From a virus, in IMG/VR virus record IMGVR_UViG_3300032053_000013, positions 58,286-122,285 of that record: a DNA stretch of 64,000 nt, one strand, 5' to 3'. The notes beneath the pieces were generated by a model. The model ran no database searches and had not been told where the DNA came from. It worked only from the letters and a program-made list of their open reading frames with translations. Numbering within the stretch: the stretch's first letter is position 1; every line of letters begins with the position of its first letter. Below are positions 1 through 64,000 of the stretch, piece by piece. The translations under genes and the position numbers were made by a program.

Positions 1-1
1 C

Positions 2-3000
2 ATGGTGGGAGTGCTCGACGAGACGAACGGCGGCACGGGGCAGTCCGCCCTCGCCACGGGCGACACCCTCTACGCCTCGGCGGCGAACACCTTCTCCAAG
101 CTCGGCATCGGGAACGCGGGGGACGTCCTGACCGTCGCTGGAGGGGTCCCTACGTGGCAGGCCACGGGTGCGGTCACCCTCCAGGGGGCCTACCAGGGGG
201 GGAACACCATCACCGTCACGGCTGCGGAGGGAGTTCCCACCATCTCGAACGCGGCGGACGCCACGAACACCCTCTCGGTAGCCCGCACCTTCGCCGGGGG
301 TGGGACCGGGGTTGATCTCAGCATGGGCGCGGCCACGACCGGGGTCGGGTTCAACGTCCTTGCCGCCGGTTCCGGCGACGCAGCTTTCATCAACAATACG
401 GGCACGGGTTCGGCCTTCACCGTTCAGGACGGCGGTGTGGACGTCGCGGACATCACCGCAGCCGGGGCTGTGACAATCACCCCGACGAGCGGCCAGACCG
501 CCACGATCACTACGGCAGGAGCCGGAACGCTGGACTTCAACTCCGCCGCAGGGATCACGATCGACGGCGTGGGAGTTTCCATCGACAACGCCAACTCTTC
601 CGCGAACTTCTCCAACGCTACGAACGGGGCAGCGCAGGATCTCACGATCGGCCTGACCGGGGCGACGAACTCCAGCATCCTCCTGAACTCGACCGGAACC
701 GGGGTGGACGCCATCGGGCTGACCACTTCGGCGGGAGGACTGGTCGCGAGCGTGAACGGAACCCTCACGGCGGACGCGGCCTCGCTCGACCTCGACGCTA
801 CGACCACGTCCCACTTCACCGTCACGGGGGCGGCTGCGGACGCGACGGTCTCCAGCGTGGGAGGCTCGGTGAACATGACGGCCTCTGAGGCCGCCGCCGA
901 TGCCATCAACATCACCGCTTCGGCAGGGGCGGGCGGAATCACCGCGTCCTCCGGGACAGGAGGCATCACCGAAACCACCACCGGAACGATGGACCTCAAT
1001 TCGGGGCCGTTCACCCTGGACGGTACGACGGGCAGCATCGACTTCACGGACACAGCAAACGTGACCGTCACGGGAGCCAGCAAGGATCTGACCGTCGCCA
1101 GCACCGGTGGGTCGGTGAATGTGACGGCTACCGAAGCCGCTGCCGACGCGATCAACATCACGGCCTCGGCGGGGGCCGGGGGGATCACGGCGTCCTCCGG
1201 GACGGGGGGCATCACCGAAACCACCACCGGAACGATGGACCTCAATTCGGGGCCGTTCACCTTGGACGGATCTACGGTCAGCATCGACGGAACGGATGCT
1301 GTCAACGTCACCGCCACGGGAGCGAGCAAGGACGTGACGGTCAATAGCGCGGGCGGATCGGTCAACATCACCGCGACCGAGAACGCCGTCGATGCCATCA
1401 AGATCCAATCGACGGTCGGGGGAACGGAGATCAACTCCGCTGGTCTGTTGAGCATGGATGCCGGGGCCAGCGCGGACATCGACGTCACCGGAAGCACCAC
1501 GATGACCTCCACCGTGGCGACCACGATCGAGGCGGTGGGGGGGAACCTTACCCTCGACAACCAGTTCGCTACCGGCAAGGTCATCCTCATGACGGGCACG
1601 AACACGGCGGCGACCGCCGTGGAGATCAAGAGCGACAACGGAACGGTTCAGGCCTCAGTCGATGGCACCGGGCAGGCCGACTTCAACGGCAACCTCGACG
1701 CCAACGCGGGTCTTGACGTCTCGGGGGGCAACCTTACCCTCGACAGCAATGACATCATCGTCAATACGAACAAGTTCAAGGTTGATGGGGCCACGGGGGA
1801 CACCTTGGTCGCCGGGAACCTGACGGTGCAGGGAACCATCACCGGCATCCAGACCGTGGACATGATCATCAAGGATAACTTCATCCAGGAGAACGTCGGA
1901 TACACTACGGCAGTAGCCTTGACCGGCGGTCTTGTAACCAACTACCTCCCCACGGCGACGGCCACTACCACGAACGGGGCGTTCATCGCCGGGTACGGGG
2001 GTGGATCCCCCGCCGATGCACAGGTCACGACGACCGGCTCGGGCACGTTCGCCTTGGGCGATATCATCCAGATCTCCGGTTCGACCGACGGCCTCAACGA
2101 CGGCTTCTTCGAGGTGTACTCCCACGGTGGAACCAACCTCTTGATCCGCACTGTTCCGGGAGCCCATGCGACCGTCGAGCCCTTCACGCGCACTCAGTTC
2201 ATCGCGATGCCGGCGCCTTCGCCCGCCGCCTCGATCACCAAGGTCACGGTCTCGGTCATCCGTGCCGGGACGGATGGGATCTGGGAGACCGGAAAGGGTG
2301 CGGTTACAGGGATCACCTACTCCGATCTTGCTACCGGCACCACGGTGACCTTGCAACAGGCGTACGACAACGGGAACACCATTACTCTCACGAACGCCGA
2401 TGGTAACCTGGCGATCACGACGACCTCCGCCGGGGGCGGGGCCGACCTTACGGTGGCCTCTGCGGCGGGAAGCTTCCTCGCAACGAACACGGGAGCCGCC
2501 AAGATGGACCTGGGCGCGGCGGCGAACACGGTGAACCTCAACGGTCCTCTCACGGCCACGGGGAATCAGACCATCAACCTCGGCAGCGGCCAGTTGACTA
2601 CCGCCGGGAACATGGACGTGAGCAACGGGATCGACATGACCGGCGGGGTGGGCCTGACCCTCAGCGGGGCCGGGACGGACCTGTTCGCCGCCGACAGCAC
2701 CGCGATCAAGCTCGGAAACACGGCTGTCGCACCGGATGCGACCATCGGATCCGACGGGACGGACATGGTCACCACGATGGCGGCTACGGCGAACTGCGTG
2801 GTGAAGACGGGCGACGCCGCCGGGGCCAAGTCGTTCATCGTCGCGGACAGCGGGGCGGTTCCGCAGATGACCGTCACCTCGGACGGCGACCTGACGATCA
2901 CGGGGACCGCGACGATTCCCACGGGGGAATCGCTCAAGGTCGGGGACGTCTTCCTGAACGAGTACGGGTCGGGCATGCAGGGGAAGAACACCAGCCTCGT

Positions 3001-3355
3001 GCCCATCGTCGCCGGGGACACGGTGAAGTTCAACGGCTCGGGGAATTTCGAGATCTCGGGAACCCCCGGCCTTACGGGCATGAGCGACATCCCGGTCGGC
3101 GTGGCCGCCGTGAACATCGGGGTCGGGTTGTGGGGCAACGTCTACTTCAGCGGGCCTGCGGTGCCCGTCAAGGACAACAGCGCCGGAGGCTTGCTCGCCG
3201 GTGGGTTCGCAATCTTCGACACGGCGGGAGGCGTCAAGAACATCGCGGCTGGGGCCGCCGCAGGGAAGGAACTCGTCTACGGTGGGGCGTGCTCGAAGAT
3301 CGCCGGGGGAATGGCGTACATCTCCCTCGTCATCCAGAAGATCGCCAAGGTGTAA
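2..3355 (+). CDS. Long tail fibre/adhesin-like protein (5' truncated by window)
   Basis: >1100 aa G/T/A/S-rich; TLQxAYxxGNTI motif twice (~173-211, ~2345-2383); internal repeats. Confidence 0.7.
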   Translation: MVGVLDETNGGTGQSALATGDTLYASAANTFSKLGIGNAGDVLTVAGGVPTWQATGAVTLQGAYQGGNTITVTAAEGVPTISNAADATNTLSVARTFAGGGTGVDLSMGAATTGVGFNVLAAGSGDAAFINNTGTGSAFTVQDGGVDVADITAAGAVTITPTSGQTATITTAGAGTLDFNSAAGITIDGVGVSIDNANSSANFSNATNGAAQDLTIGLTGATNSSILLNSTGTGVDAIGLTTSAGGLVASVNGTLTADAASLDLDATTTSHFTVTGAAADATVSSVGGSVNMTASEAAADAINITASAGAGGITASSGTGGITETTTGTMDLNSGPFTLDGTTGSIDFTDTANVTVTGASKDLTVASTGGSVNVTATEAAADAINITASAGAGGITASSGTGGITETTTGTMDLNSGPFTLDGSTVSIDGTDAVNVTATGASKDVTVNSAGGSVNITATENAVDAIKIQSTVGGTEINSAGLLSMDAGASADIDVTGSTTMTSTVATTIEAVGGNLTLDNQFATGKVILMTGTNTAATAVEIKSDNGTVQASVDGTGQADFNGNLDANAGLDVSGGNLTLDSNDIIVNTNKFKVDGATGDTLVAGNLTVQGTITGIQTVDMIIKDNFIQENVGYTTAVALTGGLVTNYLPTATATTTNGAFIAGYGGGSPADAQVTTTGSGTFALGDIIQISGSTDGLNDGFFEVYSHGGTNLLIRTVPGAHATVEPFTRTQFIAMPAPSPAASITKVTVSVIRAGTDGIWETGKGAVTGITYSDLATGTTVTLQQAYDNGNTITLTNADGNLAITTTSAGGGADLTVASAAGSFLATNTGAAKMDLGAAANTVNLNGPLTATGNQTINLGSGQLTTAGNMDVSNGIDMTGGVGLTLSGAGTDLFAADSTAIKLGNTAVAPDATIGSDGTDMVTTMAATANCVVKTGDAAGAKSFIVADSGAVPQMTVTSDGDLTITGTATIPTGESLKVGDVFLNEYGSGMQGKNTSLVPIVAGDTVKFNGSGNFEISGTPGLTGMSDIPVGVAAVNIGVGLWGNVYFSGPAVPVKDNSAGGLLAGGFAIFDTAGGVKNIAAGAAAGKELVYGGACSKIAGGMAYISLVIQKIAKV
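887..1269 (+). repeat. Intragenic duplication, 246-bp (82-codon) period
   Basis: EAAADAINITASAGAGGITASSGTGGITETTTGTMDLNSGPFTLDG encoded twice; 962-1015 identical to 1208-1261. Confidence 0.95.
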
Positions 3356-3375
3356 CAAGATACGGACCAGAGGCC

Positions 3376-3398
3376 GGGGGCTCGGTGAGCCCCCCTTT
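3376..3398 (+). terminator. Possible weak intrinsic terminator
   Basis: GGGGGCTC-GGT-GAGCCCCC hairpin then short T run after fibre gene. Confidence 0.4.
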
Positions 3399-3412
3399 CG
3401 GAGGACGGGTGA

Positions 3413-3946
3413 ATGTCCAAGCACACGAAGATGGCAAGGGCGGCGGTGCCGCCGCCGCAGTCCAGGGGAGTGGGTCCGAGGCTGGTTCCGCCGGGGACGG
3501 CTCCGGTGGCGGTGCGCCAGGAGATCGGGGAGATGGACGCGCTCAAGTACCGGCTCGCGATCCAGAAGGACAACAATCTCAAGGAGAAGCTGAAGAACAT
3601 CGAGGGGCAGAAGGCCCTTCTCGCCAAGGAAGAGGAGAACATCAAGCTGCGGATCGACCTTACCCGGATGGAGAACCGCAGGGACATCGGGCACCTGGAC
3701 ATCGGGCAGGGCGATCAGCTGGCGGACGAGAACGGGAGGTTCTACATCCTCCGCGCCCCGAGGCAGGGGTCGCTCCCCACGATCAAGATCCCGCCCAAGG
3801 CGGGGCCGACAGCGCCGGAGCCTCCTGCCGCGCCCCCGGCGGAGGTGCCCCCGGCGAATCCCGAGGGGGAGGAGGAAGAGGAGGGGGAAGAGGAGGACGG
3901 GGCCACGGAGGGGAGAGGCACGGAAGCCCCCCCGGAGAAAGAGTGA
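3413..3946 (+). CDS. Hypothetical protein (coiled coil, acidic Pro-rich C-terminus)
   Basis: GGAGG upstream, phage-like codon use, fills gap between hairpins. Confidence 0.75.
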   Translation: MSKHTKMARAAVPPPQSRGVGPRLVPPGTAPVAVRQEIGEMDALKYRLAIQKDNNLKEKLKNIEGQKALLAKEEENIKLRIDLTRMENRRDIGHLDIGQGDQLADENGRFYILRAPRQGSLPTIKIPPKAGPTAPEPPAAPPAEVPPANPEGEEEEEGEEEDGATEGRGTEAPPEKE

Positions 3947-3957
3947 ACGCGGCAACC

Positions 3958-4003
3958 AGACCGGAGGGCGTTCTCCATTCAGGGGGACGCCCCCGGTCTT
4001 TTT
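3958..4003 (+). terminator. Intrinsic terminator
   Basis: AGACCGG-A-GGGCGT ... ACGCCC-CCGGTCT stem followed by TTTTT. Confidence 0.75.
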
Positions 4004-4020
4004 CATTCCAGGGGTGACGT

Positions 4021-6237
4021 ATGGGTGTCGCCCTCAGCGCAGGCTACAGCCTTGAACAAAAAGGGAACCTCGCCGGTAACAGGTTCTCAGGCACGGAGTA
4101 TTTCACCAGCCTTGACGCCTCCACCAGCGTGACGGTCGGGACACTCGTTCTTACTAACACCAGGGTCAACCCTGGGGTGCAGGGCACCCTCGACATCGGC
4201 ACGACGAGCGTCATGCCCACGGGGATCGGCGGAAACAGCATCACCATCACTGGGCAATCCGGAGGCCCTTCCGCCAATCCAATCGGGGCGGGCAGGGGCG
4301 GAGGAACCACGCTGAAGGGGGGGACGGGGGGTCTGGGAGATGCGGTACAACTGGGGGGCGATGGAGGTGACGCCTACATAGAGGGTGGAATCGCCGGGGG
4401 GAGCGGAGGAGCGGGGGTGGGGACCAAGGGCAAGGTCTACCTCGGGCAGAACGACACCTTGTCGATCGTCGTGGGGACGGACGTCCTGCCTTCGGGATCC
4501 TCCCTGGACATCGGCAGCTCCGCCAGCCCGTTCGACTATGGCTACTTCAACGACGTGAGGATGACGGGGGCAAGCGGGTCGGATCTCCTTTGGGTCACGA
4601 ACGGGGGAGGTGACATCGGGGCGGCAGGCCCAGCCAACGCTCCGGCCAACATCTACGCCACGACCTTGATGAAGGTCGGAGCGTCCACCGCCCTGAAGTC
4701 CGACCGCCTCTCTATCACCGGGGCGGCGGGAGACCCCGGGTCTCAAGTGGCAGGGGACTTCTGGTACAACACCACATCCAAGAAGCTCAAATACTACGAC
4801 GGGACCACGGCGTATGAGTTGGCGACGTCGTCGGCGGCGTCGAACTCGACCCTCGTGGACCTCGCGACCGCGACCGCCGCCAGCCTCACAACGGCCCTCT
4901 CGAACTACTCCATCGTCTATGTGAAGGGGACCAGCGGTTCGGACATGACGGCGGACGTGACGATCCCCGCCGGGAGATGGATCATAGGGGTCGAGACAGC
5001 CCTCCCCGAGATGAAGTTCGACGCGAGCCATAAGCTGATCGTGAACGGGTACCTCTACAACGTCCAGGTGACGGGTGCCTATAGCTCCAGGAGCCAGCAT
5101 GTCATTACCACGGACGGCGGAGGGATCCTGGAGGACGTCAGGGCCTACACCGCAGGGAACCTGGCGTCGGCGTCCTACTACGGGATCTACGGGGCCTTCC
5201 TGCGGATCAACAACTGCCAGGTTTACAACCTGAACGGCGTGTACCTGTCGAACTATGGGACCTACACCAGGGGAAACCAGAGCATCACGAACGTCTACTG
5301 CAACGGGACGGCTGGGGGATTCTCTACGCAGGGGATCTACCTCGGGGGGTCATACTGCTACGCGGCCAACCTTTACGCGACGAACTACACGACCGGAATC
5401 ACTGCTGCGGGCTCTACCAGCACGTACACCAATCTCAACTCGTACGCATGCAAGTCCGGCGGGGTCGGGGTGAACCTTGGCTGCTCCTACTCCCACGTCT
5501 TCGGGGTCTACAGTAATTCGGACGTCGGGACGTATGGAGTGTACATGGGCGCGTACTCCATGACCGTCAAGGATGTCGTGGTGGTCGGCTGCACGGGGAT
5601 CGGCGTCTACTCGGCGACCTTGTACGAGTGCGTCATCGACGGCATCTCGGTGAAGAACAACACCGGGGTCTCGATCTACTTCACCGGCTCGGGCGGGACC
5701 ATCTACAGGAGCGTGTTCTCCAACTTCACGGTCTACAACGGGACGAACATCGGACTTCTTTACAACGCGATCTACGAATGCAATCTCACGAACGTGAGGG
5801 TCTACTACTGCCGTGGGACGAACATCGACGGGATCGAGTTCGTGGTCTACGGTGGGGCCGTCTCGAACATTGCGGTGTACGACTGCTCCCGTTATGGCAT
5901 GAGAATCAACGGGTGCTCTCAGGTCTCATTCTCCTCGCTGGAGGCCCAGGCGAACGACAACATCGGGGTCTACTTCGTTAGGGGAAACTGCTATTCCGCT
6001 TCCAGCATCATGTCGTACGGGAACGGGGGAGCGGGGGTCTATATCGACGGGACGAGCTGCTACGCGGTGGAGATCGGGGACATCTCTGCGGCTTACAATA
6101 CAGGATATGGGGTCCAGGAGGCGGGCAACGCGACCGACGGATGCCAGATCTGCGGTCTGTCGGGACGCAGCAACACGTCGGGAAGGGATAACGTCCCAGG
6201 GGCTAACTGGGCCATCTCCAATAACACCGGGAGCTGA
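4021..6237 (+). CDS. Tail spike/fibre with C-terminal right-handed beta-helix (pectin lyase-like)
   Basis: GDFWYNTTSKKLKYYDG fibre motif; C-terminal N/G/Y/C repeats typical of parallel beta-helix. Confidence 0.7.
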   Translation: MGVALSAGYSLEQKGNLAGNRFSGTEYFTSLDASTSVTVGTLVLTNTRVNPGVQGTLDIGTTSVMPTGIGGNSITITGQSGGPSANPIGAGRGGGTTLKGGTGGLGDAVQLGGDGGDAYIEGGIAGGSGGAGVGTKGKVYLGQNDTLSIVVGTDVLPSGSSLDIGSSASPFDYGYFNDVRMTGASGSDLLWVTNGGGDIGAAGPANAPANIYATTLMKVGASTALKSDRLSITGAAGDPGSQVAGDFWYNTTSKKLKYYDGTTAYELATSSAASNSTLVDLATATAASLTTALSNYSIVYVKGTSGSDMTADVTIPAGRWIIGVETALPEMKFDASHKLIVNGYLYNVQVTGAYSSRSQHVITTDGGGILEDVRAYTAGNLASASYYGIYGAFLRINNCQVYNLNGVYLSNYGTYTRGNQSITNVYCNGTAGGFSTQGIYLGGSYCYAANLYATNYTTGITAAGSTSTYTNLNSYACKSGGVGVNLGCSYSHVFGVYSNSDVGTYGVYMGAYSMTVKDVVVVGCTGIGVYSATLYECVIDGISVKNNTGVSIYFTGSGGTIYRSVFSNFTVYNGTNIGLLYNAIYECNLTNVRVYYCRGTNIDGIEFVVYGGAVSNIAVYDCSRYGMRINGCSQVSFSSLEAQANDNIGVYFVRGNCYSASSIMSYGNGGAGVYIDGTSCYAVEIGDISAAYNTGYGVQEAGNATDGCQICGLSGRSNTSGRDNVPGANWAISNNTGS

Positions 6238-6719
6238 TGATGAATAGATACCTTGTTGTCTACGACACCACGACGGGGGAGATCCTGCGGGCCAGCCCCA
6301 GGCCGAACACGTTCACGACCGTCGTCTCGGGGAACGGAACCCTGGACGGCGACTCCCTCGTCGGGACGGACTTCTCCGGGGTCGCCACGGGGGATATGGT
6401 GGTCATGCAGACAGCGATCAGAGAAGTCCGCTGCGGCGTGGCCGAGGTCGTCTCGGGAACCGAGCTGCGGCTCGGACGGGTCTTCCAGGACCAGGACGCA
6501 GGCAGCGTATCTTTCACGGTCAAGCGAGTGGGAGATCCGGTGTCAGCTACGAACGAGGAGAAGGCCACGGCCATCAATGATGTAAAGGCCGAGGTCGGTC
6601 ACCAGAACGTGGACGCCATGAAGGTGAAGACGAGGCAGAGCATCTCGGCTAATAGCCATCATGTTGATCTTGGCGATGGGAATAAGGTGAAGAAGGTCGA
6701 AGAAGTGGCATACGAGTAG
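6237..6719 (+). CDS. Hypothetical tail-associated protein (possible fibre chaperone)
   Basis: Coupled to spike gene (TGATG); N-terminal VVYDxxTGEIL. Confidence 0.6.
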   Translation: MMNRYLVVYDTTTGEILRASPRPNTFTTVVSGNGTLDGDSLVGTDFSGVATGDMVVMQTAIREVRCGVAEVVSGTELRLGRVFQDQDAGSVSFTVKRVGDPVSATNEEKATAINDVKAEVGHQNVDAMKVKTRQSISANSHHVDLGDGNKVKKVEEVAYE

Positions 6720-6724
6720 GGAAG

Positions 6725-7342
6725 ATGGAAGATCCGAATTCCAAGCCGAAGTCCGTCGAGGAGCGGACTGCCGAGATCCTCATGGGGCCTCCGAAGGAGG
6801 TCTACGACGCCGCCAAGAACGTGAAGGGGCGGTGGAGGGACATCGTCACCCGCAAGCGGCCCGACGGCACGGAGGAGGTGGTCGAGGAGACGCCCTGGAG
6901 CAGCAACATGATCGTCCAGGGGATGTCGGTCGCCCTCGCCGCCCTGATGAAGGGCGACCCGAACTTCGCCGGGGGGATCAGGTACCACGCGGTCGGGCGC
7001 GGGCTCGCGGCGTGGGACCCCCTCCCGACGCCCCCGACGCCGCTGGCCTCCGACGTCTCCCTGGTGGACGAGTACTTCAGGAAGGCGCCGACCGCCATCT
7101 CCTATCTGGACCCTCTGGGCGTCCCGGTGCCGGGGCCCACGAAGTCCATCCTGGTGCAGACGGTCCTCGACTACACCGAGGCGAACGGGATGGCCGGGGA
7201 GTACATCCGGGAGCAGGGGATCTTCTGCGGGCAGGCGACGGCGGTCCTGAACTCAGGGACCATGGTGAACCTGATATACCACGTCGCGAAGTGGAAGAAC
7301 AACAAGGTCAAGATCACCAGGTACATCAACTTCATCTTCTGA
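6725..7342 (+). CDS. Tail-collar/baseplate fibre-attachment protein (DUF3751-like)
   Basis: NMIV..ALAAL..YHAVGRG..SLVDEYFRK..EANG..IREQGIF pattern. Confidence 0.65.
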   Translation: MEDPNSKPKSVEERTAEILMGPPKEVYDAAKNVKGRWRDIVTRKRPDGTEEVVEETPWSSNMIVQGMSVALAALMKGDPNFAGGIRYHAVGRGLAAWDPLPTPPTPLASDVSLVDEYFRKAPTAISYLDPLGVPVPGPTKSILVQTVLDYTEANGMAGEYIREQGIFCGQATAVLNSGTMVNLIYHVAKWKNNKVKITRYINFIF

Positions 7343-7345
7343 TTG

Positions 7346-7362
7346 GCGCACACGGTGTGCGC
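7346..7362. repeat. 17-bp palindrome GCGCACAC-G-GTGTGCGC (copy 1 of 3)
   Basis: Perfect inverted repeat in intergenic gap; related copies at 35648 and 54158. Confidence 0.85.
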
Positions 7363-7381
7363 GTGAGGGGCGGAGGTTCCG

Positions 7382-9946
7382 ATGGGAGCGAGCACGGCGA
7401 TCATCACGAGACGCATGTTCTCGGAGGTGAAACGCTACGTCCAGACCGTCCTGCAAGCCGGGGTCCCCCTGGTCGACGCGGACTACAACGACCAGATGGA
7501 CTCCAACTTCACCCAGCTCCGCAGGATCATCCAGTCCTGCCTGGGGGACGGGGCGCTCGGCGACGCCTTCCTGGTCAGCCAGAACCTCCCGAACCTGGTG
7601 AACGAGTTCCTGATCAACGGCGGGGACACGCTCGCCTCGGTCGCCCTCACGGTGAAGGCCGACAAGACGGTGGTCCTCCCGCAGCCCGGCCCGGAGGGGA
7701 TGTTCAACAAGGGCCACCACGCGCAGCTCTGGGCGGACGAGACGTTCATGTCCGGCGGCCAGACGGCCCCGGTCTCCACCTCCCTCATCCAGACGGTCCT
7801 CCCGAGCGACACGCTCGTGGACACGGCGGCGAACTTCACCCCCGGAGCGCTGGTGGGCAGGGTCCTGACGCCGGACCTGGCGGTGCCAGCGAACGCATAC
7901 GCGGTCGTCGCCAACGGGGCGAACACGATCCAGGTGGGCGTCTCGATGGTTGCGGCGGCCGGGGCGCAGTACCGGGTCGGCCTGACCACGCCCGGCGCGG
8001 CCAGGAAGGACCTGGTCTACCTCGACTGCTACCTCGACGAGACCAACTCGACGGAGGACGCGGACCTCAAGCACACGATCGACTCGATGACGATCGAGGC
8101 GATGCTGCGCTGGAAGCTGGTCCAGACGGTGAAGGTGGAGGAGGGGGTTGCCCTCCCCTACGCCATGCCCTCCGGGTGGACGGACACGGACGGGAACCCT
8201 CACGTGGTCGTGCCCCTGGCCCTGATCGAGCGCCCGGCGGGGAACCCGACCGTCACGGACGCGATGATAACGGACCTCCGCAGGAAGCTCTTCCGGCTGG
8301 ACGAGATCGACGACCGCTTCGTGAACGTGACCGGGGACACCATGACGGGCGTCCTGGCCATGCAGGCGAACATCACGGTGGCCCTCGGGAGGAAGGTGCT
8401 GGGGACCTGCATCATCGACGCCAACGCCCTCTGCGAGGACACGGTCGCCCAGAGGCACATGAAGCGGAGCTCCCACCTCCTCGACGCGGTGGACAACGTC
8501 CCGACGTGGAGCGAGGTGAACGACCCGGCGGACCCGAACCACTTCAAGGTCCACGACAACCGGTACTACACCAAGTCCATCCTCGACGCCATGCTCGGGG
8601 CGAACCTGATCTCCAACGGGATGTTCATGGACGGGCTGGACGGGTGGGAGAACCTCGCGCCCCTGCCCCTCTACGGGTACCCGCAGCTGGAGGCGTCGAG
8701 GGCGATCGTGGCCATGAGCCTGTGCGGGGCGACCTGCGAGGGCGGGTTCTGCTCCTGCCGGTCCCTCCAGCTCTACGTGCCGCCGTCGAACCGGGCGTGC
8801 GTGATCTGCGTCACGAGGCAGGAGGTGTGCGGGGGGATCACCTGCGGCGGGGAGTTCCTCCTCATCATGACCCTCTGCGTGACCAAGGGCGAGGAGGCGG
8901 TGATCCCCTTCCTGGTGTTCGACCTCTACTCCTCCTGCCAGTACGTGGGGACGAAGAGGTACGCGATGTGGGAGCCCGGGCTGGACGACCCGGAGAAGCC
9001 GGGGATCACGGTGCAGGACGGCTTCATCAGGATGGAGAAGAAGGTCGAGTGGCCGAAGTGCATCGACAACGCGGTGGTGACGGTGTGCTTTGAGATCGTC
9101 CCGCTCCACGAGCTCCCGCCCGTCCCGCCCGAGCCGCCAGCCTGCGACGTGTGCCGCCAGGGGCCCCAGATCACGGAGGGGACGGGGGCGCTGTGGGCCT
9201 GCATCGAGAGCCCGGTGCAGATCACCCCGTTCGCGATGTGCCGGTACTTCCCGGCCCCCGTCCCGGTGGTGGACGCCGTCTCCTTCGACGTGCAGTCCAA
9301 CCGCCCGGGGGCCCTGCTCCGCACGATGCTGATGGACTCGGAAGGGAAGAGGGCGTACCACGACGACGTCCCGACCGGGGGCGTCGACTCCTTCCTCGTC
9401 ACGGCGGCCAGCTTCCAGATCCCGGACGGGTCCTTCAACTGGCAGAGCGTCGTCTCGTGGTGCCTGTACTGGGGGGACCCCCAGCCGTACGACGAGTACG
9501 TCACGGACAACTGGAAGATCGACAACCAGTTGCTCAGAGACCGGATTGACATCCCGAACGTGGGGAGCTGGGACGACCTCGAGTACCTGTTCCTGAACCA
9601 GCTCGCCGGGTGCGGCTACCAGGCCGAGCCCGACGCCCCCCGTGGTATCATGGCCCCGGAGGGGTCGAGGCAGGCGAGGCAGCCGGAGCCCGACCCGAAC
9701 CCCCTGTCCCCGGCGTGCGAGGTTGGGCCGGAGGCCTTCGAGGTCTCGGTCTGCGCGGTGCAGATGCGCCGGATCAGCGGGCCGGAGGGCGAGATCGACC
9801 CCGGCATCGGGTGCAAGACGAACAAGATCCCTGTCATCACCACGGTCGAGTTGGATGGGACGGTGAACTTCACGACCGCCCATAACCAGGTGGCGACCGT
9901 GGTGGAGGTCCTCGAAGAGGAGTGCTCAGAGCCTCCCCCGCAGTGA
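7382..9946 (+). CDS. Baseplate/tail protein with N-terminal DUF6519-like domain, Cys-rich C-terminal half
   Basis: RYVQTVLQAGVPLVDADYNDQ..LRRIIQSCLGDG N-terminus. Confidence 0.65.
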   Translation: MGASTAIITRRMFSEVKRYVQTVLQAGVPLVDADYNDQMDSNFTQLRRIIQSCLGDGALGDAFLVSQNLPNLVNEFLINGGDTLASVALTVKADKTVVLPQPGPEGMFNKGHHAQLWADETFMSGGQTAPVSTSLIQTVLPSDTLVDTAANFTPGALVGRVLTPDLAVPANAYAVVANGANTIQVGVSMVAAAGAQYRVGLTTPGAARKDLVYLDCYLDETNSTEDADLKHTIDSMTIEAMLRWKLVQTVKVEEGVALPYAMPSGWTDTDGNPHVVVPLALIERPAGNPTVTDAMITDLRRKLFRLDEIDDRFVNVTGDTMTGVLAMQANITVALGRKVLGTCIIDANALCEDTVAQRHMKRSSHLLDAVDNVPTWSEVNDPADPNHFKVHDNRYYTKSILDAMLGANLISNGMFMDGLDGWENLAPLPLYGYPQLEASRAIVAMSLCGATCEGGFCSCRSLQLYVPPSNRACVICVTRQEVCGGITCGGEFLLIMTLCVTKGEEAVIPFLVFDLYSSCQYVGTKRYAMWEPGLDDPEKPGITVQDGFIRMEKKVEWPKCIDNAVVTVCFEIVPLHELPPVPPEPPACDVCRQGPQITEGTGALWACIESPVQITPFAMCRYFPAPVPVVDAVSFDVQSNRPGALLRTMLMDSEGKRAYHDDVPTGGVDSFLVTAASFQIPDGSFNWQSVVSWCLYWGDPQPYDEYVTDNWKIDNQLLRDRIDIPNVGSWDDLEYLFLNQLAGCGYQAEPDAPRGIMAPEGSRQARQPEPDPNPLSPACEVGPEAFEVSVCAVQMRRISGPEGEIDPGIGCKTNKIPVITTVELDGTVNFTTAHNQVATVVEVLEEECSEPPPQ

Positions 9947-9956
9947 GAGGTGGAAG

Positions 9957-12900
9957 GTGACTACCAGGCCGACGGACTTCCCTGGGGTGGTGATCGACCC
10001 CTACAGGCAGTGCGTGGTGAACCAGGTGGAGTGGGGCCGGTTCCCCGTGCGCGTCTGCGAGTGCTTCTCCGAGTGCACGAACCCGGGCTCCCCCCTGCCC
10101 ATGATCGTGGAGTGCTTCATCTACGGGCCGGGGCTCGGCCACGAGGACAGGGGGTGCCCCGAGATCACGGGAGGGGCGCTCGGCGTGACCCTCGGGACGC
10201 TGGAGCCCTCCTTCTTCGTCAAGCTCGACCTGCTCTCCGACAGGGACCTACTGGCCGGGGGGTGGACCACGGCGAACACCGCGCTCCGGTTCAACCTCCA
10301 CATCGGGCAGCCCGTGGCGAACTGCGAGGTCTACCTCGAGGACGGGACGGGCAAGAGGGCCTGGGTCTCCTTCGCCCCGTCGGTGGGCGCGGTCCTCTGG
10401 GTCAGCCTCCCCCTGGACGAGTTCACCATCCTGACGCCCGGGTTCTCCTTCGGCGCCGTGCGGTACATCTACTTCGGGTTCCGCCAGAACTACCAGACGT
10501 CCAACTGCATGATGGCCCTGGACAACGTGCGGGTCTGCCACAACCAGGCGGGGGTCGGGGACATGTCCTTCGAGGCGGACTCCCTCCCCTACGGGTCGAA
10601 CAACCTCGGCGACGACTGCACGATGCTGGAGGAGTTCAGCGACGAGCAGGCCATCGGGAGGGTCGAGTGCGACGCGGACGACCCGCAGGTGGCGCCGACC
10701 CCCGAGTGCGACGTGTGCGTCCTCGGGCCCCCGCTGGTGAGCGAGCGCTTCGCGGTCCACTTCTGCGTCGACGAGCCGGGGCCCTACCCGCCGAGCATCA
10801 GGTACGTCCCCGCCGCCGCGTTCGCCCTGACGGCGAACGTCACCTTCACGGCCTACTCGTGGAGGCCCGGCGTGAACTGCCGTGTGTGGCTGGTGGACGA
10901 CCAGGGGAGGAGGGCGAGGTACGACTTCGTGGCCGTGGGCGGGTCGCAGACCATGACCGTCGCCTGGGCCGACTTCACGCTCCTGGACGCGCTGGTCGAC
11001 TGGGGGAACGTCGCGGCCTGGTGGACGGTATTCGGGACCGCGGGGGTCAACGACACGGACAAGTTCGCCCTCGACAGGCTCCTAACGAACAGCGGGGCCG
11101 TGGTCGTCAACCCGATGGAGACCCTGACGGACATCGAGTGCGGGTACGACGAGGAGCCCCAGGAGCCCATCTTCGCCATCGAGTGCAGCTACATCCAGAG
11201 GCTCTCCATCCTCAACGGGGGGCCGAACCCGGTCAGATTCGACTCCCTTCAGTGGAACAGGGCCCTGTCGGTGGCGACGGTGAGCCAGGTCTGCCTCGAC
11301 CCGCAGGGGTACTGGAACCTCGGGGTGGCGCTGAACAACGGGACGGCCGAGTTCCAGGTCGCGCTCGACTTCCAAGTTGGGCCGAACGCCGGGTCCCTCC
11401 GGGAGATCCGGTTCTCCATGTGGGACGAGGTGGGCCGCCAGTTCGTCGTGGGGATCCGGCCCGAGAACGTCGTCAACCCCGGGGACAACCTCTTCACCAT
11501 CCAGACGGGAGGGGGGAACGTCTCGGAGCCCACGCAGGAGTCGAAGGGCAGTTTCAACTCCGGGAGGGTGGTGTTCTGGCAGATGGAGTTCCTGGGGTCG
11601 ACGCCCCTGGAGACGTACCCCTTCGTGGTGAACGTCGAGGGGTTCCGGTTCAGGGGCGCCCCGGCGAGCCCGTGGGCGTGGACGTTCCTCTTCAACGACT
11701 ACGCCGACGTCCCGGCTTTCCAGGCGGCGGGCGGGCTCGCCTGCTACGACGACTACCGGCTCGTCAACATCTACCCCGACGACACCCCGTTCTCCTTCCT
11801 GGTGGGGGCGGGGGTGACGGCGAACGACGCCGCACCGGGGTACCCCGTGCGGAACGTGGGGGTGGACAGGGGCAGGATGCCGATAGCCGTGGCGGGGCAG
11901 GAGGTCAGGGCGGAGCGGGTCTTCGGGACGCCGTGGAACGTCGGGCCCGACCCCTGGACGTCGGTCGTCCTGTGGTACCGGGCGCGGCCAGACCCAGGGC
12001 CCCCGGCGAGGATGCACCTGGTGCTTCAGGACGACGCGGGGAGGACCGCGACCTACTCTTTCGACAACGGGAGCGGGGCCCTCGACGCCGACGGGGTGAG
12101 GCAGTTCACCACCGCGAGGGGCAGCTTCGACGAGCCCATCGGGAACGTCGGGATCCTCATCCGTCTCGTCCGGCTCGTGAAGGAGGGGGTCGACAACTGG
12201 TCGAGGCCGATCCCCGACGTGGGGTCGAGGGCGAATCAGTACTCCGGGGACGAGGTTGACCTCGTGCGGGTCTTGGCCCTTGGAAGCGGGGGCGTCGCCC
12301 AGAACGGGGCGGCGGGCGGGGCCTCCACCATGGCGAACGTCGTCAACGGGTCCATCGGGGCGATGGGTGGGGACGACCAGCCGTCCCTGTTCGACGGGCA
12401 CGTCCACCACCAGACGGAGCCGGGGGACGACCCGCCGGGGTGGCCCTTCACGCGGGGGCCGGACCTTCCCTACACGCCGGAGTTCGACGGGTACCTGGAG
12501 ATCAACAAGTTGGCCCAGGGGCCGACGGCGAAGTTGTCGGCCCTCCTGGTGGACGCGGGGGTCATCGACATTTCCATCTTCAACGGGGACCCCCTCGCGT
12601 GCGTGTTCGTCCTCCTCGCGGGGACGAACTACGGAAGCGGGGTGCAGCTGCACACCATCCGGGACGTCCGCCTCGACCTCCACGACGACCTCGGAGGGAC
12701 CCTGAGCATCCCGTTGGGGTCCCCGAACTCGGGCCTGATGTTCCAGCCCACCTGGTGGATGGGGTACCCCTTCGCCTGCCTGAACACGTCGGACTTCCAG
12801 GTGCGGGAGCAGCTCACCGCGATGTGCTTCAACCTGGGCGACGGGTCCACGACGGGGTTCGACTGGACGAGGCTCCAGTCCTACGACATCGTCTCGGAGA

Positions 12901-15788
12901 GCGGGTGGAGCACGAGCAAGACGTGGTTCTTCCAGGTCTTCATCGGGGAGTGGGACGGCATCAACCAGTTCAGCTGCAACTGGAACCGCACCTCCTGGAA
13001 GAGGCTCCTCGGGTTCGTGAACCCGTCGAACCAGGTTGACGTGGGCAGGAAGCTCGACCCGAAGATGACGCCCCTGATCGCCCTCAACTGCGACAAGAGC
13101 AGGCCCATCGCCTACTGGGGGATGGCGGAGGGGGCGGTCCGGGCGGCGGAGATCGTCCTGGTCCCCGCCAAGTACAGGGACGACGACATCGTCGGGGTCG
13201 ACGGGAACAGGGGGTACGACGAGTTCGGGGACCCGCTGCCGGGGGTGCTGGAGGCCCTCGCCAGGGACACGCGGGCCTGGTACGGGAACGTCGCCTTCCA
13301 GGCGGCGCCCTTCGCCGGGTGCCGCAACATCTGGATGGACATCTGCTACATCGACGAGGTGGAGTGCCTCGGGACGGACCTGACGAAGGCCCTGTACCAG
13401 TTCTGGGACACGGAGTGTCCGTGCTACGGGACGCCCGAGGAGATTTCCAACCTCGCGACCGACCGCTGGATGGACCGGATCCTGCCCGACGACCAGTTCA
13501 TACTGGAGCCCGGGGGGATGGCGCTGCCCTACGGCTACCCCGAGGCCATCCGGTTCGAGTACTGCGGGGTCCCGGACCTGGACGTGGCGGCGCAGGACGA
13601 CACGGACCCGGCCTTCACCTTCAAGAGGGAGACTCCCTCCTGCGCCAGGCCGGACGACCCGATCAACCTGACGTACGGCCACTACGTCGCGAGGGTCACC
13701 CTCACGGCGAAGCAGGCTCCGATCACGGTCAACTGGGCGGACGTCCTGCCCGCGGGGGAGGCCCTGGTCCAGGGGGCCATGGCCGAGATCATCACGCTCG
13801 TTAACGTCGGGGACGTGGCGGTCAGGGAGTACATGCTGAGGACCGCGCAGCTCCAGGGGGGGAGCGCGGCGATCGCCGGGGCGGCCGTCGTCGCGCCGAG
13901 CCCCGCCGTCACCCTCGCCTCCCCGCCGACCACGATGGACATCAACTGCGACACGCTCTCCTGGCACTCCTTCGGGAGCCAGGACCCGAACGTCTACGGG
14001 GTGGCGTACTGGGCGGGCGGCGGCAGGCCGGACCCGGTGGTCCCGCCGGGGGTCGGCCTGTGGGCGAAGGTGTGGGCGGGGCCGGGGTCCGCGGGGCTGA
14101 GCGTCAGGGAGCAGTACCTCTTCGCGGACGCCACGATCCCCGCGCAGGCCGGGCCGTTCACGGTAGTGTTCAATCTCGGGGGGACCGGGATCGAGGGGTT
14201 CTCCCCGGGCCTCCCGGTGTGGGTCTTCAACACGGACTTCGTGGACAACCCCGTGCGGAGGATCTCGGGACTCGACATCGAGGCGCAGGAGTCGTCCGCC
14301 AACCCGGACGAGGAGGTCACGGGCCTGTACGGGGTCGTCGACTCGATCGACCCCGTGCTCATGACGGTCTCGGTGCGGTTCCCCGACACCCTGGACCAGC
14401 AGGTCCGGTTCACCACGCTGGCGAAGGCCTGCGTCATGGTGGCCCCGGCCCAGTCGAGGGGCTACTACTGGGAGGCGAGCCCAGGGATGGTGGACCTCTG
14501 CAAGATGGAGGTGCCGCCCGTGCACACGGCCATCCGGTGGGGGTACCGCTACTGGAACGCGACGAAGTACCCGGCGCCGGGGACGAGCGGGGCGGCCTAC
14601 GTCTGCGACGGGGACGGGGAGAGCTACCTGTACGAGCTCCACGGGGAGGCGCCGAAGGACATCATCAACCCGGTGGACTGGATGGACCTCCTGTGCAGCC
14701 CCGTGCTGGAGACCAAGCTGCTGAACGACGCCCTGCCAGGGCAGAACGACGTGCGGGTCTGCGACATCTGCCTGTTCGCCCCGTGCGACATCATCCAGAT
14801 CGTGGACCTCGCCTGCACCGGCAGGGAGGGCGGGGGGGCGGGGTACGTCGGGGCGGTGGTGGCCACCGTCTCGGACGACCCGGGGAAGTCGTGCGCCAGC
14901 CTGTACGCGGTCGAGGGGCACGTGCTGATCGTCCCCAAGATCCTGACGTCCGTGGCCGGGTGCGGGACGATCGACGGGTACAAGACCACGCGCAAGGCCA
15001 GGGCGTTCGTGAGGCCCGACGTGGCGCGGTACGCATACAGCCCGACCACGAAGTGCCTGCCGGACGGGAGCCCCGTGGAGGGGCCGAACTTCGTCTGCGT
15101 GGACTTCGAGGGGGGGAAGTTCACCTTCTACCCCCTGGTGGTGGCGAACAACCCGTGCGCCTGCTTCAGGTCCCTCCAGTCCAGCGTCAGGCTGAACGTG
15201 CAGGAGCCGGGGATCTACTTCCTGAAGGGGATCGACAAGAGCGGGTGCCTGAGCCCGCCGAGCAAGCCCATCAAGATCGTCGGGGCGGGGGCGGAGCCGA
15301 ACACCTGCGGCGTGGGCCTCTCCCCCACCCTGCTGACCCACAAGACCTTCGGGGACCCGGGGACGGAGGAGGACTTCGTGGGGCCGCCGCCCGCGTACAT
15401 CGAGATCGCCGGGTCGACCATCACCTTCGCCCTCGCGACCTGGTCGCGGGTGGAGATCAGGGCGTCCCTCTTCGGGTTCGACGTCCTCTTCGGGAGCAAG
15501 GGCGGTCTGGACGCCGCGGGGTGGACCGAGCTCTGGGCCAGGGACATGACCTCCGGCATCTACTACAGGCTCGCGGACCGCATGACGTACGGGTACACCG
15601 CCGACGTACCCGCCGCCCAGACGGACTCCGGGGCCGGGTCCGTGTGCTCCAGGGTCATGGACCTCGCGGCGGGGGCCTACACGTTCAACCTCTACATCAA
15701 GAACGGGAACCCGCCGTCGGCAGCGAGGATCCGGTACCCGGTGGACGTCCAGGCCTGGAGATTCGGGCTCTGCGCCCCTCCGACGTAG
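9957..15788 (+). CDS. Very large Cys-rich virion structural protein (1943 aa)
   Basis: GGAAGG RBS, GC3-rich coding frame, beta-rich modules, tail-module context. Confidence 0.75.
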   Translation: MTTRPTDFPGVVIDPYRQCVVNQVEWGRFPVRVCECFSECTNPGSPLPMIVECFIYGPGLGHEDRGCPEITGGALGVTLGTLEPSFFVKLDLLSDRDLLAGGWTTANTALRFNLHIGQPVANCEVYLEDGTGKRAWVSFAPSVGAVLWVSLPLDEFTILTPGFSFGAVRYIYFGFRQNYQTSNCMMALDNVRVCHNQAGVGDMSFEADSLPYGSNNLGDDCTMLEEFSDEQAIGRVECDADDPQVAPTPECDVCVLGPPLVSERFAVHFCVDEPGPYPPSIRYVPAAAFALTANVTFTAYSWRPGVNCRVWLVDDQGRRARYDFVAVGGSQTMTVAWADFTLLDALVDWGNVAAWWTVFGTAGVNDTDKFALDRLLTNSGAVVVNPMETLTDIECGYDEEPQEPIFAIECSYIQRLSILNGGPNPVRFDSLQWNRALSVATVSQVCLDPQGYWNLGVALNNGTAEFQVALDFQVGPNAGSLREIRFSMWDEVGRQFVVGIRPENVVNPGDNLFTIQTGGGNVSEPTQESKGSFNSGRVVFWQMEFLGSTPLETYPFVVNVEGFRFRGAPASPWAWTFLFNDYADVPAFQAAGGLACYDDYRLVNIYPDDTPFSFLVGAGVTANDAAPGYPVRNVGVDRGRMPIAVAGQEVRAERVFGTPWNVGPDPWTSVVLWYRARPDPGPPARMHLVLQDDAGRTATYSFDNGSGALDADGVRQFTTARGSFDEPIGNVGILIRLVRLVKEGVDNWSRPIPDVGSRANQYSGDEVDLVRVLALGSGGVAQNGAAGGASTMANVVNGSIGAMGGDDQPSLFDGHVHHQTEPGDDPPGWPFTRGPDLPYTPEFDGYLEINKLAQGPTAKLSALLVDAGVIDISIFNGDPLACVFVLLAGTNYGSGVQLHTIRDVRLDLHDDLGGTLSIPLGSPNSGLMFQPTWWMGYPFACLNTSDFQVREQLTAMCFNLGDGSTTGFDWTRLQSYDIVSESGWSTSKTWFFQVFIGEWDGINQFSCNWNRTSWKRLLGFVNPSNQVDVGRKLDPKMTPLIALNCDKSRPIAYWGMAEGAVRAAEIVLVPAKYRDDDIVGVDGNRGYDEFGDPLPGVLEALARDTRAWYGNVAFQAAPFAGCRNIWMDICYIDEVECLGTDLTKALYQFWDTECPCYGTPEEISNLATDRWMDRILPDDQFILEPGGMALPYGYPEAIRFEYCGVPDLDVAAQDDTDPAFTFKRETPSCARPDDPINLTYGHYVARVTLTAKQAPITVNWADVLPAGEALVQGAMAEIITLVNVGDVAVREYMLRTAQLQGGSAAIAGAAVVAPSPAVTLASPPTTMDINCDTLSWHSFGSQDPNVYGVAYWAGGGRPDPVVPPGVGLWAKVWAGPGSAGLSVREQYLFADATIPAQAGPFTVVFNLGGTGIEGFSPGLPVWVFNTDFVDNPVRRISGLDIEAQESSANPDEEVTGLYGVVDSIDPVLMTVSVRFPDTLDQQVRFTTLAKACVMVAPAQSRGYYWEASPGMVDLCKMEVPPVHTAIRWGYRYWNATKYPAPGTSGAAYVCDGDGESYLYELHGEAPKDIINPVDWMDLLCSPVLETKLLNDALPGQNDVRVCDICLFAPCDIIQIVDLACTGREGGGAGYVGAVVATVSDDPGKSCASLYAVEGHVLIVPKILTSVAGCGTIDGYKTTRKARAFVRPDVARYAYSPTTKCLPDGSPVEGPNFVCVDFEGGKFTFYPLVVANNPCACFRSLQSSVRLNVQEPGIYFLKGIDKSGCLSPPSKPIKIVGAGAEPNTCGVGLSPTLLTHKTFGDPGTEEDFVGPPPAYIEIAGSTITFALATWSRVEIRASLFGFDVLFGSKGGLDAAGWTELWARDMTSGIYYRLADRMTYGYTADVPAAQTDSGAGSVCSRVMDLAAGAYTFNLYIKNGNPPSAARIRYPVDVQAWRFGLCAPPT

Positions 15789-15799
15789 TGAGGTGAAGG

Positions 15800-16027
15800 A
15801 TGGACATGGGGACGAGGGGGGACCGGAGGGAGGTGTGGGTGGTCTACAACCGCCTCTCCGGGTCGGTGCTGGCGGTCCTCCGCGGGGAGCCCGTAAGGGA
15901 CGCGTTCCCCCCGTCGAAGTACGGAGCCGTCAAGGCGTCGCTGAGCGCCGCGGAGATCGGGAAGGCGCACCAGCTCCGGGTCGAGGGGGGGAGGGTGGTC
16001 CACGCACCGTCCCTGGCGGGGATCTGA
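15800..16027 (+). CDS. Small hypothetical protein (possible fibre chaperone)
   Basis: GAGGTG RBS; WVVYNxxSGSVL resembles N-terminus of 6237 ORF. Confidence 0.6.
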   Translation: MDMGTRGDRREVWVVYNRLSGSVLAVLRGEPVRDAFPPSKYGAVKASLSAAEIGKAHQLRVEGGRVVHAPSLAGI

Positions 16028-16031
16028 CGTC

Positions 16032-16060
16032 TTGCACCCCCCGGGGGCCGGTGGTAGGAT
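16032..16060 (+). promoter_or_regulatory. Possible sigma70-like promoter TTGCAC-N17-TAGGAT
   Basis: Hexamer similarity in intergenic gap upstream of 16108 ORF. Confidence 0.3.
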
Positions 16061-16107
16061 TGAGTCCTACGGGAGAGCAGTGACAGGACGTAGTCAGGAG
16101 GACGCCG

Positions 16108-16347
16108 ATGCCCATTCCCATCATCACCGAGGACATCTCGTTCCAGCACATCTCCAGCCCGCTGGGCAACCCCGGCTCGCCGTTCGACAAGGCGCTGTGC
16201 AACCGGGACTACATCGTCTCGGCGTACATCAAGAAGATCAACCCGAGCTACCCGAAGATCAGCCTCGCGGACGAGGTCATGGCCCAGTGCAAGGCCGTGT
16301 TCCCCGGCTTCGGCGACTTCGGGCCTGGCGGCGGCCCCCTGGCGTAG
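16108..16347 (+). CDS. Small hypothetical protein
   Basis: AGGAGG RBS, GC3-rich frame. Confidence 0.7.
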   Translation: MPIPIITEDISFQHISSPLGNPGSPFDKALCNRDYIVSAYIKKINPSYPKISLADEVMAQCKAVFPGFGDFGPGGGPLA

Positions 16348-16379
16348 GGAACGCGCTGAGCGTGCATCCGATAAGGGAG

Positions 16380-16407
16380 TGGGCGGAGGATGGTCTCCGC
16401 CCATTTT
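16380..16407 (+). terminator. Intrinsic terminator-like hairpin upstream of metacaspase
   Basis: TGGGCGGAG-GATGGT-CTCCGCCCA then TTTT. Confidence 0.55.
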
Positions 16408-16423
16408 CCTATGGGGATGGGCC

Positions 16424-17356
16424 ATGAAACGCGCACTTTTGGTCGGCATCAATAGGTATCCAGGTGCCCCCTTACGCGGGGCGCTGAACGACGTCGAGGA
16501 CTGGCACGGGGTCCTCGCGGCGCGAGGGGGGTACTCCCCGGACAACATCAGGGCGGTGTGCGACGAGCGGGCCACGACGCAGGGCATACGGGACCGCATG
16601 GCGTGGCTCAGGGAGGGGCTGAAGGGGCCCGGCGACGAGGTCTTCTTCGCCTTCTCGGGACACGGCTCCCAGGTCCGCGACAGGGGCGTCCTCGACGAGC
16701 TCGCGGACAACCTGGACGAGATCCTCGTGCCCGTGGACATCGACTGGAACACCAGGGTCATCACGGACGACGACGTCGGGGACTGGCTCAAGACCTTCCC
16801 GGCGGGGGCCAAGATCACGGTGGTCTTGGATTGCTGCAACAGCGGATCCGGGACCAGGGGGCTCAGGCCCCCCCAGGAGAACCCGCACTACAAGGCAGAC
16901 CGATACCTCCCGCCGCCCCTGGACATCGCCCTCAGGGCCGGTGGGCTCGCCACGCGGAGGGGCGTGGAGGTCGGCGTCAGGATAGGGTGCGGGCACGGGA
17001 AGAGGAACGGCTGGAGGGAGGCCAAGGCGAACGGCAAGAAGAAGAGCCTGTTCTGGTGGAGGAATCCGAGCCCGAGGCCCAAGCCCGCCCCGATTTCCAC
17101 CCCTGCCCCGGCGCTGAGCCACGTCCTCATCTCCGGCTGCCGGAGCGACCAGACCAGCGCGGACGCGCTCATCAACGGGAGGTACAACGGAGCCCTGTCG
17201 CGCTTCCTCATCGACGCGGTCAGGATGTCCCCGAAGGGGACGCCGATGGCGGCCGTCCAGGCCGAGGCGAGGAAGGCGATCATCCTGGCCGGGTACACCC
17301 AGGAGTCGCAGATCGAGGGGCCGGAGTTCCTGCTCAAGGCCCCGTTCTTCATGTAG
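16424..17356 (+). CDS. Caspase-family peptidase C14 (metacaspase)
   Basis: KRALLVGINRY..LRGALNDV start, FSGHG (His) and LDCCNSG (Cys) dyad, p10 SGCRSDQTSAD..GALS. Confidence 0.92.
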   Translation: MKRALLVGINRYPGAPLRGALNDVEDWHGVLAARGGYSPDNIRAVCDERATTQGIRDRMAWLREGLKGPGDEVFFAFSGHGSQVRDRGVLDELADNLDEILVPVDIDWNTRVITDDDVGDWLKTFPAGAKITVVLDCCNSGSGTRGLRPPQENPHYKADRYLPPPLDIALRAGGLATRRGVEVGVRIGCGHGKRNGWREAKANGKKKSLFWWRNPSPRPKPAPISTPAPALSHVLISGCRSDQTSADALINGRYNGALSRFLIDAVRMSPKGTPMAAVQAEARKAIILAGYTQESQIEGPEFLLKAPFFM

Positions 17357-17365
17357 GAGGCGCAC

Positions 17366-18232
17366 ATGACGGTTCCGTACTTCACCCCCGAGGACAAGAG
17401 CATCTACGGCACGTTCGCCGATGAGTACCAGAGGCTCCTCGACAACATCGCGAGCGGCTTCGCCAACGTGGGGTCCGAGGAGAAGATGATGGACGCTGGC
17501 GGGGCCGGGGTGGGCTACGTCCACTTCCTTTCGCAGCCCGACGCCGAGGACGCCATCATGATCGACGGGCAGATCTACCGCTACTTCCAGGGGTCGCCCC
17601 CGAGGCCCCCGCGCCCGCCGTGGCGTCCGCCGTGGAGGCCGATACCCCGCCCCCGCGAGCCCTTCCTCCCGAGGGAGATCCTCCCGAGGGAGATCCCGTC
17701 CGGCGAGTTCGACGTGGGGATCATCATCGGGAACGACGTCGAGCAGACCATCGACCGCACCGCCGCCGCGATCGAGGGCAACATCTACACGGGCGTCCGG
17801 GGCATCCGGGCGGTCAACGGGGCCGGGCCGGTCCTCCTCCTGGCGGCCAGGTGGGCGGGGGCCGACTCCAACTTCCCGATCGAGGAGAGCACGGGCGGTG
17901 TCCGCATGGTGGTGGGCGAGGGCGAGGCGCGGAGCGCCGCGACCCCCCGCCAGAGGAAGGTCGTGACCTGCAACTACGCCATGAACGGGCGCGACATCGC
18001 GGCCCTGGCGGCGCCGTGCGAGATACCGATCATGTGCTGCATCGCCAGCACCTCCCCGCAGTTCGGGGGGGCGATCCTTTTGCGGGGGATGGGCCTCAAC
18101 GTGGTCCCCTTCACGACGGACGTCGGCTTCGGCGTCCGGCAGATCGGGGACGAGCTCTGGATCATCACGATTCACGACCTGGGCGGGGTCATCCAGGAAG
18201 GCGACGCCATGCTCGTGACCGCGTGGACGTAA
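17366..18232 (+). CDS. Putative virion decoration/fibre protein with shared N-terminal anchor
   Basis: YFTPEDKSIYG N-terminus shared with 18804 ORF; Pro/Arg insert. Confidence 0.6.
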   Translation: MTVPYFTPEDKSIYGTFADEYQRLLDNIASGFANVGSEEKMMDAGGAGVGYVHFLSQPDAEDAIMIDGQIYRYFQGSPPRPPRPPWRPPWRPIPRPREPFLPREILPREIPSGEFDVGIIIGNDVEQTIDRTAAAIEGNIYTGVRGIRAVNGAGPVLLLAARWAGADSNFPIEESTGGVRMVVGEGEARSAATPRQRKVVTCNYAMNGRDIAALAAPCEIPIMCCIASTSPQFGGAILLRGMGLNVVPFTTDVGFGVRQIGDELWIITIHDLGGVIQEGDAMLVTAWT

Positions 18233-18265
18233 CCCGCCGAAGGCGGAGAGAAGAAGGAGGACAAG

Positions 18266-18706
18266 ATGGGAGCCTACGTAAGACCTGACAAGGCGATCCG
18301 GGAGAACATCATCGTCAAGATGGAGGAGGACCGCGACGCGATCCAGGCCGCCTTCTCCTCCAGCCTCGTCGAGACCTCGGTGGACTTCATCAACGACGCC
18401 CCCCCGGTGGGCGGCGACGTGCGGATCAGGATGGCGCTGGGCACGATGACACCCGTGTCGGGGTTCTGCTGCTGCATGCCGGGGACCGGACCCGGGGCGA
18501 CCATGGACATCAAGATCGGCACCCCCGGAGGCCCCTCGATCCTGACGGCCCCGGCCCCGATCGCCTCGACCCCCGGCGTCCCGGTGCCGCTGTCGTTCGT
18601 CCCCGGAGTGTCGATCCCGGCGGGCACCCCGATCTGCTACGTCCTGACGGACATCGGCGCGCCGGTGATCTTCCCGACGGCGAACGTGCAGTGGCTCGTG
18701 AGCTGA
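18266..18706 (+). CDS. Putative virion protein with related N-terminal anchor
   Basis: YVRPDKAIRENII..RDAIQAAF; AGGAGG RBS. Confidence 0.6.
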   Translation: MGAYVRPDKAIRENIIVKMEEDRDAIQAAFSSSLVETSVDFINDAPPVGGDVRIRMALGTMTPVSGFCCCMPGTGPGATMDIKIGTPGGPSILTAPAPIASTPGVPVPLSFVPGVSIPAGTPICYVLTDIGAPVIFPTANVQWLVS

Positions 18707-18803
18707 CGCATTCGATGCCGTAGCAGGATTCCCAAAGGAACCAGCCAGCGGGTCGCGGGAGCCGGAATATAAGCCCGGCCCCTGAATTAGGGGGAGAAGA
18801 CCA

Positions 18804-20315
18804 ATGAGAAGGCAGACTTATTACACCCCAGGGGATAAATCTATATATGGGAACATCATTGACGAACTGGAAAGTGAGCGCGGCAGACTTGAGGCCGGAT
18901 TTCAGACTGTCTTCTCCTCCGTAGAGCAGCTGATTCCTTCAGAGAACCTGAATTTTTACATCGACCCAACCAACGGGAATGACGCAACCGCCGATGGAGC
19001 GATAATCACCCCGTTTAAGACCTGGAAGGCTTTTTGGGAATCGAACGTCCTCCCGAAGGCCACAAGGAAATCCATCAACGTCAAGATCTTTCCAGGTGTT
19101 CTCGACTGGGTGTACCTGTCGGGGATAAACGTCTACCAACCCGGATCCCTCAACATCTATGCGGACATGAAGCCTGCCGTCATCACGGGAATGAACCAAG
19201 GGACGGCTTCCGGTGGAACGACATACTCCCTCCAGAAAGCGGGAGCCGGGTGGGCACCAAACCAACTTGCCGGGAAGTCGTGGCGGATCACGGCTGGAAC
19301 TCACATGTGGTACAGCGGGAAGATCGTTACCAACACGGCAACGGAGTTCTTCATCGCCCCTTTGATGGGGACGCCTATCGACGCCACGGACGTGTTCATC
19401 ATCGAGGAATCAACGGTTCTGGTGAACCCCCCCCTGATGTATAACCATCCCAATCCCTTGACGGTGTACGATAGCAGAGGAAACATCAACATCCAAAACC
19501 TGGACTTCCAGGCCAACGAGCACCGCTACCAGTATTACGCGGGAAGAATAACCAGGAGTGGCGACGGAATCATCTTCTTTAACTGCATGTTCAGGGGATC
19601 GAGTCCGGCGTCTCTCGCAGCATTGAAAGATCCTCTGTGGACATCTCGGGCACACGACTCGACGTTTTTTCTTTGCTCGTTCATCTCTCAGGAAGGAGTT
19701 ACGACGGAGTCCATCATTCAACACGACGGACCCACCAGTAAGATGGATTACTACGGATGCGCCTTTAACGATTGCATCCATGTCTACTACGGCATGGACC
19801 ACCTCTCCATACAGAACTGCCACCGCATACAGCGGGCAGGGAGCACAGGGAGCGACGTCCTCCGGACGGTCAACTACTTCCAGCCCATCAACAGTAGGAT
19901 CGACTTCAATCTAACCGGGGCGGGCATACGATTCGATGGCCCGTCCTGCATGGACGCCCGCTACACGCAATTCCTTCGGTCCAGCGGAAAGGGTCTGTGG
20001 ACATACGGCTACTACGGCGATGGTGTCCGCCTGTCTTTCATTGGGGGAGAAGTAGGGGGTTGCGTCGGGGATGGGATTGATGTGGGACCATGCTCTTCCG
20101 TGGCCATGGTTTCTCTTCTCACGAACCCAGCCGCCATCAACGGCGGGTGGGGGCTCAAACTCCGAAATGGAGCGAAGGCCGCATACGCCGGAGTCAGCTC
20201 TCTCAAGGGGGCATTGGGGGATGTGAACCTTGGAGACGGGGTAACCAATGTCCCGATAAATACGACAGCGACCGACACGACGCACCTAACTCGGATAGCG
20301 CCTTTCGGAGGGTAG
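18804..20315 (+). CDS. Tail spike-like protein with pectate-lyase-like beta-helix
   Basis: YIDPTNGND...PFKT motif, beta-helix repeats, visibly AT-richer codons. Confidence 0.65.
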   Translation: MRRQTYYTPGDKSIYGNIIDELESERGRLEAGFQTVFSSVEQLIPSENLNFYIDPTNGNDATADGAIITPFKTWKAFWESNVLPKATRKSINVKIFPGVLDWVYLSGINVYQPGSLNIYADMKPAVITGMNQGTASGGTTYSLQKAGAGWAPNQLAGKSWRITAGTHMWYSGKIVTNTATEFFIAPLMGTPIDATDVFIIEESTVLVNPPLMYNHPNPLTVYDSRGNINIQNLDFQANEHRYQYYAGRITRSGDGIIFFNCMFRGSSPASLAALKDPLWTSRAHDSTFFLCSFISQEGVTTESIIQHDGPTSKMDYYGCAFNDCIHVYYGMDHLSIQNCHRIQRAGSTGSDVLRTVNYFQPINSRIDFNLTGAGIRFDGPSCMDARYTQFLRSSGKGLWTYGYYGDGVRLSFIGGEVGGCVGDGIDVGPCSSVAMVSLLTNPAAINGGWGLKLRNGAKAAYAGVSSLKGALGDVNLGDGVTNVPINTTATDTTHLTRIAPFGG

Positions 20316-20319
20316 GACT

Positions 20320-20547
20320 GTGATCATTGAAGATCAAGTGAAGACGTTGCTGCTGGCGGCGGAGAAAGCCGATCTGGCGGACAGGGATTCCTTGCTTTTT
20401 GGGGGTTTCTACCGGGAGCCGAATTCTTTCATGGAACGTCAAGTTAGAGTAAGGCTCTACGGAATTATCAGGGAGAACCATCTCGCGGAGGATGCACTTG
20501 ATTCTTTGTGGGATCTACTCGGGCTGGAAAGACATCCTCCTGAATAA
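20320..20547 (+). CDS. Small hypothetical protein
   Basis: Follows spike gene, same AT-richer composition. Confidence 0.55.
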   Translation: MIIEDQVKTLLLAAEKADLADRDSLLFGGFYREPNSFMERQVRVRLYGIIRENHLAEDALDSLWDLLGLERHPPE

Positions 20548-20588
20548 GGGGATTTCAATAGGAACCTCGGTCCCTCTTTCTTTCCTGA

Positions 20589-20623
20589 TCCGCCGGGGGT
20601 TCGCGCCTCCGGCGGGTTTTTTT
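20589..20623 (+). terminator. Strong intrinsic terminator ending structural module
   Basis: TCCGCCGGGGGT-TCGC-GCCTCCGGCGGG then T7. Confidence 0.9.
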
Positions 20624-20634
20624 CGCCCAGGCTG

Positions 20635-20662
20635 TTGACGACTTGGGGAAAAGGGGTATAAT
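20635..20662 (+). promoter_or_regulatory. Phage consensus promoter TTGACG-N16-TATAAT
   Basis: Member of 10-copy family. Confidence 0.85.
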
Positions 20663-20690
20663 AAAGGAGTCAAGTGCAGGAGGGGACGAG

Positions 20691-21041
20691 ATGATGGCGA
20701 CGGCGAGCAGGTCGGAGAGGGACGCCAGGCGGGCGAAGGTCCGCGAGGCCCTCAAGGCCATGATGGTGTTCTCGGACGACGACCCCGAGGTCGCGAAGTT
20801 CTCCGAGAAGGTCGCGGAGCTCCGGCACGAGTACCGGGAGGGGAGGCTCTTCGTGGGGAAGGACAGCCCCCCGAAGCACGAGATCCGCCGGTCGAAGACG
20901 GGCAACGTCTACTGCCGGTGCCCCGACTTCGCCTTCCGCCAGCGGGAGGGCCGGGCCGGGGGGACGGGGGTCTGCAAGCACGTAGCTTTTGCCTTGTGCA
21001 TGGACCTGGAGATCCCGGCGACGGGGGAGGGCGGGCTGTAG
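20691..21041 (+). CDS. SWIM zinc-finger protein
   Basis: YCRCPDF....CKH. Confidence 0.8.
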   Translation: MMATASRSERDARRAKVREALKAMMVFSDDDPEVAKFSEKVAELRHEYREGRLFVGKDSPPKHEIRRSKTGNVYCRCPDFAFRQREGRAGGTGVCKHVAFALCMDLEIPATGEGGL

Positions 21042-21055
21042 GAGCCCCTTTTTTT
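21033..21055 (+). terminator. Possible intrinsic terminator
   Basis: GGGCT-GTAGG-AGCCC then T7. Confidence 0.5.
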
Positions 21056-21067
21056 CGCGGAATCTTG

Positions 21068-21095
21068 TTGACGAAAGCAGGAAAGCCCGTATAAT
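21068..21095 (+). promoter_or_regulatory. Phage consensus promoter TTGACG-N16-TATAAT
   Basis: TTGACGAAAGCAGGAAAGCCCGTATAAT. Confidence 0.9.
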
Positions 21096-21138
21096 AGAGG
21101 CGTGAGGTAGAGGTAGTCGAGAAGGAAGGAGACGGGCC

Positions 21139-22230
21139 ATGCGGATCGGAGAGGTCGCGAACGTGATACGGGCTCACGAGGCCGCGGGGAACGCGGTCAT
21201 GCTGTGGGCCCCCCCGGGCGTGGGGAAGTCGGCCCTGGTCCGACAGATGTGCGAGGAGGACGGGATCGAGTGCATCGACATCCGCCTCTCCCTCCTGAAC
21301 CCGGTCGACCTCCGCGGGATCCCGGTGGTGCGCGGGGACAAGGTCGAGTGGGTGCCCCCCGTGTTCCTGGTCAAGCGCGGCCCCTGCCGGTTCTTCCTCG
21401 ACGAGATCAACTGCGCGCCCCCGGCCACCCAGGCGGCGGCGTATCAGTGGATCCTCGACGGGCGGATCGGCGAGTGGTCCATGGACAAGACGGTCGAGAA
21501 CGGCCGCCCCCGGCAGACGATCATCGCGGCCGGGAACAGGGCCTCGGACCAGGCGGTCGTCCACCAGATGCCCGCCCCCCTGCGCAACCGCATGGCCCAC
21601 GTGGAGGTGGAGCCCCACCTCGACGACTGGCGCGAGTGGGCGTGGGCGCACGGGGTCGACTCCGGCGTCATCAACTTCCTCGCCTTCACCTCGCGGATCG
21701 GGGTGGGGATCAACGAGAAGTCGGCCTGGGGCCTGCTCTTCTTCTTCGACCCGAAGGTCCATGCCTCCGGGTCCTTCCCGACCCCCCGGTCGTGGGAGCA
21801 GGTGAGCAGGTTCATCACGGCGAACCCGAAGCTCCGGACGAACACCGAGGCGGTCGCCGGGATGGTCGGGGCGGCGGTGGCGCAGAAGTTCACGGCCTTC
21901 ATGAAGGTGGCGGACAAGCTCCCGAGCGCGGACCGGGTCCTCGACGGGGACATGGGGCTGGCGCCCCCGGCCGAGCCCTCCGCCCTGTACGCCTTCTGCG
22001 GCGCCCTGTCGGCGGCCCTGATCCGCCGGGACAAGGCGACGCGGGGGAAGGCCATGGAGAACGTCGCCTCCTACTGCGCGAAGCACTGGTCGGGCGACGC
22101 TGAGTTCGCGATCCTCACGATGCGCGACTTCGGGCGGACGGCGGAGTTCCGGGAGGTCTACCGCGGCGTCCTGACCTCGAAGGGCTGGAAGGACTTCTCG
22201 AAGGTCTTCGGGAACCTGCTCCAGGAGTGA
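21139..22230 (+). CDS. MoxR-like AAA+ ATPase
   Basis: Walker A APPGVGKS, Walker B FFLDEIN, AAGNR, PLRNR, PTPRSW. Confidence 0.9.
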   Translation: MRIGEVANVIRAHEAAGNAVMLWAPPGVGKSALVRQMCEEDGIECIDIRLSLLNPVDLRGIPVVRGDKVEWVPPVFLVKRGPCRFFLDEINCAPPATQAAAYQWILDGRIGEWSMDKTVENGRPRQTIIAAGNRASDQAVVHQMPAPLRNRMAHVEVEPHLDDWREWAWAHGVDSGVINFLAFTSRIGVGINEKSAWGLLFFFDPKVHASGSFPTPRSWEQVSRFITANPKLRTNTEAVAGMVGAAVAQKFTAFMKVADKLPSADRVLDGDMGLAPPAEPSALYAFCGALSAALIRRDKATRGKAMENVASYCAKHWSGDAEFAILTMRDFGRTAEFREVYRGVLTSKGWKDFSKVFGNLLQE

Positions 22231-22237
22231 GCGGGAG

Positions 22238-22585
22238 ATGGGGGGGAAGATGGACGCGGCGAAGGAAGCAAAGGGGATCCTCGGCGGGACGTCGAAGAGC
22301 GGGGCCCCGAAGGGGAGGGCCGAGGCGGAGGCGCTCCGGTGCTCCCTGGTGGCGGCCCTGGTGGGGATGCCGAAGGCGGAGCGGGCCGAGGCCACGAAGG
22401 CCCTCGCCCTCCACCTCGCCCGGCACTGGTCGGGGAAGGGCGACCGGAGGGCGGCTCTCGAGGTCGTGGCGGCCTTCGGCAGGACCCCGGAGTACCGGGA
22501 GGTCTACAAGAGCCTCCTCACCTCCGTGGCCTGGGTGGAGTTCTCCAGGCAGTTCTCGGGGGACATCGCCGAGATCCTCGCTTGA
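22238..22585 (+). CDS. Stand-alone paralogue of the AAA+ ATPase C-terminal helical domain
   Basis: HWSG..FGRTPEYREVYKSLLTS.AW.EFS matches HWSG..FGRTAEFREVYRGVLTS.GW.DFS of upstream ATPase. Confidence 0.8.
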   Translation: MGGKMDAAKEAKGILGGTSKSGAPKGRAEAEALRCSLVAALVGMPKAERAEATKALALHLARHWSGKGDRRAALEVVAAFGRTPEYREVYKSLLTSVAWVEFSRQFSGDIAEILA

Positions 22586-22609
22586 CGAAAGCAGGAAAGC
22601 CTGTATAAT
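22582..22609 (+). promoter_or_regulatory. Phage consensus promoter TTGACG-N16-TATAAT
   Basis: TTGACGAAAGCAGGAAAGCCTGTATAAT; its TGA is the upstream stop codon. Confidence 0.9.
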
Positions 22610-22636
22610 AGTGGTGTCTTGTGAGGAGGCAGGGAC

Positions 22637-24226
22637 ATGGCAGAGGAGAGAGGTCCGCTGGTCAAGGCGGGGGTCCAGCTCGTCCTGAACCACCCCTTCT
22701 TCGGGGTGCTCTTCTGCCACCTGCGGAAGGTGCCGCTGTCCGCCAGCCGCATGGTCGCCATCTGCGGGATGCCGACGGCGGCGGTCGACGGCAAGACGAT
22801 CTTCTACAACGAGGAGTGGGTCGGGAAGCTGCCGGAGAAGGCCCGCATGGGCCTCCTGGCGCACGAGGTCCTCCACCCCGCCCTCGGCCACCTCTGGCGC
22901 CGGGGCAACAGGCACCTCGAGCTGTGGAACTGCGCGGTGGACTTCGCGGCGAACGACATCATCAAGCGCATGATCCCGAACGTGGAGCTGCCGGACGGCG
23001 GGCTCTACGACTCCCGCTTCCAGGGGATGGCGGCCGAGCAGATCTACTCGATCCTGGAGAAGGAGGCGAGGAAGATCACGCGGCCCGGAGGGGGCGACGG
23101 CCACCTGGAGAAGACCGTGCGGGACGGGCAGGACCCGAAGGGCGGGAAGGGGAGGCAGAAGGCCGGCGGCAAGCCGGAGGAGAAGAAGGGGAAGGGCGCG
23201 GGGAAGGGGGAGGAGAAGGGGAAGAAGGGGAAGGGCGCCGGGGGGAAGAAGGCGAAGGAGGAGAAGGGGGACGAGGATGGCGAGGGGGACGCCGACCCCG
23301 AGGACGGGAAGTCCGACAGCCTAACGGAGGCGGAGAGCAAGGCCGAGGGGCAGAAGGGCAAGGGGAAGGACGGGCAGGAGGGGGAAGACGGGGAGGGGTC
23401 GGAGGAGGACGGGGAGGGGGAGGGCAAGGGCGGGAAGGGCAAGGGCGAGGGCAAGGGCGAGGGCGAGGGCCAGGCACCGGCCGAGCAGCAGGAGGGGGAG
23501 GGCGGGGGCGAGGAGAGCGACACGGGGGAGATGGAGGACGGGCCCGAGGAGAGCATGGAGCAGCACTGGAGGGACGTGCTGGTCCAGGCCGCGATGGTCG
23601 CGAAGCAGAAGGGCAACCTCCCGGCCCAGCTCGCCCGCCTGGTCGAGGACGTCACGGCCCCGAAGGTCCCGTGGCAGGCGATCATCGAGCAGTTCCTCAC
23701 GGAGGTCCTGCGCGACGACTACGACATGATGAAGCAGGACCGCCGGTTCATCGAGCAGGGGATCTACTTCCCCGACCTCCAGTCGAACGCGACGAGCGTG
23801 GCGGTGGCGGTGGACACGAGCGGCTCGATCGGCAAGAGGGAGCTGGTCGCCTTCGTGAGCGAGATGACGGGCCTCCTCCGGTGCAGGGGGATCGCGAGCA
23901 TGAGGGTCATGGCGTGCGACGCGGAGGTCACCCTGGACGAGACGCTCGGCCCGACGGACCCCCTGCCGGAGAACTACCCCGGAGGCGGCGGGACCGACTT
24001 CCGCCCGGTCTTCAAGCGGCTGCGGGACGGGATGCAGTCGGGGGAGCGCCCCGCCCTCCTGGTCTACCTCACGGACGGGTGCGGGACCTACCCGGAGAGG
24101 GACGAGCTGGGGATCCCGGTCATCTGGATGATGACGACCGACGCCTACCGCAAGGAGGAGAGCCTTCCGGAGCCGCCGTTCGGGGTGCGGATCCCCTACG
24201 AGATCGGGGGGAGGGACGACGAGTGA
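22637..24226 (+). CDS. HExxH metallopeptidase-like plus vWA-domain protein (DUF2201 type)
   Basis: AHEVLH..GH, WNCAVD..N, G/K/E linker, MIDAS VAVDTSGS, GGGGTDF. Confidence 0.88.
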   Translation: MAEERGPLVKAGVQLVLNHPFFGVLFCHLRKVPLSASRMVAICGMPTAAVDGKTIFYNEEWVGKLPEKARMGLLAHEVLHPALGHLWRRGNRHLELWNCAVDFAANDIIKRMIPNVELPDGGLYDSRFQGMAAEQIYSILEKEARKITRPGGGDGHLEKTVRDGQDPKGGKGRQKAGGKPEEKKGKGAGKGEEKGKKGKGAGGKKAKEEKGDEDGEGDADPEDGKSDSLTEAESKAEGQKGKGKDGQEGEDGEGSEEDGEGEGKGGKGKGEGKGEGEGQAPAEQQEGEGGGEESDTGEMEDGPEESMEQHWRDVLVQAAMVAKQKGNLPAQLARLVEDVTAPKVPWQAIIEQFLTEVLRDDYDMMKQDRRFIEQGIYFPDLQSNATSVAVAVDTSGSIGKRELVAFVSEMTGLLRCRGIASMRVMACDAEVTLDETLGPTDPLPENYPGGGGTDFRPVFKRLRDGMQSGERPALLVYLTDGCGTYPERDELGIPVIWMMTTDAYRKEESLPEPPFGVRIPYEIGGRDDE

Positions 24227-24960
24227 GTGGCGAGGAGGAGGCGGTCGGCGAGGGCGGGGACGAGGGCGTCTTCGTCCCGTACACGGAGGTGAGGAGGGAG
24301 GCCCTCGGCTTCCTGGCCTCGTCCGGGTACCGGCTGGAGGCCGACGCGATGGACGCGTCGTGGGGGAGCACGGCGGACGGGAACTGGGAGAGGAAGGTAG
24401 CCGAGCGGGACGTCGAGCCGGGCGTCCTGATCCACGTGACGGAGAGGCCGCCGAACCCGGAGATCCGGGTCTACCTGGTCCGGGTGCTCGGGGGGATTTC
24501 CAAGCCCATCAGCAGGCCCAGGAAGATGTCGTACCGGAACCCCGAGCGGGTGCGGGCGTACCTGCCGAGGGTGGAGGCGGATCTGCTGGAGGGGCTGCGG
24601 ACGCGGTGCCCCCACTGCGGGGGCCCGATGGCGGAGAGGAAGGTCAAGAACCCGGAGTCGAAGAACGCGGGGAAGACCTTCCTGGGGTGCCTCCGGTACC
24701 CCGAGTGCCGGGGCGCGGTCGCGGAGTGGATCCCGAGGGCGGCCTCCGACGACGGGAAGATGGTCGGGGCGGCCTGCCCGGACTGCGGGTCCCCCCTGGT
24801 CGTCCGGTACGTGAAGAGGGAGGACCTGCCGCACCGGGGCCAGTCGTTCATCGGGTGCTCCGGCTACCCCAAGTGCAGGAGGATCGTCACGCGGGAGGAG
24901 CTCATGGCGCTGAGGTTCATGGCGCCGAGGGAGGAGGGGGAGGGCGAGCCGGCCTTTTGA
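24223..24960 (+). CDS. Topoisomerase-type C4 zinc-ribbon protein
   Basis: CPHCGGPM..FLGCLRYPEC and CPDCGSPL..FIGCSGYPKC; GTG overlaps upstream TGA. Confidence 0.82.
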   Translation: MSGEEEAVGEGGDEGVFVPYTEVRREALGFLASSGYRLEADAMDASWGSTADGNWERKVAERDVEPGVLIHVTERPPNPEIRVYLVRVLGGISKPISRPRKMSYRNPERVRAYLPRVEADLLEGLRTRCPHCGGPMAERKVKNPESKNAGKTFLGCLRYPECRGAVAEWIPRAASDDGKMVGAACPDCGSPLVVRYVKREDLPHRGQSFIGCSGYPKCRRIVTREELMALRFMAPREEGEGEPAF

Positions 24961-24984
24961 CGAAACGAGGAAAGCCCGTATAAT
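24957..24984 (+). promoter_or_regulatory. Phage consensus promoter TTGACG-N16-TATAAT
   Basis: TTGACGAAACGAGGAAAGCCCGTATAAT; overlaps upstream stop. Confidence 0.88.
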
Positions 24985-25035
24985 AAAGGTGCGAGCGGGT
25001 TGCGGAGGACGTGGGGCCAAGAGAAGGAGGGGACC

Positions 25036-25629
25036 ATGAGCGGGCTGAGCGAGATTGGGATCCTGCACTACGACATCCCCGGAGGGCTGAACTGCTTCTG
25101 GTACCGGCTCCAGCGCGTCCTGCGGTCGGGCCGGGCTCTCCAGGCGTCCAAGTCGGTGTACCTGGTCAACTGGGCGGACGTGCCGAAGGTCCAGGAGCTG
25201 ATCGACGGGGCCAAGAAGGCCTTCGCGGAGAAGTACCCCGAGCGCGTGGGCGGGCTCTGGGGCCTCAGGATGTCCTTCCTCAAGTTCGACGACGCGACTG
25301 CCGAGGAGGCGCGGGCGATGGCCGTGGACGGCCTGTCACGCCTCATCTCCGAGATCGGGGCCGCACTCAAGGCCCGGATCGAGAAGATGAGGGAGTACGG
25401 CGAGGAGGACCTGCCCCAGCGCGTGAAGCGGTCCTTCGCCCAGCGCGTCCAGGAGTGCGAGGGCCTGGCGGTCGCCTTCCGCCTCATGGAGGAGGTCGAG
25501 GTCGCCCTCGACGCGGTCAAGAAGGTCGTGGTCGCCGAGGTCGGCGCCGATGTCTACGCCACGGTGGCGGACGGGAAGCGGATGAAGCCCCGCCGGGCGA
25601 AGAAGGAGCCGTGCGGGTCGGCGGCGTGA
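25036..25629 (+). CDS. Hypothetical protein
   Basis: AAGGAGG RBS, downstream of promoter. Confidence 0.75.
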   Translation: MSGLSEIGILHYDIPGGLNCFWYRLQRVLRSGRALQASKSVYLVNWADVPKVQELIDGAKKAFAEKYPERVGGLWGLRMSFLKFDDATAEEARAMAVDGLSRLISEIGAALKARIEKMREYGEEDLPQRVKRSFAQRVQECEGLAVAFRLMEEVEVALDAVKKVVVAEVGADVYATVADGKRMKPRRAKKEPCGSAA

Positions 25630-25672
25630 ACGAGGACGCGGCGGGAGCCGCGGGGCCCCGCCGCCGTTTCGG

Positions 25673-26446
25673 GTGAGGGAGATGATCGACAGGAGCCTTC
25701 TCGGACGCGGGTGGAAGCCGTACAGGGGGTGCTGCCTGCTCGGCTTGATTGAGCCCCGCCTCGTCGACCGGGTCGGGTACGAGGTCGACTTCGAGGGGGC
25801 GTGCCGGATCGTGGCGAGGGAGGCCGTTTCTTCCCTTCCGGGGGAGGCATCGACCGACTGGGACGATGTACGGCAGGACAAGGAGTTTGACGCCAAGATC
25901 GTCTCGACTCACCCCAAGCTGTGGCGGTACTGGGACGACCGGGGAAACATCCGTAAGCACCTGGAGGACGTCCTGGGCGAGGCCCTCGGGGGCGGGGAGG
26001 TCGGGGGACTTCTCCGGCACGCCAACGTCTCCTCCATTCTGGAGGTGCTGGACCACGCCGTAGTGAGGACCATGGCCCTGGACCGCCTGCGGGCGAGGAT
26101 CCGCGACGGGGAGGAGCGCAAGATCTGGTTCACCAAGCCGCCGGAGACGATGATGCTTCCAGACGCCCATGAAATCTGGCGGGGGCCGTGGAAGGTCCTG
26201 GGCTGGAGGAGGGCGTACACGGGGGTCTACTACCCGTCATCGGGGGACGGGGAGGGCTTCGATCCCGCTGGTCTCGCCAGGACCAAGGCCCACACGATCC
26301 TGAAGATCACCTACGTCGGGGAATGGGCCGGGTGGGGCGAGCATGTCGCCCTGAAGGAGGACACCTACCCGTGGAACAGCGAGGAGGTGGCCATGCGTAT
26401 GATGGAGGAGCCCGCCGAGTCGGGCGCCGGGACGGATGGAAATTAG
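25673..26446 (+). CDS. Hypothetical protein
   Basis: 257-aa ORF in gene-dense run. Confidence 0.65.
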   Translation: MREMIDRSLLGRGWKPYRGCCLLGLIEPRLVDRVGYEVDFEGACRIVAREAVSSLPGEASTDWDDVRQDKEFDAKIVSTHPKLWRYWDDRGNIRKHLEDVLGEALGGGEVGGLLRHANVSSILEVLDHAVVRTMALDRLRARIRDGEERKIWFTKPPETMMLPDAHEIWRGPWKVLGWRRAYTGVYYPSSGDGEGFDPAGLARTKAHTILKITYVGEWAGWGEHVALKEDTYPWNSEEVAMRMMEEPAESGAGTDGN

Positions 26447-26461
26447 GTGGGGAGGTGCTGC

Positions 26462-26632
26462 ATGCCGGAGGTGAAGTGCCCCCGGTGCGGGGAGGAGATG
26501 AGGGACGGGAAGTGCCGGGCCTGCGGGGCCTGGATGGACTCCTACGGGATCGTCCACGCCGAGGGCTGCCAGGGCGGGTTCCACGAGGAGTGCCCGGGGG
26601 AGCCGAGGGGCAAGCCCAGGAAAAGGTCTTGA
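26462..26632 (+). CDS. Small zinc-ribbon protein
   Basis: CPRCG..CRACG; GGAGG RBS. Confidence 0.6.
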   Translation: MPEVKCPRCGEEMRDGKCRACGAWMDSYGIVHAEGCQGGFHEECPGEPRGKPRKRS

Positions 26633-26656
26633 CGAAAGTCGGATCGGGGATATAAT
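26629..26656 (+). promoter_or_regulatory. Phage consensus promoter TTGACG-N16-TATAAT
   Basis: Overlaps upstream stop. Confidence 0.85.
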
Positions 26657-26662
26657 AATCGC

Positions 26663-27457
26663 ATGGTGGACGGCGCTCATCTCGTGGACGTAAGCCTCTC
26701 CGCCCCCATGTTCGGGGCGACGAGGGCGGAGGACTTCGCCAGGATGAAGGTGGCGGGGTTCCTCCTGAGGGACTACCTGTACATCAAGATCCTCTTCAAG
26801 GAGCGGAAGGCCCCGTTCGTGCGGTACAGGTTGGAGAAGGGGATGGGGTGGGCCGAGTGCCGCGTGTCGATGCGGGTGGTCGGGTTCCCCCACGAGGACA
26901 AGTTCAACGTCAGGTCCGTGCAGGTGAGGGACCCGCTCGACCGGGCGCTTGTCGGGATGGACTGGTTCTACGAGACCGAGGCGGTGCGCTTCAGGGACGC
27001 GGAGGAGGAGGCGGTGTTCGGGTTCGCGGTGGGGGCCTTCGTGGTCCTAAGGAAGGCCGGGGCCATCCCAGGCAGGCTCACGAAGACGGGGTTCGCGAGG
27101 AAGGCGATCGAGTGGCTCGGCCAGTTCAGGGCGTGGAGGGACGCCGGGTTCCCCGAGGGGGCCGTGGCACCTGAGCCGAAGAAGGAGGGGCCGGATGCCG
27201 GAGATCACGGTGATCCTGGACGGGAAGGACTTCCGGAGGCTGGTGGCGGGGAGGGCGGTGGAGACGGAGGTCAGGGTCAGGGACGTACAGTGCTGGATCA
27301 GGATCGGGATGGGGGAGCTCGACTTCAAGGCGATGGTCGAGGCGATCAGGGACGCGATGGACGGGCTGGGACATGCACCTCCAGACGGCGAAAAACAGGA
27401 GCAAGAACCGCCTCAAGGAGCAGCTCCTCGAAGCGAGGAACCGCGTCGCGGAGATGA
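26663..27457 (+). CDS. Hypothetical protein (C-terminal part overlaps next genes)
   Basis: ATG 6 nt after -10 box (possibly leaderless); GC3-rich to ~27190. Confidence 0.6.
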   Translation: MVDGAHLVDVSLSAPMFGATRAEDFARMKVAGFLLRDYLYIKILFKERKAPFVRYRLEKGMGWAECRVSMRVVGFPHEDKFNVRSVQVRDPLDRALVGMDWFYETEAVRFRDAEEEAVFGFAVGAFVVLRKAGAIPGRLTKTGFARKAIEWLGQFRAWRDAGFPEGAVAPEPKKEGPDAGDHGDPGREGLPEAGGGEGGGDGGQGQGRTVLDQDRDGGARLQGDGRGDQGRDGRAGTCTSRRRKTGARTASRSSSSKRGTASRR

Positions 27458-27566
27458 CGGAGGAGATGTCGCTCCTCACGACGCTGCTGGGGATAGGGGG
27501 CCAGTTCGAGAGGACGGGAAGCAGGATCGTGGTCCGGTTCCCCGTCCCCGCGGGGTGGTCCGCTGA
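27195..27566 (+). CDS. Hypothetical protein
   Basis: AAGGAGG RBS; N-terminus similar to 27636 ORF. Confidence 0.6.
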   Translation: MPEITVILDGKDFRRLVAGRAVETEVRVRDVQCWIRIGMGELDFKAMVEAIRDAMDGLGHAPPDGEKQEQEPPQGAAPRSEEPRRGDDGGDVAPHDAAGDRGPVREDGKQDRGPVPRPRGVVR

Positions 27567-27639
27567 GGACTGGGGAAGGGACACGAGGGAGATACTGATC
27601 AGGTTCAGGAAGGTCGTCCGTTCAGGAGAGACGGCATGA
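27373..27639 (+). CDS. Hypothetical protein
   Basis: GC3-rich frame, stop overlaps next ATG. Confidence 0.55.
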   Translation: MHLQTAKNRSKNRLKEQLLEARNRVAEMTEEMSLLTTLLGIGGQFERTGSRIVVRFPVPAGWSAEDWGRDTREILIRFRKVVRSGETA

Positions 27640-28133
27640 GGCGGATCGCGTTCAGGATCGAGGGGGAGGACCTGGTGAGGTTCATGGCGGGGGAGGCCGT
27701 CGAGGCCAGGGGCGTCGACAGCGTGGGGGCCCGGTGGTCCCTGTCCCTGCGGAGCGCCCCGGCCGAGCCGGGGGAGGCGCCGAGGGTCGTGGACGTCGCG
27801 GTCGAGGAGGCCCCGACCTGGGCCGTCCTCATCGGGGGCCACGTGATCGGGCACGAGACGCACGAGGAGCCCGGGGAGGCCGTCCGGGAGGCGTTCTCCG
27901 CGGCCGGGCTGTCCTCGCTGCCGGAGGCCGTAGAGGTCGTGGCCAGGCGGGACGACACCGGCGAGTCGTGGGTGGTCTTCACCCTGGACGGCGAGGCCTA
28001 CTGCGTCCCGTTCGCCGAGTTCGCCGCCGACGTCCTCAAGTCCGACCGGTGGACGGGGGCGCAGAGGACGAAGCGGACCGAGATCGACGCGCTCATGGCC
28101 GAGATCAGGTCCCTGGCGGGCAAGGCCCGGTAG
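27636..28133 (+). CDS. Hypothetical protein
   Basis: AGGAG RBS, ATGA overlap. Confidence 0.65.
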   Translation: MRRIAFRIEGEDLVRFMAGEAVEARGVDSVGARWSLSLRSAPAEPGEAPRVVDVAVEEAPTWAVLIGGHVIGHETHEEPGEAVREAFSAAGLSSLPEAVEVVARRDDTGESWVVFTLDGEAYCVPFAEFAADVLKSDRWTGAQRTKRTEIDALMAEIRSLAGKAR

Positions 28134-28141
28134 GGGGGGAG

Positions 28142-28411
28142 ATGCCCCTCGGGTGGGTCCCGGTCCGCGGGGAGAGGGTGCGCTACCGGTCCAGGCCGGT
28201 GGTGGTCCTGTCGGTGCGCGTCTACTCGCCGACGAGCGGGAGGGACGCGGCCTGGGCCGAGGTGAGGGAGTCCCCGGACAAGCCGCCGAGGCGGCGGGCC
28301 CGCAGGCGCACCCGCGAGGAGCGGGTGGCCGACGTCATCATGGGGAGGGAGAAGGATGCCCCCGCTGCCCATTCCCGACTCGTCCCTATTCTTCATCTGT
28401 CGCCACTGTGA
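28142..28411 (+). CDS. Hypothetical basic protein
   Basis: GGGGAG RBS. Confidence 0.5.
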   Translation: MPLGWVPVRGERVRYRSRPVVVLSVRVYSPTSGRDAAWAEVRESPDKPPRRRARRRTREERVADVIMGREKDAPAAHSRLVPILHLSPL

Positions 28412-28742
28412 GGCCATGGCGGCGGCGTGGGACGGGGGGCGGAAGACGTGCGGCGCCGACTGCGGCGGCCCGCTGAAGGGCAGGATGTACCCGCGCTACC
28501 GCGGCCCGCTCACGCCGGGCGTCGTCGCCACCAGGTGCTTCGTCTGCGGAGAGGGGGCGGCGGACCACGTCTCCGACGAGAGGATGTCGAGGATCCTCGG
28601 GGTCTGCGGGAAGCATTCCCACTGCGTCAGGCGGACCGACATGTCCAAGGTCAGGCCGGAGGACCGGGGGATAGTGACCACGAGGAAGGTCGAGGTCCCG
28701 CCGGAGGAGCTGTTCGGGCTGCCAGAGAAGGAGCGCGGATGA
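28356..28742 (+). CDS. Cys-rich putative zinc-binding protein
   Basis: CRHC, CGADC, CFVC, CGKH..C. Confidence 0.65.
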   Translation: MPPLPIPDSSLFFICRHCEAMAAAWDGGRKTCGADCGGPLKGRMYPRYRGPLTPGVVATRCFVCGEGAADHVSDERMSRILGVCGKHSHCVRRTDMSKVRPEDRGIVTTRKVEVPPEELFGLPEKERG

Positions 28743-29074
28743 CACTCTCGAAGAGGATGGAGGAGGGGTTCTGGGCCACCATCGGGCTCGCCCTCCCCCC
28801 TGAAGTCAAAGTGATGGTCTCCAAGGAGGAGAGATTGCCTGGCCTGTTCCTGGACGTGATGGGCCACACCGCCCAAGTGGTTCCCCCCGACGAGCCCTGT
28901 CACCTCATCTTCGTGGACCTGCAACCGGAGGCGAACTGGGCGCATGAATGCCTCTACGTCTACGTCGTTTCGGACGGGAGCCTGTTCGCGGTGAAGCACG
29001 ATTGGCCGCCGAACGAGAAACATGAGATGACCCCGATGGAGCGTCCCCGGGAAGGAGCCCCGTCGATTTCGTAA
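28739..29074 (+). CDS. Hypothetical protein
   Basis: AAGGAG RBS; FVDLQPEANWAHEC motif. Confidence 0.65.
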   Translation: MTLSKRMEEGFWATIGLALPPEVKVMVSKEERLPGLFLDVMGHTAQVVPPDEPCHLIFVDLQPEANWAHECLYVYVVSDGSLFAVKHDWPPNEKHEMTPMERPREGAPSIS

Positions 29075-29086
29075 TACAGGAGACCC

Positions 29087-29419
29087 ATGGACGCGAAGCA
29101 ACTTAAATCGCTGGAGAAGAGGCTCCTGGAGAAACGGGAGCAACTCTTCAACGACATCGGGCGCATGAAGGCCGATGAGGCGATAAGGATTCCCAGCAAG
29201 AATTCAGAAGAGTTCGACTACGAGGTCGAGATCACGCGGGGCCTGATCGAGACGGAAGAGAGGGAGATCCGCGAGATCGACATGGCCCTGGGGAGGATCG
29301 AGGGCAAAACCTTCGGGATCTGCGAGTCCTGCGGGAAGGAGATCAAACCCTCCCGGCTCAAGGCACTTCCGAACGCCCGGCAGTGCCTTCCTTGCAAGAT
29401 AAAAGAGGAGGAGGCGTGA
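29087..29419 (+). CDS. dksA: DksA/TraR C4-type zinc-finger protein
   Basis: Coiled coil plus EIDMALGRIEGKTFGICESCG..I..RLKALPNARQCLPC. Confidence 0.88.
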   Translation: MDAKQLKSLEKRLLEKREQLFNDIGRMKADEAIRIPSKNSEEFDYEVEITRGLIETEEREIREIDMALGRIEGKTFGICESCGKEIKPSRLKALPNARQCLPCKIKEEEA

Positions 29420-29997
29420 AGATCGGGGATGTAGTCATCCTGAAGGGGAAGGTGGTAGAGAAGGAATGTGGCTCCATCTCATCGAAGGGGGATCACCTCA
29501 CCCTCATCGAGGGGAAGGCCGACATCGGAGGATGCGTACTGGCGAAGGACTGGCGGGGGGAGGTTCACTGCATCAATCCGGACCTTTTCGAGGTGGTATG
29601 GACCCGCGAGGAGGAAGTCGCCAGGAAGATGATGGATCCGGAGCCCGTGCAGTTCAAGCCGGTGAGCCTCCCGGAGATCGAGCAACGGCTCCTACAGTCC
29701 ATGGCCCAGATGGTGTCTGTCAATCTCGACAAGGAGATCACCGCCGACTGGAAGTGGGTGGAGGGAAAGATGAACGCGAGCAGGCATGAGCCGCCGCCGA
29801 GGCCGGGGGAGAAGAGGGTCCTCGACCTCGTCCTCGCCGACCTCAGGGCGCGGGCGGAGGCGGGGAAGATCAAGTACGGGACGTACCTCATGACGCGGAA
29901 CGGGAGGGACGCCCTGATGGACGCGTACCAGGAGGCGCTGGACCTTGTCATGTACCTCCGCCAGGAGCTCGAGGAGAAGGAGGAGAGGCGTGGGTGA
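29416..29997 (+). CDS. Protein with C-terminal all-alpha NTP pyrophosphohydrolase-like domain
   Basis: GKIKYGTYL..NGRDALMDAYQEALDLVMYL. Confidence 0.6.
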   Translation: MKIGDVVILKGKVVEKECGSISSKGDHLTLIEGKADIGGCVLAKDWRGEVHCINPDLFEVVWTREEEVARKMMDPEPVQFKPVSLPEIEQRLLQSMAQMVSVNLDKEITADWKWVEGKMNASRHEPPPRPGEKRVLDLVLADLRARAEAGKIKYGTYLMTRNGRDALMDAYQEALDLVMYLRQELEEKEERRG

Positions 29998-30229
29998 GAA
30001 GAAGGTCTGCCCGAGGTGCGGGAAGGAGTTTGTCGAGGGGCGCGAGGAGTACATGGACCCGACGAAGCACGGGTGGCCGGTGCCGACGGGCCAGAAGAGC
30101 GCGGACGGCTTCGACGTCTGGAGGGTCCTCCTCTGCGCCGACGCGACGCCGGAGCAGGTCGCGGAGTACAGGGCCGTCAAGACGGACCAGTCCCTGGGGA
30201 TCAGGTCCGTGGGATTCGGGAAGAACTGA
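29990..30229 (+). CDS. Small hypothetical protein
   Basis: CPRCG, GC3-rich frame. Confidence 0.6.
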   Translation: MGEKKVCPRCGKEFVEGREEYMDPTKHGWPVPTGQKSADGFDVWRVLLCADATPEQVAEYRAVKTDQSLGIRSVGFGKN

Positions 30230-30441
30230 TGGTGGAAATGATCAGAAGGCGGACAACCATCGACCTCGCCATCTACACGTTCCAGGAGACGGAGGGGTCG
30301 TTCTGCCCCTGCGGGGGGAAGGCGCACCTCCTGGCGCCGAGGGAGCCGGACCGCGACGCGCCCATCTTCTACCTCTGCGCGAAGTGCGGACGGATCGCCC
30401 AGGCGGGCGTCGGAGAGGTGTCGCCTCAGGAGGATCGATGA
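30229..30441 (+). CDS. Small zinc-finger protein
   Basis: CPCGG..CAKCG; TGATG coupling. Confidence 0.6.
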   Translation: MVEMIRRRTTIDLAIYTFQETEGSFCPCGGKAHLLAPREPDRDAPIFYLCAKCGRIAQAGVGEVSPQEDR

Positions 30442-32609
30442 TGGAGACGGAGTACGTCAGGTCGCTGCGGGTGGACTGGAAGGCGGAGCCGCCGGTCGGA
30501 TCCCCGACGGTCGTGAGCACCTTCGCCGGGTGCGGGGGGAGCTCGCTCGGGTACCGGATGGCCGGGTTCCGGGAGCTGCTCGCCGTCGACTTCGAGGAGA
30601 ACGCCGTGGCGACGTTCGCCAGGAACTTCCCGGGGGTCCCGGTCTGGCAGCGGGACATCACGAAGGTCACGGCGGAGGAGGTCCTGTCCTTCTGCAAGAT
30701 CGGGAAGGGGGACCTGGACGTGTTCGACGGCAGCCCGCCGTGCTTCCCGGCCGGGACGGATGTGTGGACGGCGCGTGGGAAGGTGCCGATAGAAGGGGTT
30801 GAGATAGGGGATCTTGTGCTTACGCATAGGGGTCGGTACAGGAGGGTGGTCGGGAGGACGAAGAGGATAGCGGGAGGGCTGAGAAGGCTGGTAATCAAGT
30901 ATGGTCGGGAGGATATTGTTTGCACCGAGGGGCACCCTTTGTATGTGAGGAGGAGGGCGGGTCCGAGAGTGAGGAGTTACTCCGCGCCCGAGTGGGCCGC
31001 GGCGAAGGAGATTAGGCCGGGCGATGTTGTTCTGGAGCCGCATGTCGCGGAGGTCCCCGATCTGGTCGTGCCGGATGTGGTAACAAGGCAGAGGATCAAC
31101 GTGGAGGGGCAGAGCGGGTCCGACCGGAGCGAGATGCGGCTGCTGTCGAGGCCGTGTTCCTTGGATTGGAAATCCTCTGAGTTTGCATGGGTTCTGGGGT
31201 TCTACGTGGCCGAGGGGCATCGCCGGGGCCGAGAGCCGACGTTTGTTGATGGGGGGCCATATCGGCGCGAGGTGGTGTTCTCGGTTGCGGATAAGGAAGC
31301 GGCTCCGCTTTCCGTGAGGCTGTCGGGGATGGGCCTCCATGCCTGCGTCCAGAGGCACAGCCAGGGATCGTCGAGGGTGTCGGTGAGCGACCTGGACCTG
31401 TGGTCTCTTGTGGGGGTTGTGGGGGAGGGCGCGGGGGGCAAGAGGATACCGGCGGCGTTCCATGCCCAGCCGGAGGAGTGGCAGAAGGCTTTCCTGGACG
31501 GGTACTTCGAGGGGGATGGGTGCCTGAAAAGGAACGGGAAGGCAGGGGTCGTCAGGAAGGCGACCACGGTGTCGAGGGACCTCGCGGAGGGCGTGGCCAG
31601 GATGGTCGCCAGGGCGTTCGGAGTGGTGGCGTCGATTGATGTTCTTTATCCCGCGGGTGTAGGTAGCATCCAAGGCAGAAGTGTGATGGTAAGGGAGGCG
31701 TATTCGGTCGGCTATAGCCTTCCGGGATCGAGGAAGCCGAGGCCAGGGTTTGTCGATGAGGCTGGGGCGTGGCTGCCCGTCGTGAGTAATGAGGAAGAGG
31801 ATCGGGCTGCGGAGGACGTCTACAACCTGGAGGTGGAGGAGGACGAGTCGTACGTGGCTGGAGGACTGGCGGTCCATAACTGCCAGGGCTTCTCGATGAG
31901 CGGGTCGAGGAAGGTGAGCGACCCGAGGAACAGCCTGTTCATGGAGTTCGCGCGGCTCATCGAGGGGCTGGGGCCGAGGGTCTTCCTCATGGAGAACGTG
32001 GCCGGGCAGGTGCGCGGCAAGATGCGGGGGGCCTTCATCGAGATCATGAGGGTGCTGAAGGGGACGGGGTACGCGGTGAAGTGCGCGCTGCTCAACGCGG
32101 CGCACTACGGGGTTCCGCAGCACAGGGAGAGGATGATCTACATCGGGGTGAGGCCCGACGTCGGGGCGGAGCCGTCGTTCCCCAGGCCGTCGGCGAGGGT
32201 GGTGACGTGCGGCGAGGCCATCGGGGACCTGGAGGGGTTCGACGACGGGGTGAAGATGCCGGGGTTCTCGAAGAGCCCGAGGGCGAGCAGGATGCTTAGC
32301 CAGATCCGGGAGGGGCAGCATGGGCTGGACGCCGACGCCAAGGGCGGGTACTTCAACACCGCGAGGATCGACAGGCTGAGGGTCGCTCCCACCATCCTCA
32401 AGACGAGCAGCCCCGCGTCGGGCCTGGTCCACTACGACGGGAGCAGGTGGCTCACCATCGCGGAGGCGAAGAGGATCGCGTCCTTCCCCGACGACTTCGA
32501 GCTCATCGGGAGCTACCAGCACAGGTGGGCGAGGATCGGGAACGCGGTCATGCCCATGTTCATGCGGGCGCTGGCGTCCCACGTCAGGAAGGAGATCCTG
32601 GGGAGATGA
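30438..32609 (+). CDS. DNA (cytosine-5) methyltransferase containing an intein
   Basis: Motif I FAGCGG, IV GSPP/CQGFS split by intein, VI ENV, VIII QHRER, X RIGNAV. Confidence 0.93.
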   Translation: MMETEYVRSLRVDWKAEPPVGSPTVVSTFAGCGGSSLGYRMAGFRELLAVDFEENAVATFARNFPGVPVWQRDITKVTAEEVLSFCKIGKGDLDVFDGSPPCFPAGTDVWTARGKVPIEGVEIGDLVLTHRGRYRRVVGRTKRIAGGLRRLVIKYGREDIVCTEGHPLYVRRRAGPRVRSYSAPEWAAAKEIRPGDVVLEPHVAEVPDLVVPDVVTRQRINVEGQSGSDRSEMRLLSRPCSLDWKSSEFAWVLGFYVAEGHRRGREPTFVDGGPYRREVVFSVADKEAAPLSVRLSGMGLHACVQRHSQGSSRVSVSDLDLWSLVGVVGEGAGGKRIPAAFHAQPEEWQKAFLDGYFEGDGCLKRNGKAGVVRKATTVSRDLAEGVARMVARAFGVVASIDVLYPAGVGSIQGRSVMVREAYSVGYSLPGSRKPRPGFVDEAGAWLPVVSNEEEDRAAEDVYNLEVEEDESYVAGGLAVHNCQGFSMSGSRKVSDPRNSLFMEFARLIEGLGPRVFLMENVAGQVRGKMRGAFIEIMRVLKGTGYAVKCALLNAAHYGVPQHRERMIYIGVRPDVGAEPSFPRPSARVVTCGEAIGDLEGFDDGVKMPGFSKSPRASRMLSQIREGQHGLDADAKGGYFNTARIDRLRVAPTILKTSSPASGLVHYDGSRWLTIAEAKRIASFPDDFELIGSYQHRWARIGNAVMPMFMRALASHVRKEILGR
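30741..31880 (+). mobile_element. Intein (380 aa) with LAGLIDADG homing endonuclease
   Basis: N-end CFPAGTDV, C-end VYNLEVE..ESYVAGGLAVHN followed by Cys; VLGFYVAEG and FLDGYFEGDG blocks; distinct composition. Confidence 0.93.
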
Positions 32610-33091
32610 GCAAGGCGAAGCTGGAGGTCGTCTACGTCGACGCGTCGGCCCTGAGGCCGAACGGGTGGAACCCGAACGAGATGGACGCCGGGATGCTCGA
32701 CAGGCTCATGCGCGAGGTCGAGCGGGTCGGGTTCGTCCAGCCCGTGGCGGCGATGAGGGACGGCACGATCATCGACGGGGAGCATCGCTGGGTGCTCGCC
32801 AGGGACAAGGGGTGGAAGGTGCCCGTCGTGTACCTGGACGTCGACGAGAGGACGGCGAAGACCCTCTGCGTGAACATGAACGCGATCCGCGGGGAGAACG
32901 ACCCGGCCAGGCTCGTCGCCCTGGTGGAGTCGCTCGGGATGCCGGGGAGGGAGATGGAGAGGGTCCTCGGGATCACGTCGGGGGACATGGACGCGCTGCG
33001 GGCCGCCCTGGAGGCGCCCGACATCAGGGAGTTCGACGAGAACATCGAGACGAGGCACGCGTGCCCGAGGTGCGGATATAAATGGTCATGA
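32606..33091 (+). CDS. ParB/Sulfiredoxin N-terminal domain protein
   Basis: LRPNGWNPN..GFVQPV..IIDGEHRW; C-terminal CPRCG. Confidence 0.85.
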   Translation: MSKAKLEVVYVDASALRPNGWNPNEMDAGMLDRLMREVERVGFVQPVAAMRDGTIIDGEHRWVLARDKGWKVPVVYLDVDERTAKTLCVNMNAIRGENDPARLVALVESLGMPGREMERVLGITSGDMDALRAALEAPDIREFDENIETRHACPRCGYKWS

Positions 33092-33693
33092 CGCCTGGCG
33101 GAAAGATCGAGATCGAGGTGGTCCCGATAGGGAGCGTGAGGCCGAACGAGTGGAACCCCAACGTCCTCCCGTCGAGGAGGTACGCCCACCTCCGAAAGGA
33201 GCTGGTCCGCGTCGGGTTCGCGGCGCCGCTCGTGGTGTCGCGGGACGGGACCATCATCAACGGCGAGCACAGGTGGAGGGCGGCCGGGGAGGAGGGGTTC
33301 TCCGAGGTCCCGGTCGTCAGGCTCGACGTCGACGAGGCCACGGCGAAGACGATCTCCCTCAACCTCAACTCGATCCACGGGGAGTTCGACAAGGCCAGGC
33401 TGGCGATGCTCGTGGCCGGGCTGGAGATCGACATCCCGAAGGACGATCTGCTGGAGATCCTCGACTACACGGACAGGGAGATGGCGGCCCTCATGGACCC
33501 TCCCCCGCCGAAGGACAAGGCCGGGGGCGGGGGGGCGGGCGAGGAGTGCGAGTGCCCGAGGTGCGGGCACCGGTTCGTCGAGGGGCAGGACTCGGGCGTG
33601 GACATCGACGGGGGAGGCGGGGATGGACACGGTGGCGCCGGAGGTGCGGTCGAGGATCATGGCCCGAATCAGGGGGAGGGGCACGGGGCCTGA
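33082..33693 (+). CDS. ParB/Sulfiredoxin N-terminal domain protein (paralogue)
   Basis: VRPNEWNPN..GFAAPL..IINGEHRW; CPRCG. Confidence 0.85.
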   Translation: MVMTPGGKIEIEVVPIGSVRPNEWNPNVLPSRRYAHLRKELVRVGFAAPLVVSRDGTIINGEHRWRAAGEEGFSEVPVVRLDVDEATAKTISLNLNSIHGEFDKARLAMLVAGLEIDIPKDDLLEILDYTDREMAALMDPPPPKDKAGGGGAGEECECPRCGHRFVEGQDSGVDIDGGGGDGHGGAGGAVEDHGPNQGEGHGA

Positions 33694-34033
33694 GAGGGCC
33701 CTGGCCGCCGCGCTGGGCGGGTCGGGCCTGGAGTTCACGGCGAACGACGGGTCGCTCCCCGGCAGCCCCGACCTGGCCTTCGCCGGGGCGAGGCTCGCCG
33801 TGTTCGTCAACGGGTGCTTCTGGCACGGGTGCCCGAGGCACTACCGTCTGCCTAAGTCCAACGTCGAGTTCTGGGAGAGGAAGGTCCGGGGGAACCGGAG
33901 GAGGGACGCGAGGGCGAGGCGGGCCCTCAACCGGGCGGGGTGGTCGGTCATGGTCGTGTGGGAGCACGACGTGAGGTCGGACCCGGAGCGGGCGGCCGCG
34001 AGGGTCGCCGGGAGGGCGGCGCGGTGCGCGTGA
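33623..34033 (+). CDS. vsr: Very short patch repair endonuclease
   Basis: MDTV..RSRIMARIR..PE..PDL..AVFVNGCFWHGC..FWERK..N..RD. Confidence 0.92.
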   Translation: MDTVAPEVRSRIMARIRGRGTGPERALAAALGGSGLEFTANDGSLPGSPDLAFAGARLAVFVNGCFWHGCPRHYRLPKSNVEFWERKVRGNRRRDARARRALNRAGWSVMVVWEHDVRSDPERAAARVAGRAARCA

Positions 34034-34377
34034 GGATCGGCAAGGCGCTGGACGCGGAGATCAGGGGGGAGATCGCGAGGGCCGTGGAGGCCGCCGCGCA
34101 GTCCTTCCTGTTCGAGCCGGGGACGGAGGCTCTCTCCGAGGTCGTCAAGGATTCCGCCGTCGAGGAGGCGGCCGGGGTCGTCGAGGAGTACGGCGTCAGG
34201 ATCCCGTGGCAGCCGGAGTGTAGGAGGTCGGACGCGAGGAGGCTGGTGGCGGACCGGATCTCCGTGAGCTGCGAGGATGGCGCGGTGCAAATCGACATCC
34301 GGGTCTCGCTGGAGGGGCTGACCTGCGACATCTCGGAGGAGAGGTTCGTGGCGCTCAGGATGCTGCCCGAGGGGTAG
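34030..34377 (+). CDS. Hypothetical protein
   Basis: GTGA overlap with vsr, GC3-rich. Confidence 0.6.
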   Translation: MRIGKALDAEIRGEIARAVEAAAQSFLFEPGTEALSEVVKDSAVEEAAGVVEEYGVRIPWQPECRRSDARRLVADRISVSCEDGAVQIDIRVSLEGLTCDISEERFVALRMLPEG

Positions 34378-34391
34378 GACGGAGGGAAACA

Positions 34392-34469
34392 CACAATGAA
34401 TTGTGGTCTGAGGGTGGAAATGGCCGACAGACGGTAGTCCTTGTAAATACTTGTAAATAATGGATTTAC
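34392..34469. promoter_or_regulatory. AT-rich operator-like region
   Basis: CACAAT-GA-ATTGTG palindrome 34392-34405; TTGTAAATA direct repeats at 34441 and 34451; GTAAAT..ATTTAC inverted pair. Confidence 0.5.
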
Positions 34470-34482
34470 GACATTTTAGCCG

Positions 34483-34510
34483 TTGACCCGAATGGCGGGC
34501 GGCGTATAAT
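34483..34510 (+). promoter_or_regulatory. Phage consensus promoter TTGACC-N16-TATAAT
   Basis: Member of 10-copy family. Confidence 0.8.
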
Positions 34511-34516
34511 TATCGT

Positions 34517-34814
34517 GTTCACCTATTGCCCCGATGGGGCCGACGCCCCATAATATAGATGTCATGGCCGCTGGCAACGGCCCAGAGCAGGGGGAAAGGA
34601 ACAGGGAAGTGGGGACGAGGAAGACCAGCACCGAAAAACCGGTGTCGGATTGCCACCCGATTCCGGGGGGGCGAAGCGGGGAACTTCCCCACTACCCGCC
34701 CTGCGTAGCCCCCGAAACAAACAACCAGGCCGCGACTCGAAAGAGGGCGCGGCCTGTTCTATCTGCTGGAAGTGCCAAGAAGAGCCGTCGGCGCATGGGC
34801 GTCGGCGGCTTTTT
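34517..34814 (+). ncRNA. Putative ~300-nt structured leader RNA/sRNA upstream of initiator
   Basis: Promoter and terminator bracket a series of hairpins including a GAAA-capped stem. Confidence 0.5.
34783..34814 (+). terminator. Intrinsic terminator/attenuator
   Basis: AGCCGTCGGCGC-ATGG-GCGTCGGCGGCT then TTTT. Confidence 0.75.
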
Positions 34815-34924
34815 CGTTTCTCCGCCCCAACCGAGTGACGGGGAGGGGATGGAGCGTGACGGCGTGGGGGAATTGCCGGTCCGTTTCCCTGGAGCGAGTC
34901 AGGGGGACGGGGAGGGACTTTTCT

Positions 34925-36226
34925 ATGGCGCCGAGGTGTGACGTTGGCGAGAACAACCTCGCCATGAAGCGACGGCTCCTGGAGATGGGGTGGGACCAGA
35001 TCCCGCGGTTCCTGATGCGGATGAGGGAGATCGGGCCGTCGGACAAGCTGGTCTTCGCCTTCATCCTGAACCGGATCCGAGACTTCGGCAACGGGAGGGC
35101 GTTCCCGTCCATCATGACGATAGCCATGAACAACGCGCTGTCGATCCCGACGGTGAAGAGGAGCACGGCGGCGCTCGTCAAGATCGGGCTCCTGGTCAGG
35201 CACAGGAGGGGGCTCGGCAAGACGAACGAGTACGGGCTGCCGGACGAGATCCCCCCGTGGATCCTGGAGGCGTACGGCGGAGACCTCCGGTCCCAGAGAG
35301 ATCAAAAAGACACCTCTGATAGATCAAAAAGATCTCCCGTGGGGGTCAAATTGAACCGTAGAAAGAGAGTGGTGGAAGTAGAGGGGGATGAAGGAGACCC
35401 TACGGGGGCGGGCTGCCGCCCGCCAGACGGTTCCGGGGCTCAACCGGGAAGGAAGACGGGTGAGTGGAAGGGTGCCAAGGCTGATGCACATGGCGGCGAG
35501 CCCAGGAGCCCCCAGGACGATTCCGGGGGAGGGGGCGCCCTTCCGCCTGCTGAGGAGGGTAAACGCGCCCAGGAGGGCTGGGCAGGGGCCTCCCCGTTCG
35601 TCCTGGACGGACCTCTCCCGGATGGGGGGGGAGGCGGGGTCCCGCCCGCGCATACGGTATGCGCCGGGGGGAGCCGGAAGGTGATGCCGTGGGAGAGGGA
35701 GGAGGATGCGGCGGGAGGGGGGAAGAGGAAGAAGCCGAGGAAGAAGGGGATGTACGACCCGGAAAAGCCGGTCTCGGAGTGGACCGGGAACGACCTGGTC
35801 GGGTACTTCCGGGAGATGTTCAAGCGGGCCTGGCCGGGGGAGGGGGCCCCGGACGTCAGAATCGAGGACCTGGGGGCGGCGAAGCGCCGGATCGTCTGGA
35901 TGAGGGACGAGGGCATGGACATCGGGCTGGCGAAGAGGGCGGTGGACCACCTCTTCGCGAACTGGGGGGACGGGCTCCCCGGCAGGCTCCGGTGGAAGGG
36001 GTCGAGGCCCGGCATCGCCATCGTCGAGAACGCGAGGCTCTTCGAGATGCTGGTCAGGGAGGCCCAGAACGGGGTGGCCACCGGGAAGACGGCGGACGAG
36101 TGGAAGGGGGACAGCGCCGAGGTCGAGAGGTACCAGAGGCGCGAGGAGATAAGGGCGAGGATGATCGATGAGGGTAGCACGCTGGAGCAGGCGGACCGTG
36201 AGTCCCGCCGACTGGCAGGCCTCTAA
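34925..36226 (+). CDS. Replication initiator (N-terminal winged HTH)
   Basis: AFPSIMTIA....SIPTVKRSTAAL..IGLL..R.....N.Y; followed by DnaC-like gene. Confidence 0.8.
   Translation: MAPRCDVGENNLAMKRRLLEMGWDQIPRFLMRMREIGPSDKLVFAFILNRIRDFGNGRAFPSIMTIAMNNALSIPTVKRSTAALVKIGLLVRHRRGLGKTNEYGLPDEIPPWILEAYGGDLRSQRDQKDTSDRSKRSPVGVKLNRRKRVVEVEGDEGDPTGAGCRPPDGSGAQPGRKTGEWKGAKADAHGGEPRSPQDDSGGGGALPPAEEGKRAQEGWAGASPFVLDGPLPDGGGGGVPPAHTVCAGGSRKVMPWEREEDAAGGGKRKKPRKKGMYDPEKPVSEWTGNDLVGYFREMFKRAWPGEGAPDVRIEDLGAAKRRIVWMRDEGMDIGLAKRAVDHLFANWGDGLPGRLRWKGSRPGIAIVENARLFEMLVREAQNGVATGKTADEWKGDSAEVERYQRREEIRARMIDEGSTLEQADRESRRLAGL
35299..35354 (+). repeat. Iteron-like repeats inside initiator gene (22-bp period)
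   Basis: AGATCAAAAAGA at 35299 and 35321; degenerate GGGTCAAATTGA at 35343. Confidence 0.6.
35648..35664. repeat. 17-bp palindrome GCGCATAC-G-GTATGCGC (copy 2)
   Basis: Perfect inverted repeat inside initiator gene. Confidence 0.85.
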
Positions 36227-36755
36227 CGTCCCCGAGGGGAAGTGGGGCGTGGGCCTGGACGCCATCCCGCAGGGCCTGCCGTTCGTCGGCAGGGTCCGGG
36301 CGTACGTCGAGGGGCTGCGGGCCAACATCGAGGCAGGGATGGGCCTCATCCTCTGGGGGCCGTACCGGGGCGGGAAGTCCTGCGTCGCCGCGGCGGCGGT
36401 GGGGGAGGCCATGGCGCACGGGCTCGAGCCCTACTGGATCGACGCGTTCGACGTGGCCGACGCCTCGATCAGCCGGTCGTGCTGGCGCAGGGACAACATG
36501 CGCGGAGCCCCGCTCCTCGTCCTCGACGACCTGGGGATGGAGTCGCAGGACGAGAGGAGGGGGGAGTTCCCGAGGGAGAAGATCAGGGCCCTGCTGAAGT
36601 ACCGGCTGGAGCGGCTGAGGCCCGTGGTCATCACGACGAACATGAGCCTGGCCGAGGTCAGGAAGGTCTACGGCGACAAGACGTGGGCGCTCCTCCAGGA
36701 GTACACGGACGACGTCCTCGTGAAGGGGGCCGAGGACCACTGGAGGCGGAAGTGA
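36198..36755 (+). CDS. dnaC: DnaC/IstB-like helicase loader ATPase
   Basis: GPYRGGKS, LLVLDDLG, R......VITTN; start uncertain. Confidence 0.82.
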   Translation: MSPADWQASNVPEGKWGVGLDAIPQGLPFVGRVRAYVEGLRANIEAGMGLILWGPYRGGKSCVAAAAVGEAMAHGLEPYWIDAFDVADASISRSCWRRDNMRGAPLLVLDDLGMESQDERRGEFPREKIRALLKYRLERLRPVVITTNMSLAEVRKVYGDKTWALLQEYTDDVLVKGAEDHWRRK

Positions 36756-37012
36756 TGGGCAAGTCAACGCTGGACGCGAGGCAGGCGACGACGGACGAGG
36801 TCAGCGTGAGCGGACTCGTGGCGGGGGACGGGGGGAAGATCCTGAGCGAGTGGATGGTGGAGGTCGAGGCGAAGGTCGACGCCATCCTTGAGGCGATCGG
36901 GCTGAACCACCAGAGGGGGCCGGACGGGAAGTGCGTGGAGGGATGCTGGTCCTGCCGGGTCATCGAGACGATGGACGGGATCAGGGTCTCCAGGAGGATA
37001 CAGGGCAGGTGA
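36755..37012 (+). CDS. Hypothetical protein
   Basis: TGATG coupling. Confidence 0.6.
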   Translation: MGKSTLDARQATTDEVSVSGLVAGDGGKILSEWMVEVEAKVDAILEAIGLNHQRGPDGKCVEGCWSCRVIETMDGIRVSRRIQGR

Positions 37013-37040
37013 CGGCCGGAGCGGCCGGTTCGGAGAGGAG

Positions 37041-37421
37041 ATGGCGAGGGGGCCGACGGATGGGGCGCCGTTCGGCCAGAGGTTGCTGCGCCTCCGCAAC
37101 GAGGTGGAGGCGAGGGTCAGGGTCATGTGCCCGCACCCCATCGGTAGCCGGGCGGAGAAGGCCTGGGTGGCCTGGGCCAAGGGGGTGGTGTTCGGGTGCG
37201 TGGTCGCGCAGGGGGGCGACGCTGGCCCGGGGGGCGACCTCGGGACCGAGGTGTGCCTGGAGAAGTTCCGGTCGTCGGGGCCGAAGAGGGGCGGCACGCC
37301 GATATGCAGGGATCCCACGGATTGCCACGGCTCCCGGGGACAGATGGCGGACATGAGGCAGAGGTTCTCGGAGGGAGGGAAATGGCAGGGGAAGGGGCGG
37401 GGACGAGATGGGAAAGGCTGA
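37041..37421 (+). CDS. Hypothetical protein
   Basis: AGGAG RBS; weak. Confidence 0.4.
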   Translation: MARGPTDGAPFGQRLLRLRNEVEARVRVMCPHPIGSRAEKAWVAWAKGVVFGCVVAQGGDAGPGGDLGTEVCLEKFRSSGPKRGGTPICRDPTDCHGSRGQMADMRQRFSEGGKWQGKGRGRDGKG

Positions 37422-37726
37422 AGTCGCTGACCGGGCAGCCCGGGAGCCCGGTCGACGGGGACATGTTCTACAACCAGGTCATGGACGAGATATTCATCTA
37501 CGACCAGGCGGAGTGGGTCGCGATGTACAACGTCGCGTCCTCCGTGGCGGAGGAGTCCGTCAAGAGGAAGGTGAGGGCGCTGGCCGACGCCGTCGACGTG
37601 GCCATGGAGGCGATCGAGATGAGCCACGACAGGGGCGGGGACGGGAAGTGCAGGGCGAGGTGCCCGGGCTGCGCGGTGAGGGAGAGGATCGTGTCCCTGG
37701 CGACCGCGCGAAGGCTGATGGAGTGA
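37382..37726 (+). CDS. Hypothetical protein
   Basis: GGAGGGA RBS, GC3-rich. Confidence 0.6.
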   Translation: MAGEGAGTRWERLKSLTGQPGSPVDGDMFYNQVMDEIFIYDQAEWVAMYNVASSVAEESVKRKVRALADAVDVAMEAIEMSHDRGGDGKCRARCPGCAVRERIVSLATARRLME

Positions 37727-37732
37727 CGGAGG

Positions 37733-40408
37733 ATGGTGGTTAGGAGAACGGGGATGGGCCGCAAAGGAATCAGCGTCTCCCGGCTGTTCTGCCAGGGGGG
37801 CGATCCGTACTCGGGGTTCAAGTGGTCGAGGAGGAGCGTCGGGGTCCCCGACAAGGACGGGAAGACCGTGTCGTCCCAGGAGGGGGTGGAGGCGCCCGAC
37901 TTCTGGAGCGACAACGCGCGTTTCATCCTCGCGGACAAGTACTTCAGGGCGGCGCACGGGTCCGCCCCGAGGGAGACGTCCCTCAGGCAGGTCATCGACC
38001 GGGTGGTCGGCGAGGTGGTCAAGTATGGGGCGGCGAACGGCTACTTCGATAGGGCCAACGGGGAGTTCTTCGGGAACGAGCTCAAGGTGATGATCGCGTC
38101 CCAGAGGTTCTCGTTCAACTCCCCGGTCTACTTCAACGTGGGCTGCGTGGAGAAGCCGCAGTGCAGCGCGTGCTTCATCCTCACCGTGCTCGACGACCTG
38201 GGCAGCATCTCCGGGATCGTTCCGGTCATCGTCCGGCTGTTCTCGCAGGGGTCCGGGTGCGGGTACAACCTGTCCATGCTCCGGGAGTCCGGGGCGCCGC
38301 TGTCGAGGGGGGGAGTGGCGTCCGGGCCGCCGTCCTTCCTCAAGGGGTTCAACGCCTTCGCCGGGATCATCAAGTCTGGCGGGATCCAGCGCAGGGCGGC
38401 CATGCTGGCGCGGCTGGACGACGGGCACCCCGACGTCCTCGCCTTCATCGAGATGAAGAGCGCGGAGGAGAGGAAGGCGCGCGCCCTCGTGAGGAAGGGG
38501 TACTCGGTCGAGGAGGCCTACCAGACCGTCGCCTTCCAGAACGTGAACCTCTCGGTCGGGGTGTCGGACGCCCTGATGCGGGCCGCGATGGAGGGGAGGG
38601 ACTGGGCCCTCAAGTCTGTCCATAGCGGGAAGACCGTGAGGACAGTCAAGGCGATGGACATCCTCGACCTGGTCGCCCACGGGGCGCACTTCTGCGGGGA
38701 CCCGGGCGTCCAGTTCGACGACGCCATGAACCGGGCCAACCCGCTGGCGAAGGTGGGCAGGATCGTGTCCACGAACCCCTGCGCGGAGTTCGCCTGCATA
38801 CCGGAAACGGCCTGCAACCTCGGGAGCCTCAATCTCGCGGCGTTCTACCAGGGAGGGAAGTTCCAGGACGAGGAGTTCAGGCAGGCGGCCAGGGTGGCCG
38901 TCGTGGCGCAGGACATCATCGTCGGGATGAGCGGGTACCCGACGCCGGAGATCGAGAAGAACTCGAACGGATTCCGCCCGCTCGGACTCGGGTTCACCAA
39001 CCTGGGCGGGCTCTTCGTGGCCATGGGGATCCCCTACGACGGGGACCAGGCGCGGTCGATCGCGTCGGCCATCTCGGCGGCGATGACGGCGGAGGCGTAC
39101 CAGACGTCGGTGGACCTCGCCAAGGCGCTCGGCCCGTTCGACGGGTTCGAGAACAACCGGAAGGCGATGCTCGCGGTCCTGAAGACGCACAAGAACCGGG
39201 TCAACTCGTTCGCGGACGCCCACGGGGGGGCGTTCGAGCAGATCGCGGAGGACTGGGAGAGGGTCTGCCAGGAGGCGGCAAAGCACGGGGTCAGGAACTG
39301 CCAGGTCACGCTCGTCCCCCCGGCGGGGACGATCTCGAACATCCTGGACTGCACGACGGCCGGGATCGAGCCCATCCTCTTCAACGTGACCAAGAGGAGG
39401 CTGGACCAGGGCGGCGAGCTGATCGTCCCGTCGTTCGAGGTGGACAGGGGGCTGGAGACCCTCGGGTACACCAAGGACGAGAGGGCGGTGATAACGGAGT
39501 ACATCAAGGCGAACGGGACCCTCACAGGGGTGCCGGTGATAAAGCCGCAGCACCTCCCCGTCTTCGACCCCGTGTACCCCCTCAAGGTGGGGGACAGGAG
39601 GCTGTCGGCCATGGCGCAGATCGCGATGATGGGGGCGGTCCAGCCCTTCATCAGCGGGTCGATCTCGAAGACGATCGGCCTGCCGGAGACGGCCACGGTC
39701 GAGGAGGTCAAGGAGGTGATCGTCCAGGCGTGGAAGATCGGCCTGAAGGCGGTCTCCTTCTACCGCAGCAACTCGAAGATGTCCCAGCCGCTCGTGAACG
39801 CGGTCATGGAGGCGGAGAAGGCGGAGGAGGACGGGGGGCCGCCCAGGAGGAGGATGCCGGAGGAGGCGAAGGCGCACATCCACCGGGTGACGATCGCGCC
39901 GTTCACGCCGTCCGAGACGAAGATCTACATCACGCCGGGGGAGTGGGAGAACGGGGAGATGGGGGAGGCCTTCGTCACCCTCGCGAAGGAGGGTTCGGCC
40001 ATGCGGGGGCTGGTGGACGCCCTCATGACCTCGGTCTCCATCGGGAGGCAGTACGGGGTCCCGCTGGAGATCTACTGCAAGAAGTTCATCGGGACCAAGT
40101 TCGAGCCCTCGGGCAGGACGAGCTCGGCCGCGATCAGGTTCACGACGTCCATCGTGGACTACATCTTCAAGTACCTCGGGTCGAGGTACCTCGGGATGCT
40201 GTTCCGCAACGATGAGCCCGCGGAGGAGACGGGGAAGGACCCAAAGGCTGACGCCCCGGCGGCGAAGGCGGTCGCCAGGCCGGTCAGGCCGACGCAGTAC
40301 AACACCTTCGACTTCTGCGAGTGCGGGGGGACCCTCTACATGAGCGGGAACTGCAAGCGGTGCACGACCAAGGGGTGCAAGAGGAACACGCAGGGGGCGT
40401 GCGGGTAG
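37733..40408 (+). CDS. nrdJ: Class II (B12-dependent) ribonucleotide reductase with fused TSCPD domain
   Basis: FNSP..CSACF, TNPCAEF, CNLGSLN, PAGTIS, QPFISGSISKT; C-terminal Zn ribbon. Confidence 0.93.
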   Translation: MVVRRTGMGRKGISVSRLFCQGGDPYSGFKWSRRSVGVPDKDGKTVSSQEGVEAPDFWSDNARFILADKYFRAAHGSAPRETSLRQVIDRVVGEVVKYGAANGYFDRANGEFFGNELKVMIASQRFSFNSPVYFNVGCVEKPQCSACFILTVLDDLGSISGIVPVIVRLFSQGSGCGYNLSMLRESGAPLSRGGVASGPPSFLKGFNAFAGIIKSGGIQRRAAMLARLDDGHPDVLAFIEMKSAEERKARALVRKGYSVEEAYQTVAFQNVNLSVGVSDALMRAAMEGRDWALKSVHSGKTVRTVKAMDILDLVAHGAHFCGDPGVQFDDAMNRANPLAKVGRIVSTNPCAEFACIPETACNLGSLNLAAFYQGGKFQDEEFRQAARVAVVAQDIIVGMSGYPTPEIEKNSNGFRPLGLGFTNLGGLFVAMGIPYDGDQARSIASAISAAMTAEAYQTSVDLAKALGPFDGFENNRKAMLAVLKTHKNRVNSFADAHGGAFEQIAEDWERVCQEAAKHGVRNCQVTLVPPAGTISNILDCTTAGIEPILFNVTKRRLDQGGELIVPSFEVDRGLETLGYTKDERAVITEYIKANGTLTGVPVIKPQHLPVFDPVYPLKVGDRRLSAMAQIAMMGAVQPFISGSISKTIGLPETATVEEVKEVIVQAWKIGLKAVSFYRSNSKMSQPLVNAVMEAEKAEEDGGPPRRRMPEEAKAHIHRVTIAPFTPSETKIYITPGEWENGEMGEAFVTLAKEGSAMRGLVDALMTSVSIGRQYGVPLEIYCKKFIGTKFEPSGRTSSAAIRFTTSIVDYIFKYLGSRYLGMLFRNDEPAEETGKDPKADAPAAKAVARPVRPTQYNTFDFCECGGTLYMSGNCKRCTTKGCKRNTQGACG

Positions 40409-40409
40409 C

Positions 40410-40437
40410 GTGACGAAAACTGGAACCTGGGTATAAG
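40410..40437 (+). promoter_or_regulatory. Variant promoter GTGACG-N16-TATAAG
   Basis: Same spacing and A-rich spacer as family. Confidence 0.65.
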
Positions 40438-40443
40438 GTGCGT

Positions 40444-41049
40444 ATGAGGAAGAAGACGAGGGTCGCCGTCATGATGGTCGTCCACGGAAAGCCCCTGCCC
40501 CAGGCGGTCGAGGCGGGCACGATCAGGACGACAAAGGGGCAGGCGTTCATCCTCCCTCCCCCGAAGGGGAAGTGCCAGGAGTGCGCGGTCGACCACAGGC
40601 CGGATGAGCCCCACAACAGGGACAGCCTCTACTACCAGATGGCGTTCCGGCAGAAGCACGGGCGATGGCCGACGTGGGCCGACGCGATCGCCCACTGCTC
40701 GGAGGACGGGAAGAAGGCCATCAGGGAACTCCTGGAGGCGCAGGGGGTGTGGTCGGAGCCGGTGGAGAACCTGACGGAGGAGGATAGGACGGCGCGGACG
40801 CTCGGCGGCATGCCCACGCACTCCCAGGGGCCGGACGGCGGGGCGGTGTTCGGGGACGTGATCGAGGTAGAGATCGACCATGGCAAGAAAAGGGCCAAGC
40901 GTGGCGCTCATCCGAAGGATGGGCGAGATGAACCCGGGAAGGCTCGCCGACGACGTGGTGGCGCTGAGGAAAGAGGTAGAGAACCTCAGGGTCGCCCTCG
41001 GGGTGAAGGTGGCCACGTACGTCAGGACCCTCGGGCTCGCGAGGGGTGA
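40444..41049 (+). CDS. Hypothetical protein
   Basis: CQECAVDH..PHNRDSLYYQ..WPTWADAIAHC; 3' end overlaps next ORF. Confidence 0.65.
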   Translation: MRKKTRVAVMMVVHGKPLPQAVEAGTIRTTKGQAFILPPPKGKCQECAVDHRPDEPHNRDSLYYQMAFRQKHGRWPTWADAIAHCSEDGKKAIRELLEAQGVWSEPVENLTEEDRTARTLGGMPTHSQGPDGGAVFGDVIEVEIDHGKKRAKRGAHPKDGRDEPGKARRRRGGAEERGREPQGRPRGEGGHVRQDPRAREG

Positions 41050-41209
41050 TGTCCTGGTGGTCACGCCCCCGAAGGGGGTTTCCATCCCGCCGGAGGCCCT
41101 CGAGCACACGGCGAAGATGCTGCGCGACCGGCTCGGGTGGGACGTCCCGGTGCTGGTAGAGGGGCAGGCGACGGTCGGGAAGGCCGGAGGTACAGATGCC
41201 AAGTCTTGA
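40880..41209 (+). CDS. Hypothetical protein
   Basis: GC3-rich frame. Confidence 0.6.
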   Translation: MARKGPSVALIRRMGEMNPGRLADDVVALRKEVENLRVALGVKVATYVRTLGLARGDVLVVTPPKGVSIPPEALEHTAKMLRDRLGWDVPVLVEGQATVGKAGGTDAKS

Positions 41210-42503
41210 CATGTGCCTGATGGCGCACGTGGTCCACGGGGGCCGGATAGGGGTCGTGGCCGACAGCGGGGTGCTCAGGGAGCACCTCTTCGACGAGGCC
41301 CAGCGGGTGTACGACCACGTGGTCGCCCACTACGCGAAGTACGGCAAGGTCCCGGACGCGGCGACGGTCGAGGGGGACACGAAGGTCGTGGTCCCGCCGC
41401 TATCCGACGTGAAGGAGCCGGTCGGATACTACGTGGACAAGGTGAAGGAGCGGGCCAGGGACAACCTCACCAAGGAGGGGGTCAAGAGCCAGCTCCGGGC
41501 GATGGAGGCCGGGAGGACGCAGGAGGCCATAGACGCAGCCTCGAAGCTCGCGGAGGACGTCACCCGCCTCAACCTCCAGTCGGACCCGGTCGACGACTGG
41601 ACGAAGCGGGCGGACGAGATGGAGGAGGAGTACGCCAAGGCGAAGGCAGCCGGTACCGGGATCCTCGGGGTGGAGACGCCGTGGCCCGGCCTCAACGATC
41701 TGACGCAGGGGGTGGCGGAGGGGGACTTCTGGGTCATGGTGGGAAGGCCCGGGGAGGGGAAGACCTGGTTCCTCGTGAAGATGGCGGTCCACGCGTGGAA
41801 GAGCGGGAAGGTCCCCCTGTTCATCTCGATGGAGATGGGCAAGAAGAAGATCAACCGCAGGATGGTCGCGGTCCACATGAAGCTCAACTACCACGACCTC
41901 CGGCGGGGGAAGCTCGGGATCGGGATCGAGGACGAGTACCACAAGGGGCTGAGGGAGCTGAAGGACTCCGCGAACCCGCTCTACGTCGCGTCGGCCAGGA
42001 ACGTGCGGAGGATCGGGGACATCGCGGTCCTCGTGCGGCTGTTCAAGCCGGACGTCGTCTTCCTCGACGGGCTCTACAAGATCAAGCCCCCGAACATCGG
42101 GGTGTCGAGCTACTGGGAGCGCATCCAGGCGATAGCCAACGACCTCCAGCTCCTCGTTGGGGACATCAATACGCCTATGGTGGCGACGACCCAGCTCCGG
42201 CGCGAGGGAGGGAAGAACATGAAGCGGAAGCGCGGGGCGTCTGTGGACATCGGGCTGGAGGACATCGCGTTCGCGGACGCCATAGGGCAGAACGCCGACG
42301 TGGTGATCGGGCTCGGGTCGACGAAGAGGATGAAGGAGGACCGCGAGGCCGTCCTCATGGTCGTGAAGAACAGGGAGGACGAGCGGGGGGCGTGGTCGGT
42401 GAAGTTCGACCCTTCGTTGGGGGACTTCGAGGAGATAGGGACCTACGAGCCGTCGTCTGGGCCGGACGAGGAGGGCGACGACTCCGGTGTGGAGAAGTAC
42501 TGA
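41196..42503 (+). CDS. dnaB: Replicative DNA helicase (DnaB family)
   Basis: GRPGEGKT, FLDGLY, TQLRR, IGQNADVV, VKNR. Confidence 0.92.
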   Translation: MPSLDMCLMAHVVHGGRIGVVADSGVLREHLFDEAQRVYDHVVAHYAKYGKVPDAATVEGDTKVVVPPLSDVKEPVGYYVDKVKERARDNLTKEGVKSQLRAMEAGRTQEAIDAASKLAEDVTRLNLQSDPVDDWTKRADEMEEEYAKAKAAGTGILGVETPWPGLNDLTQGVAEGDFWVMVGRPGEGKTWFLVKMAVHAWKSGKVPLFISMEMGKKKINRRMVAVHMKLNYHDLRRGKLGIGIEDEYHKGLRELKDSANPLYVASARNVRRIGDIAVLVRLFKPDVVFLDGLYKIKPPNIGVSSYWERIQAIANDLQLLVGDINTPMVATTQLRREGGKNMKRKRGASVDIGLEDIAFADAIGQNADVVIGLGSTKRMKEDREAVLMVVKNREDERGAWSVKFDPSLGDFEEIGTYEPSSGPDEEGDDSGVEKY

Positions 42504-43489
42504 TGAGAGCGGAGGCCGTGGTGAGGCTGGCCGAGCTGCTCGGCGTGAGGGCGGGGCCCCCGAGGGCCACCTACGTGCTGATGGAGTGCCCCCTCGCGCC
42601 GGTGACCCACGCGAAGGGGACGGACAACACGCCGAGCCTGTCCGTGCTCGTCAAGGATGGGGACAGGTCCGGGTGGATATGCCACTCCTGCGGGGCCAAG
42701 GGCACGCTGCCAGGCCTCGTCGTGCAGTGGGCGACCTACTTCGCCAAGGACCCGGGCCCGGCGCTCGACCTGATCGAGAAGGAGGAGAACTCCGTCGAGG
42801 CGATCTGCGGGAGGGTGGACCGGAAGTGGGACGAGAAGTGGAAGGAGCGGGACGCGGCGGCCGTCGCCTCCGTGGACTTCGAGGTGTTCTCCGAGGAGGA
42901 GATCGCGCCGTTCCTGGGTAGGGTGCCGCGCTACATCATAGACCGGGGGTTCGCCCTTCCGACGTGCAAGGCCTGGCAGCTCGGGTACGACAAGGAGTGG
43001 AGGGACCCCGACGGTTTCCCGCGGCCGCGCCTGACGATCCCGGTGCGGAGGAAGGACGGGAAGCTGGTGGGGATGGTGGGCCGGGCCCTGGACGACGAGA
43101 AGAAGGAGAAGTACTGGAACTACTGGAACTTCCACAAGTCGCGCCACCTGTTCGGGCATGACAAGACGGAGCAGGACAAGAAGATCGTGGCGGTCGTCGA
43201 GGGCTACTTCGACGTCATCAGGTGGTGGGAGTACGGGGTCAACGCGGTGGGGGTCATGGGGTCTCACCCGAGCGAGCAGCAGTACGCCCACCTCCTGTGC
43301 TACGAGGACGTCTTCCTCGCGCTCGACAAGGACGACTCCGGGTTCAGGGGGCGGGACGAGATTTCCAAGAGGCTCGTTGGCCGGGTCGGGGTGTACGACA
43401 CCGAGTTCCCCGGGGGGAAGACGGACCCGAAGCAGCTGACCAGGGAGGAGACCGAGTTCTGCCTACTGCACGCGAGGAAAATGATGTGA
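42503..43489 (+). CDS. dnaG: DNA primase (zinc finger plus Toprim)
   Basis: CPL..H..CHSC; IPV..GMVGR; VVEGYFD; ALDKDDSG. Confidence 0.88.
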   Translation: MRAEAVVRLAELLGVRAGPPRATYVLMECPLAPVTHAKGTDNTPSLSVLVKDGDRSGWICHSCGAKGTLPGLVVQWATYFAKDPGPALDLIEKEENSVEAICGRVDRKWDEKWKERDAAAVASVDFEVFSEEEIAPFLGRVPRYIIDRGFALPTCKAWQLGYDKEWRDPDGFPRPRLTIPVRRKDGKLVGMVGRALDDEKKEKYWNYWNFHKSRHLFGHDKTEQDKKIVAVVEGYFDVIRWWEYGVNAVGVMGSHPSEQQYAHLLCYEDVFLALDKDDSGFRGRDEISKRLVGRVGVYDTEFPGGKTDPKQLTREETEFCLLHARKMM

Positions 43490-43495
43490 GGGCGC

Positions 43496-43523
43496 GTGAC
43501 TAACAGCGGAAAACGGGTATAAT
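43496..43523 (+). promoter_or_regulatory. Variant promoter GTGACT-N16-TATAAT
   Basis: Same spacing; upstream of ssb. Confidence 0.7.
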
Positions 43524-43644
43524 AAGGCGAGTGCTGCGGCGCGCGGTCGCCAGGAAGGAGGTGCCCAGGCAGGACGCGTATCGAGTAGGTGCCACGAGGC
43601 ACGGACGAGATGTGAGACGATTGTGGTGAGAGACGAAAAGGAGC

Positions 43645-44466
43645 ATGAGCATGGGTAACGCATGGTTTGACACGGGAAAGGCCGCGGTGGACCGCGCCAA
43701 CCAGAAGTCCGGGACGGGCAAGGTCTCCCAGCGGTTCTACCTCAAGTCCGGCTCCGAGGCGACGATCATCTTCGTCGACGGCGACAACACCACCGAGGAG
43801 CCGATCGGGAACTTCAAGGAGCACACCTACGAGGCCTCCGACGGCAAGTTCCCCAACTTCTGCACCTGCGTCGGGCCCGCGAAGTGCCCGGTGTGCAAGG
43901 AGGGCCTGCGGCCCTACGACGCCTGGCCGATGACCATCGTCCAGCTCCGGCCAGGGTGGACGGGGCGGGACGGCAAGGAGCACAAGTTCGAGCGCAAGCT
44001 CCTGATCGCGAAGAAGGAGGCGATGCAGCGCATCCTCCGCCACGCCGCCCAGCGCAAGGGGCTGGTGGGCACGGTCTGGAACATCTTCCGCACGGGCGAC
44101 CGGGCCTACACCGTCGGCGACGACTGGCAGTTCGTCCAGAAGGTCGGGGGCGATGGCGTCCTCCTCCCCGCGCAGCGGCGCGCCGAGATGGGGAAGCCGT
44201 TCCACGTCTCCGTGATCGGGTCGGACGGCAAGGCGATCGAGATCGACGCCGAGATCCCGCGGGAGAACCTGGAGCCGTTCAACTACCGCGAGCTGCTCAA
44301 GCCCCGGACCTACGAGGAGCTGATGTCCGACGGCATCGACTTCGACGGGACGAAGCGGCGGGCGGCGTCCTGGGCGGACAAGGACAAGGACGGGGCCGGG
44401 GGGAGGGGGCGGAGGGGAGCGGCGCCGAGGTCCTCGGGGGACGCGGGCGAGGAGGTCCCCTACTAA
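43645..44466 (+). CDS. Phage single-stranded DNA-binding protein (gp32-like)
   Basis: FCTC..CPVC Zn site, acidic tail EEVPY, position between primase and polymerase. Confidence 0.75.
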   Translation: MSMGNAWFDTGKAAVDRANQKSGTGKVSQRFYLKSGSEATIIFVDGDNTTEEPIGNFKEHTYEASDGKFPNFCTCVGPAKCPVCKEGLRPYDAWPMTIVQLRPGWTGRDGKEHKFERKLLIAKKEAMQRILRHAAQRKGLVGTVWNIFRTGDRAYTVGDDWQFVQKVGGDGVLLPAQRRAEMGKPFHVSVIGSDGKAIEIDAEIPRENLEPFNYRELLKPRTYEELMSDGIDFDGTKRRAASWADKDKDGAGGRGRRGAAPRSSGDAGEEVPY

Positions 44467-44486
44467 CGGCCGCGTGGTCGGTACCG

Positions 44487-44554
44487 CCGCCGGACGGGGG
44501 CCCTGAAGGCGTTCTTCAGAAGTCCCTACGCACAAACCCCTGTCCGGCGGTTTT
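44487..44554 (+). other. 14-bp stem with internal hairpin and T tract (terminator or processing site)
   Basis: CCGCCGGACGGGGG pairs with CCCCTGTCCGGCGG; CTGAAG/CTTCAG hairpin inside; TTTT follows. Confidence 0.65.
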
Positions 44555-44681
44555 GTCGCCGTAGCTCAAGGCAGAGCCCCGGCCCGAGACCAAGGTGCTC
44601 GTCACCGATGGTTCATCTCCGGCTTGACCGGAGAATTACACGGGCCGGGAGATGGGGGCTCAAGACCCCCCGGCGACTCCA
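44555..44681 (+). ncRNA. tRNA-like RNA 1: full tRNA body, anticodon loop replaced by 54-nt two-hairpin insert
   Basis: GTCGCCG/CGGCGAC acceptor, T-CCA end, GCTC/GAGC D arm, CCCGGCCCG/CGGGCCGGG stem, GGGGG-CTCAAGA-CCCCC T arm. Confidence 0.75.
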
Positions 44682-44684
44682 GAT

Positions 44685-44754
44685 GGGCTGGTAGGCGGGG
44701 TGGAGATAACGGAGGCCGCTCATTCGAGGTATCCCGACTCGAGCCAGCCCACCA
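44685..44754 (+). ncRNA. tRNA-like RNA 2: acceptor stem plus two arms, no recognisable anticodon arm
   Basis: GGGCTGG/CCAGCCC acceptor with A-CCA; GGCGG/CCGCT and TTCGAG/CTCGAG hairpins. Confidence 0.6.
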
Positions 44755-44755
44755 T

Positions 44756-44832
44756 GCGCCCGTAGCTCAGCAGGATAGAGCGCCGGTTTCCTAAACCGGA
44801 GGCCGCGCGTCCGAGTCGCGCCGGGCGTGCCA
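44756..44832 (+). tRNA. tRNA-Arg(CCT)
   Basis: Cloverleaf: GCGCCCG/CGGGCGT, GCTC/GAGC, CCGGT-TTCCTAA-ACCGG, GCGCG-TCCGAGT-CGCGC, G-CCA. Confidence 0.9.
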
Positions 44833-47040
44833 ATGCCAGAGGACCGGAAGGTAGGCGACGCCAAGGGGAGGCTCCTCACCCTCCTGCGTAAGGGGGGCGG
44901 CGACGAGGGCCTCCGCTCGCTCCTGGAGTCGGACCCGTCCGCGGTCGAGGCCGCGGCCAGGCGAGACGAGGCGAGGAGGAAGAAGATGACCAGCATCGAC
45001 GACGCGGTGTCGGCGCTCAGGAAGGCGGAGTTCTTCTCGCTCGACCTGGAGACGGACGGGCCGTCGAAGGCCGAGGCCACGGACCCCCTCCGGGGGAGGA
45101 TCGTGGGGGTCTCGTTCGCGGCCGGGTTCGAGCCGGGGAAGTCGTGGTGGTTCCCGTTCGACGGGGGGGCGTCCGCTGGGGAGCAGGTCTTTTCCATGGT
45201 CGAGGTGTTCCGGGCGGTCCAGCCCGTCCTGCTCGACCCCGCCAAGACCCTCATCGGGTCCAACTGCAAGTTCGACATCATGTTCCTGAAGGCCAACGGG
45301 GTCGAGGTCCGCAACAGGCTGTTCGACACCGTGGTGGCCGACTGGATGATGGACGAGAACAACAAGAGGCACGGCCTGAAGGAGATCGTCAAGAGGGAGT
45401 TCGACGTCGACCTGGAGAAGTTCACGACGGCGTGGGCGTCGAGGGACCTCGTCCAGGGCAGCCGGTTCGCGGAGTACGCGGTGAACGACGCGAGGTACGC
45501 CTTCCGGGTGTGGGAGAGGGTCCACGCGCCGTTCCTGAACAAGGAGAGCAAGAGGGGGAAGGACGGGGGGGTGACCACCCCGGGGCACGAGAAGATCAGG
45601 AAGCTCTTCACCGAGGTCGAGATGGAGATCGTCAGGATCTTCATGGAGGCCGAGATGGAGGGCGTCTGCCTCGACCTGAAGTACATCGCGGCCCTCAAGG
45701 AGAGGATGGAGAAGGCGAAGGAGGAGGCGGCCCAGAGGGCCTTCGCGGCGGTCGGGCGCTCCTTCAAGATCAGCTCCCCCGAGGAGGTGAGCGTCATCCT
45801 CTTCGGGGCGCCGTCGGAGGACGCGCTCCGCGCCGCCATGGCGTCGAGGGACAAGAGGAAGCCCAAGGCGGCGAAGAGGGACCTGGTCGCGAAGTTCAAC
45901 ACCAAGGGCCTGTTCGAGGCCCCGAAGGGGCTCCTGCCGGTCCCGCTCGGACGGGACGGGCACCAGGCCATACCGGGGGACAACGGGTTCTACTCCACCG
46001 ACGACTCGATCCTGGCCGGGTACGACCACCCGTTCGTCAAGGCGCTGCTCGACTACCGGGCCGCGAGCCAGACGCTCAAGTTCTTCGTGTACGCCTACGT
46101 CGGCGGTGACCCGGAGAACGACAAGAAGATGGGGGTGGCCCGCGACGGGAGGGTGCACCCCGATTTCCATCAGGCCGGGACGATCGCCGGGCGGTTCACC
46201 TGCTCCGAGCCCAACCTCCAGCAGATCGACACCGAGAAGGGCCTGGTCAAGCCCATGTTCGTCCCTCCCCCCGGGCACAAGTTCGTGTGCGGAGACTTCA
46301 ACCAGCTCCAGTTCCGGCTGGCCGGGCACTACGCGAAGAGCTGGTTCGGGAAGTCGAACATCGCGGACGCCTACGCCCTGGGGTCCGACCTCCACGACAG
46401 GACGATGAGGGACCTCGGGTTCGACAAGACGATCCCGGACAAGAAGGCGGCCCGGAAGGAGGCCAAGGGGGTGAACTTCGCGTTCATCTTCGGGAGGGGG
46501 GCCAAGTCGTTCGCCGAGGCGAAGAGGCGCCCACCGGCCGAGGCCAACAAGTTCTACAACGGGTTCCACAAGTCGTACCCCGAGATCCGGTGGTGCTCGG
46601 ACAAGTGCCGCAGGGACCTCTGCGAGAAGGGCTACGTGGAGTCGATCCTCGGCAGGCGGCGCAACTACCCGCAGCACAAGGGCAAGGACCCCGACGCGTA
46701 CGAGAAGAAGGAGTCGGACGGCGGCCCCAGGAGCAACCTCTGGTGGGACGGGTGGGTGGCGTGGAACGCGGTGGTCCAGGGCGCTGAGTCCGACCTGGTG
46801 CGACTCGTCATGAGGAACATCTACCGCGAGATCCTGGAGCGGCGGAAGGCGGACCCGAGGTGGGACACGGTCAAGATGCTCATCCAGGTCCACGACGAGA
46901 TCGTCTACCAGGCACCCGACGAGATCGCCAAGGACGTGGCGGAACTGATGCGCGACAAGGCGGCGAACTCCCTGGCGCTGAAGGTACCCATGATCCTCGA
47001 CATCGGCATCGGGAGCACGTGGGAGGAGGCCAAGCAGTGA
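44833..47040 (+). CDS. polA: Family A DNA polymerase with 3'-5' exonuclease
   Basis: ExoI DLETD, ExoII NCKFD, ExoIII YAVND; motif A DFNQLQFR, B RKEAKGVNF, C VHDE. Confidence 0.95.
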   Translation: MPEDRKVGDAKGRLLTLLRKGGGDEGLRSLLESDPSAVEAAARRDEARRKKMTSIDDAVSALRKAEFFSLDLETDGPSKAEATDPLRGRIVGVSFAAGFEPGKSWWFPFDGGASAGEQVFSMVEVFRAVQPVLLDPAKTLIGSNCKFDIMFLKANGVEVRNRLFDTVVADWMMDENNKRHGLKEIVKREFDVDLEKFTTAWASRDLVQGSRFAEYAVNDARYAFRVWERVHAPFLNKESKRGKDGGVTTPGHEKIRKLFTEVEMEIVRIFMEAEMEGVCLDLKYIAALKERMEKAKEEAAQRAFAAVGRSFKISSPEEVSVILFGAPSEDALRAAMASRDKRKPKAAKRDLVAKFNTKGLFEAPKGLLPVPLGRDGHQAIPGDNGFYSTDDSILAGYDHPFVKALLDYRAASQTLKFFVYAYVGGDPENDKKMGVARDGRVHPDFHQAGTIAGRFTCSEPNLQQIDTEKGLVKPMFVPPPGHKFVCGDFNQLQFRLAGHYAKSWFGKSNIADAYALGSDLHDRTMRDLGFDKTIPDKKAARKEAKGVNFAFIFGRGAKSFAEAKRRPPAEANKFYNGFHKSYPEIRWCSDKCRRDLCEKGYVESILGRRRNYPQHKGKDPDAYEKKESDGGPRSNLWWDGWVAWNAVVQGAESDLVRLVMRNIYREILERRKADPRWDTVKMLIQVHDEIVYQAPDEIAKDVAELMRDKAANSLALKVPMILDIGIGSTWEEAKQ

Positions 47041-47489
47041 GACTCTACGAGATCATAAATCCGAGCGACCCGTACTTCCTGGAGGCCGAGGACTTCAAGG
47101 AGGCGGCCGTCGCGGTGCTGATGCTGAGCCCGAGGCTCGGGCTGGAGGAGGTGGGGGAGGGCGGCGCGAGCATGCCGGTGTTCATCTTCGGCGGGATGGA
47201 GAAGTGGCTGGATGCCAACGTCTGCCCGGTGAAGGACATCGACAGGTTCATGGAGGGCCACGCCGGGGGGATCGCGGCTGCCCTGGAGAGCGTTCTCATC
47301 GGGAAGCCGGGGGAGCGGAAGGTGTTCGAGGCCGCGATGGGGGCGATCGACGACCCGAAGAAGCGCGAGGACTTCCGCCTGAAGTGGCACGAGGGGAAGC
47401 GATCGAGCCTGAACAACATCGGGGCGGAGGCCTGGGACCTGGCGAGGCGCATCAGGGCGAAGATGCAGAAGGTGGGGAGTGGACAGTAA
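47037..47489 (+). CDS. Hypothetical protein
   Basis: GTGA overlap. Confidence 0.65.
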   Translation: MRLYEIINPSDPYFLEAEDFKEAAVAVLMLSPRLGLEEVGEGGASMPVFIFGGMEKWLDANVCPVKDIDRFMEGHAGGIAAALESVLIGKPGERKVFEAAMGAIDDPKKREDFRLKWHEGKRSSLNNIGAEAWDLARRIRAKMQKVGSGQ

Positions 47490-47991
47490 GCCTGACGATC
47501 CGGTCCTCGTGGCGTCGAGGATGGGAATGCTACAGGAGCCGTCGGAGGAGTTCCTCGATGCCTTCAGGGAGGGCAGCTCGGGGATGGTCGTCGACTGCGA
47601 GTTCTGCGGGCGGGTGTACTTCGCCACGCGGGATTGCGGGGACTACGACGAGGGGGAGCTGGAGGACCTCCGGGCGCGCGCCGCTAAGGAGCCCGACAAG
47701 TACATCGAGGTGGACTACTTCACCACGCGGGTCTCGGTCGACGGGAAGGGCTACGCCGATGGTTGCAGGTGCAACATGGTCCGGCGGTACGAGGACTGGA
47801 TCTGGGCGAACCGCAGGGGGATCCTCGCGTACCTCCAGTCCAGGACGGAGCGGAGGCTCAAGGAGGCGACGGAGGAGGCCGACTCGATGCGGGCCGTCAT
47901 GGCCGTGGTGAAGGGATCGGAAACGGAGGAGGAGGCGGAGAGGAAGGTGCTCCGCGACCTCCTGAGGAAGTACCCGAGGGAGGGGGGTTAG
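47479..47991 (+). CDS. Hypothetical protein (Cys motifs)
   Basis: CEFCGRVYF, CRC. Confidence 0.65.
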   Translation: MDSKPDDPVLVASRMGMLQEPSEEFLDAFREGSSGMVVDCEFCGRVYFATRDCGDYDEGELEDLRARAAKEPDKYIEVDYFTTRVSVDGKGYADGCRCNMVRRYEDWIWANRRGILAYLQSRTERRLKEATEEADSMRAVMAVVKGSETEEEAERKVLRDLLRKYPREGG

Positions 47992-47993
47992 GG

Positions 47994-49382
47994 ATGAGGA
48001 AGGTCGGTGCGTCGTACACGACGGACGAGGTTGGCGCGGCGGACCGCCTCGTCAAGAAGGACCTCGTCCTGAAGCAGCGGGGCGGCGAGGACTACGGGTT
48101 CGCCCCCGGCCAGAGGATCGTCCTCTACCGCGAGGGCCTGTTCGGCGTCGAGGTGCCGAGGGCCTACGGCCGGAGGGAGTTCGGGCCGCCGACCGTGGAC
48201 GAGACCGTCCAGGCGCCGATCCAGCCCTTCGCCTTCACCAGGGGGCTCCGGCCCGAGCAGCCGCCCCTCGTCGACGGATTCCTGGGCAGGGTCAGGGCGG
48301 GGAGGGGCACCGACGCCTACGGGGGGATCTTCAACGCCCCGTGCGGGACGGGCAAGACGGTCATGGCGGTCAAGATGCTGTCCGAGCTGGGGCAGGCCGC
48401 CGTCGTCCTCGTCCACACCGGGGCCCTGATGAAGCAGTGGCAGGACGAGCTCCTGAAGTTCACGGACCTGAGGCCGGACCAGGTCGGGCGCGTCCAGCAG
48501 GACGAGTGCGACTGGCGGGGGAAGTCCGTGGTGGTGGCGATGATCGAGTCCCTCTCACGCCGGGAGTACGAGCCGGACATGTACCGGGCGTTCGGCGTGG
48601 CGGTGTTCGACGAGGTCCACCGGCACGCGGCGGCGACCTGGCACAAGGTGATTTCCATGTTCCCCGCGAGGGTGCGGATCGGCCTGTCGGCTACCCCCCG
48701 CCGGTCGGACGGGCTGTGGAAGATCATCAAGATGCACGTGGGGGAGGTGCTGGCGGAGGGGAGCGTGGGGGGGACCGCGAGGGTCTTCCGGGTCATGACG
48801 GGCGTCGGCGTCCCGTCGGGCCGGTACATCTGGGGCGGGACGACCTACCTCGGGGCCCTCCTCAAGGCCCTCACCAAGGTCCCGGCGAGGAACGAGATGA
48901 TCGTGGGCGAGGTGGTCAAGGCCTTGGGCGCCGGGAGGCGGGTGCTGGTCCTCTCCGACCGCCTGGCGCACCTCGACGAGATCGAGCGCCTTTATAAGGA
49001 GAGGCTCCCCAAGGAGGAGAGGATGGCCGCGGAGATGTCGGGCGACACATCCGTCCTCGGCATCGGGCGGTACGTCGGGGGGACCTCCGACGCGGGCCTG
49101 GAGAGCGCCAGGAGGTGCAGGCTCCTGCTCGGGACGTTCCAGTACGCGAAGGAGGGCCTGGACGACCCCGGCCTCGACACCCTCATGCTCACGGTCCCCA
49201 AGGGCGACGTGGAGCAGCCGATAGGCCGGATCCTGCGCCAGGTGGAGGGGAAGAGGGAGCCCATCGTGATCGACTTCGTGGACGACAAGACCGAGCTGTG
49301 CGCCCAGTTCGCCGAGAAGAGGCTGCGGCAGTACGGGAGGCTCGGGTACGACGTCTCCGAGATCGCGGGGAAAACCCGTTGA
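47994..49382 (+). CDS. SF2 DExH helicase (ResIII/UvsW-like)
   Basis: APCGTGKT, FDEVH, LSATP, QPIGRILR. Confidence 0.92.
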   Translation: MRKVGASYTTDEVGAADRLVKKDLVLKQRGGEDYGFAPGQRIVLYREGLFGVEVPRAYGRREFGPPTVDETVQAPIQPFAFTRGLRPEQPPLVDGFLGRVRAGRGTDAYGGIFNAPCGTGKTVMAVKMLSELGQAAVVLVHTGALMKQWQDELLKFTDLRPDQVGRVQQDECDWRGKSVVVAMIESLSRREYEPDMYRAFGVAVFDEVHRHAAATWHKVISMFPARVRIGLSATPRRSDGLWKIIKMHVGEVLAEGSVGGTARVFRVMTGVGVPSGRYIWGGTTYLGALLKALTKVPARNEMIVGEVVKALGAGRRVLVLSDRLAHLDEIERLYKERLPKEERMAAEMSGDTSVLGIGRYVGGTSDAGLESARRCRLLLGTFQYAKEGLDDPGLDTLMLTVPKGDVEQPIGRILRQVEGKREPIVIDFVDDKTELCAQFAEKRLRQYGRLGYDVSEIAGKTR

Positions 49383-49406
49383 CGAAGGGCAGAAAAGACA
49401 TATAAT
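49379..49406 (+). promoter_or_regulatory. Phage consensus promoter TTGACG-N16-TATAAT
   Basis: Overlaps helicase stop. Confidence 0.85.
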
Positions 49407-49435
49407 AATGGCGTAGGATATTGGAGGTGGGTCCT

Positions 49436-49906
49436 ATGCCAGAGGACATGGTGCGGGAGTACCAGAGGAAGTATTACGTGGAGCACCGGGGGGAGATCAG
49501 CCAGCGGAAGCGGGACCGGTACGCCGGGGACCCGTCCGTGCGGGAGACCGCGCGGAAGAAGGCGATGGAGAGGTACCTCGAGGGCCGAGTGCCCGGGGAG
49601 AGGAAGGTCCGCAAGTACAACCACCCCCGCGTGGTCCTCGTGGGCGGGAAGACCGTGCTCTACTACTGCGTCGGGGAGTTCGCCGACGGTGTCGGGCGGA
49701 ACGTCCAGACCATCACGCAGTGGGAGGACAAGAAGGTGATCCCGGCCCCCACGATGGTGGACCGGGTGGGCAGGCGGTGGTACTCCGAGGTGCACATGGA
49801 CGCCGTCGCCGACGCGGTGGAGAAGTACGACAAGGGGGGGAGGCGGAGCCTCTCCGTCCTGAAGCAGATCGTGGGGGAGGAGTTCGAGAGACAGGTGAGA
49901 GTCTGA
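49436..49906 (+). CDS. MerR-type HTH DNA-binding protein
   Basis: YCVGEFA..VGRNVQTITQWE...IPAP...GRRWYS. Confidence 0.7.
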   Translation: MPEDMVREYQRKYYVEHRGEISQRKRDRYAGDPSVRETARKKAMERYLEGRVPGERKVRKYNHPRVVLVGGKTVLYYCVGEFADGVGRNVQTITQWEDKKVIPAPTMVDRVGRRWYSEVHMDAVADAVEKYDKGGRRSLSVLKQIVGEEFERQVRV

Positions 49907-49935
49907 GAAGGGGGAGGTTCCCCGAAGGAGGACAG

Positions 49936-50340
49936 GTGAAGCCGAGCGGACACGAGCGGAAGGTCGCGGAGGCGGAGGCCAAGGCGGTGGCGGAGGGGTC
50001 GGACGACGGGTTCGAGTGGGTGGTCAGCACCAAGGACCGAATCCTGGGGCGCGGCGAGAAGGAGACCGTCTCCGAGAAGACCGAGGAGCGGCTCATCAAG
50101 GTCGGCCTCTTCAAGACGGCCACGGCCCAGGTCATCCAGAAGAAGGGGCTCACGATCAACCTGGGCAACTTCGAGAGCGCCCGCGTGGACGTGGGGTACG
50201 CCATGCCCTGCTACGTCGAGGAGGTCAAGGAGATCGAGGGGCTGGTCAACGACATGATCGAGGAGAGGCTCCAGAAGGAGGTCGTCGAGGTCCGCGGCAA
50301 GGACATCAGGCCCGGCTTCGAGGAGAAGCGCAAGCCGTAG
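49936..50340 (+). CDS. Hypothetical protein
   Basis: AAGGAGG RBS; TINLGNFESARVDV. Confidence 0.65.
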   Translation: MKPSGHERKVAEAEAKAVAEGSDDGFEWVVSTKDRILGRGEKETVSEKTEERLIKVGLFKTATAQVIQKKGLTINLGNFESARVDVGYAMPCYVEEVKEIEGLVNDMIEERLQKEVVEVRGKDIRPGFEEKRKP

Positions 50341-50404
50341 CCGAGGCATGGGCGAGAGCGGGCCCCCGCCTGTCCGGCGGGGGTCCTGTCTTTGGAGGTG
50401 GACC

Positions 50405-51664
50405 ATGAGCCAGCTCAACGAGCTGTTCGACCGCATCAGGAAGAAGCACGGGAAGATGAGCGTCGGCATCGCGTCCGACCTCGTGGACGACATCCCCCGC
50501 ATCCCCACCGGGATCTTCTGGCTCGACGCGGACACCGGGGGAGGGATTCCCATCGGCAGGACCACCGAGGTCGTCGGGCTCAAGTCGTCGGGGAAGTCCT
50601 CCCTCATGGCGAAGGTGGTGGCGAGCGCCCAGCGCCTCTGCCGCAGGTGCTTCGGGCCGATCACGGAGTGGGAGGAGGAGAAGCGCGAGCGGAAGGTGAC
50701 CAGGGTCGACCCCCAGACCGGGGAGATCACCAAGGTCAAGGAGACCTACACGGCGAGGGTCGCGAAGGACTGCGCCAGCAAGTGCCGGGACGCCGCCAAT
50801 AAGAAGGTCCATCCCGGCCGGATGGTCGTCCTGTGGGTGGACAGTGAGGGCACGTTCACGCCCGACTTCTACACGCACTTCGGGGTGGACTGCGACGACC
50901 TGCACCTGTCGAGGCCGGAGACGGGCGAGGAGGCCGTGGACCTCGTGGACGCGGCCATCAGGACCGCCGAGGTCGACCTGATCGTCGTGGACTCGATCGC
51001 GGCCATGACCCCGAGCGTCGAGCGCGAGGCGTCGGCCAACGACCTCCAGGTCGGGCTACAGGCCCGGATGGTGAACAAGGGCCTCCGGGTGTGGACGGCG
51101 AGCCTCAACGAGAGGGACGCCCACGGGGAGACCAACTGCACCATCCTGCTTGTGAACCAGCTCAGGATGAAGATCGCCGCCTTCTACACCGGGTACACGA
51201 AGCCGGGCGGAGTCGGGCAGGAGTTCGCCACCAGCGTCGAGGTCACGCTCAAGCAGAAGGACTACCAGTACGACCAGAAGGGCGCCCCGATCTGGGAGGA
51301 GATCGAGTACTTCGTCGAGAAGAACAAGGTCGGGCGGCCGAAGCAGGGCGGGAAGTACCAGATGTGCCTCACGAGGCACCCGGCCTTCCCCGGGGTCCCC
51401 GAGGTGTGGAGGGAGCCGGGCGACGTCTGGGACGACGCGACCGTCGTCGGCGTCGGGACGGACCACGGGTTCATCCAGGAGGAGAAGGACGGGGTCGTCC
51501 TCTTCGGGCAGAAGTTCCCGAGCGCGGCGGCGCTCCAGATGGAGATGTTCAAGAGGGGCGACCTGTACTGGCGGGCGAGGAACGCCCTGATCCAGACGAT
51601 CATCAACGCCCCGAGCGACGGGAAGCTCAAGGAGAAGAAGGCGAAGAAGGACAAGGAGGAGTGA
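50405..51664 (+). CDS. recA: RecA/UvsX-like recombinase with Cys-containing insertion
   Basis: IPTG...LD..GGGIP.GR..E..GLKSSGKS, VDSEG, LIVVDSIAA, NQLR, GG..EF. Confidence 0.92.
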   Translation: MSQLNELFDRIRKKHGKMSVGIASDLVDDIPRIPTGIFWLDADTGGGIPIGRTTEVVGLKSSGKSSLMAKVVASAQRLCRRCFGPITEWEEEKRERKVTRVDPQTGEITKVKETYTARVAKDCASKCRDAANKKVHPGRMVVLWVDSEGTFTPDFYTHFGVDCDDLHLSRPETGEEAVDLVDAAIRTAEVDLIVVDSIAAMTPSVEREASANDLQVGLQARMVNKGLRVWTASLNERDAHGETNCTILLVNQLRMKIAAFYTGYTKPGGVGQEFATSVEVTLKQKDYQYDQKGAPIWEEIEYFVEKNKVGRPKQGGKYQMCLTRHPAFPGVPEVWREPGDVWDDATVVGVGTDHGFIQEEKDGVVLFGQKFPSAAALQMEMFKRGDLYWRARNALIQTIINAPSDGKLKEKKAKKDKEE

Positions 51665-51667
51665 CCG

Positions 51668-52000
51668 GTGGCGAGGTCGCGGGGGTCGGTCCAGAGGCTG
51701 AAGGACCGGGCCAAGGTCCTCGCGGCAAGGGTCAGGATCCTGGAGGAGGAGAACTCCGCCCTGAGGGTCATGGCGGAGATGGTCGGCGCCGGGGTAAAGG
51801 GGCAGTCGGTGTCGAGGAGGCCGCGACCGAGGCGCCCCCTCGACGGGATGGTGGACTGCCTGGTGGGGAGGGTCGACTTCCCGCTCCCGAGGGGGTGGGT
51901 CGTGGAGAACAACGGGGTCATGGCCGCGTACACCGTCGAGAGGCACGGGCAGAAGTACGCGGAGGTGAAGGTCGTCAGAATGGAGGAGGACAATGCCTGA
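51668..52000 (+). CDS. Hypothetical protein
   Basis: Fills operon gap. Confidence 0.55.
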   Translation: MARSRGSVQRLKDRAKVLAARVRILEEENSALRVMAEMVGAGVKGQSVSRRPRPRRPLDGMVDCLVGRVDFPLPRGWVVENNGVMAAYTVERHGQKYAEVKVVRMEEDNA

Positions 52001-52229
52001 CAAGAGAGTGTCCACGGAGGACGTCGAGCGGTACAAGCGGTGGGCCATGATCCGGTTCCGGGCCATGCTCCGGGGCAGGCGGGTCACGGAGCAGGTCGAG
52101 CGGTGGCTGGCCGGGGAGCTGGGGCCAGAGTACCGGTTCCAGATCGAGTTCTCCTTCAACGAGGACGCGGCCAGCTTCGTGTCCAACCCGGCGAACGCCG
52201 AGAAGCTGGCCAAGGAGAATCTCACGTAG
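51993..52229 (+). CDS. Hypothetical protein
   Basis: GGAGGA RBS. Confidence 0.65.
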   Translation: MPDKRVSTEDVERYKRWAMIRFRAMLRGRRVTEQVERWLAGELGPEYRFQIEFSFNEDAASFVSNPANAEKLAKENLT

Positions 52230-52238
52230 GGGGTTCCC

Positions 52239-52748
52239 ATGCCGCCGAAGCCGCCCGAGAAGACGGACGCGAGGGTCGTGGTCTGGTTCGACCACCCGAG
52301 GGACTGCCTGTGCTTCGCCACGAGGGTGGGGCTGGAGATGGGGGAGGAGATCCCGCCAGACAGGGTCGTGAGGATCCCGCTGAAGCTCGGGGAGGGCTTC
52401 CTCGACGCCGTCATGAACGCCGCCGTGAGCGCGGCCATCATGGGGGAGGGGGATAACGACTACAACAAGGTGCTCTACGGGGTCCAGAAGCTCCTCGACT
52501 CGCGGATGATCCAGGCCATCGACCTCGCCGAGACACTGCGGGAGCAGCGGAGGAAGTCCTCCGGGGGCGGGGTGGTGGACAGGATCAACGAGATGGTGGC
52601 GGTGCCCGCGTCGGAGTTCGTGAGGCTGGAGCGGCTGAGGGAGGCGGTGGTCGGGAGGGTAAAGTCCGTGGAGACCGACGGGGACGAGATGGGGATCGTG
52701 AGGGATCTGGACGGGTGGCTGGAGGAGAACGGCTTCTATGAATCCTGA
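52239..52748 (+). CDS. Hypothetical protein
   Basis: GC3-rich frame. Confidence 0.65.
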   Translation: MPPKPPEKTDARVVVWFDHPRDCLCFATRVGLEMGEEIPPDRVVRIPLKLGEGFLDAVMNAAVSAAIMGEGDNDYNKVLYGVQKLLDSRMIQAIDLAETLREQRRKSSGGGVVDRINEMVAVPASEFVRLERLREAVVGRVKSVETDGDEMGIVRDLDGWLEENGFYES

Positions 52749-53217
52749 CCGCTACGGCAGCGAGAAGGCGGAGCCGGGGTTCGGCAAGAGGCGGCGCAGG
52801 CGCCGGTCGGCCCCGAGGGAGAAGTTCTCCGCCCCGATCCCGCAGGACGTGAGCTCCGAGCAGGAGGAGAGGGTCGCCAGGAGGGTGGGAGGGGAGCGCG
52901 TCGCGGCGAGCGGGGCCGGGCGCATCCCCCCGAGCGCCGGGCCCTGCATTCCGGGCAGGAGGTCCGGGGGGAAGGGCGACGTGTCGCACGACCTGGCCCT
53001 GGTCGAGTGCAAGACCACCCTGAAGGCCTCGATTTCCATCAAGAGGGACTACCTCGTGAAGATCTCCAGGGAGGCGTCCGACGTCCACAAGACGCCCGCC
53101 CTGGTGGTGTCCTTCACGGGGATGCCCCGCGGGGTGGAGCGGGACTGGGCGGTCGTCCCGCTGCCGGTGGCGAAGTCCATGCTCGGGCTGGGCGGCGATG
53201 ACGAAACGGTGAAATGA
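52738..53217 (+). CDS. PD-(D/E)XK nuclease, Holliday junction resolvase-like
   Basis: EERVA..ASG..KGDV..LVECKTT. Confidence 0.72.
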   Translation: MNPDRYGSEKAEPGFGKRRRRRRSAPREKFSAPIPQDVSSEQEERVARRVGGERVAASGAGRIPPSAGPCIPGRRSGGKGDVSHDLALVECKTTLKASISIKRDYLVKISREASDVHKTPALVVSFTGMPRGVERDWAVVPLPVAKSMLGLGGDDETVK

Positions 53218-54194
53218 CGTATAACAAGGTGGAGGACCGGATGGGACTGAAGGACATCTTGGCGGCGGCCAGGAAGGCGCCGAGCGCGGTTCCCGAGTGG
53301 AGCCTCGGGGAGGTGCTGTGGGGCTACCTGGCCTCGCTGAGCGACGCGGAGGACGAGGGCCGGGAGCAGGGGTTCCACCCCTCCCAGCTCTTCGACTTCT
53401 GCCCGCGGCAGAGGGTCCTCGCCCACTTCTTCCCGAAGCCGGGCGAGGGCTACTTCTCGCCCGAGACGCGGACGCGGTTCGACTGGGGGACGGCGTGGCA
53501 CTGGTTCGTCCAGAACCACTACTTCGGCCCGATGGGGCTCCTGTGGGGGGACTGGCGGTGCAACCGGTGCGGGAAGGTGTGGAGGGACTCCCTCATGCCC
53601 CCGCCCGACATCGACTGCACCCCCAGCGCGGGCCCCCGCCGCGAGGACGAGGCCGTCCGCATCGTGCAGGCGGAGAGGGAGATCGAGGCGGGCAAGAGGC
53701 CCCGGCGCGGCGGGTACTGGACGTACCTGGAGAGGAGGGTCCGCACGGACGAGGGGATCGTCGGGCATGTCGACGGGATCCTCCAGATGCCGTGGGGCGA
53801 GAGGGCCCTCCTGGAGGTCAAGACGATGGACGGGAGGTGGTTCAAGACACTGTCCTCGCCCGACCCCAAGTACATGTTCCAGATCAGCGTGTACCTGTGG
53901 GCGACCGGCCTGGACCGATGCCTCCTGGCCTACTTCTCGAAGGACGCGGACCCGCAGAGGCCCAAGACCTTCTGGGTCAAGCGGGACGACGGGGTGGTCG
54001 AGGCCGTCAAGAGCAGGATCGCCCTCTACAAGAGGTCCTGGCCGGAGAAGCGGCTGTGCGTGGGAAACTGCGGGAGGGACACCGAGCGGGCCGCCGAGAA
54101 GTGCCCGCACCGCCTGGAGTGCTTCAGGCCCGACATCGAGGAGGCCGTCGAGAGGGAGCGCATACGGTATGCGCAGGAGGCGAAGAATTCCTGA
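53214..54194 (+). CDS. Cas4/AddB-like PD-(D/E)XK exonuclease
   Basis: PSQL..CPRQ, GHVDG, LEVKT, QISVY, C-terminal Cys cluster. Confidence 0.82.
   Translation: MTYNKVEDRMGLKDILAAARKAPSAVPEWSLGEVLWGYLASLSDAEDEGREQGFHPSQLFDFCPRQRVLAHFFPKPGEGYFSPETRTRFDWGTAWHWFVQNHYFGPMGLLWGDWRCNRCGKVWRDSLMPPPDIDCTPSAGPRREDEAVRIVQAEREIEAGKRPRRGGYWTYLERRVRTDEGIVGHVDGILQMPWGERALLEVKTMDGRWFKTLSSPDPKYMFQISVYLWATGLDRCLLAYFSKDADPQRPKTFWVKRDDGVVEAVKSRIALYKRSWPEKRLCVGNCGRDTERAAEKCPHRLECFRPDIEEAVERERIRYAQEAKNS
54158..54174. repeat. 17-bp palindrome GCGCATAC-G-GTATGCGC (copy 3)
   Basis: Contains the likely ATG (54169) of the next gene. Confidence 0.85.
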
Positions 54195-54843
54195 CAGCGG
54201 ATGGAAGAAGTGGGAGCGCCACGTCGCCACCCTCTTCAGCCGTTGGCTGGCGCAGGGGGGGACGGGCGTGGAGTCCGAGAGGATCCTCTCCCGGCAGGCC
54301 CTGATGGGGAGGATGGTGGAGCGGACCTACGGGGACCTCACCGTCCACCCCAAGTGCGCCGAGCGGTTCCTCCCGGCGGCGAGGTGGTTCATGGGGCGCG
54401 TCCAGGCGGACGCGAAGAACAGGAAGGCGTTCAGGCTCCCGGGGCTCCTGACGGCCCCTGCGCACCCCTTCTGGGGCTGGTGGGACAAGCTGTCGGAGGA
54501 GACCCCGCGGTACCGGAGGGAGATGATCCCCCCTGCGGAGGGGGAGGCCAAGTGGCGGACCAACGAGTGGGGCAAGGTCAGGATGATGGTTGTCATGAAC
54601 GCCCCCTCGAAGGAGCACCTCCTGGTGCTGGGGTTCGGGGACATGGACTTCTTCGAGAGCGCCATGGGGGGGATGGGGAAGGAGATCCCGACGATGGAGA
54701 TCCGTCGGGTCCACACGGAGGACGCGGTCAAGATAGTGGTCCTGGAGGACTTCCTGGAGTGGGCGGACCCGGTGTCGCTGGGGTGCCCGAAGGTGGAGGT
54801 AGGGGATGTTTCTGGAGAAGCTGGAGAGGTTCGCCAAGGGTAG
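54169..54843 (+). CDS. Hypothetical protein, possible divergent PD-(D/E)XK nuclease
   Basis: WERHVA..F N-terminus, GDL..ADAKN; start uncertain. Confidence 0.5.
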   Translation: MRRRRRIPDSGWKKWERHVATLFSRWLAQGGTGVESERILSRQALMGRMVERTYGDLTVHPKCAERFLPAARWFMGRVQADAKNRKAFRLPGLLTAPAHPFWGWWDKLSEETPRYRREMIPPAEGEAKWRTNEWGKVRMMVVMNAPSKEHLLVLGFGDMDFFESAMGGMGKEIPTMEIRRVHTEDAVKIVVLEDFLEWADPVSLGCPKVEVGDVSGEAGEVRQG

Positions 54844-55186
54844 CGGGATGGGCCTGGAGAGCGCGCTGAGGGAGCTGTGCGAGCGCAGGCGGATCCCGGT
54901 AGGGCAGGTCGCGAGGGACCTGAAGTCGCCCAAGAGGGAGGTCTTCTTCTGGGCCGACGCGTTCGGCATTTCCATCGAGGACCTGCCGCCCAAGGCGATC
55001 GCGTCGGCGAGGAGGAGGAAGGTGTCCCTGCGGGACTACTTCCTCAAGAACTTCGGGCAGGGCGTGGGGTGGATGGCTGAGGACCTGGGTGTGGCATTCA
55101 CGACCGTCGAGGAATACTACGCCGTCTTCTCTGGCGGCGAGGCGTGGAGGATGGAGCATGACGGACGCCGTGGCCGTAAGGCCTGA
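54806..55186 (+). CDS. Hypothetical protein (possible tandem HTH)
   Basis: GGAGG RBS; two HTH-like segments. Confidence 0.55.
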   Translation: MFLEKLERFAKGSGMGLESALRELCERRRIPVGQVARDLKSPKREVFFWADAFGISIEDLPPKAIASARRRKVSLRDYFLKNFGQGVGWMAEDLGVAFTTVEEYYAVFSGGEAWRMEHDGRRGRKA

Positions 55187-55967
55187 CAGGGGGAACGTCG
55201 CGGAGTGCAAGTGGACCCTCAAGAGGGTCGACGAGCTGGTCAAGATCGTGAACCAGTCCTACTTGGAGCTGTGCGAGCTTCTCTACAAGGTCAAGGAGAA
55301 CGAGTGGTTTCGGGCGCTGGAGGGGAAGGACAAAGAGCTGTACGCCACCTTCGAGGAGTACGTGGCCGACCGGCTGGGGTGGAAGAAGCGGAAGGGCCAG
55401 TATTTCGTCCGCATCCAGAAGGAGCTCATGGTGGAGGCGGGCCTCAAGCGGGAGGACCTGGCAGGGGTCGAGTACTCGAAGGCAGAGGTGCTGACGGGGC
55501 TGCCGCCCTCCGAGAAGACGCCGGGGAGGATCGGGGGGTGGATCGACCGGGCGAGGTCGTCCCAGGTCGACGACCTCCGCGCCTCGGTGAACAAGGTCAG
55601 GAACGAGGTCGAGAAGGGGAAGGTCCTCAAGACCGAAGTCGACAGGACCGAGACGTTCTACGTCACGGCGGACCAGCAGACGAACATCGACCTGGCCCTG
55701 TCGGTCGCGAAGAAGATCGCCGGGCCGAACGTGGGGAGGGGGTACGCCCTCGACATGATCTGCACCGAGTTCCTCTCGGGGAGGATCGAGGAGGGCAGGA
55801 TCATGGCGAGTCGGATCCTAAAGAGGGTCGAGCAGGTCTTCAACATCCAGGTGATCGCGTTCGAGGAGAGGGGCGAGGAGATGGAGATTGTCTACGGCGA
55901 CAAGATCGCCAAGAAGTTCGGGATCGAGGTCGAGCACAAGAAGAAGGGTCTGGATATCCCGAGATGA
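55158..55967 (+). CDS. Hypothetical protein
   Basis: 269-aa GC3-rich ORF. Confidence 0.7.
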   Translation: MTDAVAVRPDRGNVAECKWTLKRVDELVKIVNQSYLELCELLYKVKENEWFRALEGKDKELYATFEEYVADRLGWKKRKGQYFVRIQKELMVEAGLKREDLAGVEYSKAEVLTGLPPSEKTPGRIGGWIDRARSSQVDDLRASVNKVRNEVEKGKVLKTEVDRTETFYVTADQQTNIDLALSVAKKIAGPNVGRGYALDMICTEFLSGRIEEGRIMASRILKRVEQVFNIQVIAFEERGEEMEIVYGDKIAKKFGIEVEHKKKGLDIPR

Positions 55968-56308
55968 CCGAGAAGCACGACAGGCTGTTCCAGTTCCAGG
56001 ACGCGGTCGCCGCCTCCCTCTTCGTGGGGTGGCTGGATGAGGCGAATGTCCACGACCGCGTGTGGACCGGACCCTTCGTGCGCGTGGCGGCGGACGAGGA
56101 GAGGATGGGGAAGGTGGAGAGCGAGGCGAGGACCAGAGGCGGGAGGCCCGTCGGAGAGCGGAAGTGCCCTGTCCCGTCGGTCGAGAGGTTGCTTGCGGGA
56201 ATGGAGGGATGGCGTGAGATCTACGGAGGAGTCCCCGAGGACGAAGACGGAGCACGCGTACCTGGTGGAGCAGAGGGGCCCGAGCGAGTGGATCGTCAGG
56301 AAGGTTGA
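55964..56308 (+). CDS. Hypothetical protein
   Basis: ATGA overlap. Confidence 0.5.
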   Translation: MTEKHDRLFQFQDAVAASLFVGWLDEANVHDRVWTGPFVRVAADEERMGKVESEARTRGGRPVGERKCPVPSVERLLAGMEGWREIYGGVPEDEDGARVPGGAEGPERVDRQEG

Positions 56309-56696
56309 CCTGGCCGTCCCCGACGCCGTTCTCGCCGAGCACAGGATCCTGGCCGGGCGGTGCGACTGCGAGGGGTTCTCCCGGTCGGACGGCCTGCGGT
56401 GCAGGCACACCGACATGGTCCTCACCAACCCCACGATCACGGACCACCGGATCGCCCGCAGGGCGGCCTCCGAGGTCATCTCCATGTGGTCCCCCGTCTT
56501 CGACAGGATAGTCTTCGACGAGTACGTGGAGTTCGGGCCGGGGGAGGGCGACGTGTTCGCGGCCCCGGGGGAGGAGGCGGGGGTCAGGGCGGTGCGGCTC
56601 GCGGCCAGGGGGAGCCCCGTCAAGAGCAATGGAAAGGAGTACCGGCGGGCGTTCTGCGTCCGGCGGAAGGTGCAGGTCATCTTGGACATCTCATGA
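56214..56696 (+). CDS. SWIM-like zinc-finger protein
   Basis: CDCEGF....CRH; start uncertain. Confidence 0.6.
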   Translation: MRSTEESPRTKTEHAYLVEQRGPSEWIVRKVDLAVPDAVLAEHRILAGRCDCEGFSRSDGLRCRHTDMVLTNPTITDHRIARRAASEVISMWSPVFDRIVFDEYVEFGPGEGDVFAAPGEEAGVRAVRLAARGSPVKSNGKEYRRAFCVRRKVQVILDIS

Positions 56697-56704
56697 GGTG
56701 AAGC

Positions 56705-57100
56705 ATGGCGAAGAAGAAGCGCGGCGGTGCCGCACGGGCCCCGTCCAACAGGCTGACGGCGGCGAGGTGGGTGTCGGAGGCGTACGGCGAGAAGGGGCTG
56801 CGGGCGCTCCGGGCCATGGGTCCGGAGTTCTCCAGGTGCCTTCAGGACGAGATCCTTCACGTCCGCAGGCGCAACGAGCTGCTCGACCGGAAGGCGCGGC
56901 TGGAGAAGGCCATCTCGGACCTGAACGAGAGGCTCGTGGACATCGGGGAGTGGAAGTCCGACATGGGGTCGTGCTTCCCCAGGCTGGAGATGATCGTCAA
57001 GGCCCTTCCCGATATCGCCAGGGAGAAGCCGACGGCGGACGAGCCCAAGGAGAAGGCTCCGGAGGGCGAGCCCGTCGAGGCCAGCACGACCCAGGGGTAG
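56705..57100 (+). CDS. Hypothetical coiled-coil protein
   Basis: GAGGTG RBS. Confidence 0.65.
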   Translation: MAKKKRGGAARAPSNRLTAARWVSEAYGEKGLRALRAMGPEFSRCLQDEILHVRRRNELLDRKARLEKAISDLNERLVDIGEWKSDMGSCFPRLEMIVKALPDIAREKPTADEPKEKAPEGEPVEASTTQG

Positions 57101-57212
57101 ACCCTCTGGCGATGCGTGGGACGCTGGGCCCCTGTCTGCGCCCGCAGACGCTGTTGCAAGACGGCTGCCGAGGACCGGGCGCGGGGGGCCCGCACCATTT
57201 TTGAGGTGAGGC

Positions 57213-57590
57213 ATGGGAGAGGAGAATCCGGTCCAGCAGAAGCCACCGGCGGAGGAGAACCTCGCGCTCTACGGGGCGGTGTGCTCCATCTTCTACTTCA
57301 TCGACGGGGACCCCAACGTCGTCCTCGGGCTGGAGATCCCGAAGCTGGACGCCTTCTACCGCCAGCGGGTCGGCGTCCCGATCCACCTCGGGACGTGGCC
57401 GGAGATAGAGAGGACCGTCCTCGCCCGCCTGAACGAGGTGAAGCCGCTCCTGAAGAAGAAGGGGAAGCCCATCCAGGTCAGGATCATAGGGCCGGTCCAG
57501 GCCTGGCTCGGGATGCGGCTCTACAAGCTCGTCTATCCGCACGCCGACCAGGTGTTCTACACCGAGGGCGAGGCGATCGTCGATATATGA
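57213..57590 (+). CDS. Hypothetical protein
   Basis: GAGG RBS. Confidence 0.7.
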   Translation: MGEENPVQQKPPAEENLALYGAVCSIFYFIDGDPNVVLGLEIPKLDAFYRQRVGVPIHLGTWPEIERTVLARLNEVKPLLKKKGKPIQVRIIGPVQAWLGMRLYKLVYPHADQVFYTEGEAIVDI

Positions 57591-57940
57591 GCCGGGTCTT
57601 CCCAGACGACTGCTACCTATCGAGGAGGGAGAGGCTCATCTTCCTCGACACGATGCTGGAGGGGGAGATCCCGTGCTTCGGGTGCCCGGTGCCAGCGTGT
57701 CAGGCGAAGGCGGACCTGATGGCGGCCATCACGCTGTCCGGGGGGGGCGTGTCGGATTTCCAATCCGTCAAGTGCCCCCGGTGCGGGGGGAGGGTGCGCG
57801 AGTGGCGGGTGGACGGGATGTCGAGGGTGTGGCGGTGCAGGAACCCCGTGGAGGTGGACACCATGGGCATGGGGAAGTCCTGGATGGAGTGCGGGGGAAC
57901 CTACTCCGTGATGGGCGGGCTCGTCCTGACCAAAAGTTGA
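57587..57940 (+). CDS. Cys-rich zinc-ribbon protein
   Basis: CFGC..C, CPRCG, WRC..ECG. Confidence 0.6.
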   Translation: MSRVFPDDCYLSRRERLIFLDTMLEGEIPCFGCPVPACQAKADLMAAITLSGGGVSDFQSVKCPRCGGRVREWRVDGMSRVWRCRNPVEVDTMGMGKSWMECGGTYSVMGGLVLTKS

Positions 57941-57953
57941 AACGGGGTATAAT
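57926..57953 (+). promoter_or_regulatory. Variant promoter CTGACC-N16-TATAAT
   Basis: Same spacing, A-rich spacer. Confidence 0.65.
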
Positions 57954-58000
57954 AGGGGCGTGGATCTGTGGCACTCGGGAGTCCGGTGGAGGTGGACGGG

Positions 58001-58366
58001 ATGAAGGCTGCGGCGGACATGGCGGCGGGAAACGACGAGAAGGCGGCGCTGGCGAAGGAGCTGGAGAAGGTCGCCATGGACATCAAGGGGCTGGAGAAGG
58101 AGCGCGACCGGCTGAAGCGGAAGCTCCTCCCCCTCATGTCCCTGGGCGAGCGGATCGGCCTCGTCGAGAAGGGCCAGCGGGAGACGCTGGACGTCTCCGA
58201 CGAGCTGCTCTCCGCGCTGGAGAGGGACCTGGGGCCCGAGGCGGTGCGCCGGGAGGTCAACACCCCCTGGCTCCGCGAGAGGATGAGGGAGGACGCGGCC
58301 CTCGACGCCCGCATCCCGCGGAAGGCGGGGGACCCCTTCCTCACCGTGGGGGAGAAGCGGTCGTGA
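58001..58366 (+). CDS. Hypothetical coiled-coil protein
   Basis: GGAGG RBS. Confidence 0.65.
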   Translation: MKAAADMAAGNDEKAALAKELEKVAMDIKGLEKERDRLKRKLLPLMSLGERIGLVEKGQRETLDVSDELLSALERDLGPEAVRREVNTPWLRERMREDAALDARIPRKAGDPFLTVGEKRS

Positions 58367-58806
58367 TCTGCGAGGTCTACCTCCTGGTTAACCTGAGCGG
58401 GACGAAGACCAGGCAGTGGGTCCTCGTCGCCGCTGGTAGGGCCTTCCCCGAGGTCTTCACCAGACTCGGGCTGGCGAAGGCGGTGGCGTGGTGCATCTCC
58501 AAGGAGACCACCATGCAGGCGGACCTGTCCGAGAGGGACCGGGGCAAGGTGCTGGAAAGGGTGAAGGCCAAGATCCTCAAGGAGATCGAGGGGACGATCT
58601 CCGTCGAGAGGGGGAGGTGCCCCCAGGGCCGGATGAGTCTTGGGGCCTTCGACCTGGGGTTCGAGGCCTGCCTGAAGTGCCCCCATCTCCGGGTGGGCGA
58701 GGCCAGGCCGGGTCCGGCGGGGAAGCCGTCCGTCCGAGACGGCTTGTGGGAGTGCGGGGCGATCCTCCAGCAGGTCATAGTTGCGAGAAGGCTCGCCGAT
58801 CGGTAG
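58363..58806 (+). CDS. Hypothetical protein
   Basis: GTGA overlap. Confidence 0.55.
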   Translation: MICEVYLLVNLSGTKTRQWVLVAAGRAFPEVFTRLGLAKAVAWCISKETTMQADLSERDRGKVLERVKAKILKEIEGTISVERGRCPQGRMSLGAFDLGFEACLKCPHLRVGEARPGPAGKPSVRDGLWECGAILQQVIVARRLADR

Positions 58807-58809
58807 CGC

Positions 58810-59169
58810 ATGGCGAAGAACGGGTGGTACCGGACGGGCAAGATGCCCGAGGAAGACCCGATCACCGAGAAGCAGCTCTGGTTCGTCCGGAAGCACTCCG
58901 CCGACGTGCTGGACGTGCTGGAGCCGAGGGAGCGGTGCGCCGTCGATCTCATGGGGTACGAGGAGTGGTCGGCGGGGCTGACGAAGAGGGAGGCGAGCGA
59001 GATCATCGGGGTCCTGAAGGGGGAGGCCGTCGCCCGCGAGGTCTCCCGCAGGACCGAGGTGGGGGCGAGGGCGGTCGCGCTGTCGGTCGACCGGCGCCCC
59101 AAGAGGAAGTGGTACGACACGCAGTTCGGAGGCGCGAGGAATGACAAAGAGGCTGATCAAGGACGCTGA
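58810..59169 (+). CDS. Hypothetical protein
   Basis: ITEKQL..LTKREASEII motif. Confidence 0.65.
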   Translation: MAKNGWYRTGKMPEEDPITEKQLWFVRKHSADVLDVLEPRERCAVDLMGYEEWSAGLTKREASEIIGVLKGEAVAREVSRRTEVGARAVALSVDRRPKRKWYDTQFGGARNDKEADQGR

Positions 59170-59584
59170 GGTGGCGGAGTTCCTGGAGGCGTTCAAGGGC
59201 CGGACCCAGGAGGAGCAGGAGCGGTCGCCCGTGTGGCAGTCGCTCATCGGCTTCCCCGGGTGGGGCATGGCGAGGTTCAAGCTGGAGGAGGTGCGGATCC
59301 CGGTCATCCCGTCGGCGGAGCTGCCCGACCCGAGGTCGACGCCGCTGGAGAAGGCCGAGTTCACCCGCAGGCAGGAAGGCGTGGCGGTCACGGACGAGGG
59401 CAAGGGGAGGCCGACGCCGGGCGCGATGACCTCGATCTCCATGCCGGGCCAGGACAACCCGTGGTCCGACGTGCGGACGCCGACCGAGGGCGGGCCGGTG
59501 TTCCTGGCGATCAAGACCGAGGTGCCGCCGCCGTTCCCCGGGGCGTGGGAGAGGCGCGAGGGAGGGTGGTTCCGCAAGGAGTAG
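59141..59584 (+). CDS. Hypothetical protein
   Basis: GAGGA RBS. Confidence 0.65.
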   Translation: MTKRLIKDAEVAEFLEAFKGRTQEEQERSPVWQSLIGFPGWGMARFKLEEVRIPVIPSAELPDPRSTPLEKAEFTRRQEGVAVTDEGKGRPTPGAMTSISMPGQDNPWSDVRTPTEGGPVFLAIKTEVPPPFPGAWERREGGWFRKE

Positions 59585-59587
59585 GCC

Positions 59588-59758
59588 ATGCCCGGCAGGG
59601 AAGACCTGATCGACGCCAAGCGGAGTCTGTATTCCGAGCTCCTCAAGATTCCCCCGGGCCAGTTGACGGACTCCGACCTGGACGTGATGTCGGCCCTTAT
59701 GAAGGACGCGGACATCCAGCGGATCCTCGACAGGCACCTGAAGGCGGAGAGGGCGTGA
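59588..59758 (+). CDS. Small hypothetical protein (56 aa)
   Basis: Read from sequence: MPGREDLIDAKRSLYSELLKIP..ERA; AAGGAG RBS. Confidence 0.6.
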   Translation: MPGREDLIDAKRSLYSELLKIPPGQLTDSDLDVMSALMKDADIQRILDRHLKAERA

Positions 59759-59761
59759 CAG

Positions 59762-60202
59762 ATGCCTCACATGCCGATGAGCGAGCACTGCCGCAAGACG
59801 GGCGAGCAGAACTGCCACCTCTGCGAGAACGCGGACTGCAACGACAACATGACCCCGTCCATCCTCAGGCTGAAGGTGTGCCTGGCGGAAGCGACGAGGG
59901 AGCGCGAGGAGATCATCCGGGCCGCGAGAGGTCAGACGACGGACCCGGAAGTTGCGAAGGCCAACTCGGTGATCAGGAGCCTGACGCAGGAGGCCAAGGT
60001 CGTCAGGGAGCAGCTGCGGCGGGCGGAGAAGCAGAAGGACGAGATCGCGGACGAGTGCCGGGGGTTCGGCGCGAAGCTCGACAGCCTGGAGAAGGTGGTG
60101 GTCGAGGCCCTCGTCACGTTCGGGGGCAGGACGGTCCCCCTCAAGGAGATGGTGGACGCGGTGAGGACGGCCAGGGTCATTGGGGGTAGCGATGGGGGAT
60201 AG
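59762..60202 (+). CDS. Hypothetical protein
   Basis: N-terminal Cys cluster plus coiled coil. Confidence 0.65.
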   Translation: MPHMPMSEHCRKTGEQNCHLCENADCNDNMTPSILRLKVCLAEATREREEIIRAARGQTTDPEVAKANSVIRSLTQEAKVVREQLRRAEKQKDEIADECRGFGAKLDSLEKVVVEALVTFGGRTVPLKEMVDAVRTARVIGGSDGG

Positions 60203-60548
60203 AGAGACAGGCAGGGTGTCGAGGCTGCATGGCGTCTGCAAGGTGTGCAGGGTGTCGCAGCCACGCGGGCTGATTCGCCCCCTTCCCGCCAGCATCGAGA
60301 TGCGGGTGGCGGACGCCCTGTCCGACGAGGGCGACATGGGTCGAAGGCCCGCGTACGTCTACGTCTGCCGGGAGTGCTGGCTGAAGTTCATCTCCAAGAT
60401 GAGCAAGGGGGAGATGATCGCTGTCCTTGAGGCGGTCTCCTGCGACCTCCAGGAGGTCCACAGAGTCCTGTGCGAGAAGATGGGTAGTAGGGTTGATAAC
60501 ATCCCTGGAGACGGGCTCATTCCCGATGCCGTCGACATCCCGTTTTAG
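60192..60548 (+). CDS. Hypothetical zinc-binding protein
   Basis: CKVC..CREC. Confidence 0.55.
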   Translation: MGDRETGRVSRLHGVCKVCRVSQPRGLIRPLPASIEMRVADALSDEGDMGRRPAYVYVCRECWLKFISKMSKGEMIAVLEAVSCDLQEVHRVLCEKMGSRVDNIPGDGLIPDAVDIPF

Positions 60549-60601
60549 AGGGCACCCGTGAAGATCCTGACAGGCGGTGGGCGACAGGATGGGGGAGAAA
60601 G

Positions 60602-60922
60602 ATGCGAAAGCCGGGCGATAGGGCCGGGGTGAAGGCCAGGGAGCCGTCGGTCCACGTCTGCCGGGCCGTGAGGCCGAAGTGCTACGCCGTCCTGTGGTCC
60701 TACGGGGAGATCTGCGTCGGGTGCGGGTGCTGCGCCAAGGACCTGGAGGCGCGGCGGAAGGCGCGGCTCAAGTACCACCGGGAGCTGCTCAAGGAGTGCA
60801 GGGCGTTCAAGTTCGACGAGGACGAGGAGATCCGCAAGATCCAGAGGAAGAACAACGCGTCGTGGGTTCGCTGGCACGAGAGGCGGATCAGGGAGCTGAC
60901 GAGGGCGAAGCGAGGGACCTGA
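60602..60922 (+). CDS. Hypothetical Cys-rich protein
   Basis: CYA..GEICVGCGCC. Confidence 0.65.
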   Translation: MRKPGDRAGVKAREPSVHVCRAVRPKCYAVLWSYGEICVGCGCCAKDLEARRKARLKYHRELLKECRAFKFDEDEEIRKIQRKNNASWVRWHERRIRELTRAKRGT

Positions 60923-60924
60923 CC

Positions 60925-61410
60925 ATGGACAGCACCGGGGACACGACGAGGCATATCGGGAGGGTGCGGGAGATACTCTCGGCCGTGGCGGAGAGGCTGG
61001 AGAACCGGGGGCTGGGCCACGACCGCTCCAAGCTGGAGGAGCCGGAGAAGTCGGCCTTCGACGAGTTCACCCCGAAGCTTCGTGGCAGCACTTACGGGAG
61101 CATGGAGTATCAGGGGTTTCTGGCTGACATGAAGCCTGCGCTGGATCACCACTACGAGGCGAACCGTCATCACCCCGAGCATTTCTCAGCCGGGATCTCC
61201 GGCATGACCCTGATCGACCTGGTGGAGATGCTGGCGGACTGGAAGGCCGCGTCGGAAAGGCATTCGGCGGGGGACGTGCTCAAGAGCATCGAGATCAACG
61301 CGAGGCGGTTCGAGATTGTGAACCAGCTCCGGGAGATCCTGACGAACACGGCGAAGGCCCTCTGGCCGCCGGAGACGACGAAGAATGGAAAAGCCAAGGA
61401 CGGTAGTTGA
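60925..61410 (+). CDS. HD-like phage protein (DUF5662 type)
   Basis: HDRSKL..HHY..NRHHPEH..MTLIDLVEMLADWKAA. Confidence 0.75.
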   Translation: MDSTGDTTRHIGRVREILSAVAERLENRGLGHDRSKLEEPEKSAFDEFTPKLRGSTYGSMEYQGFLADMKPALDHHYEANRHHPEHFSAGISGMTLIDLVEMLADWKAASERHSAGDVLKSIEINARRFEIVNQLREILTNTAKALWPPETTKNGKAKDGS

Positions 61411-61579
61411 CGCGGCCACCCAGACCATGCGATGCGACGTGTGCAAGGACGAGGTGCCGATCCCCCTCGGGAGCCTGGGATGGGTAGCGGCGGTGTGCGA
61501 GGCCTTCGACAGGGCGCACAGGGGCTGCCGCGGGGTCCCCGGCGCCACGACGTTCTCGGTCCCGGTCAAGAGGGCCTGA
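61385..61579 (+). CDS. Small zinc-binding protein
   Basis: CDVC..HRGC. Confidence 0.55.
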   Translation: MEKPRTVVDAATQTMRCDVCKDEVPIPLGSLGWVAAVCEAFDRAHRGCRGVPGATTFSVPVKRA

Positions 61580-61580
61580 C

Positions 61581-61898
61581 ATGGACATCTTCGAGACGAA
61601 GAGGGCGGGCGAGGTGGACCTCGACGACCCGACGATCTACAGGAGCGGGGACTGGGACGAGCACAAGACGGTGGACCAGCTTCGCATCTGGGCATGGTCC
61701 CTGCTCGGCCAGTCGCTCGTCTACATGGACTTCCTCCACCCCGACGCGGACTGGGGCGAGCAGAGGGAGAGGGTCCGCAAGTTCTGCAAGGCGTTCGCCG
61801 GCGCCTTCTGGCTGTTCCCGCGGGACACGAAGGAGGGCCGAGCCTGGTGGCGCAAGCTCATCTGGAAGTTCCGGGACGAGGTGGAGAACCAGTGTTGA
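61581..61898 (+). CDS. Hypothetical protein
   Basis: GC3-rich frame. Confidence 0.65.
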   Translation: MDIFETKRAGEVDLDDPTIYRSGDWDEHKTVDQLRIWAWSLLGQSLVYMDFLHPDADWGEQRERVRKFCKAFAGAFWLFPRDTKEGRAWWRKLIWKFRDEVENQC

Positions 61899-61931
61899 GC
61901 AGACCGACAGATTTGAACAGGGAGGGCAGAA

Positions 61932-62174
61932 ATGAAGTTCAAGCCGTTCGATGAAGATCAGGCCAGAAAGGACATAGCCGCGCTAAAAGCCGAAATCGCC
62001 GAGTTGGAGACGCGATTGGCCGAGGCGCACCTTACACTTCGAGACCAATATGCCGGGCAGGCGATGCAGGCCGAGGCCGTTCGCCTTCCAGAAGGATCTC
62101 CAGAGATGATCGCAGAGCAGGCGTTTCGTCTTGCCAACGCGATGATGGATCGAAGAGGCAAGAAGCGAGAATAA
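61932..62174 (+). CDS. Small hypothetical protein
   Basis: GGAGG RBS; LRDQYAGQAMQA..AFRLANAMM. Confidence 0.65.
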   Translation: MKFKPFDEDQARKDIAALKAEIAELETRLAEAHLTLRDQYAGQAMQAEAVRLPEGSPEMIAEQAFRLANAMMDRRGKKRE

Positions 62175-62191
62175 TACAGATCGGCTAATTT

Positions 62192-62470
62192 GTGAGGTAC
62201 GAGATGCCCACTTGCAAAGAGGGATACGTTTCAAAAGCAGTTGCCAAGATCATGAAATGGGAAGAGGGTGGAAGTTGCGTCCTCGACTTCGCCCAGGCTG
62301 TCGCGTCTGGTGCCAGGGGAGCGTCCGATCCGTTGTCTCCCTCAGCTTTCAAGAACGCCATGAAGGTGCTACGGTTCTACCGGGATCATTGGGTGCCCAG
62401 CAAGGACGCCTACGATGCGGCGGTGTTCTGCATCATCGAAAGAGCGATCCAGTTGGGAGAGCGGCGTTAA
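62192..62470 (+). CDS. Small hypothetical protein
   Basis: In tandem small-ORF run. Confidence 0.55.
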   Translation: MRYEMPTCKEGYVSKAVAKIMKWEEGGSCVLDFAQAVASGARGASDPLSPSAFKNAMKVLRFYRDHWVPSKDAYDAAVFCIIERAIQLGERR

Positions 62471-62498
62471 CTGATCCGAAGATAAGTGAAGGTGAAAC

Positions 62499-62687
62499 AT
62501 GACAACCGATAAGCAACAGGCAATCGGGCTATTGAAGAGCATACGGTCTACGCTGGACCGGATCGAGATAGCCTTCGACAAAGACGAGGTGATGGCTGCC
62601 GTGAAGGTTCAGTATCTGTCCGAAGATGTGAATACACTTGTCTACCTCATAGGGCTTAAGAACGGAAGAGTATTAGGTAAAGAGTAA
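62499..62687 (+). CDS. Small hypothetical protein
   Basis: AAGGTG RBS. Confidence 0.6.
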   Translation: MTTDKQQAIGLLKSIRSTLDRIEIAFDKDEVMAAVKVQYLSEDVNTLVYLIGLKNGRVLGKE

Positions 62688-62719
62688 GACAGTTTCCGAA
62701 TTGTGAACAGGAGGACAAG

Positions 62720-63073
62720 ATGAAAGTCGAACTGGAAATCAAGGACGACAAGGAACTCCGCGCCGTCATCAAGGACATGATTCGTGGGCAGGTGACGAGC
62801 ATCGTCCGCGAGGAAATCAAGAATCTCGTGGCTAAGGAAGTGGAAAAGAAGACCGACCCCAAGGTGCTCTCCACGGAGATCCAGCGGTTTTTCCGCGATA
62901 GCAGGATGACCACGAGCCTGGAAGGCAAGGTCAACGACGCGGTTCACGCCCTCGTGACAGAAGAGATCAAGGAAAGCATCGAACGTCGCGTACGAGAATC
63001 GAATAGCATGACTGCGGACTTCGTAGATGCGCGGGTTCGCAGGGTGCTCCGCGAGTTGAAGGTTACACTCTGA
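62720..63073 (+). CDS. Hypothetical protein
   Basis: AGGAGG RBS. Confidence 0.7.
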   Translation: MKVELEIKDDKELRAVIKDMIRGQVTSIVREEIKNLVAKEVEKKTDPKVLSTEIQRFFRDSRMTTSLEGKVNDAVHALVTEEIKESIERRVRESNSMTADFVDARVRRVLRELKVTL

Positions 63074-63092
63074 GAAATCTGCAAGGTGAAGC

Positions 63093-63302
63093 ATGACCAA
63101 AGAAGAAATAAAAGAGGTTCGCAAGGCGTTGGCGATGGCGATGCTCTGCCTTGGTGGTCTTGAAACGGTGGCTCAGGAAGGGTTGGGGTTCCTGCTGACG
63201 AAAGAATCGGATGCTCACAAATCGTTCGCCAGAGGAATGGAAGAACTGCGCGAAGCGTGCAAGTTGCTTGGAATGGACAAGGCGTTTACCAATACACCCT
63301 GA
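63093..63302 (+). CDS. Small hypothetical protein
   Basis: AAGGTG RBS. Confidence 0.6.
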   Translation: MTKEEIKEVRKALAMAMLCLGGLETVAQEGLGFLLTKESDAHKSFARGMEELREACKLLGMDKAFTNTP

Positions 63303-63324
63303 GAAGAATGTATAGAGGTGAAAC

Positions 63325-63549
63325 ATGGATAAAGTGTTCGACCCTGACTTGATCCAGAAACAGATCGACAGCATCAGCGCAGCAGACCTTGGGTTCTTGC
63401 TGGCGGAAGTGATTAGCGATCACCCGTCAAGCAGCAACTGGATGCTCGTCGGTTGGGCCATCGAAAAGGAGACGGGATGGGAACCGGAGCACGATCAAAT
63501 CCAAGCATTGATCGCTCGCATAAGCGGACGCAAGGCTGATGCAGTTTGA
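63325..63549 (+). CDS. Small hypothetical protein
   Basis: GAGGTG RBS. Confidence 0.6.
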   Translation: MDKVFDPDLIQKQIDSISAADLGFLLAEVISDHPSSSNWMLVGWAIEKETGWEPEHDQIQALIARISGRKADAV

Positions 63550-63655
63550 ATGCTAAGTTAAACCCAACACTCGCAGGGGCGAACGCCCGGCCTTGTCGGC
63601 CGGGCAAACAAACGACGGCGCGAGCCGAGGCGATACAAATCAGGGGAAGTGAACG

Positions 63656-63871
63656 ATGGAATCGAAAGGCAAGTGGTTCTGGAAGCAGGAATGGTATTCC
63701 GTTTGCTCGGCTCATTCTATTCGTGATCCTTCTTGCGACTGCTGTAATGTAGGATCTTGGCACTATGCTGTTGCGACGAAGATCGAACATCTTGTGTTTA
63801 GATTATTCCCGAACCTGTGGAGATGGATTGCGCATCATCGACAGCCGAGGTGGGAACACTGGAAGAAGTAA
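63656..63871 (+). CDS. Small hypothetical protein (Trp/Cys-rich)
   Basis: CSAH..CDCC. Confidence 0.5.
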   Translation: MESKGKWFWKQEWYSVCSAHSIRDPSCDCCNVGSWHYAVATKIEHLVFRLFPNLWRWIAHHRQPRWEHWKK

Positions 63872-63890
63872 GACAGAAGAGACGAGGTGA

Positions 63891-64000
63891 ATGATGATAG
63901 CGATGATCGAAGAGCTGCAAGATGTCGGGGACATGACGATTGAGTATGACAAGATCACCAACTCTTGGGAGCTAACCGTTGCCGAATGCGGCCTCAGAAA
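63891..64000 (+). CDS. Hypothetical protein, 3' truncated by window
   Basis: GAGGTG RBS, open to window end. Confidence 0.45.
   Translation, partial: MMIAMIEELQDVGDMTIEYDKITNSWELTVAECGLR

Follow-up and report, generated by a model that had tools for sequence, protein, structure and literature searches.

Phage tRNA arrays are usually taken as codon supplements or as countermeasures to anticodon nucleases. A cassette of three CCA-ended units lying directly before a phage polA gene raises the question of what such RNAs are when they offer no usable anticodon, as is the case for two of the three. The cassette lies in a 64,000-nucleotide (nt) stretch of DNA (here called the window) from the IMG/VR virus record IMGVR_UViG_3300032053_000013, which comprises 122,285 bases, is estimated to be 82% complete, and has a G+C content of ~66%. 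The same phage is present in several sediment metagenomes.

A cassette of three CCA-ended units in front of polA

The features of the locus are given below in window coordinates.

43645..44466, + strand: upstream 273-aa gene, the neighbor of the tRNA slot in all relatives
44486..44554, + strand: branched hairpin with a stem of ~15 bp, then UUUU (from the fold of 44467-44560)
44555..44681, + strand: unit 1, a Thr-type tRNA body without a usable anticodon, ending in UCCA
44584..44643, + strand: the insert of 51-60 nt that replaces the anticodon loop of unit 1
44685..44754, + strand: unit 2, a 7-bp acceptor-like stem and ACCA around an apparent Met-type tRNA remnant
44756..44832, + strand: unit 3, tRNA-Arg(CCU) (ARAGORN; Rfam, 61.6 bits), with encoded CCA
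44833..47040, + strand: polA, with Pfam DNA_pol_A and 3′-5′ exonuclease domains

Each unit is closed by a 7-bp acceptor stem and ends in an encoded CCA, and the spacers between them measure 3 nt (GAU) and 1 nt (U); coordinates, stems, CCA ends, and packing are all as first described in the initial annotation. Since an independent ENA assembly (L022) is 100% identical to the cassette region over 421 nt, the cassette is real and not an assembly artifact. Perfect 7-bp closing stems followed by N-CCA occur ~30 times in 128 kb, both strands included, and the chance expectation for one that fits precisely between two tRNA-type units is ~1e-5.

To count as canonical, a tRNA had to score at least 29 bits against RF00005 and to combine a 5-bp anticodon stem with a 7-nt loop in which position 33 is U and position 37 a purine. 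ARAGORN and Rfam recognized unit 3 only, which bears out the earlier proposal of one working tRNA beside two nondecoding tRNA-derived units, and unit 3 is the sole recognized tRNA in the whole 122-kb record. AGG is the commonest Arg codon of the phage (29.8% of Arg codons, 27 per 1000), which gives unit 3 a clear role. Units 1 and 2 had no match to RF00005 even at E values up to 10 and were not called by ARAGORN in the default, tmRNA, mitochondrial, or relaxed modes. The only subthreshold Rfam matches over these units (E up to 10) were mascRNA and YrlA; no Rfam family with this layout appeared either at the gathering score or at E values up to 10, in agreement with what had been noticed from the sequence. 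GenBank phage matches to the cassette covered the tRNA-Arg part only, and sequence and pattern searches of GenBank phages and IMG/VR returned nothing resembling units 1 and 2.

As for the flanking genes, which had been annotated as ssb and polA, the latter assignment was upheld by Pfam and the former was not. The upstream 273-aa protein yielded no match in Pfam or PDB, and its only PHROG match was to phrog_17226, a family of unknown function. By eye, it contains an H-x12-CxC-x5-CxxC motif, a Gly-rich linker, and an acidic end (...EEVPY), and it could be a putative gp32-like SSB. The UUUU-tailed hairpin downstream of this gene ends right at the first base of unit 1. A simple terminator scan did not call it, and hairpins with a U-rich tract occur at the same place in two relatives, L008 and L011. 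Within the slot, no promoter-like site was found. The start of polA was placed by comparison with L002, L007, L008, and L011; its ATG (44833) follows the CCA of tRNA-Arg without an intervening base, and a polA AUG abutting a tRNA 3′ end is found in three lineages (this phage, L008, and L011).

Unit 1 retains a full tRNA body, and unit 2 retains an acceptor stem

Both nondecoding units had been described as tRNA-shaped, and the description holds for unit 1, which has a full tRNA body. Its acceptor stem (GUCGCCG/CGGCGAC) is followed by U73 and CCA, its D arm reads GCUC-AAGGCA-GAGC, and its T arm reads GGGGG-CUCAAGA-CCCCC. The fold has a minimum free energy of −68.6 kcal/mol (z = −5.0), and none of 200 shuffled sequences folded as well. 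The “anticodon” stem is 9 bp long and leads to a three-way junction from which two hairpins project; the insert responsible for this layout contributes four extra stem pairs (three beyond the 26:44 pair), hairpin 1 (44588-44613), hairpin 2 (44616-44634), and the junction AUUACA. The 5′ 29 nt of unit 1 show 83% identity to tRNA-Thr(UGU) of relatives, a value tied with that for the window's own tRNA-Arg, and the discriminator U73 is common to unit 1 and the relatives' tRNA-Thr genes.

A pattern search for the body of unit 1 gave no match, and one for its insert gave 22 matches, all in unrelated coding DNA. The similarity of the insert to array spacer B of the relatives is marginal (z = 4.0, equaled in 1 of 200 shuffles).

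Several candidate identities for unit 1 were rejected. The match to mascRNA-menRNA (RF01684) at 44601-44677 scored 22.6 bits against a gathering score of 42.5. A second tRNA nested in unit 1, with the acceptor strand GUCACCG at 44601 and the same pairing as in the mascRNA match, was dismissed on the diverged variant of unit 1 described below, which has GCCACCA at this place. The hairpin loops could not be taken as anticodon loops, having 5 nt (CUCGU and CUUGA) in the reference and being tetraloops (CAUG and CUUG) in the variant. The insert is not a dispersed repeat, there being no second copy of it within the 122-kb genome. A tmRNA, or a tmRNA consisting of the tRNA-like domain only, was also rejected, as the alanine identity pair G3:U70 is missing from unit 1 (C3-G70), from unit 2 (G3-C70), and from a mini-tRNA of the closest relative (C3-G70), and the tmRNA search of ARAGORN gave nothing at relaxed thresholds either.

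For unit 2, the term tRNA-shaped is weak because only the acceptor stem (GGGCUGG/CCAGCCC, then A73 and CCA) and the CCA end are robust. The unit is devoid of the D arm and of the 5′ strand of the anticodon stem, and its tRNA-like fold (−26.3 kcal/mol) is 4.8 kcal/mol worse than the minimum-energy fold, a rod-like hairpin (−31.1 kcal/mol). Its proposed T arm (6 bp with a 9-nt loop, GUAUCCCGA) belongs to the −26.3 kcal/mol fold. All three units had been credited with noncanonical T loops; those of unit 1 (CUCAAGA) and unit 3 (UCCGAGU, with C at position 55) stand, each being one base off TTC, and that of unit 2 exists in a suboptimal fold only.

The interior of unit 2 begins with GCGGGGUGG, then GA, A, and C, and then GGAGG. 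This 24-nt block recurs in the closest relative, L002 (PolA 75% identical), where it forms the 5′ part of a free-standing mini-tRNA of 53 nt that has a perfect 7-bp acceptor stem, a canonical T arm (UUCAAGU), and ACCA, and no D or anticodon arm. When 2.9 million IMG/VR contigs were searched with the block pattern, L002's contig and one chance match were retrieved; because the pattern is otherwise confined to the two, unit 2 and the L002 mini-tRNA are homologous. The chance match, in L004, lies in coding DNA. Compared with the tRNA-Met genes of the relatives, unit 2 and the mini-tRNA resemble Met-type tRNAs that share one internal deletion, the multiple alignment being ambiguous for unit 2.

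The polA-proximal slot holds a fast-changing tRNA array in related phages

PolA searches of IMG/VR, JGI metagenomes, and GTDB genomes yielded few loci. Across the family the genes are arranged in the order DnaB, primase, a gene of 243-273 aa, the slot, PolA, a small gene, an SNF2/DEAD helicase, MerR, and RecA. The slot is thus placed invariably, and it contains a fast-changing tRNA array, with a different content of 0 to 7 tRNAs in every relative. Five to seven tRNAs together with structured spacers are found in L008 to L012, a single odd tRNA with a UAA anticodon in L007 and L021, tRNA-Ile plus the mini-tRNA in L002, only one unrecognized tRNA-like unit in L013, and no tRNA in L014 and L016. 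Relatives with 71-75% identity in PolA or neighbor proteins lack units 1 and 2, the 24-nt block of unit 2 excepted.

Two of the relatives carry nuclease genes in the slot. In L002, an HNH_2 gene (3082-3738, − strand; 24.9 bits; cutoff, 21) occupies a low-GC insert of ~1 kb, flanked by an intact tRNA-Met on one side and the mini-tRNA on the other, and a further tRNA 3′ fragment is nearby; this phage has one intact Met-type tRNA and two partial copies. In L013, a 5′ piece of tRNA-Gly is followed by an HNH gene (2263-2946; phrog_1271, E = 2.8e-18) and then by a 74-nt unit 12 nt before polA, and the acceptor strand is duplicated. The 74-nt unit consists of the acceptor and T arm of tRNA-Gly with two odd hairpins in the middle, and its Rfam matches, all within the tRNA clan, are subthreshold. 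Thus, anticodon-less tRNA copies that keep the top half recur in this phage family, and two of the four cases adjoin homing endonucleases. The slot in the window measures 366 nt and holds no nuclease open reading frame, and neither a homolog of the relatives' HNH genes nor an intact Thr or Met tRNA (a “spare” copy) was found in the 122-kb record.

Variation of the cassette within the population

A diverged copy of unit 1 was recovered from one sediment run, from contigs only, and was rebuilt from the listed differences: 17 substitutions and several indels, with up to three more unlisted near the piece ends. It shows the same architecture, with a folding energy of −62.4 kcal/mol, and the 3′ strand of the acceptor, the T stem, and the CCA are unchanged. 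The C31-G88 pair has become G-C, a compensatory change, and C87 has become U, which still pairs (G-U). Coordinated indels have lengthened hairpin 1 from 4 to 7 bp, its loop being different as well, and hairpin 2 is remodeled and retained. The copy also carries C91A, which breaks a pair of the anticodon stem, an inserted A that splits the GG of the D loop, and a T loop altered at four of seven positions. The initial annotation had asked for compensatory changes in homologs; these amount to one pair, along with the preserved hairpins, in this one variant of unit 1.

The number of stem changes between reference and variant was 1, versus ~3.9 expected (p ~0.1, a Poisson estimate from two sequences). 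Folding of unit 1 showed no strand asymmetry in the reference and a modest one in the variant, whose + strand is more stable than the − strand. Templated mutation in quasi-palindromes could perfect hairpins without selection. The structure retained in the variant fits purifying selection as well as it fits recency or templated mutation.

Across the 166 nt of 44554-44719, a piece that extends into unit 2, contigs that differ from the reference carry 20 substitutions and are gapped at 8 positions. At 44690-44769, which covers unit 2 and the first part of tRNA-Arg, they differ at 6 of 80 nt, and in the adjacent polA at 2 of 78 nt, with the contigs possibly coming from more than one genome. Units 1 and 2 hence appear to be fast evolving, in a comparison of contigs that may not represent a single genome. 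The T loops seen in the population are CUCAAGA, UUCAAGA, and UCCAAUU, the unit 1 loop being polymorphic. One sediment run contained a strain variant with 86 other letters in place of tRNA-Arg, flanked by a conserved unit 2 and polA.

Units 1 and 2 as candidate relics of tRNA-gene turnover

The explanation that we favor, at roughly even confidence, is that units 1 and 2 are transcribed relics of nuclease-driven turnover of tRNA genes and not purpose-built decoys. We read them in this way because the slot turns over fast and because anticodon-less copies in the relatives adjoin HNH genes. With the nuclease gene absent here and present in L002 and L013, the units can be called relics by inference only.

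The cassette would be the remainder of a phage tRNA array whose slot, flanked by the 273-aa gene and polA, is fixed. Cotranscription of this array with the replication genes is probable, since the slot has no promoter-like site, the U-tract hairpin runs right up to unit 1, and the polA AUG directly follows the CCA. The working product would be unit 3, a tRNA-Arg(CCU) serving AGG. Unit 1 may derive from a Thr-type gene whose anticodon loop was swapped for the two-hairpin insert of 51-60 nt, and unit 2 may be a composite formed around a Met-type gene after loss of the D arm and the 5′ anticodon stem. The disabled copies would be by-products of homing-endonuclease cassettes that invaded tRNA genes in the slot, and the nuclease gene, as the relatives suggest, would since have been lost from this phage.

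Cleavage by RNase P and trimming of the 3′ ends would turn tRNA-Arg, and probably unit 1 too, into discrete RNAs. Since units 1 and 2 both retain the acceptor/T-arm half, they are probably still excised by RNase P, and the tight packing fits the joint transcription and joint excision that had been envisaged in the co-processing idea. As relics, the two units would have at most a passive role, as punctuation for the processing that separates the upstream mRNA from polA. The deviant T loops may represent an escape from homing nucleases that recognize T loops, by analogy with T4 SegB.

Counting against a relic origin are a window without a nuclease gene and without an intact “spare” Thr or Met tRNA, the acceptor 3′ strand, T stem, and CCA of unit 1 that are kept in the variant along with its two-sided pair change and longer hairpin 1, and the intact minihelix of the L002 mini-tRNA.

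Alternative readings

Units 1 and 2 might instead be functional anticodon-less tRNA mimics under selection, released by RNase P with ready CCA ends; we regard this as possible and unlikely. Such mimics would tie up or divert enzymes whose recognition is limited to the acceptor/T-arm half or to the CCA end, and candidate targets are tRNA-targeting defense toxins, CCA-modifying toxins, tRNA-modifying enzymes, and synthetases. Alternatively, the units would be indispensable as RNase P punctuation, giving polA a leaderless mRNA and stabilizing the upstream mRNA. The far better folding of the full unit 1 body than of its shuffles speaks for function, as do the intact CCA and acceptor stems in all units and their packing at 3 nt and 1 nt. 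Because the diverged variant, despite 17 or more differences and indels, keeps the unit 1 architecture with one compensatory pair (together with the G-U pair, a longer hairpin 1, and a + strand more stable than the − strand), a mimic function retains some probability. The relatives add a perfect minihelix in the L002 mini-tRNA and a perfect top half beside polA in the L013 unit, and the abutment of the polA AUG on a tRNA 3′ end in three lineages would suit the punctuation version.

The same comparison has another side, since the variant also shows the anticodon-stem mismatch, the broken GG of the D loop, and the four T-loop changes, and the reference lacks strand asymmetry; moreover, the statistics on stem changes are weak, with two sequences only. 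Beyond the 24-nt block, relatives at 71-75% identity do not have units 1 and 2, and nothing similar is present in GenBank phages or IMG/VR. The tRNA-like fold of unit 2 lies 4.8 kcal/mol above the minimum, and the polA 5′ end requires the last unit only. There is no G3:U70 or other anticodon-independent identity set in the units.

These results do not support units 1 and 2 as a designed system of decoys or aminoacyl/CCA carriers, the roles suggested in the initial annotation. The identity elements for anticodon-independent charging, G3:U70 among them, are missing, no partner genes were found, and the units, apart from the unit 2 fragment, do not occur in relatives. In addition, slot content varies in each relative, and the two relatives with similar units carry HNH genes. 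Unit 1, together with mini-tRNAs of the unit 2 kind, could likewise be a selected class of anticodon-less tRNA-body RNAs in this phage family, acting as sponges or decoys for host enzymes or as a module yielding leaderless polA mRNA, though this is unlikely. If they were mimics, the deviant and fast-changing T and D loops would belong to an arms race.

Finally, unit 1 as an intron-containing tRNA, whose two-hairpin insert is spliced out by a host or unknown route, such as those proposed for the Lak megaphage tRNA introns or for archaeal BHB introns, to give a decoding tRNA, is very improbable, since no excision leaves a usable anticodon loop, position 33 being C in the reference and G in the variant. 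With introns allowed, ARAGORN did report a 76-nt tRNA with a 51-nt intron, and short phage tRNA introns are on record (PMC6784885). That sole solution is a forced tRNA-Cys(ACA) with the intron at 31/32, a pyrimidine at position 37 (C37), A34, and a Watson-Crick pair between positions 32 and 38. Canonical excision at 37/38 would leave C33 in the reference or G33 in the variant, with anticodons that differ between the two sequences (GAG versus GUG). In both sequences, no excision of the insert gives a loop with U33 and a purine at 37.

Sequence variation is concentrated in the insert, and the body stems, as far as they are known, show conservation, a pattern like that of an intron and its exons; contigs of relatives have been binned into archaeal metagenome-assembled genomes, which makes an archaeal host with a splicing endonuclease conceivable. 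However, two archaeal bins for nearly the same virus belong to different phyla, so at least one bin is wrong. A script scan of reference and variant detected no complete BHB (hBHBh′) motif, and the relaxed ones are not common to both. A group I intron core needs ~200 nt or more, while the insert has 51-60 nt and no Rfam match at E values up to 10. The insert is not tRNA-shaped and has no terminal CCA, its only CCA lying near the 5′ end inside a helix, and a T-arm-like stretch in it contains a mismatch and is lost in the variant. No match to RtcB, Rnl (RNA_ligase), or T4 Rnl1 was obtained in the 122-kb record, the Rnl1 search having been run without a positive control; PolyA_pol likewise gave no match there.

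Comparison with known systems

Our analysis adds a third ingredient to phage tRNA arrays, namely, nondecoding tRNA derivatives that keep the processing-competent half and, in relatives, lie beside homing endonuclease genes. If units 1 and 2 are relics, the locus is a record of selfish nucleases remodeling phage tRNA clusters and suggests a reason why phage tRNAs can have odd T loops; if they are functional, they represent a new kind of phage-encoded tRNA mimic. Under either reading, the polA start codon directly adjoins a tRNA 3′ end, which points to tRNA processing as the step that defines the 5′ terminus of a replication-gene mRNA. In annotation, units of this type should be counted neither as tRNAs nor as introns.

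RNAs of the mascRNA type are tRNA-like and are excised by tRNA-processing enzymes. Units 1 and 2 resemble mascRNA (RF01684) and phage tRNA-like-domain-only tmRNAs or alanine minihelices in being CCA-ended RNAs with the acceptor/T-arm half kept. They differ from mascRNA in that the match is far below the gathering score and uses a pairing that is not conserved in the variant, and from tmRNA and alanine minihelices in the missing G3:U70 pair and in the lack of a tmRNA call by ARAGORN.

The tRNAs of Lak megaphages contain short “enigmatic” introns (Devoto et al. 2019, PMC6784885). As in these phages, a tRNA is broken in the anticodon region by a short non-group-I insert, and one Lak case is a tRNA-Thr. 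In Lak, however, joining of the exons gives back a normal anticodon loop and some inserts are tRNA-like, whereas no normal loop can be restored in unit 1, where the insert is a two-hairpin junction without a T arm or CCA.

In phage T4, SegB is a free-standing homing endonuclease that resides within a tRNA cluster, spreads itself together with neighboring tRNA genes, whose replacement it drives, and recognizes the conserved T-arm motif GGTTCRANTCC (PMC2330249). This recognition may offer a DNA-level reason for the deviant T loops, if the analogy holds. As in T4, nuclease genes are located inside the tRNA slot in L002 and L013, beside truncated or rebuilt tRNA copies. Unlike SegB, a GIY-YIG enzyme, the relatives' genes are of the HNH type, and the window itself carries none; hairpin-bearing or arm-deleted tRNA copies with both acceptor strands and CCA have not been described for T4. 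In kind, the locus is one already known, that of a phage tRNA cluster which homing endonucleases have shaped and which contains pseudo-tRNA-like remnants.

Transcript signals around the cassette and the polA start

In three lineages, the CCA end of the last tRNA lies only 0 to 1 nt from the polA start codon (window 44830-44835; 2997-3003 in the related phage loci L008 and, likewise, L011), leaving no space between the two for a Shine-Dalgarno site in any of them. A leaderless polA mRNA may be created by 3′ processing of the tRNA. Two features were found upstream of the cassette:

Window 43496-43523: sigma-70-like promoter match, GTGACT, 16 nt, TATAAT (10/12)
Window 44486-44554: long branched hairpin with a stem of about 15 bp, followed by UUUU, its 3′ end exactly at the first base of unit 1, the Thr-type tRNA body

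The promoter match is located about 120 nt 5′ of the gene for the 273-aa protein and represents the nearest candidate promoter for the cassette transcript. The hairpin may serve either as an attenuating terminator or, once RNase P has cut, as a 3′ stabilizer of the upstream mRNA, and in relatives the equivalent position is occupied by a GGGGAGGG/CCCCUCCCC hairpin and a U-rich tract.

Variation within the tRNA slot

The end of the cassette differs between strains. In record 4 of the sediment metagenome run X10, 86 other letters replace most of the tRNA-Arg and the first polA codons (window 44770-44856), while unit 2, the Met-type remnant, and polA are kept. Judged from this variant sequence, the last tRNA looks as if it had been swapped like a cassette.

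HNH endonuclease genes reside in the slot of two relatives. In the L013 locus (2141-2988), a 5′ piece of tRNA-Gly is followed by an HNH endonuclease gene of low GC content (2263-2946) and then by a rebuilt tRNA-Gly-like unit; the rebuilt unit is 74 nt long, is devoid of an anticodon loop and lies 12 nt 5′ of polA. No group I intron match was obtained in L013 2141-2988. The L002 locus (2641-3829) starts with an intact tRNA-Met having an A1-U72 pair, continues with an insert of low GC content, roughly 1 kb in length, and has a mini-tRNA as the last unit. Its insert contains the following gene:

L002 3082-3738, minus strand: HNH_2 gene

A decayed tRNA 3′ fragment ending in ...CCCGCAACCA is present at about 3100-3140, and the mini-tRNA comes after it. 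The PolA of this phage (P0002) is 1150 aa long and has an intein domain (PF14890).

The sole tRNA of two further relatives, L007 (112-187) and L021 (2721-2796), shows a short variable arm and the anticodon UAA, with CCA not encoded, and the L021 copy has an 8-nt anticodon loop (CGUUAAAA). In both relatives, the next 240 nt or so form a conserved tract containing CGCCCAUGAGACG. UUA accounts for 0.2% of the Leu codons in the phage of the window.

Codon usage and host

Codon usage in 40 long plus-strand ORFs of the window is strongly purine-rich given a genome of 66% G+C, with AGG making up 29.8% of Arg codons and GGG 45.7% of Gly codons. Nearly the same relative virus was found in a Methanomicrobiales MAG and a Bathyarchaeia MAG (L019 and L020; GTDB contigs CAZKEV010000002.1 and CAYNQC010000005.1). 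These two bin assignments cannot both be right, and the host of the phage family may be either bacterial or archaeal. The replication genes (DnaB, DnaG-type primase, RecA and MerR) look bacterial.

Likeness to known elements

Inter-tRNA spacers are kept between relatives (L008 2496-2627 and 2704-2767; L011 2503-2631 and 2708-2770). For the spacer of 64 nt, the predicted fold is a long hairpin capped by UUCG (z −4.1); the similarity of this spacer to the unit 1 insert, over 27-31 nt, is marginal. One array also has a large gap:

L011 1875-2284: 410-nt gap within the tRNA array, holding GGUAGUACGAGAGGAGCCCGG

A search of Rfam with E values up to 1 gave no match here; GGUAGUACGAGAGGAGCCCGG is a near-copy of the sarcin-ricin loop consensus of 23S rRNA. 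No database match backed a gp32-type SSB identity for the 273-aa protein (window 43645-44466). It contains an H-x12-CxC-x5-CxxC motif and a linker rich in Gly and Arg, and its end is the acidic aromatic sequence EEVPY, kept as DEVPY, DEVQY or DEVKY in relatives; this motif, linker and acidic end are reminiscent of gp32-type SSBs.

Follow-up and report, generated by a model that had tools for sequence, protein, structure and literature searches.

A 127-nt stretch of phage DNA lying directly in a tRNA array before a DNA polymerase gene has the shape of a tRNA with a branched insert in place of the anticodon loop, and the question is whether it is an interrupted tRNA, a dead tRNA gene, or a gene for an RNA that does not decode. 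The window, the whole stretch of DNA analysed, comprises 64,000 nucleotides (bases 58286-122285) of a linear IMG/VR virus record of 122,285 bp, with an estimated completeness of 82% and a record G+C content of 66.4%. The source is a phage of a bacterium and comes from sediment. The reading favoured here, to which we give an even chance, is that the element, named el1, encodes a phage RNA that derives from a tRNA gene, most likely one of the tRNA-Thr(UGU) type, and no longer decodes, while its tRNA body is maintained.

The locus, the fold of el1 and the case for splicing

Upstream of the array are a DnaG-type primase fusion (41213-43489) and a 273-aa protein (43645-44466) whose sole family match was phrog_17226, a family with no assigned function. 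Downstream are a family A DNA polymerase (PolA; 44833-47040, plus strand) with a 3'-5' exonuclease domain (Pfam PF00476, 8.5e-64, and PF01612) and a ResIII/DEAD helicase (47763-49382). In related phages the gene order was the same, with DnaB, MerR and RecA added. The start codon of PolA was fixed by N-terminal alignment with these relatives; its identity to cultured phages was below 30%, none being close, and an alignment search of GTDB genomes found no relative of the PolA N-terminus. The C-terminus of the 273-aa protein consists of a Gly/Arg-rich stretch with an acidic tip, EEVPY (DEV-x-Y in the relatives L003 and L013), and this tail resembles the C-terminal tails of single-stranded DNA-binding proteins.

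Between the 273-aa gene and PolA, a cassette of three units was found on the plus strand, namely el1 (44555-44681), a second unit, el2 (44685-44754), and tRNA-Arg(CCU) (44756-44832). The spacers are 3 and 1 nt, a U stands before each unit, and each unit ends in CCA. The tRNA-Arg, called by ARAGORN, is genuine, with an encoded CCA, and scored 61.6 bits against the Rfam tRNA model (RF00005). el2 contained a 7-bp acceptor stem (GGGCUGG/CCAGCCC), ACCA and a T-like hairpin with a 9-nt loop, and had no D arm; its fold reached a z of only -2.1 against shuffles, a loose alignment was obtained with tRNA-Ile and tRNA-Arg genes over their 3' halves, and judging from its sequence it is probably a degenerate tRNA kept in the array. 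The T loop UCCGA, with C for the near-universal U55, was seen in genuine tRNAs of this group, in tRNA-Arg(CCU) of the window (44805-44811) and in tRNA-Val(UAC) of relative L007 (2337-2343).

The el1 acceptor stem (44555-61/44671-77) is made of 7 Watson-Crick pairs and the D arm (44564-77) reads GCUC-AAGGCA-GAGC. A 9-bp stem follows, with the strands 44578-86 (CCCGGCCCG) and 44641-49 (CGGGCCGGG). In its register C44578 is position 26, the anticodon stem 27-31/39-43 corresponds to 44579-83/44644-48, and there are three further inner pairs; since the outermost pair is 26-44, the canonical anticodon stem has been extended by 3 pairs and not replaced. Inside this stem lies an insert of 54 nt that forms a three-way junction and consists, in order, of one A, hairpin 1 (44588-44613; base GACCA/UGGUU, a 1x2 internal loop and the tip GGUG-CUCGU-CACC), CA, hairpin 2 (44616-44634; UCUCCGG-CUUGA-CCGGAGA) and the single-stranded AUUACA (44635-44640). 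The variable loop has 5 nt, the T arm (44654-44670) reads GGGGG-CUCAAGA-CCCCC, and the 3' end carries U73 (44678) and an encoded CCA (44679-81). The T loop, having C at position 54, is not fully canonical. RNAfold gave -68.6 kcal/mol, with the structure described being both the minimum free energy and the centroid structure, while 200 dinucleotide shuffles gave -48.6 +/- 4.0 kcal/mol (z -5.0) and none of the 200 was as stable. The coordinates, arms, hairpins and U discriminator given in a preliminary description of this DNA were all confirmed in the sequence and in the RNAfold structure. Its statement that the arms are intact and that the anticodon stem has 9 bp stood for the arms and the stem, with the qualifications that C54 departs from a canonical T loop and that the stem is the canonical one with 3 added pairs and 26-44.

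Compared with canonical phage tRNAs (RF00005), el1 has no anticodon loop, its 9-bp stem being closed by the 54-nt junction. Apart from C54, the acceptor, D and T arms and the core nucleotides of a tRNA are present, the latter being U8, A9, G10, A14, A15-U48, A21, G46, the GG of the D loop, G53-C61, C56 and A58. A 5-bp anticodon stem with a 7-nt loop, U33 and a purine at 37 is lacking, even after one excision. The element was missed by default ARAGORN and by the Rfam tRNA model, which gave no match to 44555-44681 in a 501-nt stretch at the 29-bit gathering score or at E up to 10. In intron mode, ARAGORN forced el1 into a 'tRNA-Cys(ACA)' with a 51-nt intron and C at position 37.

Rfam, ARAGORN, excision and structure checks bore out the earlier view that the locus is neither a group I intron, nor a bulge-helix-bulge intron, nor a tmRNA. 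The insert has 54 nt against about 200 nt or more for a P3-P9 core, and no group I match was obtained in Rfam at E up to 10. ARAGORN reported no tmRNA; pair 3-70 is C3-G70 and not G3.U70, the D stem is intact, and there is no open reading frame. The minimum free energy and centroid structures do not contain two 3-nt bulges 4 bp apart, the sole internal loop being 1x2 at one end of a 4-bp helix. A Ro/Y-RNA module was also rejected, the phage record having no TROVE/Ro protein gene (PF05731; positive control worked) and the insert no GNCGAAN0-1G motif. The YrlA model (RF02553), for which 69 bits would be required, did not match el1 and gave only a 14.5-bit match elsewhere, at 44702-44791. The Rfam mascRNA model (RF01684) gave a weak match at 44601-44677 (22.6 bits, E 0.034, gathering score 42.5) in which the insert is paired differently, with the 3' strand of the acceptor; the likeness of 44601-15 to the 5' end of el1 itself (10/15) that underlies this match was judged to be chance. 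As for a genome repeat or small mobile element, nothing of the insert beyond chance 9-15-mers recurs in this genome.

Whether splicing out the insert could produce a tRNA able to decode was addressed by enumerating every single excision that leaves a 7-nt loop on a 5-bp stem, together with position 26 and a variable loop of 4-5 nt. This strict geometric enumeration was used because ARAGORN on simulated excisions was too permissive (370 calls, many identities). No canonical-register single excision gave U33, so that no single excision is computed to restore a canonical arm. The only loop with both U33 and a purine at 37 (A37) arises by excision of 44587-44635, which leaves G-U-UAC-A-C. In its favour, UUACA is unchanged in the diverged copy described below, and tRNA-Val(UAC) is present in the same slot of related phages. 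However, the UAC loop would sit on an 8-bp anticodon stem, G32-C38 could pair, and U73 would not be expected to fit valine identity in E. coli. To the absence of a bulge-helix-bulge is added that no Rfam intron or ribozyme matched el1 at E 10. The tRNA splicing endonuclease (PF01974), RtcB (PF01139) and RNA ligase (PF09414) families were absent from the 122-kb record, in which the positive controls worked and which is 82% complete. We know of no protein-dependent tRNA splicing in bacteria.

A precedent is found in the Lak megaphages, whose tRNA genes are reported to carry 'enigmatic introns', one of them in a tRNA-Thr(UGU) (Devoto et al. 2019; PMC6784885). Like that of el1, the Lak inserts are short, near the anticodon and of no known intron class. 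In the Lak phages, alleles with and without the insert occur and its removal restores a normal tRNA, whereas for el1 an insert-free allele was not seen among contigs of four sediment runs and no excision restores a canonical arm. It is owing to the Lak precedent that the intron reading stays alive, and we regard it as very unlikely.

Ancestry and the slot in related phages

The first 24 nt of el1 were identical at 21 of 24 positions to the tRNA-Thr(UGU) genes of relatives L004 (2843-2917) and L007 (2846-2918), and a short D loop, the UCAAG core of the T loop and U73 are common to all. The acceptor pairs 2-71 and 7-66 of el1 differ from those of tRNA-Thr(UGU) on both sides, with pairing retained. 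With these relatives' genes el1 also shares the slot, the architecture of the acceptor, D and T arms, the CCA, and a place in a tight array with a real tRNA. These likenesses are suggestive of descent from a tRNA-Thr(UGU)-type gene.

The relatives considered form a clade defined by PolA homologues, and the slot is the interval between the 25x-27x-aa gene and PolA. Its contents differ widely. In L021 and L022 (PolA identity 43%) the slot is empty and the flanking genes nearly abut, while L004-L008 (about 50%) contained 5-7 normal tRNAs (Asn, Val, Ile, Gly, Thr, Thr and Met). L011 has a tRNA-Met, a 210-nt gap and a tRNA-Gly. L010 (2139-2991) has a tRNA 5' half cut at the anticodon arm, a TTGACA/TAATAT promoter, an HNH endonuclease gene (phrog_1271, 2.8e-18) and a replacement tRNA-Gly, which is whole and overlaps the end of the HNH gene. 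L002 (75%; 2641-3829) has a tRNA-Met, an HNH_2 gene on the other strand, a tRNA-Met-like acceptor/T minihelix and a tRNA-Ile. In L003, L009 and L013 (about 64-71%) there is a tRNA whose anticodon loop is odd, and with it a leader of about 200 nt that is conserved. The nearest PolA relatives, P0001 (99%), P0003 (67%) and P0005 (66%), have a similar gap of 370-390 nt in the slot.

The odd-loop tRNAs (L003:113-188, L009:1-60 and L013:2166-2238) are of two kinds. In one, a class-I body carries the loop CUUAAAA, whose anticodon UAA is nominally that of Leu; the other resembles tRNA-Val(UAC) and has a 6-nt loop, UUACAA. L009 also contained, at 62-208, a 147-nt tRNA-shaped RNA with an acceptor stem, D and T arms and an anticodon-like arm with the loop AGAAAUA; a further 72 nt or so are structured, CCA is not encoded, and the fold z is -3.0. 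The leader before PolA is conserved among L003 (190-445), L009 (210-468) and L013 (2240-2490) and is absent from the window. A 1-nt indel within its ATG-led stretch indicates that the leader is probably RNA or regulatory sequence and not a small gene.

Slot contents that range from 0 to 7 tRNAs, with HNH genes and fragments, point to a hot spot of tRNA gain and loss and of endonuclease-driven rearrangement, in which degenerate tRNA pieces are common. The preliminary description missed this context, that is, the tRNA-array hot spot, the degenerate neighbouring unit and the homing-endonuclease traffic in the relatives. el2 and the relatives' fragments are plainly degenerate leftovers from the turnover of tRNA genes, and so el1 could belong with them. 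It would then be a dead relic, a Thr-type tRNA inactivated by a DNA insertion in its anticodon loop (for example the scar of a homing endonuclease or another mobile element), decaying and without a function of its own. Given the neighbourhood, with el2 degenerate next door and the broken units of L010 and L002 beside HNH and HNH_2 genes, a plain relic is a serious rival. Against decay stand the perfect stems of el1, which comprise all four tRNA stems and the 9-bp stem, and further evidence on both sides comes from a second copy of the element.

A diverged copy from a sediment metagenome

The el1 stretch was present in about ten sediment metagenome runs. For the stretch, 24 sequencing runs were listed, all of DNA and mostly from sediment metagenomes, with 0 RNA runs. 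Contigs of four sediment runs were compared over 44400-44900. The insert was carried by contigs of all four, and no joint across it was observed, contigs being prone to drop rare variants. One of the runs, X10, yielded a contig of 311 nt; aligned to 44554-44719, it differs by 20 substitutions and 8 gap letters (about 85% identity). Substitutions within about 30-31 nt of the aligned ends could not be read, and 3 of the 20 were unplaced.

Outside the T loop, 29 positions of the body are readable (44646-58 and 44666-81), and 0 changes were found in them. These positions take in the outer part of the long stem on its 3' side, the variable loop, both strands of the T stem, and the 3' strand of the acceptor together with UCCA. 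In the T loop, now UCCAAUU, positions 54, 55, 59 and 60 had changed and C56, A57 and A58 were kept; the loop departs from UUC in el1 and in the copy alike. The D loop gained one A that interrupts its GG. By comparison, the 61-nt region 44585-44645 had 13 substitutions and 7 indel letters.

In the long stem, C44585-G44642 became G-C, G44586-C44641 became G-U, and A44587>U added a pair with A44640; C44645>A disrupts a pair of the stem, unless its unread partner G44582 changed as well. The base of hairpin 1 was unchanged, and its tip went from 4 bp with the loop CUCGU to a 7-bp helix with the loop CAUG (+3 bp), the 5' strand having gained an insertion and the 3' side having changed to match. Hairpin 2 lost its outer pair and was left with CUC/GAG and GG/CC around a CUUG loop, with an internal loop, 64% of cells pairing in the reference register. 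AUUACA was unchanged. A reconstructed X10 copy, with reference letters in the unread 5' part, folded into the same architecture at -62.4 kcal/mol. Covariation from the two sequences was non-significant, with 1 double change, a number reached by 239 of 500 shuffles.

If the body had evolved at the rate of the insert (about 0.21 substitutions), the probability of 29 unchanged positions would be about 0.001 by our own arithmetic. The tRNA body and the helicity of the limb thus appear to have been under selection after the insert arose, and the sequence of the insert does not. This argues against a decaying relic: the readable body stems are unchanged while the insert is about 21% different with indels in addition, and where the long stem and hairpin 1 did change, pairs were preserved or gained. 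The erosion of hairpin 2 and of the D-loop GG in the same copy speaks for it.

The same pattern bears on the preliminary description, which had proposed a tRNA scaffold displaying a structured effector domain. The tRNA body and a structured insert that is not intron-like are found as proposed, whereas the emphasis on the effector does not hold, the scaffold being kept and the displayed part drifting; in the sole diverged copy the insert is the fastest-evolving part and the readable body stems are unchanged. The long stem and hairpin 1 are kept, the insert sequence drifts, and hairpin 2 is weakened. On this comparison of two sequences, a structural cap that evolves fast is a likelier description of the insert than a conserved effector.

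Searches for other homologues showed a narrow distribution. In blastn (distant mode) of 44540-44840 against 50,697 phage records, only the tRNA-Arg was matched. Three patterns searched in IMG/VR (D arm; T arm and acceptor; degenerate T arm) and one el1 pattern searched in JGI metagenomes gave 0 matches. A gapped pattern for hairpin 1 gave 7 IMG/VR matches, which were AT-rich, apparently coding DNA with no tRNA shape and were dismissed as chance. A covariance model built from the reference el1 and the reconstructed X10 copy found no copies of el1 in the L002 record, the L004 genome, L003, L009, L010, L011 or L022, where it matched only ordinary tRNAs and the tRNA 5' half of L010. A 14-bit match of the model at 53312-53395 of the window was rejected, as it folds no better than shuffles. 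Homologues of el1 were thus found only in one close lineage, which favours a relic and weakens the case for el1. Weighing the hot spot, the erosion and this distribution against the stems and the unchanged body, we consider a dead relic unlikely.

Processing, possible roles and known tRNA-like RNAs

Upstream of el1 a long hairpin was found (44485-44554, plus strand), with a 14-bp stem, a 36-nt loop that holds a small hairpin, and a following UUUU that ends at -1 of el1 (fold z -3.6). It is either a weak terminator or a 3'-end protector of the upstream 273-aa gene. The X10 copy is unlike the reference upstream of 44554, and the hairpin is therefore not conserved there. Within 43500-45200 no sigma-70-like promoter and no consensus terminator were found, the long hairpin not being called; given this, read-through transcription with RNase P cutting would be the simplest model. 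At the other end of the cassette, the PolA ATG (44833) directly follows the CCA of tRNA-Arg, and PolA starts 0-1 nt after a tRNA 3' CCA in the window (44829-44835), in L004 (2997-3003) and in L007 (2997-3003), so that tRNA 3' processing would create a leaderless or near-leaderless polymerase mRNA. One X10 contig joins 44769 to 44857, with 87 nt skipped or replaced that comprise most of tRNA-Arg and the first PolA codons, which indicates that the last cassette unit differs between strains.

For the transcription, processing, stability and partner of el1 we infer the following course. The anticodon loop of a Thr-type array gene would have been replaced by the 54-nt two-hairpin module on a 9-bp stem. 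The cassette would be transcribed by read-through from the replication genes, and RNase P would cut at G44555, the U at -1 and the encoded CCA being as in both following units. The RNase P cut of the next unit, 3 nt downstream, together with exonuclease trimming, would produce the CCA end of el1. This would yield a stable RNA of 127 nt in which the acceptor/T stack and the elbow are intact and the anticodon end is closed and of no use to the ribosome for decoding; selection would act on the tRNA body and the helical limb and not on the insert sequence. el1 would then act through its tRNA-like body, either as an RNase P signal that separates the upstream mRNA from the PolA mRNA or as a mimic that occupies a tRNA-binding protein.

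A narrower account holds that el1 is cis punctuation only, the tRNA shape serving as an RNase P cleavage signal and the excised RNA being waste. Several features of the locus fit it: the hairpin and UUUU that end at -1 of el1 would leave the upstream mRNA with a hairpin-protected 3' end, there is no promoter consensus between the upstream gene and PolA, the polymerase ATG abuts a tRNA 3' end here as in L004 and L007, and the well-kept parts are only those that RNase P needs. The logic is that of mascRNA at the MALAT1 3' end, to which the Rfam match is weak. On the other hand, RNase P needs only an acceptor/T minihelix, which leaves the intact D arm, the Levitt pair and the 9-bp stem unexplained; tRNA-Arg is already a cleavage site before PolA; and the upstream hairpin is not conserved in X10. 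We hold punctuation alone to be quite improbable. A trans-acting alternative, given a similarly small chance, is that el1, perhaps with the whole cassette, is a tRNA mimic that occupies a host protein which recognises the body of tRNAs, such as a defence enzyme that cleaves tRNAs or modifies their ends; the capped limb would make it uncleavable and unreadable by the ribosome. A cis role as RNase P signal is economical and fits the context but needs no D arm or 9-bp limb; a trans role as mimic or decoy would be the more novel of the two.

Among known RNAs, the RNAC and RNAD of phage T4 (species 1 and 2 RNAs) are small stable RNAs in a tRNA cluster that are co-processed and whose roles are unknown (PMC3014915). 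Like el1, they are small RNAs within a phage tRNA gene cluster, but T4 is a distant phage of different host range. The YrlA RNAs are bacterial Y RNAs, tRNA mimics bound by Rsr/Ro60, and that of M. smegmatis is cut by RNase P and receives CCA (Chen et al. 2014; PMC4201824). They resemble el1 in being non-decoding, in their tRNA-like D, T and acceptor features, and in being substrates of tRNA enzymes, which for el1 is predicted. They differ in that the ends of YrlA lie in the Ro-binding stem and its acceptor end is closed, whereas el1 has no YrlA model match, Ro motif or TROVE gene. The mascRNA is likewise a non-decoding tRNA-like fold and an RNase P substrate (for el1, predicted), but it is a eukaryotic family and the el1 score is far below the gathering score. 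No CCA-adding enzyme (PF01743) was found in the phage record, where the positive control worked. Candidates that resemble tRNAs are mentioned in a survey from 2023 that covered about 10,000 candidate structured RNAs of viruses, and the word 'anticodon' is absent from the main text of that survey (PMC10690425).

Phage tRNA arrays are usually read as codon-supply genes only. If el1 is made and kept, a tRNA gene would have been repurposed without losing the handles by which RNase P, enzymes of the CCA end and further proteins that bind tRNA engage it. Annotators should be aware that default tRNA finders miss genes of this kind. The finding bears on how phages may respond to hosts that attack tRNA, and on the cutting of polycistronic phage messages, here with a polymerase mRNA whose first base would lie right behind the 3' end of a tRNA.
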